NCBI GenBank assembly: GCA_038496445.1
Contig: JALMLS010000238.1
Span: 1-33,834, forward strand
DNA length: 33,834 bases
Reading direction: 5' to 3'
DNA from: Trichosphaerium sp. ATCC 40318
Lineage: Eukaryota; Protista; Tubulinea
Shown here: piece after piece, positions 1-33,834 of the stretch
Numbering within the stretch: position 1 is the stretch's first letter
Layout of the letters: each line of letters starts with the position of its first letter
Translations under genes and position numbers: made by a program
The notes under the pieces: model-generated
Databases searched by the model: none
Told to the model about the DNA's origin: nothing
What the model saw: the letters and a program-made list of their open reading frames with translations, nothing else

Positions 1-300
1 GTGCATTATACCATATAATTATACCATAAAACATGGTACTATACCATGGTATTATACCACATTTTTACAGTATATTATACCATGCATTATACCATATAAT
101 TATACCATAAAACCACGGTACTATACCATGTATTATACTGCATTTTAAAGTATATTATACCGTGCATTATACCATATAATTATACCATAAAACATGGTAC
201 TATACCATGGTATTATACTGTATTTTAAAGTATTGTATACCGTGCATTATACCATATAATTATACCATAAAATGTGGTATTATACTGTGGTATTATACCG
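1..300. repeat. Tandem repeat, ~80 bp unit x ~3.7, built from TATACC/GGTA sub-motifs; probably the subterminal array of a DNA transposon, truncated by the window edge
   Basis: Units (g/a)tgcattataccatataattataccataaaa start at 1, 82, 162 and 242. They contain small palindromes such as catggtactataccatg. Confidence 0.9.
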
Positions 301-615
301 TATAAGTATAAGTTAGTCAAAGCTCACTTGGTCTGCAGTTGATTTAATAGCATATGGACCTACGCAAACGCCATACCACACAATGCTTTGACAGTAGCTG
401 TTATTGAACATAATTGGCATATAAATGTGTGAAAAACAGTTTTAAGAGAGAAATCTGGTAACGCGCCCCAATTACGGGCGTTTTAGGGATAAATTGGCCA
501 ACTTTCTCCAATTGACGGTATTTGAGGAAGAAACCACTCCGCGTACCCCATGTTAGAGCGCTACAGTGGCAGACACACCAAAAATGCGTTTAGCGCTCGA
601 AAAATGCCTATTCGC

Positions 616-643
616 AAAAAAACCTCCAATTGGAGGTTTTTTT
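616..643. other. Perfect 28 bp palindrome (hairpin)
   Basis: aaaaaaacctccaattggaggttttttt is its own reverse complement. Confidence 0.9.
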
Positions 644-836
644 CCCGGCTCTCATTTTTTTCTCCTCTCCATAGGCATTTTTACACTCAATCAACACCAT
701 ACAGCCTCATTTACCAAATCAGGAGCAAAATTATTTATTTTTTTTTGAAATTCTTGATATATGCCCCAATGTGTGTTAAAACGCGTGATTAGTGTTATAA
801 GGCAAAGTTGTTTCAAAGCCTACCCATTTTTCGAGT

Positions 837-880
837 TTTTTGGGTTTTTTTGGATTTTTTTGGATTTTTTTGGTTTTTTT
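837..880 (+). repeat. 10 bp minisatellite (tgg[a/g/t]tttttt) x4
   Basis: tgggtttttt tggatttttt tggatttttt tggttttttt. Confidence 0.85.
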
Positions 881-1459
881 CCTACTAAACGCCCACATTT
901 ACCGGAACAGATAGCATTTAGGCTCTGCACCCATGCGTTGACCTTACGAGTGATATTGTAAACTAATTGGCTAAGCCAGGACATAAAACTAAGTCTTGAC
1001 CAGTTTATCGCCCACACAACACAAGGTACGCTAAAAAGTAGTTGTTTTGAAGCTGTTTGAACCTAGGTTTTACAGGCTAGATAAAAAAAAAACCAAGATG
1101 TGTTAGCTAACAGGTACGATTCTGCTAGAACTTGTTTCTGATGGAGTTGGCAGTTATTTTCATTTCTTTGTTTTAATCTTGGTTTGGCTTCACCGCACAG
1201 GTCATTTGTTACTCTCAGCGCTGTCACCACAACAAAACAGCAATTCTTGTACGACTATTTATTTTGTGCATCAAGCCTTTACTAACTCTTCTTTTAGTTT
1301 TCATGCTATGTCCATTCGATGCACTTACAGCAAGTACGATCTTTTTTTTTGAAGGTGTCAACTACTGCAAAAGAGAACATGGACAAAACCAAAGGTCACG
1401 GATGTAAACAAAAGAATGTATTAATAAATGTGGTTTTATTATTAGAACAGTTTTTACAC

Positions 1460-1782
1460 GGTATAATACACCTGGTTTTGTGGTATAATCTACCAAGTTT
1501 TAAGGTATAATATACCAGGCTTTGTGGTATTATACTGTGTTTTATACCATGTTTTATGGTAGAATTATACCATATATTGCATTTTTTTAGGTGAAAAAAT
1601 ATGGTATAAATTCGCACTTTCTACTGTATATTTATGGTATAATTTAGCTGTTTTATGGTATAAATCCTTTGATTTATGGTATATTATACTGGAATTTGTG
1701 GTATAAAATTGGAATCAATGGTATAATTATACCACAAATCCATGGTATCTACCATAAAAACAGCTCGAAAATTTTAGACCTG
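1460..1782 (-). mobile_element. Two nested right ends of non-autonomous DNA transposons with GGTATA subterminal arrays
   Basis: Dense ggtata(a) motifs are mostly inverted relative to 1-300. The blocks end at ...ctactg|TA (1626) and ...gacctg|TA (1782), i.e. TA-CAG termini as in TA-targeting DNA transposons. The left termini are not in the window. Confidence 0.55.
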
Positions 1783-2229
1783 TATAACAGACGGAGAAGC
1801 ATACATAGAAATCGTAGTATTGAAAGGGAACTCCTTAGCCGTAATGATATGTTCACTTTCGCTCTTGATTACTTCATGAATAGCACGTTTAGCTAGATTG
1901 AACTTGGCTTGAAGATCATCGGAAATGAATTGTTTGGGTCTAACACCTTGGATCAGATCTGGATAAATCTCGAGTTTAATAATCCACACGATTCTTCCTT
2001 GTTGAGCGCTTTCTTGTAATTGATTGTCATTGGACTTGGACATATCAATACATACTTTTTCGATCGTGTTTTTGAAGACTGAGATTCTTTGGATTTCAGG
2101 AAGTTCATCCATAACTTGGTCAATTTGTTGATTTACTGCCATCGTTGTTAATCGTTTGTAGTGAGTAGTGGTAATGGATTGGACCATGGTGAGGGCATTC
2201 ACATAATTTGCATACGTGTCATTATCCAT
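1774..2229 (-). CDS. Intronless hypothetical protein, 3' end apparently cut by a transposon; likely start MDNDTY at 2229, though the frame is open to 2607
   Basis: 277 aa ORF in the track with a helical, protein-like C-terminal half. The last codons ATA CAG GTC TAA run into the TA|CAGG element end. Confidence 0.5.
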   Translation of the reverse strand: MDNDTYANYVNALTMVQSITTTHYKRLTTMAVNQQIDQVMDELPEIQRISVFKNTIEKVCIDMSKSNDNQLQESAQQGRIVWIIKLEIYPDLIQGVRPKQFISDDLQAKFNLAKRAIHEVIKSESEHIITAKEFPFNTTISMYASPSVIQV

Positions 2230-2633
2230 AGTAGAAATTACCAAATTTTTGCAATTTTCTATATGAGCGAATTGCACTTTGGAAAGAAAATCTGAAATAC
2301 AAAATTTTCCACGTGATATTTTAAAATACAGATGAATATTGTTTTCTGTAAAGTAGGATTTTTTGTAAAAATGTTGATGATGAATTTTTTGTGGATAACT
2401 TGGTTTTGCCTTGGTATTGACTACGGACCATGTATCGTTGATACGCATGACTACAATGTCATACGGATAAATCATAAAAGAAGTATGTACAAAATGCTGA
2501 ATAATGGGTTTATTGTCACTACAGTGGTAGTTGTTATAACGTTCTAAATAATGTTTACTAAGGGGAAATGTATAGCTTGTAAGGTATAAAGTAGGCATAA
2601 CCAGCACTACCGTTATTCTAACTAGCGTAACAT

Positions 2634-3665
2634 CAGTAGTAAAATAGAAATGGGAATTTTTAAGTAATCCACCCTGTTTTCCTATGGGAAAAGTAGACGG
2701 AAAAACTCTTCCTTAATTCCCATTGAATTTATATGAAATTCCGTAAGTATTACTCATAGAATTCTTAAAGTATTACTTTTGGAATTGTGTATGTATTTTA
2801 TATAGAATTCTCTATGTATTCTTTATAGCATTTTTTAATGTATTTTTTGTAGATTTCAATAAAAAATACTGTATAAATTACACAAAATATTATTCGATAC
2901 TTTGGTTCAGATTTAATGCAAAGTCATTTTATTTATTGATCATTACAAAATACACACATCCTAAATAATACGTACAAGTTAAATACATCGTGTCTTCATA
3001 AACGAAAGAAGTAATTTGATTGCATTTGGTTTTGAGAGCCTGAACAATAATTAATGCGTTTGTAAACGCTAAATTAAGAATGCATAGGGTTTTTTGATAA
3101 ATTAAGTGGAAATAAGCTTTAAAAACAACGTACTTGGAGTTAATGCTTTAAATACATTCTTTAATGGTGTAATAAGGCTGTTGCAATGCTTTAATCATCC
3201 TAAAACAGATAAGTAAGAGATATTTATGTTTAAGTGATTTTCCAAACCACCTAAAACGCGTTCTCTGTTACTTTTTGGATTAACGCACTTTAACCTGTAC
3301 CATTGGTTTTTGCACCTTTAATAATAGCATGTGGATATTGTTTGCTAGAAAAACCTATGTACCTAAGGTGTCGATGGTTTTTTGCAAATATAAAACTAAA
3401 CCCTAACCCTAACTTAATTTGTACTTTCATAAACCTCAACCCTAGCCCTAACCCTAACCCTAACTAAATTAGTACATTATTTGCTGGATTTTGTACAATA
3501 ATTCTGAAAATTCCGTATTTAAGGGAATATTATGGTAATTCTATCAAAAATCCTGCCATAAAAAAAAATAAAAATAAGAATTCTTCACAAATTACCTTAA
3601 AAATCCCTAAAACAAAGGAATTTAGTGGGATTTATATCCAAAATCCTGTTTTCATTTTACCACTG
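2634..3665. mobile_element. ~1.03 kb non-coding TIR element (MITE-like) with an apparent AT target duplication
   Basis: Left end cagtagtaaaatagaaatgggaattt resembles the reverse complement of the right end, cagtggtaaaatgaaaacaggattt. 'at' flanks both sides (2632-33, 3666-67). No ORFs; very AT-rich. Confidence 0.7.
3396..3466 (+). repeat. Interstitial telomere-like (CCCTAA)n repeats in two blocks
   Basis: ctaaaccctaaccctaact ... aaccctagccctaaccctaaccctaact. Confidence 0.85.
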
Positions 3666-3715
3666 ATAATAGTTAGAACGTAAAATAGTGAAGAGGTGAT
3701 GCACTCCCCGCGCAG

Positions 3716-4081
3716 TTAAGGCGGGCTCACTATCTGACCACTGTTATCCCATACCCTAAATATGCCTTCTTCTTCTCCATTAAGCATCTCTCCTTTTAAA
3801 TATCTTCCATCACTGTACCACCTCTTCAATGAACCGTGTTTCAAACCTTTCGAAAAAAATTGTTCACAAACTAAGTTGCTGGAGTCATCCCATTTCTTCT
3901 CTTTGCCATGCTTCATTCCTTGTTTCCATGTTACTATTCCTTTAATCACACCGTTTTTATGCCATTTACGCCATTCTCCATTCTTTTGGAGCAGCGAATC
4001 AAAACGAGTCATCAAAGCACTTGTTTTACATAACGTAGGCCTACAACTAGGCATCAGCAACATAAATAGAGTACACAACAT
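3716..4081 (-). CDS. MORN-variant (YwqK-like) repeat protein; termini uncertain, possibly spliced or partial
   Basis: Repeats KNGEWRKWHKNG, KHGKEKKWDDSS, KHGSLKRWYSDG and EEGIFRVWDNSG. Confidence 0.75.
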   Translation of the reverse strand: MLCTLFMLLMPSCRPTLCKTSALMTRFDSLLQKNGEWRKWHKNGVIKGIVTWKQGMKHGKEKKWDDSSNLVCEQFFSKGLKHGSLKRWYSDGRYLKGEMLNGEEEGIFRVWDNSGQIVSPP

Positions 4082-4438
4082 GCCACATGATGAATACTTC
4101 CTTATCTAAGTTACATATAATTATTTGAAGTTCAGATGGTAACCACAAAAGCCCAGGTATTGCTTGCATTGTACAAAAGAAAAAATATGAGGCATTGACT
4201 TATTCTCATAAGCCATGGACTGCTTCTTAGTTGAACTTAATGTAGCCAGTGAACAATATAAATATGATCAAAATTAAATGTGAAAAGCCGAAAGCTTTCA
4301 TTTTACAGCAGGATGACAATTTTTAACACGTGTTTGTTCATTACATAAAATTAAATGTCAGAAAAAAGATAGGTATACAATGGACCGCCTTAGAAAGGTC
4401 CAGTTTGATGTTGTTGTATTAAGCAAGCTGGTTTTTTA

Positions 4439-5864
4439 TTAAGTTGGAGATACAGACGCTGTAAAAGTTTGTTTTGGGAGAGAGTAAGGAAATATACGTT
4501 GTCTCAAAGAAGGTACAAGAAAAAAAAGTAAAGTCAAGATGATAAGTAATAACACAATAAGCACAACGATTATGATAACAAATACAGGGAACGACGCATC
4601 TCCCACCTTTGACTGAGTGCATTTTGGTCCAAAGAAAATAGAAAGTGTACCTTGCACACCTGAATTCTTATTGTAAGCACAACAAAAAAAAGGTTGTTTC
4701 TTTTCATTGTTTTCGTACTGTCTTGTATAAAGCATGCGCCATTTGAAGAGAGTGTAACATTATCAATAGAAACTGAGCATAAGCTGTTGTATGTAAAGAG
4801 ATCAATTGAAGAGTTAACCTAATACATAATAAACACAAAAGTGTATCTAAAAATAAAAGAAAACTCAAAAAAAAGAAAGAACAAAAATGATATCACCGTA
4901 CTTGTTCTGAAATGGTAATTGTGACATTTCCATTAAAAGTTAGACATCCAGTAGTTACTACCTTTGACTCTTCGTTTACAATAATAACGTTATCAACGAA
5001 TGTGACGTTTCCTGAACACAAATACTGAGCGACAAAAAAATACGCAATAAAAAGCGAATGGTATTCACCAAAGAATGTGCTAATCAAAAGGACTTACCTA
5101 GGAAGTTAATTGTTTGACTGACAATATTTGTATCTTCCATTACAATCTTTGGGGTGGTTATATCAGATTCACAATGAACAAACTGTAGTAGTTGCTCACA
5201 AGGCAAGTCGTTAAATCCTGTAACAAAAAAATCAAAAACACAGTTTCGACGATTACAATTCTAGTTTGTTTAAGCATTGTAATCACGTGTTACCCTTTGT
5301 TGCAACTTCCAGGCACTTCTCAGGATTTCCATTCGAGAAACTGGGTTCGCCTGCCTCAAAAAACATGTCCAAAAACTGTTTTGTGTTATTTTCTGCTGTA
5401 ATTACAAACAGATCTGTTTGAGTCATAGATACGTTGCTTGAAATCCAAAAGTAGGAAGACAACGCAACATAACAGGCATCACAACAATTTTGGCATCCAA
5501 GGCCGCAATCAGAACAGTTTCCCAAGTACAATGAAGGATCTTCAATGAGCATTACGCCCAGCCAATATTTTTCGTTTTGCGCATTAACTTGAGGTAAAAA
5601 GCTGTATGTCACGTTGTTTAGTACTTCTATGAGATTAGATCCCCTTTATGATATAGATATTAACAAAGAGCTACCCGTAAATACGCTAGTGTCGCTATTA
5701 AAGACGGAACGTCGTAAAAAGTGTCCACGTGATAGCGAAAAGACGTACCTTGTTGAGCTAGAGCATTCAGATTTTGCTTCTTCCCAATTCGATCGGCCTT
5801 CTGTGTAGATTAACAACCCACATAACATTAAGAACACTAGCGGAAATAGATAATTAAACGCCAT
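4439..5864 (-). CDS. Type I membrane protein with an N-terminal C-type lectin domain (multi-exon)
   Basis: Signal peptide MAFNYLFPLVFLMLCGLL. CTLD motifs NWEEAKSEC, YWLG, GEPS..N.EKC and FNDLPC, joined across GT-AG introns. C-terminal TM VFVIIIVVLIVLLLIILTLLFFLV followed by a short tail. Confidence 0.85.
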
Positions 5865-6055
5865 TATTAAGTATGAAGATGCCCCGCCGTAAATAAAACT
5901 CACAATAACTGTTTTTGACCACGAAAAAACACGAATATTCTCGAGTATCTGAATTATCTGGAATCTAGAGATATCTTAGATATCTGAAAGTCTTTAACGA
6001 TTGCTGCTTTCTGTACATAAGCTATTAAATTAAACCATAATACTCTTGGCTTGTA

Positions 6056-6568
6056 CGGTGTGCATAGATTTCGGAAAAAAATTTCTAGTTAAGTAGTTGC
6101 TTCAAGGCATAATTGGAACTGCCCTGAAGATATACCGTATTTGAGGTAGAAAAGTCCTGTTCCCTCTACCAAAACAACTATCTAAAAAGCACGGGTCAAC
6201 AAGTATTCAAGCCCGACAGTTAGGAGTTTTTGGCGTGATGGGTGACAGGAGGCTCGACGAACGCACAAATCGTAGTTGGTAGAACTACCTACCTGAGTTA
6301 TGGACTATATGACTAAAATGTCAAAAAAACACGTCGAAAAAATGTCAAAGTGATATTGAACTGTTCGCCACAAAGGGAGATAACTGGGTTCTGGCACTCA
6401 GTCGCCTCTAGGATCTACCTCCAAACCTTCCCCGTAAAGCTAACAAGAGGGGCCTTTCTAAATAGTTCAAAGGATAATTTAGTGTCGAATTTTTGACTTT
6501 TTTTTGACAAAGTTCATTTGGGTTTCCGCAAGGAGTATGTTTTACACACTTTTAACATTTCTGCACCG
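6056..6568. mobile_element. Possible ~510 bp MITE-like insertion at a TA site
   Basis: TA|CGGTG...CACCG|TA ends. Internal inverted (t)gtcaaaaa / tttttgac motif clusters at ~6315-6350 and ~6485-6510. The TIR is very short. Confidence 0.4.
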
Positions 6569-6607
6569 TAGGTATTAATTCAATGTTATTTTAATATTTT
6601 ATTTAAG

Positions 6608-9600
6608 TTATTCTGTACTCTGACCATCTTCAAATAAACTTGCACCAGCATCTCCTGCCTTCTTTGCATAGAATGTGGCAGCTTCAATATATCCAAGTTT
6701 CTTAAGATGAAAAGCGTAATCCAAGTGTATTGACTTTAACAATGTCTCAAGTGCAACAACTTTATCATTATTACCAAGTGTTGCTAGTAAAAACAATAAG
6801 CAACACACAAGCTAGATATGAACAAAAAAAAAAGAGCTGTAATATTCCAAAACGAGCCTACAATGTTGCGCAGCAAATCACGTGTTGAAGACATCGCTAA
6901 GTCAAAAATGTATAAAAAGGTTTGTTGTTAACGTACTTCCTTCCGGTGCCTCATTAAGTAAATCACATTCCTGACATGCCCTAGCAAATAGAGTAGCAGT
7001 ATCAAATTGTCTAAGCTTATGGAGAAGCTGTAAAACCTAGAAAAAAAAGAACAAAATAAGCAAGAATAAAAGTTACAATAAAGAAAGTTGTACCATATGG
7101 AACTCTCCTAGTGTAAGCAAGATATCTATTGATAGTTCTATATTACCAACTAAAATAAGATATTGAACCCATCTCATCATTACTGTTGAACATTCTTCCT
7201 CCTTTAATGTTATCTTCGCAAGCCATGCTGCATCAATCCATCTAACAGGGAAAAAAAATTAATCAATATAAACATTCAATTACAATAAATGACTACGAAG
7301 ACATTTAACATATAAAAAGTGATAGTGATGGCTACACAATACCACCAAATAATCGCAAAAACATAGAATTATTCTAAGCAGAATCTGTGATGCAGAGTTT
7401 TAAGCAAAAACGAAAAAGAAAAAAAAATTCAGGAAAGAAAAAAAAAGTATACAATTCACATACCTATCATAAGACTGTAAGTATCTACAAGCGTCCAAGC
7501 TTTTATCAATAAGACATAATAATTGTACACCTTCATCAAGGTTACCATTAGCTATCAAATTCGTAGCAACAAGCTTAACCTAAAAGCAGAAAACATTAGA
7601 GAAAATAAAACACAAAATAAAAGCTGAGCTCAAGCGCCGTTGTGAGATACTTACAGTATTTCTGAATGTATCAGGAGAAAGAGCAGCTGATACCACACAA
7701 GCCTTTAAAGCATCAGAATAGAACTTTGGATTATCACTAGGCGTTTCTAGAAGCATTTCTAATCAAGAGTGTTAAGGAACAATAGCGAGAAATGTAAAAA
7801 AAAACTTACCAATCGCTTTCTCCTTATTTCCAAGTAATAAATTAAACTCTGCTACTTTTTTAACCAAGTGATAACCAGAACCTACATAATAATGAAAATA
7901 GTTAAGATATGGATAATGAAGATCTTGAGAAAGATATGAGAAGCGAACCTTTTTTCTTTTCGTGTAGTTTAGCTCTTTCAAGTTGACTTTCTCTTACAAG
8001 CTCAGCAGGCTGAAGAAGATCAAAGTAACTCGGTACTCCATCAGTTGATGTTGTAGATGCATTGCTAGCAGAACCTGAATATTTGTAAATAAGAGGACAA
8101 TAATAACAACATCAAGATGAAATTCAAAAAACCAAACAACTTGTTTAACGTACGTGCTCCAAACGATCGTACTGGGACCAATCCCTCATTAGTCACTGAA
8201 CGAGCACGTTCTAAAGACGCTTTGCTACCAATAAACTCAGGGTGCTCAGAGAACTTTCTCAAAGCATTCACAGCAAGCGTCCAGAAGCGTATTTCTATAT
8301 TCAAAAAAACGCACGTGAGTATCATTTTTAAAGCACAATGTCGTTCTTTAAGATTGTCCCTTTACGTACCTCTTTTATCACCAAAAAATTTCGCAGTAAG
8401 TAAAGCACGTGTATCAGTGCCTTGGCATGCTTTTAAAGAATTCACAAAATCAGTGCCAATCATTCCACGTATATTCTTATTCAAATCAGAAAAGCTTCCT
8501 TGCTTCTGTAGATTTTTAGGAGCACTCTCCTCGAATGCATTAAAAGCATGCTGAAGCATAGCTTTTAGAAATAGGGCTCTAAAATGTAGTTAATACAAAT
8601 ACTCAAAAGCGTCGTCAGAGGAAACGAAAGATCGGAAGCAAAGAAAAAAATAAACAATCGAAGATTGACATACTGTTGAGGTGGTAGTAGAAGTGGGGAA
8701 TGAATAGGATAAGTAAGCGCTGATAATCGTATGGCGGAATTAGAAATCGTCAATGACTTATCTACAATACGAACACAGCCATCACTTGTAGCTAAATAGA
8801 AGAGTTAAAACTCAGTTAAATCGAAAACAAAAAAGTTACCAATGATGGGTTGCGTTTCTGTCAACCAATCAACATCAATTGCCTTTAACTGACGACTCTT
8901 AAAGTAATTACCGACACTAACCTATTGAACAATATTAGTTAACCCTAATAACACAAGATTTAAGGCTTAAACCTCATCACACTTACCCTCAGGTTATAGT
9001 CAAGATCCCAAATACCAAAATCACCATCATTGAACAAAACAAATATCTTATGAGAAGTACTTGATGGAGAGAATCTTATACGCCTTACAAGACCTCTACC
9101 TGTGGCAAATACCCTTTGATAGACATTTTAATAAAGTAATAGATGACAACCCATGACGTACTGTTGCTTTTTTTTCTGAAAGTTCCAAACATGTAAATTT
9201 CCAACAGTATCACCTGAAACTAGAAAGTGGTCTCTCCAAGCAATAGAAGAAATAATACCAACACCAATCTCTGCATGTATATTCGATGCGGATACAAAAT
9301 TATTTTCAACAACGTAATTACGTAGAGTGCCATCAGGTGTTGTAAAGACGAACTGTTCTTTGTTTGAATCAACTTAAAAAAAAAGTCAGAAAACAAAACA
9401 ACAGCTCAAAGAATCAAGATCATCAAGCCACAAATAAAAATGGTATTCAATTCGTAAATATGTGTACTTACTCTCTTTATTTCCTGTAAGTGGAGACCAT
9501 TCAAGTGCTGTAATTTGTGAAATAGGATGAATCTGACGCAATAAATTTCCTGTTTCCATATCCCATATTTGGAAAGGCCTAAAAAAAACTCCGATTAACT

Positions 9601-12030
9601 CCCTCTAGACCAACCATGTAACTTATTCACATACCTATCCTTTAGTAGTATTATAATATACTTGCGACTTGATGAAGGTCTGATACCACGAATAAAGGTA
9701 GGTTCTGAGTCACTTTTTCGTATGTCTCTGACTTTACCAGTTCGAAGATCTATTAATTGAACACGGTTTCGGTACATGCCACGATCAACACTCTCAGTTG
9801 TAAAAGAAACAACAGAATGATCATCTATCCAACGAACGCCACGTACAGCTTTATCACGTGATAGCATAAAACACTTCCTGAAGCAAAAGAGTAAGTAAAC
9901 GACTAAAAGTCATTCACAGAACAACAAAATGTTTTTCCAAGTTGATCAAAAGGCTGGATTTAAAAAACGTACAATATCTCTGATTTTAACATATCAACTG
10001 TGTATAACGTGCCCATATGAGTTCCCAACGCTACAACACCCATTTGGAATGGGCTTACCTACAAAAAATCCGAAATTTAGTTTAAAGTCAAGAATAATTC
10101 AACTACGTACAGAAAGAGAACTGATGGTTGCAGAAATAGTAGGAATACCAGTAGATATAGCCATACTAAATTTATTATCTTGTACTTCAAGGTCAGTAAC
10201 CCAACTACCAAAGAATAAGCAAAGCTTTCAAAAAAAAAACATCTTTAGAACAAAACGCCATGCTGGCCGTTTTAGCTATTTTAACGCACCAAGTACCATC
10301 ATTACATATTGCCGCAATACTGTACTCATTTATCATTCCATTTGCAATACCAAAAATACCTTACATAGATAAATAAGACCAACTAAACTTCAAAAGTGAC
10401 GCACTTTTTTTTCTTCCTTGTTTATTGTAGCGTGTCAAGTCAACTTGTGACTTAAAAGAGTAGCTGTATGTTCCCTGTGAACGTTGCCAAGCAGTTATAC
10501 TAACGTAAAATAATTAGTAAATCTTTCACAGACACTAAAATCGAAGATGCCGATAAACCTGCGTCACGAGAACAACACAAAACAAAAAAAAATAACATTT
10601 GGAATTAACGAGCGTGTGTAAGTACCTGTCATCCTTGTGTAAGCAAAAAATTGTGCCGTGCTTTTCACGACATAAAATCATCTGTCTAAACGGAGTCCGA
10701 CCTCTGTCAATACCAATAGACCTATCAAAACATCAGAATATTGGAAATTTGAAAATTTAACAAAAAAAGAAAAATGACAGGACATAGCTTGTAAACAAAT
10801 TGCTGATGTTCTAAAACCATTTTTTCGTACCCAATGGCTTGGTGTATAGTCAAATCAAAGACTAGAATACGCCTCTCAAGCAAAAAATACAAAATGTTTC
10901 GAGCATGTGGAGAAAACATCATCTCTTTAAAATCTTTGTCAGCTGTCGTAGATCTACACAATTTATTAGCACACACTTATTACTACTGCTCAAACAAGAC
11001 ATTTTGAACGCGGAAAAATCTACACAGAGCTTACGCTCTAGACATAGAAAACTCAAAGTTTTGTTATCACTAAAACAAAATCTAAACAGATATTCACTTA
11101 CTTTGATTTAGCAGAGCCATTTATCCTATATTTCAGCTCTACCTGCTTTGGTTGTGTATCAGGATCGAAGTCTAAATATGTACGTCAATAAAATACCTTA
11201 CTAATTAGTAACAACACGTCAAAAAGTGTCAAAGACAATTGACATTGAGACTTGATTGTACAAAACAAAAAAAAATTGGTTAACGTGCCACGTATAAAAT
11301 AAATCCATCCTTGGTTTGTTGCAATGCACACGTGACTTACATCATACGGATTAAAAGACAAAGATATTATAGGCTCTGGAAACTCACGTTTCCAAATCTA
11401 AAAGAATTGTAAGGCAAACAAGAACCGGAAGAAGCTGATTTTTTCAAAAAACTCTGAAAAAAAAAACCAAAAAAAAAAATATTTTGTGCTGTAAAAACGT
11501 ACTAATTTACTTGTTCGTGTACTCCATACGGCCAATGTAAATGGTTGATGTATAGCAACTAGTACGCCTGGTTTTTTAGGATGCCACGCTAAATCGCGTA
11601 TTGGGTTCTCGCGACCTTTGTCTAAGGGGACGTTATGAGTTTAATAGCGAATTTTAGCGCAAATAGAGCGTTTACCGTTCAAAGAGCAAACAACGCTCGC
11701 TTCTACGACATTCCAAACTAATATTGCTCCACCAGCATCCCCGGAAGCCAGTAGTAACTGGTAGTGCTGATCGAGGTCCAAACTCAAATTTTCATTTGCC
11801 CTTTGCGTTCAAATAAGCTAATACAATTTGTAGAAGCCTTATACGTACCATTTAAGCTTTACTACAGGATGTGTATGCGCGTCTAACGTCTGAACTATTT
11901 TACCGCTAATAGGGTCTACCACTACGACGTATGATTGGCTTCCGTATGCTAATAAGTTCTGCCATCCCCAATCAAGTGCTCCTTTGTTGGCATCTTGCAA
12001 CGGCCCTGGAAATATTTTAAACACTGACAT
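6608..12030 (-). CDS. WDR11: WD repeat-containing protein 11 ortholog, roughly 25 introns
   Basis: N-terminus NKGALDWGWQNLLAYGSQSYVVVVD matches the WDR11 signature. Also VRGVRW, IDLRTG, IRPSSSRKYIIILLKD, and C-terminal QLERAKLHE and LLLGNKEKAI. Confidence 0.95.
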
Positions 12031-12151
12031 TGCGGACAATTCAAGCGGTAGGTGTCATTAATTGTACTCGTTGCAAATATAAGTGCGACTTTCGGAGCAA
12101 AAGTCACAGTCAAAAAGTCGTACAAAGTCTTTTCGCTGAGTGTAACGTCAG
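12031..12151. promoter_or_regulatory. Compact bidirectional promoter between WDR11 and ZNF593
   Basis: Only 121 bp separate the divergent ATGs at 12030 (-) and 12152 (+). Confidence 0.7.
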
Positions 12152-12883
12152 ATGGGTAGGTATAAACCGCAAAAGCACGGTAAACGATTTCGTACTAAAA
12201 GGAAGACGAAAGGTGAGGTTTTAAAACATTTAAGCCAAAAATTACACTTTTTTCTCACAACCGAATAATCGCCGTTTATTTAATACTAGACCTTGACGAG
12301 TGCTGGGATGATATGCACGACGAAAAACGACGAACACGCCTTTCTGATCAGCCAATAAACCCTGAATTGCCTGGAAAAGGACAGCATTATTGTATTCCTT
12401 GCGCGTATGTAACTTGTAAAACGTTTTGCAGCTTATAATTATTTAGACGCCATTTTATCAGCGAAAAAGCAATGTCTACGCACCTAAAAGACAAAAAACA
12501 CAAACGAAGGTACAAATCAGCGATTTTTTATTTATTCCAATTCCACTTTTTCAAACAAGGCGCTCTATACCCTCAAAGACCCTTAAAGCACCATAACAAC
12601 ACACTTATACATGTTATTCTACTTTGAACAAATGGTTGCCTTCGTTGCACTTTCGGGACTCAGTAATAGTCCATTTCGACTCCTTCGTCGCATACTTTTG
12701 CGTCTATATGTATATCAGGGATCTTACTTTTTTGTCTTGCCTTCCTGTGTAGTCGACATCGAACTTATCTATTTTACCCTTAGGGCAAAACAACTTATTG
12801 TCAAGCCGTACCATTTCGATGATTACAATCCTAAACCCCCTGATAATGGTCCAAAGCTAAACAGAAGACCAGGACAATGTTAG
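12152..12883 (+). CDS. ZNF593: ZNF593/Bud20 C2H2 zinc-finger ribosome-biogenesis factor, 4 exons
   Basis: Spliced translation: MGRYKPQKHGKRFRTKRKTK-DLDECWDDMHD...INPELPGKGQHYCIPCA-RHFISEKAMSTHLKDKKHKR-RAKQLIVKPY...PDNGPKL. Confidence 0.92.
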
Positions 12884-13380
12884 ATTCCCTAGGTTTTTTT
12901 TTCTGATCTCCCAGCGTATCGGCGTACAAAACGTCACCCAAAATGCCATAAAAAAATTGTTACCTGTAAAATAAAAACATCATCCTTCACTGTGACCTCT
13001 ACCGTAGGGTGTTACTTATTTATGTTTTCCTGCTAGAGTTTGAAATATCAACTACATATTCTGGGCGGTTTAGCATTGTTGGCATTGATAGGATACGTAA
13101 ATCTTGAGCGCTTCTTTTATGGGAAGCTGAATACAGAAAACGTGAAAGAGCGTCGGTTCAGAGTACATTCACGTGACATTCATGTTTTCGCCGACCGAAA
13201 CGAACAGAACGAGCTATGTTTTTTTTTCCATGGTGTAATGTAGTTGTGGTTAAGCCTGGGTTATTTAGATGCATCATGCATTTTGGGGAAACAAAAACAA
13301 TGTGAACGACCGTTTATTGAATATTAGGGAAACGACATAAAACACAACTGAACTTCAAAAATATATTGAAACTACTAACG

Positions 13381-13941
13381 ATGCACCTCATCACATTATT
13401 TGTAATCACTTTCGCTGCTTTATCTTTCGGTACAGAGCCTTTTTCAAGTGCTAGTCTTTTTTGCCATAAACTGTTTGTTATCTAAAAGCCTATTAGCCCA
13501 ACCGATAGATCCTTGTACTGATGGTAATTGCCCCATAAGAAATTGCCCTAGCACTGTTACATGTTTCGTCCCACCTTGCCTCGGAAAGACATGTCCAAGA
13601 TATCCTCAAGCAGAGTGCTGTGATATTTACTGCGCTACTACACCTTGTACGATAGATCTTTGTTTTTCTGTTTTATTCGAAGTAACATTAAAAATATAGG
13701 TGCCCACGAGTTTCATATTGACGGCCGTCCTGTCGACTGCGACTGCCCTTGTGGTGTAGTACAATGCCTAAAAGATCCATGTGAAGATGCTGTATGCCGA
13801 AATGCAAGGGCTTGCTGTGTATCTGACTATTGTGGTACGTAGACTTTGTTTATTTGTATTGCGAATCATACCAACACTTCTTCAGGCGGATGCAATGCTA
13901 GATGGTATGTTGGTGATGTTGAAGTAACAAACACGTGCTAG
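13381..13941 (+). CDS. Small secreted cysteine-rich protein with two repeats, 4 exons
   Basis: Signal peptide MHLITLFVITFAALSFA. Repeats CFVPPC...CPRYPQAECCDIYC and CLKDPC...C..CCVSDYCGGCNARWY. Canonical introns. Confidence 0.85.
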
Positions 13942-14059
13942 TGTAGTTAAATAAAACCTCTATCAAGTCTTTCTCATCGATATTCATTGCGTTTGACCCA
14001 CTCGTTGTTGGTTCTATAATTTTGGCTATCTTACTTGGGTAGGAGCTGTTGTTTTTCTA

Positions 14060-14610
14060 ATGCAGTCCGTTTCCAACTATGAACAAACAAAACCACAGTG
14101 GTATCATTGCCGAACAGAGTGGCCAAGAGTGTTTGTTGATAGTCTGAGTGAGTCCATTAACGGTGAAGGTAGGTTCAAACTAAAACGCAATGTTAAGCGT
14201 CTTTTCTCAGCAACCAATTTCGCTGGTCAAAGAGTCAGTTGTTTGTAGAGGAGCGCTTTTAGACTACTGCCAGTGAAAAGATTAACTTGTATGTAGCCAG
14301 ATTCAACACAGGATCACAGCTACCTATAATTGCATCTTTCTTTGTTGAGGGTGTGCGCAAACTTGACAAAATTGTACAACGAAAGTCGTTAAGTTGGAGT
14401 GTAGCTAAACTTCCTAATTAAGCTGTAGGTTCAATGAATCCAAGCAGTGTCATCAATTGAACGTTGCAGACGCTTTAGTATTCATTGGTAGGCACCTATG
14501 TCAGATGTAGAAATTTGTAGCGCAGACAGCTACAGTATGGACCCTGAAGATGATGAATTGGATATGTTTGGGCTTGGCAATGGCGAAGAGCTTGGAAACA
14601 AAGTTTTTTA
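14060..14610 (+). pseudogene. Possible degenerate spliced gene remnant
   Basis: Exon-like blocks are bounded by ag/gt sites (gaag|gtaggt, gagg|gtgtgc, ttg|gtaggc) and include an in-frame stop. No family recognised. Confidence 0.25.
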
Positions 14611-16629
14611 GTTTAGTTCACGTTTATACTTCAAGAGTTTTACACGTTCTGCAAGTGAGAATCCTAAGTCTTTTAATATGGACCCAGTAATATCATCTAT
14701 ATCTGCTTCAGCTTCTTTTAGGAGAATGGAAAGTTCTGAAGATCTTTTTTTATCTATCCCTGCTCTTTCTAGAATATCTTGCCAATCACCGTTTACGTTG
14801 GGACTGTATTGAGTGTATACATTATCATCAAGCGGATTATGAATTAGATAGGAATCCTTGAAAGGAGCATCAATAGGAAAAAATACAGTCAAAAAACGAG
14901 GGAGGTACATTTGCTATAGAACCAAAAGATCTATGAGAATCACGCCAAGACATATTTGTAAGCATTTGAGACATATTAGGTATGCTTCTGTCAACGTTAG
15001 GAACATTAGGAGGTTCATCATCACCAAGTGTAACCTAAACAAAGATAAATACAAAACTTTTATCACGTATTTTCTTTAAATTCCCCGTACATCACAAGGA
15101 CTACTTGAATTACTAGCGGATGTTGAGTGTTCGTTTTTGGTGTCTTTGTTCGCCACATGATTCATCGCTCTCTGTATGGCTTCTTCAATAGCATACTGAT
15201 CTTCTGGTTTGTTTCCAAATTTATGCTTTTCGAGATCATCGCTTGCCCAATATTCCTTTGAAATGTACTTATCTTCAGGATGATCCTTGATACCCCAAAA
15301 TACATCACGTGACTCTCTTTTAGCTGTAATATTCTCGCTCTTCCCCTTGTCTACTGTGTCATACTGTTTAGGCTCAACAATCACTTCTTGTTGGGCGTAT
15401 TCAGCAGTACTTGTTGCTGGTATTACATCCTACACAGCAAATTAGTAAAAGTATAAGCCTTGAGGTGTAAACTGATCACTGACTTTTAAGATAGGTACTA
15501 AATTTGAATAAGGGCTTACCTCTGTTATTTTGAAACGTATAGTCTGTTGTGTAGCTTGGCCATAATTGTTGAGTCCTGTCATTCTTAAAGTTCCGTCTCC
15601 CATAACAGTAATAGAATGATCATACTTTGAGCAATGCGCCAAACAAAAACTGCCTTCCTCTTGAAAGAACTGAGATTGTTGCGGAACCTTGGTGGTGTAG
15701 TAGTTATCTATCTCTAGACCCCATCTATATAATGTACCATCCTTACAAAGAGCGAAAGATGATTTGGATCCAGCAGATAAAGAAACAATTTCCGATTTTA
15801 TTCCGGAAATTATTCCAAGCCGATTCTCGTTTCCTCTTCCTAGTTGACCAAACGTATTATTACCAAAAGATATTATAGTATTATCTTGTGTTAATAAAAG
15901 GCAATGAGGATAAGCAGAGTTTCCGATGGCTATATCTATTATACTCTCAGTAAAAGGTAACTGACGTATCTTTTTCTGTGATGTGAATTGAAGACTTGTA
16001 TCGTCTCCCCATATAAAAGCACACTTGTTTTCTGATAGAGCAAGAACATGTCTTAGACTTGGTGTTACTTTGATAATATGAGAAAGACCAGGTATCTGTT
16101 GAGGAGACGTTACTTTCTTCGACTGAAAAGCATATCCCAAAATGGAAAACTCGTTGGGTCCCCATGAGAAGACAAACCCTTTTTTAGACACAGCAAAGCT
16201 AGATACACTAGCGCTTACTGTAGATATACCCTTCAACGAAGGAACTATCGTTGGTATCCTTATAGACCTAGAATGGCCAAGTCCAAGCTCGCCGTGGTTG
16301 TTTTTTCCCCAAGAATAAACTCTTCCGTTTGAGCAAACAGCTAAGCTATGATGCGATCCAGCTGATATGCACGTGACTTTTACAAGAGATTTTATAGGCG
16401 TTATCGATACTAACTTCAATAGAGCGTTTATAGGAGAAGCTACAGCGTTTGGCTTTGTTCTGAAGCCTTGAAGGAATCTATTTGCGAAAGATTTACCGAG
16501 TTGACCATATTCGTTTCTTCCCCAGCTATACACGCGCCCATCGTCACCAATTACCATTGAAAAATGCTTTCCAGTTGCTATTCTATGACATAACTTCGTT
16601 TGGGCCTTGTCGATGCTGTTGTTGGCCAT
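14608..16629 (-). CDS. RCC1-repeat beta-propeller protein with a linker and a C-terminal SAM-like domain, 4 exons
   Basis: RCC1 repeats VYSWGRNEYGQLG, VYSWGKNNHGELG and ISFGNNTFGQLG. Donor GAG|gtaagc, branch point tactaat and acceptor tgtag|GAT join the 15076 and 14608 ORFs in frame. Tail WQDILERAGI...ILKDLGFSLAERVKLL is SAM-like. Confidence 0.85.
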
Positions 16630-16717
16630 TCTCGGCTAAATCACGTTATTTTCAACGCTGTGAAGCTGAAGCGACGGTTGTAGTTTCCGTTTTTTTGATT
16701 ACCAAATATTTGAGATG

Positions 16718-16843
16718 AGACGGCGTGAATGTTAAGTGGAGCGTAGATACATGATAACGTGGCTTCTACTACCTTCAGCAGGTAAATTATGTTATCACGT
16801 GTTTTTTTTTGAGAATTCCGCAGACTCGAAAACCTGTGAGCAT
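16718..16843 (-). repeat. ~120 bp module, inverted copy of 23992-24108
   Basis: Its reverse complement shares a 32 bp identical start (atgctcacaggttttcgagtctgcggaattct), cacgtgataacataattt and a 24 bp identical end (ctccacttaacattcacgccgtct). Confidence 0.92.
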
Positions 16844-16888
16844 CCCAGAATTTCTCGTTACACCAACCAAACAGGAAGCGACAAAAAA

Positions 16889-17165
16889 GATGACGCTTGA
16901 AAGTATTGGTAGGAGTTCACAATTGGCTTGGAGGGCTGTGAATCAATTGCAGATGAGATTATCAAAGCACTGGTAGGTAGCAGATGATGGTATAAATGCA
17001 TTGGCTGGAGTACACACGTCAACTGTTGACTTGAGCCAATGCAATTCAATAACAGATAAAAGCATTAGCTGGTGTACATGAAATTCTTTCAGCAGTTGGC
17101 TATTAACTTGGAAAGTTGTACAGTAATAAATGGTATCAAAACATTGGCTAGTGTACATTCCGTGT
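16889..17165 (+). pseudogene. Decayed leucine-rich-repeat gene fragment (DxGIxALxGVHT.DLSxC type)
   Basis: Five repeats broken by a stop and frameshifts: DDA*KVLVGVH, EGCESIADEIIKALVG, DDGINALAGVHTSTVDLSQCNSITD, KALAGVHEI, INLESCTVINGIKTLASVH. Confidence 0.7.
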
Positions 17166-17427
17166 TTGCTGCAAAGGACATTGGGCCTGCAGGATTGCTG
17201 GTACATGCGCGAGATACTAATACACAAATCTAATAATAATAGGTAATAATTGAATAATCTGTCGTTTGTGAACTACAGCTAGAGGCTACAGCACAATTAA
17301 CATCAGTGTAACGAAAGACTAGGGTGTGCCTGTCAAACAGCGGGTTTTTTTCTCTTAAAACAGCAAGCCTAAGTGGTATTCGCTTATTTTATTGTATTAC
17401 AATGATAAGATGAAGCGGCGGTGGATT

Positions 17428-19426
17428 TTATAACTGCATAGTAGTACTGATAGTGTTAAAAGATAAGTCTCCTTCAGATGATTCTTTCTTTGGTTTTTCT
17501 CGAATTGCAGATATTTGAAGGATACTGACAAGTGTTAGAGATGTCCAGTAAAGCAGACCAAATATTATATCTACCCATGGATAGTATAAGTTAAATACGG
17601 AAGGAATAAATCCAAATGCATAAATGAATATAAAGACTGCGCTGGACATGAGCTGTATTGTTAGCTACACAAATAATAAGCAAAAAGTAAGTTAAGTCTG
17701 TTTGTAAATTAAAAAATCTGTCGTTTGTGGGTTGAAACTAAATCTTAGGGTGTATGGAGTTTAGTAGATATTAAAGTATGAAGTTGTGTAGTAGTTCAGA
17801 TGTTTCAAAATAGCTTCTTGTTATTTGTATTGAAAAAATACTGCTTTGTAGTTGTGTACGTACCAATCTTATTGTTTTGAGAGTTTCTGATTTACTTGCA
17901 ATTTCATCTTTTAGTTTATTCAAGCGCTTGAGTACAAAGTATCCTGTGATAAGCAAGTAACATGCTGAAGATATAGAAGCAAGGAACAAGACAGCTTCAA
18001 AAATATAGTACAGAGCGTTGAAAATATAAAGCAAGAAAAGGGTTACTCCCAATACTTCAAGCAATACAAGTAGAGCTACAACAACAATGCTTGGTATAAA
18101 AAACTTGTCAATGTTGTATTTATCACTTTGAAAGGTGTTGGCATTCAGGATAATTTCATGCCTAGGACACTTTAAAAAAAACCAAAGCCTTTTTTTCTTG
18201 TTGTAATTCTTATTGTGCTTTTTCACGTGGCTAAAAATGTAAACTCTAGTATTTAGTGGTTTACGTACCAGTAGAATGCAATCAAAACTGTCGTTGCAAG
18301 TGATAAAGACACAAATCCGAAGAGCATAATCAAGTGGATAGGTATTGGAAAGATTCTTCTTGCGAATGGCGGATCAATGATAATGTAAATACCCCTTATT
18401 GTGTTTGCAAAGACTTCAATGTAAAGACATGCCAAGGGAGGTGTTAGTTGTAAACCTTGAGGAAGCTTTGATATTATGTATATCTTTCTACAAGCCAAGA
18501 AAGTTGCAAAAAGACAAAGGGACCCAACAACAATCGACAACAGCGTCTAAACAATTAACGTCATAACTTGTTAGAGGTAATGTTATAAACATACACTCCC
18601 ATACAGTCTGCTGGTCTTCCACGGATTTGGATCTATTTAAAACTTAAATGGTGCTAGCATAGGTACCCCTATACTGGTAGCTCGTACCATTGCTATAAAG
18701 AGTGACATTAAACTCTTGATAATTGCCATTTATTTCCAAGTTAATATCTACAATTTTCATTGAAAATTCAGCACCAGCAGCCTCTACAGCTGGAATGTGA
18801 GGCAGATTTCCTGGCGACTCAATACGACTTAATCTAACATAATTGTATGCGCCTGGTACATCTGCAAGAAAACGGGTTTAGAGGAGAAATTCTTAGCTGC
18901 TATTACTTACAAAACTCAGTAGCATGTAAGACAATAGCTTTAGCTCCACGTAGGTACACGTCTCTAACTGTATAACCCCATTTTCTTTCATCTTCTAACA
19001 ACACAATCTTGCCACTGACATTCGGGTGCTTTACGCCGACAAGAACGCCTACAACACTAGATTATGCCACAAGTACTTCTTAGCTTTGACTGCTAAAGTA
19101 ACAAAAACTGTCGCGGTTTTAAGCTCTACGCCACTCTACACTTGACGTAATACGCGACTACTTAATCACGTGATAAAACACGTGATATTGTAATTAAGTA
19201 ATAATCGAGCGTACCATTGATTGTACTTGATCGCCATGAATCTCTTGAGAGCCACGATATGTTTGGAGTATCGAAAAGCACTTTAGAAACGAATTAGAAA
19301 CAATTTTTATTTTGTATTTGAATCAAATTGCGTTATTGTATTGTACATACGTTCAGTATTGTTTCCATGTATAATGAGTGCGGTAACTCCTGAAATAAAT
19401 AAATAGACCTTAAACACGTGATGCAT
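17428..19426 (-). CDS. Signal peptide + PA (protease-associated)-like domain + 7 TM helices; GPCR-like membrane protein, multi-exon
   Basis: Start MHHVFKVYLFISGVTALII. PA-type motifs NVSGKIVLL and RGAKAIVL. DPNPW linker, then seven hydrophobic segments across ORFs 18253, 17771 and 17428. Confidence 0.8.
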
Positions 19427-20019
19427 TGAACAACTAAAACAGGAAGGTGCTAGAGACGGACCGGTCGTAACCAGTCAATAAGCTGCTCATTTCACGTAAA
19501 AGGTCGAAAAACACTTAAAAACTGGACCAATACAGTTGTGGCCGTTTTCACGTAAAAGGACTGTACATGCTGTGAGCAAAAAACTGAACAACTATTCTAC
19601 AGAATTCTCAAAACTAGGAGAACAATAGGTGGAGAAATAGTGGTCTTATGAGAACAACGTACCACAAAATTTTGACTCGACTTCAGTCGTTTAACAACAC
19701 TATAGTCATTGGCAAATTCCATTTACCATCAAAGGGATAGATACATGCGTTCTAACTGTCAACAGTGTCTGTATTGTTGAACACATTGTATTTAGTCTTA
19801 TTATAGGCACAAATTACTCAGCGATTGTACAGTGAGAATATGCTCACTGCACATTATTCTAGAGCAGAACTCATACTTAGTGAAAATGACGAAATACATA
19901 TGGAGCCATTAATAAATAAGGGTGATTCTAAACAGTTATAGTAGGTGCCAATACACTGTGTTAAGCAACATGAATATTTGGCAACATTAACTGACAAAGC
20001 TAATCTTAGTGTTTTATTC

Positions 20020-23000
20020 TTACTTAAATGGTGTCCAAGTGTTTTGGTCGAACATCTTCTTATACTCTTTTGCTTGCCAGTGTAAAGGTTGTCTTGTATG
20101 AGTGCTCAGCATATTTATATTTCCTGTTATACTCTCTGCATATTTCTTACACTTTCTTTTATCTTTTACATTTCGGAGGCGAGATAACTCCACCTAAGTG
20201 TATATTAATGTTAAGTACAAACTGTTAAAGAATTAAAAAAAGAGAAGTGCACCTTTTTTAGATTAGTACAGTTCTCTTCAATTACATCTAATGTCGCTTC
20301 ACTGATGGTTGTTCCTTTCAAACTCAAAAACAAGAGAGAAGGAAGTGGACAATCAAAATGACCTCTGAATGATTCATCATCAAGAGCACTGTTTCCATTG
20401 AGTATCATCGTTTCAAGATTATCAAGTGGATTATCACCCCAACTTATCTTTGATAGCTTGCTGAAACCACAAACAGATAGATACCTCAATTGAGGAGTTT
20501 GGAGCTTCAAACTTTCAATGTGAAACCATGTTTTAACTTTAGCTGTCAATTCTGTTCATAGTGTGATGTTAGAACAACCATAAATGCGTATGTAACAAAA
20601 ACTTACTCAAAGTCTTGAGACATGTATTGGATATACATATCTCTCTTGTTTTAGATGTAATTAATCGATTCTTGATAATAAGATTGTTGATAATAAGAGT
20701 CTCAAGGTTGACTAGTTTGTTGATAGTTTGAAAGGTTAAAGGCCTATTCAAGTCACCGGCATCTGTTATCTCCAAGTGTGTTATATTTCTTGTTCTATTT
20801 GAAAAGCAAGGGAAGCGTGAGTACTCTAGATACAACTCTTTCTGGAGAAAAAAATGATTAGATGTCTTTTATCTCAAACTAAAGATTTAAATTGTACAAG
20901 TGAAGGACAATCAAGTACTATTGAATTTAAATTGTCTAGAATACTTGCTGCAGAATATGTTTGCGAGATGTATTCTAGTTTATCATGGGAAAAACTCCAT
21001 TTGCTATCCCTAGTGTTGCCTTTTTTAGAGTGAAACATGAGGTATTTCACTGTGGGAAAGTTAGTAATGTTGCAAATGTTTTCGCAACCATCTATCTTAA
21101 TAGCTTCTAATGATGGGCAATTCATTAACAAATTGGCAAATGCTATTGATTCCATGTGTAGCAGTTTAAGTGATGGTGAGAATAGCTTCAACGCTTTTGC
21201 TGGGACATTCACACAACCGAATGATCCAACCTCTAAGTTTGGATAATGTACTTCTAGTTTATCTGGTATAAAACGCAACCATGCTTGCTTTAGATTTGGT
21301 GTATTGAGAGTTTCCTAAGTAACACGTTAAAACAAGTGTACTTCAATAAAAAAACATACAAGTCCTTCACAGTCATTACAGTCAAAGATCTGAAGTGTTG
21401 TTGATTCAATACATTCTGGTACTGCCTTTCCGCTATGAGTAGTTATTACAAGGGTCTTGAGTTGCTTTAGGAGTGAGGGGAATATCTAAAAATAACAGTA
21501 AATTGTTTGTGCTATAAAGCCTAAGTTAAGAAAGAAATAGCAATGCAGACTTGCACTCATAATAGAGTCATCACTAACATCATGGAGATATAATGTTGTG
21601 AGGTTTGGCATATTGAATTCTTTTATACTTGTACATGTATCGTAATCCAAATGCTGTAGTTTTAAAGATCTATTTGTATGTGTAAGCAAGAGTACAAATG
21701 GTATTGATAATGGAATAGTGTTTACGTCACTTGAGGAAGATCAAATATATAACCATCGCTCTGAAATATGATATGAAGTTGTAGTATCTCTAGACTCGGT
21801 ATCTTTTTAAGACAAGAAATAAATGCTTGTTGGTATAGATTGGAATGACTTTCAACTTTCAAGTGTTCTAACCTGCTAGAAGTTAGCTAACAGTACAAAA
21901 ATTCGCATTTGTACTCTATAAAATGGTGCACATTGTTTTCATTGATCATGTCAGTGTCCTGTAATTCACATGATAAATACCTCAAATGCTGCAGTTGTCT
22001 GTTGTTCAAATGGAACAAGTTAGTAAATAAAGCATTAAAATAGCATTCATACTCTTTGGTACATTTACTAATCTGTTCGTCAAGTGTTGAACGAAAGCCA
22101 AGTGAAACATCAAGCTCAGTGATCGGACACTCCGACATTATTTCATAAAAACAGTCCAATGAAAGTGACATCTTGTTAAAGCTAGACACAACCTACAGCT
22201 CAATGTTTGTATTCATATGGGTGAAGAGGTAAGGAGTACATTACAGTACGCACCAATGATTGAAGATTTTTAAATTGTTTTGCCATTTCTTTCAAAGCAC
22301 AACAATCGTCTTGTTGTAACTGCTTCGGAATAATACGTATTGATCCAATAGATTGTTTATTTGAGATCCTTTTGAGTGTTTTTCTAACAGAACCTGATTA
22401 GGCGTAAGTTACTGTGTGGAGAACTTGGCGTTTGGGTTCACTTACCTGAAATAGTGATTTGTTTGAGCAGGTATCTTTGACACATGTCAAGCCAGTATTG
22501 ACACACTAATTTACAGACACTGTGATTGCTATAGGGCAGAAAACTAATGATGTGCACAAGTACTTCCAGTGGTACAGTATCGTTTACCTTTTTTTTAAGT
22601 CAATAAGAATAAAATAAGAAATGAAACGTACACATGAGCCATTTGTGTTTGGCGAAACTCCTTGTTTTCTCTTTGTAGATGGTTGCTGAACATTATCAGA
22701 TAACGGCAGGCGTTGGACTTCATCTGTATTTGTACTCTACATCTGATTTAATACCAACGCTGACACGTGATACGAAAACGTGAGGCAAACAGAAAATTTT
22801 AAGTCAAAACTGAAAACGAGGTATTACGAGTCGGTGACCGAAATTTACCATGTGTACCGAGGTATTACGCAGTTTAGAGATTTCTTGACATAATAGCAGC
22901 CGCAAATCTTATTTTGACGTCAATTAGCACTCTTGCACGTTATTTTAATGCGTACTAGCGTTGATAGACATTGTATTTTTGATTCGTGCGCTTGTTAAAG

Positions 23001-23152
23001 ACATCAATTGTTTTCCGTCTAAATTCAACTCTCTGGTACCCGTTTAGTGTGGTTTGTTCGAATTAATCGTACTTTGCGTATTTTGACACTTCTCCAAGAC
23101 CCACGCTTTCTAACCAGCCACATACCTCATCTACGGACCAGTACCTATCCAT
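20020..23152 (-). CDS. SAM + F-box + LRR protein, copy 1
   Basis: SAM: MDRYWSVDEVCGWLESVGL..ELNLDGKQLMSLT..LRLLLCQEISKL. F-box: VPLEVLVHIISFLP..VCKLVCQYW. LRRs MPNLTTL, YPNLEV, CPSLEAI and TPQLRYL. Ends TWTPFK*. Confidence 0.88.
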
Positions 23153-23991
23153 AGCGGTTACCTAATTGCTTTTTAAGCAATTTTCAGCACGAACAGTTAA
23201 GTCAAAGAATTGATCTTTTTATTGACATTTTTTGAGCTCAATTTTGTTCATCACATGAGTAAGATTGAGACTTAAAAGAGTTGTTGTACCGTGTAATTCA
23301 TACTCAAGAGGTAAACAAGCACACATACTGTAGTGCAAACTCATACCTAAACCTTTTTCATCCCTCATGATAGTGGATGCTAGCATGTAATAAAACAGTT
23401 TTGGTTGTTAACATGAACTACTTAAGTTACAATTGTAAGTCTGGAGAGACAAAGTCGTCAGACTTCTTCGACGGTGAAAATATAGGTGACAAGAAAGTGA
23501 GAGACTTTGTACTGTTGCAACAAGAGCTACCCATACAAGTATGCAATCTCAACCCACCTCCTTACATCCCTAATTGCGAGTCAGAGGTCTGCCTCTTGCG
23601 GTAATGACACATTGCGTGTGTTAAAAATCACTTCTCGTTGTTAATTGTGTAAGTCGGCTTAGAAGCCAACCATTGATTGCTTTGCTGTAAAACGAGAGGA
23701 TTACCTTTTACTAACCTTCCTGTTTAGATTCAGTAATATATATAGATTTGGATATGTCGTTGTTGCTGCACTTAAAGTGGTCGCTCCTTTCAAGACAGGT
23801 TGCTGTTAACACAAGGTATGATACTGAGTTGACCTATCAGGGGAAATAAGTACAAAGAGAAAACAAGCGACTTGTATGTCATTTTTTAAGTTTGCAACTA
23901 TTCTCATATTTTTTTTTATTTGAAATTTAATAATTGTACAACTATATTGATGCTACACCGGTAGGACAAATATATCACGTGCTATACTAGT

Positions 23992-24108
23992 ATGCTCACA
24001 GGTTTTCGAGTCTGCGGAATTCTAGAAAAAAATCACGTGATAACATAATTTGTCGGCAGTAGAAACAATTATCATGTGTTTGCACTCCACTTAACATTCA
24101 CGCCGTCT
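23992..24108 (+). repeat. ~120 bp module, inverted copy of 16718-16843
   Basis: See the partner entry; contains atcacgtgat. Confidence 0.92.
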
Positions 24109-24378
24109 TATATCCCTTGCAGACTTAAGTGATAAACAAATTTCATCGTCAGCAAATTGATCGCAGTATTTTACCTAGATGTCAGAGTAGGTTGCTTACT
24201 TTAACATCTCCGAGCAATGTAGGTACTCGCCACTAGGGGTCAAAACTCACTTGTATCGCTTGTTGAGGTATCTTCCATGGAGATCAACAATGACAGCTCT
24301 AAAAAGGCGTGATTTTCACTAAAAAAGTGTTGCCTTAACTGATAATTGCTTAAAAGTCAAGCAGATTAGATAACCGCT

Positions 24379-27300
24379 ATGGATAGGCACTGGACCGTGG
24401 ATGAGGTATGTGGCTGGTTAGAAAGCGAGGGTCTTGAAGAAGTGTCAAAGCACGCAAAGTACGATTAAATAGAATAAAAACGCACTAAACCGGTACCAGA
24501 GAGTTGAATTAGACGGAAAACAATTGATGTCATTAACAAGCGCACAAATAAAAAATACAATGTCTATCAACGCTAGTACGCATTAATATAACGTGCAAGA
24601 GTGTTTAGTAACATTTAAATAAGATTTACGGCTTTTATTCCTTCAAGAAATCTCTAAACTACGGAATACCCTCTATTCAAAGCAAACACAAGTCTTTCGC
24701 ATAACGACGGTACGCATGGCAAAATACCGAAAGTCTGGTGTTATATTTTCTCAGTTTTCTGTGAACATTCCTTTGAACTTACTTTTCGCTTCTCATACGT
24801 ATTTATGCGGCTAACCAATTGAATGATATTTCGGATTGAGTTGTGTTCGTTATCTCTTTTGTGTTTGTTAACAAATTAATAGGATGACCATACACGTGAC
24901 ATAGCATTGTTACAACCTACAGAAAGACAACAACTATCTAGTTCAAGCAACGACACATCATCGTCAAATGAAGTTCATAAACCACAGCAACGATTATCTG
25001 ATGAGTCTGAGCAACCATCTCAACCTCCGTCTACCAAGAGAATACAACAAGTTGCAACAGCAAACACTTTATGTGTATGTACATTTATTTTCCCATCAGC
25101 AGAAACCTAACCATGTGTTTCACTTCTAGGTTAATGATACAGTGCCGTTAGAAATTCTTATACACATCATCAAGTTTCTGCCTTTTAGTGATCACGGTGT
25201 ATGTAAATTAGTATGTCAATACTGGCTTGACATGTGTCAAAGATACTTGCTTAAACAAATCACTATTTCAAGTACGTGAATAGCTTACAAACTCAACTTC
25301 TCTACACAGAAACTTACAACCTTCATTTTAGAAGCAGGTTCTGTTAGAAGCACACTCAAAAAGATTACGAACAAACCATCAGTTGGATCAATACGTATTA
25401 TTCCTGAGGGGTTAGACTATGATGATTGTCGTGCTTTGAAAGATATGGCAAAGGAATTCAATAATCTTCAATCATTGGTGCGTACTGTACAACAATATAA
25501 TAGCACCTGGTTGCTACAAATAACATTGAAGCACTCACCAAAAGCCCGTGTGACAACGAGGGTATCCTCACAATGGAAGCTATCCCTTGGCATTGACTAT
25601 TGACTAGTGCCAAAGTATAATGCATTGTTGATTCTAATTTGCAGCAATAGGTTGTTGATAGCAAAGAATACTTTACAGGACAATTTCAAAAGGTAAACTC
25701 ATACTAAACAACCTCCTTTCTTAGCTGATTTTTAAGTTTTCATGGGATTGGGTTGATGAAGTAATGACAGAGTGCCCAATAGCTAAGCTTGATATTTCAT
25801 TAGGTGAATATTCAATGCTTGACGACAGTCTTGCCTATTTTACCAAAGAGTACAGCCTTGCTTTTTTAAAATGTCATGTTAACTGAAATACAACAGACAA
25901 TTGCAACACTTGAGGTATTTATCATGCAACCTATGTAGTGGAAAGACAATTGATGATAGTAATGTGCATTATTTCAAAGAGTAAGGAACATCCCATCAAG
26001 ACAAGTTAACTGACTTTTAATACACAATAGGCTAGAACACTTGAAGGTTGAAAGTCATTTAATGCTAAAACAACAGCCATTTATTTCTTGTCTTAAGAAG
26101 ATACCAAGCCTAGAGATACTACAACTATATATCAAAAAGTACAGTGGTACTGGTGGATATATATTTGATCTACCTCAAGTGACGTACATCTAATAACAAT
26201 CTTTTTTTTGGTTATCTTACTTCATTGCATTAAACTGTTTACTATCTAGATCTTTACACCTTGCAAGTTGTTCTGTAAGTGACAATATAAAAGAATTTAA
26301 TATGCCAAACCTCATTGTATTATCTCTGTTTCAAATTGCTGATGACACAATTATGAATGTAAGTCAGCATTTGCCTTGCTATTAATTTCTTTCACAACTT
26401 TCACTTTACTTTTACTAATTCCCATATCCTACTACACTTCTTGCCTAAACCGCTTACTGTTACTTTTAGTTATTTCCCTCACTCCTAAAGCAACTCAAAA
26501 CACTCAAAGTAAGAAGAAGCGCACTACCAGCACATATTGAATCAACAACACTTGAGATTTTTGACTGCGATGATTGTGAAGGACTTGTATGTTTTAATTA
26601 GATTTCTATTGCTAGAACAGTCATCTTAATGTCTTGATTAGAAAACTCTCAATACACCAAACCTAAAGCAAGTGTGTTTAAAGCACATACCAGAAGTGTA
26701 TTATCCAAACTTAGAGGTTGGATCATTTGTTACTGGTTGGGTAGCTAAACCAGAAGAGGTAAAGCTACTCTCACCATCACTTAAATTACTACACATACAC
26801 TCATTAACATATGTCAACTCATCAATTAACTGCCCGTCATTGGAAGCCATTATGCTAGAAGATGGTGAAGATATCTATAACATTGTTAACCTTCCTACAG
26901 TGAAATACCTCATTCTTCACACTAAGAATAGAAAATGGAGTTTATCCCATGATAAACTTGAATACATCTCACAAACAAACTCTAAACATAGTCACAAAAC
27001 TAATTCAGCAGTGATTGATTGTCCCTCACTTGTACGATTTAAATCTTTAGTTTGAGATAAAAGACATCTAATCTTTTTTTTCTCTAGAAAGAGTTGTATC
27101 TCAGGCAAACAAAGTTTCCTCTTCTTTCAAATAGAACACGAGATATAACACACTTGGAGATAACAAATGTTTATGCCTTCAATAAGCCTTCAACCTTTCA
27201 TACTATCAGCAAACTAGTCAACCTTGAAACTCTTATTATAAACAATCTTATTCATATATATGGCAAGGACATGAGTATATCTAATACATGTCTCAAGACA

Positions 27301-27928
27301 TTGAGTGCGTTTTTTAGACCACACTTATTCATTGGTTGTTCTAACAGTTTCCCAAAACAGAATTGACGACCAACAAACTTGTTACAGGTTTAAAGCTCGA
27401 GACACCTCAATTAAGGTTTATATCTGTTTGTGGTTTCAGTGAGCTATCAAAGATATGTTGGGGTGATAATCCACTTGATAATCTTGAAACGATGATACTC
27501 AATGGAAACAGTGCTCTTGGTGATGAATCATTCAAAGGTCCTTTCAAGAAGTTTCCATTTCCTTCTCTTTTGTTTTTGAGTTTGAAAGGCACAGCCATTA
27601 CTTCACAGACATTAGACATAATTGAAGAGAATTGTACTAATCTCAAATCAGTAAGTGCATTTCTTCCATAGTTCATACTATCAACGTTAATAACATTTAG
27701 GTGGACTTATCTCGCCTCAGTAATATTAAACCCAAAAGTGAATGCAAAAAATATGCAAAGAGGATAACAGGACAAACGAAGATCCAAGTAAATAAAACAG
27801 ATGTACCAAGAGCGCCAACAAGACAACCTTTACACTGGCAAGCAAAAATATACAAGAAGAGGTTGGACTGGAGAACTTGGACACCGTTCAAATGCAACAA
27901 AATGGATAAATACCGAAATAGAAACTGA
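24379..27928 (+). CDS. SAM + F-box + LRR protein, copy 2 (1 bp deletion in exon 2, possibly disrupted)
   Basis: MDRHWTVDEVCGWLESEGL and VPLEILIHIIKFLP..VCKLVCQYW, with LRR exons collinear with copies 1 and 3. It reads gaattagac where the paralogs read gaatttagac. Confidence 0.82.
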
Positions 27929-28393
27929 AAGCCAGTTTGTATTGTATTGGTTAGAAAACGTTGTGACAATGAACAATATAAGTGTGCTTCTAAAGTAATA
28001 TTTTGTTTGATGATTGAGTACCATGATAGGGTGTCTATTAAATACAAGACATGTTGAATCTAGTACTGTTAAGTAACTTAACCAGGAACAACTTTCCTCC
28101 GATAAATCGCTATTGTGTACATGACATTGTGATGTTGTTATGACCATTGTAGCTTAAGCCCTAGTGTATCCGAATAAAACAAAAGAAAAAAACCTGGAGC
28201 ACGTGACACTATTAGTTTAGGCCCACATGAGCAGAGACTAAAAACCAGGAATTGCATTTTTCTAAACTGATGTGCTAGTGAGCATAGATTAAAAAATACT
28301 TGCAAAAACCTTTGTTCATGATACCGTTTGGTGTCAAAGTTTTTCATGGAAGTCAGACAAATCTAAAGAAGCAGTATTTATTTCATTTTATTC

Positions 28394-31300
28394 TCACTTA
28401 AATGGTGTCCAAGTGTTTTGGTCCAACATCTTCTTATACTCTTTTGCTTGCCAGTGTAAAGGTTGTCTTGTATGAGTGCTCAGCATATTTATATTTGCTT
28501 GAATTTCCTTTTGTCCTGTTATCCTCTCTGCACATTTCTTACACTTTCTTTTATCTTTTACATTACGGAGGCTAGATAAGTCCACCTAAATGTATTTTAA
28601 TGATAGATAGTACAAACTGTTAAAGAATTAAAAAAAAGAGAAGTGCACACCTTTTTTAGATTAGTACAGTTCTTTTCAATCAATTCCAATGTCTGTAAAG
28701 TAATGGCTGTGCCTTTCAAACTCAAAAACAAAAGAGAAGGAAATGGAAACTTCTTGAAAGGACCTTTGAATGATTCATCACCTAGAGCACTGTTTCCATT
28801 GAGTATCATCGTTTCAAGATTATCAAGTGGATTATCACCCCAACATATCTTTGATAGCTCATTGAAACCACAAACAGATATAAACCTTAATTGAGGTGTC
28901 TCGAGCTCCAAATTTTCAAGGGAAAATGATGATTTAGTGTTAGCTATCATCTCTGTTGACATTAGAACAACCAATGAATGAGTATTGTCAAAAAAAAACG
29001 TACTCAAAGTCTTGAGACATTTATTGGATATACACATGTTACTTCCAAACATATGAATAAGATTGCTGATAATAAGAGTTTCAAGGTTGACAAGTTCCTC
29101 GATAGTATGAAAGGTTGAAGGCCTATTCAAGTCACCGGCATCTGTTATCTCCAAGTGTGTTATATTTCTTGTTCTACTTGAAAAGCAAGGGAAGCGTGAG
29201 TGCTCGAGATACAACTCTTTCTAGAGAAAGAAAAGATTAGATGTCTTTTATCTCAAACTAAAGATTTAAATTGTACAAGTGAAGGACAATCAAGTACTAT
29301 TGAAGTTAAATTGTCTTTGGCTTTTTCTACTGTTTGTGAGATGTATTCTAGTTTATCATGAGATAAACTCCATTTTCTGGCCTCAGCCTGAAAAATGAGG
29401 TACTTAACAGTAGGAAGAATAGCAATCTTACTAACGTTATAACAACAATCTACCATAATGGCTTCCAATGATGGGCAATTCATTGACAAGTTGATTTTTT
29501 GTTAATGAGTACACACGTAACAATCTAAGTGATGGTGGTAGTAACTTTGCTTCACCAGTAGCCCAATATCCAACCTCTAAGTTTGGATAATGTACTTCTA
29601 GTTCATCTGGCACACTACCCAACAATGCTCGCTTTAGATTTGGTGTATTGAGAGTTTTCTAAGTAACTGACATTAAAACAAGTGTACTTCAATAGAAATC
29701 TGATTAAAACATACAAGCTTTCGACAGACATTTTTGAGTGTTGTTGATTCAATATGTTCTAATGTGCTTTGCCTCACTTTCAGTGTTTTGAGTTGCTTCA
29801 GGAGTGAAGGGAATACCTAAATATAACAGTAAAGTTGCAAGCAAACAAAAGTTAAAGATCATCTGATACTGACTTACATCCAATGTTGAGTCATCATTAA
29901 CATCGTCAAGAGATAATATGGTGAGGTTTGGCATATTAAATTCTTTTATGCTTGTACATTCATACCCTAAATTTAGTAGCTTTAAAGATCTATTTGTATG
30001 TGTAAGCAAGAGTAAAACAAATGGTATTAATAATGGAATAGTGTTTACGTCACTTGAGGAAGATCAAATACATAACCATCGCTCTGAAATATGATATGAA
30101 GTTGTAGTATCTCTAGACTCGGTATCTTTTTAAGACAAGAAATAAATGGCTGTTGATGCTCTGAATTACTTCTAACTTTTAAGTGTTCTAACCTGTTTGT
30201 GGTGTCAACAAACAAATATACAAATAAAATGAAAGCAGGCTATGTCGTACTGTTTGAAGTAGTGTACAGTTTTTTCATTGATCATGTCAGTATTCTGTAA
30301 TTCACATGATAAATACCTCAAATGCTGCAGTTGTCTGTTGTTCAAATGGAACAAGTTAGTAAATAAGAAATCCATTAAAACAGCACTCATACTCTTTGGT
30401 ACATTTACTAATCTGTTTGTCAAGTGTTGTATAGTCAAGTGAAACATCAAGCTCAGTGATTGGACACTCCGACATTATTTCATAAAAGCAGTCCAATGAA
30501 AGTGACATCTTGTCACAGCTAGACACAACCTACAGCTCAATGTTTGTATTCATATGGGTGAAGAGGCAAGGAGTACATTACGCACCAATGATTGAAGATT
30601 TTTAAATTGTTTTGCCATTTCTTTCAAAGCACAACAATCGTCTTGTTGTAACTGGTTCGGAATAATACGTATTGATCCAATAGATTGTTTATTTGAGATC
30701 TTTTTGAGTGTTTTTCTAACAGAACCTGATTAGGCTGTAAGTTACTGTGGAGAAGTTGATGTTTGGATAGGTACACGCACTTGAAATAGTGATTTCTTTG
30801 AGCAGGTATCTTTGACACATGTCAAGCCAGTATTGACACACTAATTTACAGACACTGTGATTGCTATAGGGCAGAAAACTAATGATGTGCACAAGTACTT
30901 CCAGTGGTACAGTATCGTTTACCTTTTTTGTTTTAGTCAATAAGAATAAAATAAGAAAAGAATTACGTACACATGATCCATTTGTGTTTGGCGAAACTCC
31001 TTGTTTTCTCTTTGTAGATGGTTGCTGAACATTATCAGATAATGGCAGGCGTTGGGCTTCATCTGTATTTGTACTCTACATCTGTTTAATACAATACTGA
31101 CACGTGATAAGTTCTCGTGGCAAAAAGAAAATTTTTAAGTCAAAGTGAAAACTTATTCCTGGTGACCCACGTGATATAAAAGTAGACTATTGTCGCAAAG
31201 GACAAAAGCTTCAAACTACGAACAACAGAGAGTAAAACTGAAAATGAGGTATTATACATACTGGTGCTATGCGAAAGAGTGTTTGCTTTGAATTGAGGAT

Positions 31301-31589
31301 ATTCTGCAGTTTAGAGATTTCTTGAACGAATAACAGCCGTAAATCTTGTTTTGACGTCAGTCAACACTTTCACGTTATTTTAGTGCGTACCAGCGCCGAT
31401 AGACATTGTATTTTTTATTTGTGCGCTCGTTAATGACATCAATTGTTTTCCGTCTAAATTCAACTTTCTAGTAGCATTTTAGTGCGGTTTTGTCTAAATT
31501 AAATTGTACTTTGCGTGCTTTGACACTTCTTCAAGACCCACGCTTTCTAACCAGCCACATACCTCATCTACAGTCGAGTACCTGTCCAT
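28394..31589 (-). CDS. SAM + F-box + LRR protein, copy 3 (+1 frameshift in a T-run near 29495-29500, possibly disrupted)
   Basis: MDRYSTVDEVCGWLESVGL. The F-box exon is nearly identical to copy 1. One LRR exon is split between ORFs 29437 and 29253. Confidence 0.82.
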
Positions 31590-32014
31590 AGCGGCAATCT
31601 AATTGCCTTTTTAAGCTATTAACACAAACAGTTAAGCTCAGTCTCGGACCAAACTACAACTGTTTGTGGCACACAAATTTACTAGCTTTAAGCTGTAAGA
31701 GTTTCGTTGAACCGAAAAGATGTAACTGTAGCTTTCATGGATAATGCCAACTTCAATCCAGAATCCTACACGTCATCACTTGTTTACGTCAGTTCAAGAT
31801 GAGTTTTGGAACATTTTGTTTTTTGTTTTATTTTTACATACAATACATTACATGTGTTTAATACCATTATGTGGCTCAATCCTTAAGTAAGGCTTAAATA
31901 CTTTAATTATGCCTTTCAGCGCGATTGATAGCAGGTTATAGTCGAGAGAATCACCATAAAAGTAGTAAAAAAGACGTTGTCTTTTTTCTTTTTTTCTTTT
32001 TTTCTTGGATGGAT

Positions 32015-33581
32015 TCAGAACTCCATATCCATCATATCATCACTATCTTCTCCATTGTGAAGTTGGAGGTACATCCGTAAAAGATTAGGTATATTTTCTT
32101 CACCATTTTGTATACAACGCGCAATAAAATTACGAATAATCTCTGAGTAAAAGAGTAAGAACAAAAAACATCAGAAATTTAAAGCAGTTTTTTTTGCATT
32201 TCTTGGTCCATTTACCTTCATCATGCTGAGGAGGTTGGTTATCCATTTGATTATCGCCTGCGCCTTCTATTACTATAGAACATATTTGTTAGAACCATTC
32301 ATGGACGTAAAAGTATCACTTTAAAAAAACTAGTAATTTTTTCAAGCATACCTTGATTACATCGCATAGCCTCACACCATTGATCAGCCACACCAACGCC
32401 AAGTTCTGTATCATGACTTTCCATATCTTTAGGTGTTATACCCTCTGGCTTTAATGGCATATTCCACGAAGTGAATATAACCTGAAACAAAAAAAAATTA
32501 AAAAACCAATTTCACCTCAAAGACACAAGTACTGCACGTGACTGCTTTCCCTGTACTGGATATCCTCATAACAACGTACCCAACAACTTTGTAACATAAA
32601 TCCCCAATTATCTTTATGGCGGCTAACTACATAAGCCGGGAAATGTCCAATCTGTATAAACGACCCTACATACAAGTAAGTCATTACTCATTTTTTCCTC
32701 TCTCAACGAGTTCATTGAAATCCCCTGGTTTAGTACTAAAACAACAAAAAAGAGAAAAAGTGACTTGACGTCTAAATTAATCAAAGCTACTTGACACGTC
32801 TTTCGTAATTAAAAAAAACGGGATCAGTGCGTAATTTAGGTTATAACTCTTATAATATAACTTTTGTAGACCACCATAAAGTAAATGAAGCCATTACAGA
32901 GGTGTCATACCTTTAGGTCCTTTTTTCCCAGCTGTAGATTTAACAAAACGCCATTTGAAACTAGCCCAAGCTTCTCTCTTTAGTGGTTCATTATCTAGCC
33001 TCTCTAAATCTCCATTTGGGGCATAGCGGACAATAAGCGGAGCTCTTCCACTCCACCAAGGGTCTAGTTCTGTCCAACCAGAACCTATAATCAAGTAAAC
33101 GCCAGAAGGCAACACGAGGGATCAAACAAAAGCAAGAAAATCTATTTAAATTTCCATTCGGTTTTTTTTTTGTAGACTAGAACACGCGTTGCAATTGAAC
33201 GCTTTGCTTGCAAGTAACGGTTCATAGCAATTAATTAACGAAAGTAAAGTTGTGACACCGCTAGCTTACTTCAAACGGACTAACCGTACCCGCTGTTGCT
33301 TTGTATCTGAAATTCCAGTGGAATTTTGTAAGCTCTTCCATTGTTAGAGACGTTCTGTGCGCGTCTTGAATAGAGAATATGAGAGCTTCCTTTGGTGATC
33401 TCTTACGCATTTCTATCGCCTTCTGAGGTACGTATACTTTACTACGCCATACGTCATAGCATAAGGAGTCCCATAGAAGGGGATGATCGGCTATTCCCGT
33501 CCATCTTTTGCAAACTGATCTACAGGCTTGCAAGTCCGGTATATGGAGAAATCGGAACACAGCAAAGAGCGAATCGTCCAT
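32015..33581 (-). CDS. F-box protein, not of the LRR type, multi-exon; the 5' end may extend upstream beyond 33581
   Basis: F-box DDSLFAVFRFLHIPDLQACRSVCKRW...LW. Then WNFRYKATAG-SGWTELDPWW, WRFV, HFPAYVVSRHKDNWGFMLQSCW-VIFTSW and an acidic tail DDMMDMEF*. Confidence 0.85.
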
Positions 33582-33834
33582 TACTGTGCGTATTAGAAAG
33601 TGCTTGTCGAAAAAATAAACTACGGTTACCTAGCGCCTCAAATCAGTGCCTGGGTGCGCATAAACTGGTTTATACGTACTTGGTAGGATAAATTTAACAA
33701 AACAATGGTTCCAAGTGCGTCCAAGTACGGTGACGATTGTACTTGCGCGTCCGAACGAGTTTTGAAGGGTGTTGCGTTGTTTTTCTAACAACAGTTAAGG
33801 TATGAAAATTGCGGAATAAATATTTGATCCGCAC

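Follow-up and report, generated by a model that had tools for sequence, protein, structure and literature searches.

Three paralogous genes clustered in the genome of the marine amoeba Trichosphaerium sp. ATCC 40318 probably encode substrate receptors of the F-box/LRR type for SCF ubiquitin ligases, particular to the Trichosphaerium lineage, equipped with an added SAM domain and shaped by gene conversion. The genes, here called A, B and C, lie at positions 20020-31589 of the window (the whole 33,834-nucleotide stretch of DNA that was analysed), in the order -,+,-. In the mechanism we propose, the F-box would dock on Skp1 of the Skp1-Cullin-F-box (SCF) ligase, an LRR-like solenoid of about 25 repeats together with a basic tail would hold the substrate for ubiquitylation, and the SAM domain might self-associate. 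The cluster would have originated by tandem and inverted duplication, with gene conversion continually reshuffling it into a mosaic. Its variable patches would then correspond to inter-strand loops inside a block that escaped homogenisation between A and C.

An earlier note on this DNA had described three such paralogs, each with an N-terminal SAM domain, an F-box and many LRRs. Hand-built spliced models recover all three genes at these positions and in this arrangement, and the nine motif strings quoted in that note are present exactly as written. In each encoded protein the SAM domain comes first, followed by a linker, the F-box, a series of about 25 short LRR-like repeats and, at the end, a basic tail that is conserved. 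The main features are as follows.

20020..23152, minus strand: gene A, 15 exons, 786 aa, intact (hand-built spliced model, GT-AG introns, no internal stop)
22828..23152, minus strand: gene A exons 1-3, SAM domain, interrupted by two introns (40 and 48 nt)
22446..22587, minus strand: gene A exon 5, F-box, from a Pfam profile match
20253..22393, minus strand: gene A exons 6-14, about 25 LRR-like repeats of 17-28 aa, from the repeat register
20020..20193, minus strand: gene A last exon, basic C-terminal tail, conserved in A, B, C, P0001, P0002 and P0004
24379..27928, plus strand: gene B, 16 exons, 822-828 aa, intact; the most diverged of the three paralogs
28394..31589, minus strand: gene C, 15 exons, 5' half close to A, reading frame broken once
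29490..29503, minus strand: homopolymer run in gene C exon 12, one base too many for the reading frame (1-nt frameshift)

The donor of intron 12 in gene A was moved 18 nt upstream under the guidance of transcript P0004; both donors are in frame, and the alternative one yields a protein of 792 aa. Gene B carries an additional 32-nt intron and a longer linker. Introns of the three genes measure 32-186 nt, all of them GT-AG save one GC-AG intron in A, and these sizes agree with the published Trichosphaerium genome, in which introns average 75 bp (PMC10521059). The GC content of the genes is about 35%, the same as that of their flanks. Intact open reading frames in A and B, each interrupted by 14-15 introns of host type, count in favour of the receptor reading. 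The surplus base at 29490-29503 is either a real frameshift or an assembly error, and gene C is probably a young pseudogene, or else the product of misassembly. Two other impressions of this region were discarded: stops that appeared to break the SAM region were rejected once the 40-48 nt introns were recognised, and an apparent repeated element downstream of each gene proved to be the last coding exon. The window also carries a MORN gene and one more F-box gene.

Profile searches support the N-terminal SAM domain, given that the spliced exons 1-3 of A exceed the curated Pfam cut-offs for both SAM_2 (29.1 bits, cut-off 20.5) and SAM_1 (27.4 bits, cut-off 23). For the L001 homolog the corresponding domain reaches 24.5 bits, and the nearest solved SAM structures are those of liprin-beta-1 (E = 8e-6) and ETV6/TEL (E = 3.5e-4). 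The domain has a dN/dS of 0.31-0.43 and is placed 45-80 residues upstream of the F-box. Fbw7, Cdc4 and beta-TrCP possess a dimerisation (D) domain just N-terminal to their F-box. The SAM domain occupies the same position and therefore, by analogy with these proteins, may mediate self-association, yielding SCF complexes that are dimeric or of higher order. The likeness is one of a module placed in front of the F-box, since the D domain, a short helical motif, bears no relation to SAM. Moreover, SAM domains are in many cases monomers, or partner with RNA or other molecules, such that sequence alone is not decisive on this point. The fusion nevertheless suggests another way of assembling the dimeric or oligomeric SCF complexes for which other F-box proteins use a D domain.

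The F-box is supported too, with exon 5 of gene A surpassing the curated cut-offs of the profiles PF12937 (F-box-like, 32.1 bits, cut-off 24.3) and PF00646 (F-box, 25.5 bits, cut-off 20.5). This exon is 85-96% identical between A and the other two genes, and the F-box of A yields weak matches to the F-boxes of FBXO42, FBXL17 and TIR1. Its dN/dS of 0.07-0.08 between A and B reveals strong purifying selection, which fits the expectation for a working SCF adaptor and, at the level of sequence, implies a partner that is probably conserved. For the basic C-terminal tail, which matched no Pfam family, the same comparison gives 0.25-0.27.

The proposal of many LRRs was only partly upheld. The short repeats, the regular strands of their predicted fold and the fact that all significant fold matches are LRR proteins speak for it; however, the Pfam cut-offs for LRR profiles were missed, the best scores being 18.2 bits for LRR_4 (cut-off 27) and 14-17.6 bits for LRR_At5g56370 (cut-off 27). 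Because these scores fall below threshold, the basis for the LRR assignment is the periodicity of the repeats together with their predicted fold. The motif P-(N/S)-L is frequent in the repeats, and AlphaFold models of the paralog P0004 and of exon 12 display regular short strands at moderate confidence (mean pLDDT 62 and 73), with blocks within residues 150-420 of the P0004 model mostly at pLDDT 60-88. These models were made from small clean alignments (A2, A3), and an all-exon alignment to P0004 (A1) was discarded, its repeats being stacked. Foldseek matches at E <= 1e-3 are all LRR proteins, but with TM-scores of only 0.2-0.5, and the matches include the F-box receptors COI1, TIR1 and MAX2/D3. 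For the exon 12 model (pLDDT 72.9) the best Foldseek E value is 0.11, and the match list consists mostly of LRR proteins. Atlas neighbours are LRR families without exception, and a PDB sequence search with the repeat region returned no match.

The family is almost restricted to one lineage. When 1.84 billion protein representatives were scanned, three matches resulted, namely two Trichosphaerium transcripts and one metagenome contig; some 17 residues of the 205-aa query were translated intron of gene C, but the matches aligned to its true exon sequence. The metagenome contig derives from another organism (GC 45%) and preserves the same order of SAM, F-box, LRR and tail at 27-42% identity. Transcripts of Trichosphaerium sp. 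ATCC 40318 from MMETSP0405 (P0001, P0003 and P0004) represent paralogs that are 43-58% identical, and P0004 is colinear with gene A over six predicted exon junctions. Paralogs of A, B and C are transcribed, and the copies known are the three described here and at least two further transcribed ones. Scans of metagenome and viral contigs found no extra paralogs, and IMG/VR contigs, queried both with a single protein and with an alignment, gave no relative. An architecture search with P0004 and exon 12 likewise returned no match, a blank made little informative by the length window of that search. A literature search found no described SAM-F-box protein and no protein with the same domain order, in line with the earlier note, which did not recognise SAM-F-box-LRR as a characterised architecture.

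We consider the patchy variation among the three genes to be best explained by gene conversion acting together with loosely constrained loops, rather than by demonstrable adaptive hypervariability. Judged from the distribution of shared sites, the cluster is a recombination and gene-conversion mosaic, in which three segments are most relevant.

20944..21632, minus strand: central diverged block of gene A, exons 10-12 with introns 10-11, containing the three variable patches of the earlier note
27389..27647, plus strand: B-C gene-conversion tract, arm in the penultimate exon of gene B (inverted repeat of 259 nt, 95% complementary)
28654-28912, minus strand: B-C gene-conversion tract, partner arm in gene C (inverted repeat of 259 nt)

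Over the whole genes, informative sites mostly unite A with C (AC 448, AB 153, BC 165), whereas in the central block the three genes are equidistant (AC 65, AB 66, BC 47). The flanks of this block are 93-100% identical between A and C, and runs of AC sites are significant (p <= 3e-4), as is an unbroken run of 16 BC-only sites (permutation p < 1e-4). Within the block, dS between A and C is mostly 0.4-1.2, and their intron 10 is 70% identical compared with 93-98% for the flanking introns. High dS and diverged introns together point to mosaic ancestry and not to codon-targeted change.

The earlier observation of a conserved scaffold with variable, indel-bearing residues after the strands is well founded: scaffold positions differ at 10-15% of sites, compared with 27-39% elsewhere, and all indels among the paralogs fall into the inter-strand loop class. 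In any LRR, such loops are under the weakest constraint. Selection was estimated from pairwise Nei-Gojobori counts, for which three sequences provide low power. Whole-gene dN/dS is 0.47-0.58; the LRR region reaches 0.57-0.59, about eight times the F-box value, and the central block 0.56-0.65, which is significantly below 1 (p = 4e-4 to 9e-3). Across A, B and C, dN/dS is significantly above 1 in no window, the two windows with pN/pS > 1 having p = 0.35-0.57. Predicted concave strand x-positions are not more variable than loops (dN/dS 0.47-0.68 vs 0.62-0.74), meaning that this pairwise version of the proposed check on LRR sites detected no nonsynonymous excess at predicted ligand-contact positions. 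The characterisation of the LRRs as rapidly diversifying and locally hypervariable is not sustained by these values. Against B, every region has a dN/dS significantly below 1, and values below 1 in the F-box, SAM, tail and LRR segments count for the receptor reading. Nonetheless, for a housekeeping receptor an LRR value near 0.6 is on the high side, and it would also fit a combination of sites under constraint with sites under positive selection, which is beyond the resolution of three sequences. In recently homogenised regions, pN/pS between A and C is 0.79 and not different from 1, and the ratio of nonsynonymous to synonymous changes is 21:5 in the C lineage and 15:8 in the A lineage, for a neutral expectation of about 3.9:1.

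It seems appropriate to ask whether these genes instead form a diversifying, immune-like repertoire of SCF receptors against viral or endosymbiont proteins, in which selection keeps the central LRR block different and conversion homogenises the rest. We regard this as unlikely. The three-way equidistance of the central block between A-C flanks of 93-100% identity is what such a repertoire might produce, as are the indel-rich loops and an LRR dN/dS about eight times that of the F-box. There is also precedent in expanded, positively selected nematode F-box families (PMC8120010), and the host amoeba is reported to contain much DNA derived from giant viruses (PMC10521059). However, the dN/dS of the block (0.56-0.65) is significantly below 1 and no window is significantly above 1, predicted concave strand positions of the LRRs vary no more than loops do, and the introns of the block have diverged too, so the divergence extends beyond coding positions. 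Moreover, just a handful of copies are known. The fuller proposition, that selection has kept the central block diverse against homogenisation in a SAM-oligomerising SCF immune repertoire directed at giant-virus or symbiont proteins, is less likely still. If it is true that selection keeps this block diverse, the cluster would become a candidate innate-immune repertoire in an amoeba with heavy giant-virus traffic. On present evidence, it is an interesting but ordinary lineage-specific expansion.

Kinship with the F-box and FNIP/LRR-repeat proteins of giant viruses, through lateral transfer in either direction followed by domestication, strikes us as very unlikely. F-box and MORN are the commonest domains among the putative giant-virus transfers in the Trichosphaerium genome (PMC10521059), the MORN gene and the further F-box gene lie in the same window, and F-box/FNIP and LRR proteins from Gaeavirus, Hyperionvirus, Harvfovirus, CroV and megaviruses turn up as fold matches to the paralog model, with E values from 2e-4 to 5e-3. 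Even so, these fold scores are no better than those for cellular LRR proteins, with identities of only 10-16%, the Pfam matches listed for the exons of A (E <= 1) and for P0004 (E <= 0.1) include no FNIP family, and the search of IMG/VR contigs yielded no relative. Each gene moreover has 14-15 spliceosomal introns and a GC content of about 35%, as in the flanks. Least probable of all is a decaying cluster of non-functional duplicates that drift with neutral variation, since the frameshift of gene C, the near-neutral 21:5 of its lineage (about 3.9:1 expected) and the A-C pN/pS of 0.79, not different from 1, are outweighed by the intact frames of A and B (about 790-830 codons over 14-15 introns), a dN/dS against B significantly below 1 in every region and as low as 0.07 in the F-box, the transcription of paralogs, and an architecture kept in a second organism at 27-42% identity.

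The closest counterparts of A, B and C in architecture are the FBXL receptors (Skp2, FBXL3 and FBXL17, and TIR1, COI1 and MAX2/D3 of plants), in which an F-box likewise precedes a long LRR solenoid, here a predicted one. FBXL receptors lack an N-terminal SAM domain, their repeats are unlike the short (17-28 aa), P-(N/S)-L-rich units found here, which remain under the Pfam LRR cut-offs, and the basic C-terminal tail is specific to the Trichosphaerium family. No orthology to a named FBXL, TIR1 or COI1 emerged from the 1.84 billion representatives or the PDB search with the repeat region. F-box/LRR receptors are well known, and what sets the present genes apart is a SAM domain in front of the F-box, an order for which no described example was found.

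The F-box families of Caenorhabditis and plants are lineage-specific and clustered, combine a conserved F-box with a faster-evolving substrate-binding part, and have been proposed to serve in immunity (PMC8120010, PMC8665587). The Trichosphaerium genes share the clustering of lineage-specific paralogs and this contrast in rates. However, the worm and plant families comprise hundreds of members with demonstrated positive selection, whereas few copies are known here and no dN/dS significantly exceeds 1; furthermore, most of their substrate domains belong to the FTH or FBA type instead of being LRRs, and a SAM domain is lacking. Plant NLR/R-gene clusters evolve by sequence exchange, and a nonsynonymous excess at solvent-exposed strand positions is their hallmark. 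The genes described here have no NB-ARC domain and no such excess at strand positions, but by analogy they resemble these clusters in their tandem and inverted LRR paralogs, their conversion mosaics and their blocks escaping homogenisation. Near-confinement to a single poorly studied amoebozoan lineage, combined with the conversion mosaic, makes the cluster a compact case for studying how protist receptor clusters diversify.

A final comparison concerns the F-box-FNIP proteins of Dictyostelium and giant viruses. The viral proteins are without SAM, whereas A, B and C are intron-rich genes with no FNIP among the listed Pfam matches. What they have in common is an F-box joined to an LRR-like solenoid of short repeats, occurring in amoebae and viruses, and fold matches to FNIP/LRR structures (e.g. 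CroV 7zal, and 6nyr) are obtained at E values of about 1e-4 to 1e-3.

The window is eukaryotic in character (GC ~35%, long ORFs absent), and spliced models of its three SAM-F-box-LRR paralogs, genes A, B and C, were built from their end-to-end alignment, in which short GT-AG introns interrupt conserved coding blocks:

Gene A, 23152..20020, minus strand: 15 exons, no internal stop
Gene B, 24379..27928, plus strand: 16 exons, no internal stop
Gene C, 31589..28394, minus strand: 15 exons, intact but for one frameshift
GC-AG intron, gene A intron 10, 21486-21554, minus strand: GT-AG at the same intron in B and C

With introns of 32-186 nt, these models match the published figures for the Trichosphaerium genome (mean intron size 75 bp, ~8 introns per gene; PMC10521059). 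In gene C, the homopolymer at 29490-29503 is one base too long, which shifts the frame in exon 12. Two other readings were rejected: the SAM region is not stop-containing, being split by introns of 40-48 nt, and the apparent repeat after each gene is the last coding exon, because transcript-derived relatives read straight through it.

Two introns deserve separate mention. A predicted 32-nt intron specific to gene B (25693-25724), with the branch-like motif TACTAAAC, accompanies an insertion of 9 residues that A and C lack. Intron 12 and the sequence around it (20842-20897, 27032-27087 and 29221-29276) are 92-97% identical across the three genes, a conservation exceeding that of most exons. It offers two in-frame donors, GTACAA or GTACGA and, at a distance of 18 nt, GTTTGA; a paralog transcript favours the upstream one. 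This may represent an alternative 5' splice site by which six residues are gained or lost.

Both the SAM domain and the F-box proposed in the earlier note were recovered in gene A, where spliced exons 1-3 score 29.1 bits against SAM_2 and 27.4 bits against SAM_1, and exon 5 scores 32.1 bits against F-box-like and 25.5 bits against F-box, all above cut-offs. The closest solved SAM domains are those of liprin-beta-1, ETV6/TEL, neurabin, Shank, polyhomeotic and SARM1, and the F-box aligns weakly to those of FBXO42, FBXL17, TIR1 and KDM2B. Over the other ~540 residues, short units of 17-28 aa, built on an LxxLxL-type strand that in most cases follows P-(N/S)-L, recur ~25 times. The accompanying claim of many LRRs is in keeping with the repeat pattern and the predicted fold, but no repeat reaches an LRR cut-off of Pfam (18.2 bits at best, vs 27). 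For fold prediction we used P0004, a contiguous transcript-derived Trichosphaerium paralog of 476 aa, whose model (mean pLDDT 62; residues 150-420 mostly 60-88 per ten-residue block) has one strand per 10-25 residues. At E <= 1e-3 its Foldseek matches are exclusively LRR proteins (NLRP LRRs, COI1, TLR4, plant F-box/LRR proteins); TIR1 and MAX2/D3 narrowly miss this threshold. Gene A exon 12 folded alone (pLDDT 72.9) gives a match list made up mostly of LRR proteins, none significant, and Atlas neighbours are LRR families without exception. Given the repeat register, the two models, the Foldseek matches and the Atlas neighbours, we have moderate confidence that this region is an LRR-like solenoid. 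The proteins end in a conserved basic tail, the product of the last exon, which matches no known Pfam family.

With the C-terminal 205 residues as query, a full HMMER scan across 1.84 billion cluster representatives returned three proteins. Two are Trichosphaerium transcripts, and thus paralogs (43-58% identity) are expressed; every close protein relative is an MMETSP0405 peptide from Trichosphaerium sp. ATCC 40318. The third, 27-42% identical, lies on ENA metagenome contig ERZ25072490 (9.8 kb, GC 45%), where positions 5980-9380 encode SAM, F-box, repeats and tail arranged as in genes A, B and C. It adjoins ammonium-transporter and His-tRNA-synthetase-like fragments, which argues that a second eukaryote carries the family. 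The IMG/VR and JGI metagenome contigs scanned held no relatives. Literature searches of limited reach found no described SAM-F-box protein; within that reach, a SAM in front of an F-box is an undescribed domain order.

The earlier note had also described a conserved LRR scaffold interspersed with variable, indel-bearing residues. This description is correct: all nine quoted strings are present, differences affect 10-15% of scaffold positions, 27-34% of strand x-positions and 31-39% of loop positions, and indels occur in loops only. Nei-Gojobori counts were made on the codon alignment of the three genes, with the surplus homopolymer base of gene C removed for this analysis only.

dN/dS among genes A, B and C, by region
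Whole gene: 0.47-0.58
F-box: 0.07-0.08
SAM: 0.31-0.43
Tail (against B): 0.25-0.27
LRR region: 0.57-0.59
LRR scaffold positions: 0.18-0.35
LRR strand x-positions: 0.47-0.68
LRR loops: 0.62-0.74

Hypervariability, as distinct from variability, was not supported: dN/dS is below 1 in every region and class listed, which is most of the pattern that the note had itself set against its reading, in a comparison of three sequences with low power. In the central block of gene A (20944-21632), which contains the three quoted patches, pN/pS is 0.56-0.65, a significant shortfall from 1 (p = 4e-4 to 9e-3). In the A-C comparison, two short windows exceed 1 (2.7 and 1.7), both non-significantly (p = 0.35 and 0.57), and the expected ligand-facing sites are not the maximum of variability.

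Sliding-window comparison of exons and introns among the three genes points instead to segments of differing age. Between genes A and C, identity is 93-100% over the stretch ~22800-21633 and once more close to the 3' end, but only 50-87% across 21632-20944, where introns have diverged as well (70% in intron 10 vs 93-98% in introns 4, 6, 7 and 9). Around intron 8 (55% identical) lies another, smaller diverged patch. Informative sites favour AC overall (AC 448, AB 153, BC 165) and are divided within the central block (AC 65, AB 66, BC 47); in the SAM exons the three genes are equidistant, ~90% alike throughout. An unbroken run of 16 BC-only informative sites (permutation p below 1e-4) marks a B-C conversion tract, coinciding with a 259-nt, 95% inverted repeat between B and C (arms 27389-27647 and 28654-28912). 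A-C dS, for the most part 0.4-1.2 within the central block, drops almost to 0 in the flanks; the locally variable appearance thus largely reflects segment ages set by gene conversion or recombination, to which the usual freedom of LRR loops adds.

Changes were polarised with B as reference, only where A and C are sisters. There are 21 nonsynonymous and 5 synonymous changes on the C lineage (neutral expectation ~3.9:1; small numbers) and 15 and 8 on the A lineage. The C-lineage ratio, together with the frameshift, points to gene C as a young pseudogene. Because the extra base sits within a homopolymer, an assembly error is possible.

The strong constraint on the F-box suggests that these proteins would act as working SCF adaptors. 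The SAM occupies the position at which a dimerisation domain is found in other F-box proteins, which makes SAM-driven oligomerisation a reasonable inference by analogy. That the cluster forms an immune repertoire of receptors retains some probability: the central block escapes homogenisation and the LRRs evolve ~8 times faster than the F-box, but selection tests lend this no support. There is also a hint of giant-virus origin, in that no domains are commoner than F-box and MORN among the putative viral transfers of the Trichosphaerium genome (PMC10521059) and fold matches include viral F-box/FNIP proteins; however, these matches are not better than cellular ones, viral sequence relatives are absent from the collections searched, and each gene has 14-15 introns. 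Pure decay of the cluster would fit gene C but not genes A and B.

Several further features lie in the window:

33261-33581, minus strand: fourth F-box gene (F-box-like, 39.5 bits), adjoining gene C and unrelated to the A/B/C family
3716-4081, minus strand: ORF with a MORN_2 repeat (38.7 bits)
15442-16629, minus strand: large, single-exon RCC1-repeat gene (WD40_RLD, 202.7 bits)
14608-14910, minus strand: ORF downstream of the RCC1-repeat gene, no Pfam match at E <= 0.01
16773-16858 and 23977-24062: 86-nt inverted repeat, 84% complementary

With the MORN ORF and the F-box genes, the window holds the two domains commonest among putative giant-virus transfers (PMC10521059). The arms of the 86-nt inverted repeat lie upstream of the RCC1 gene and of gene B, respectively.
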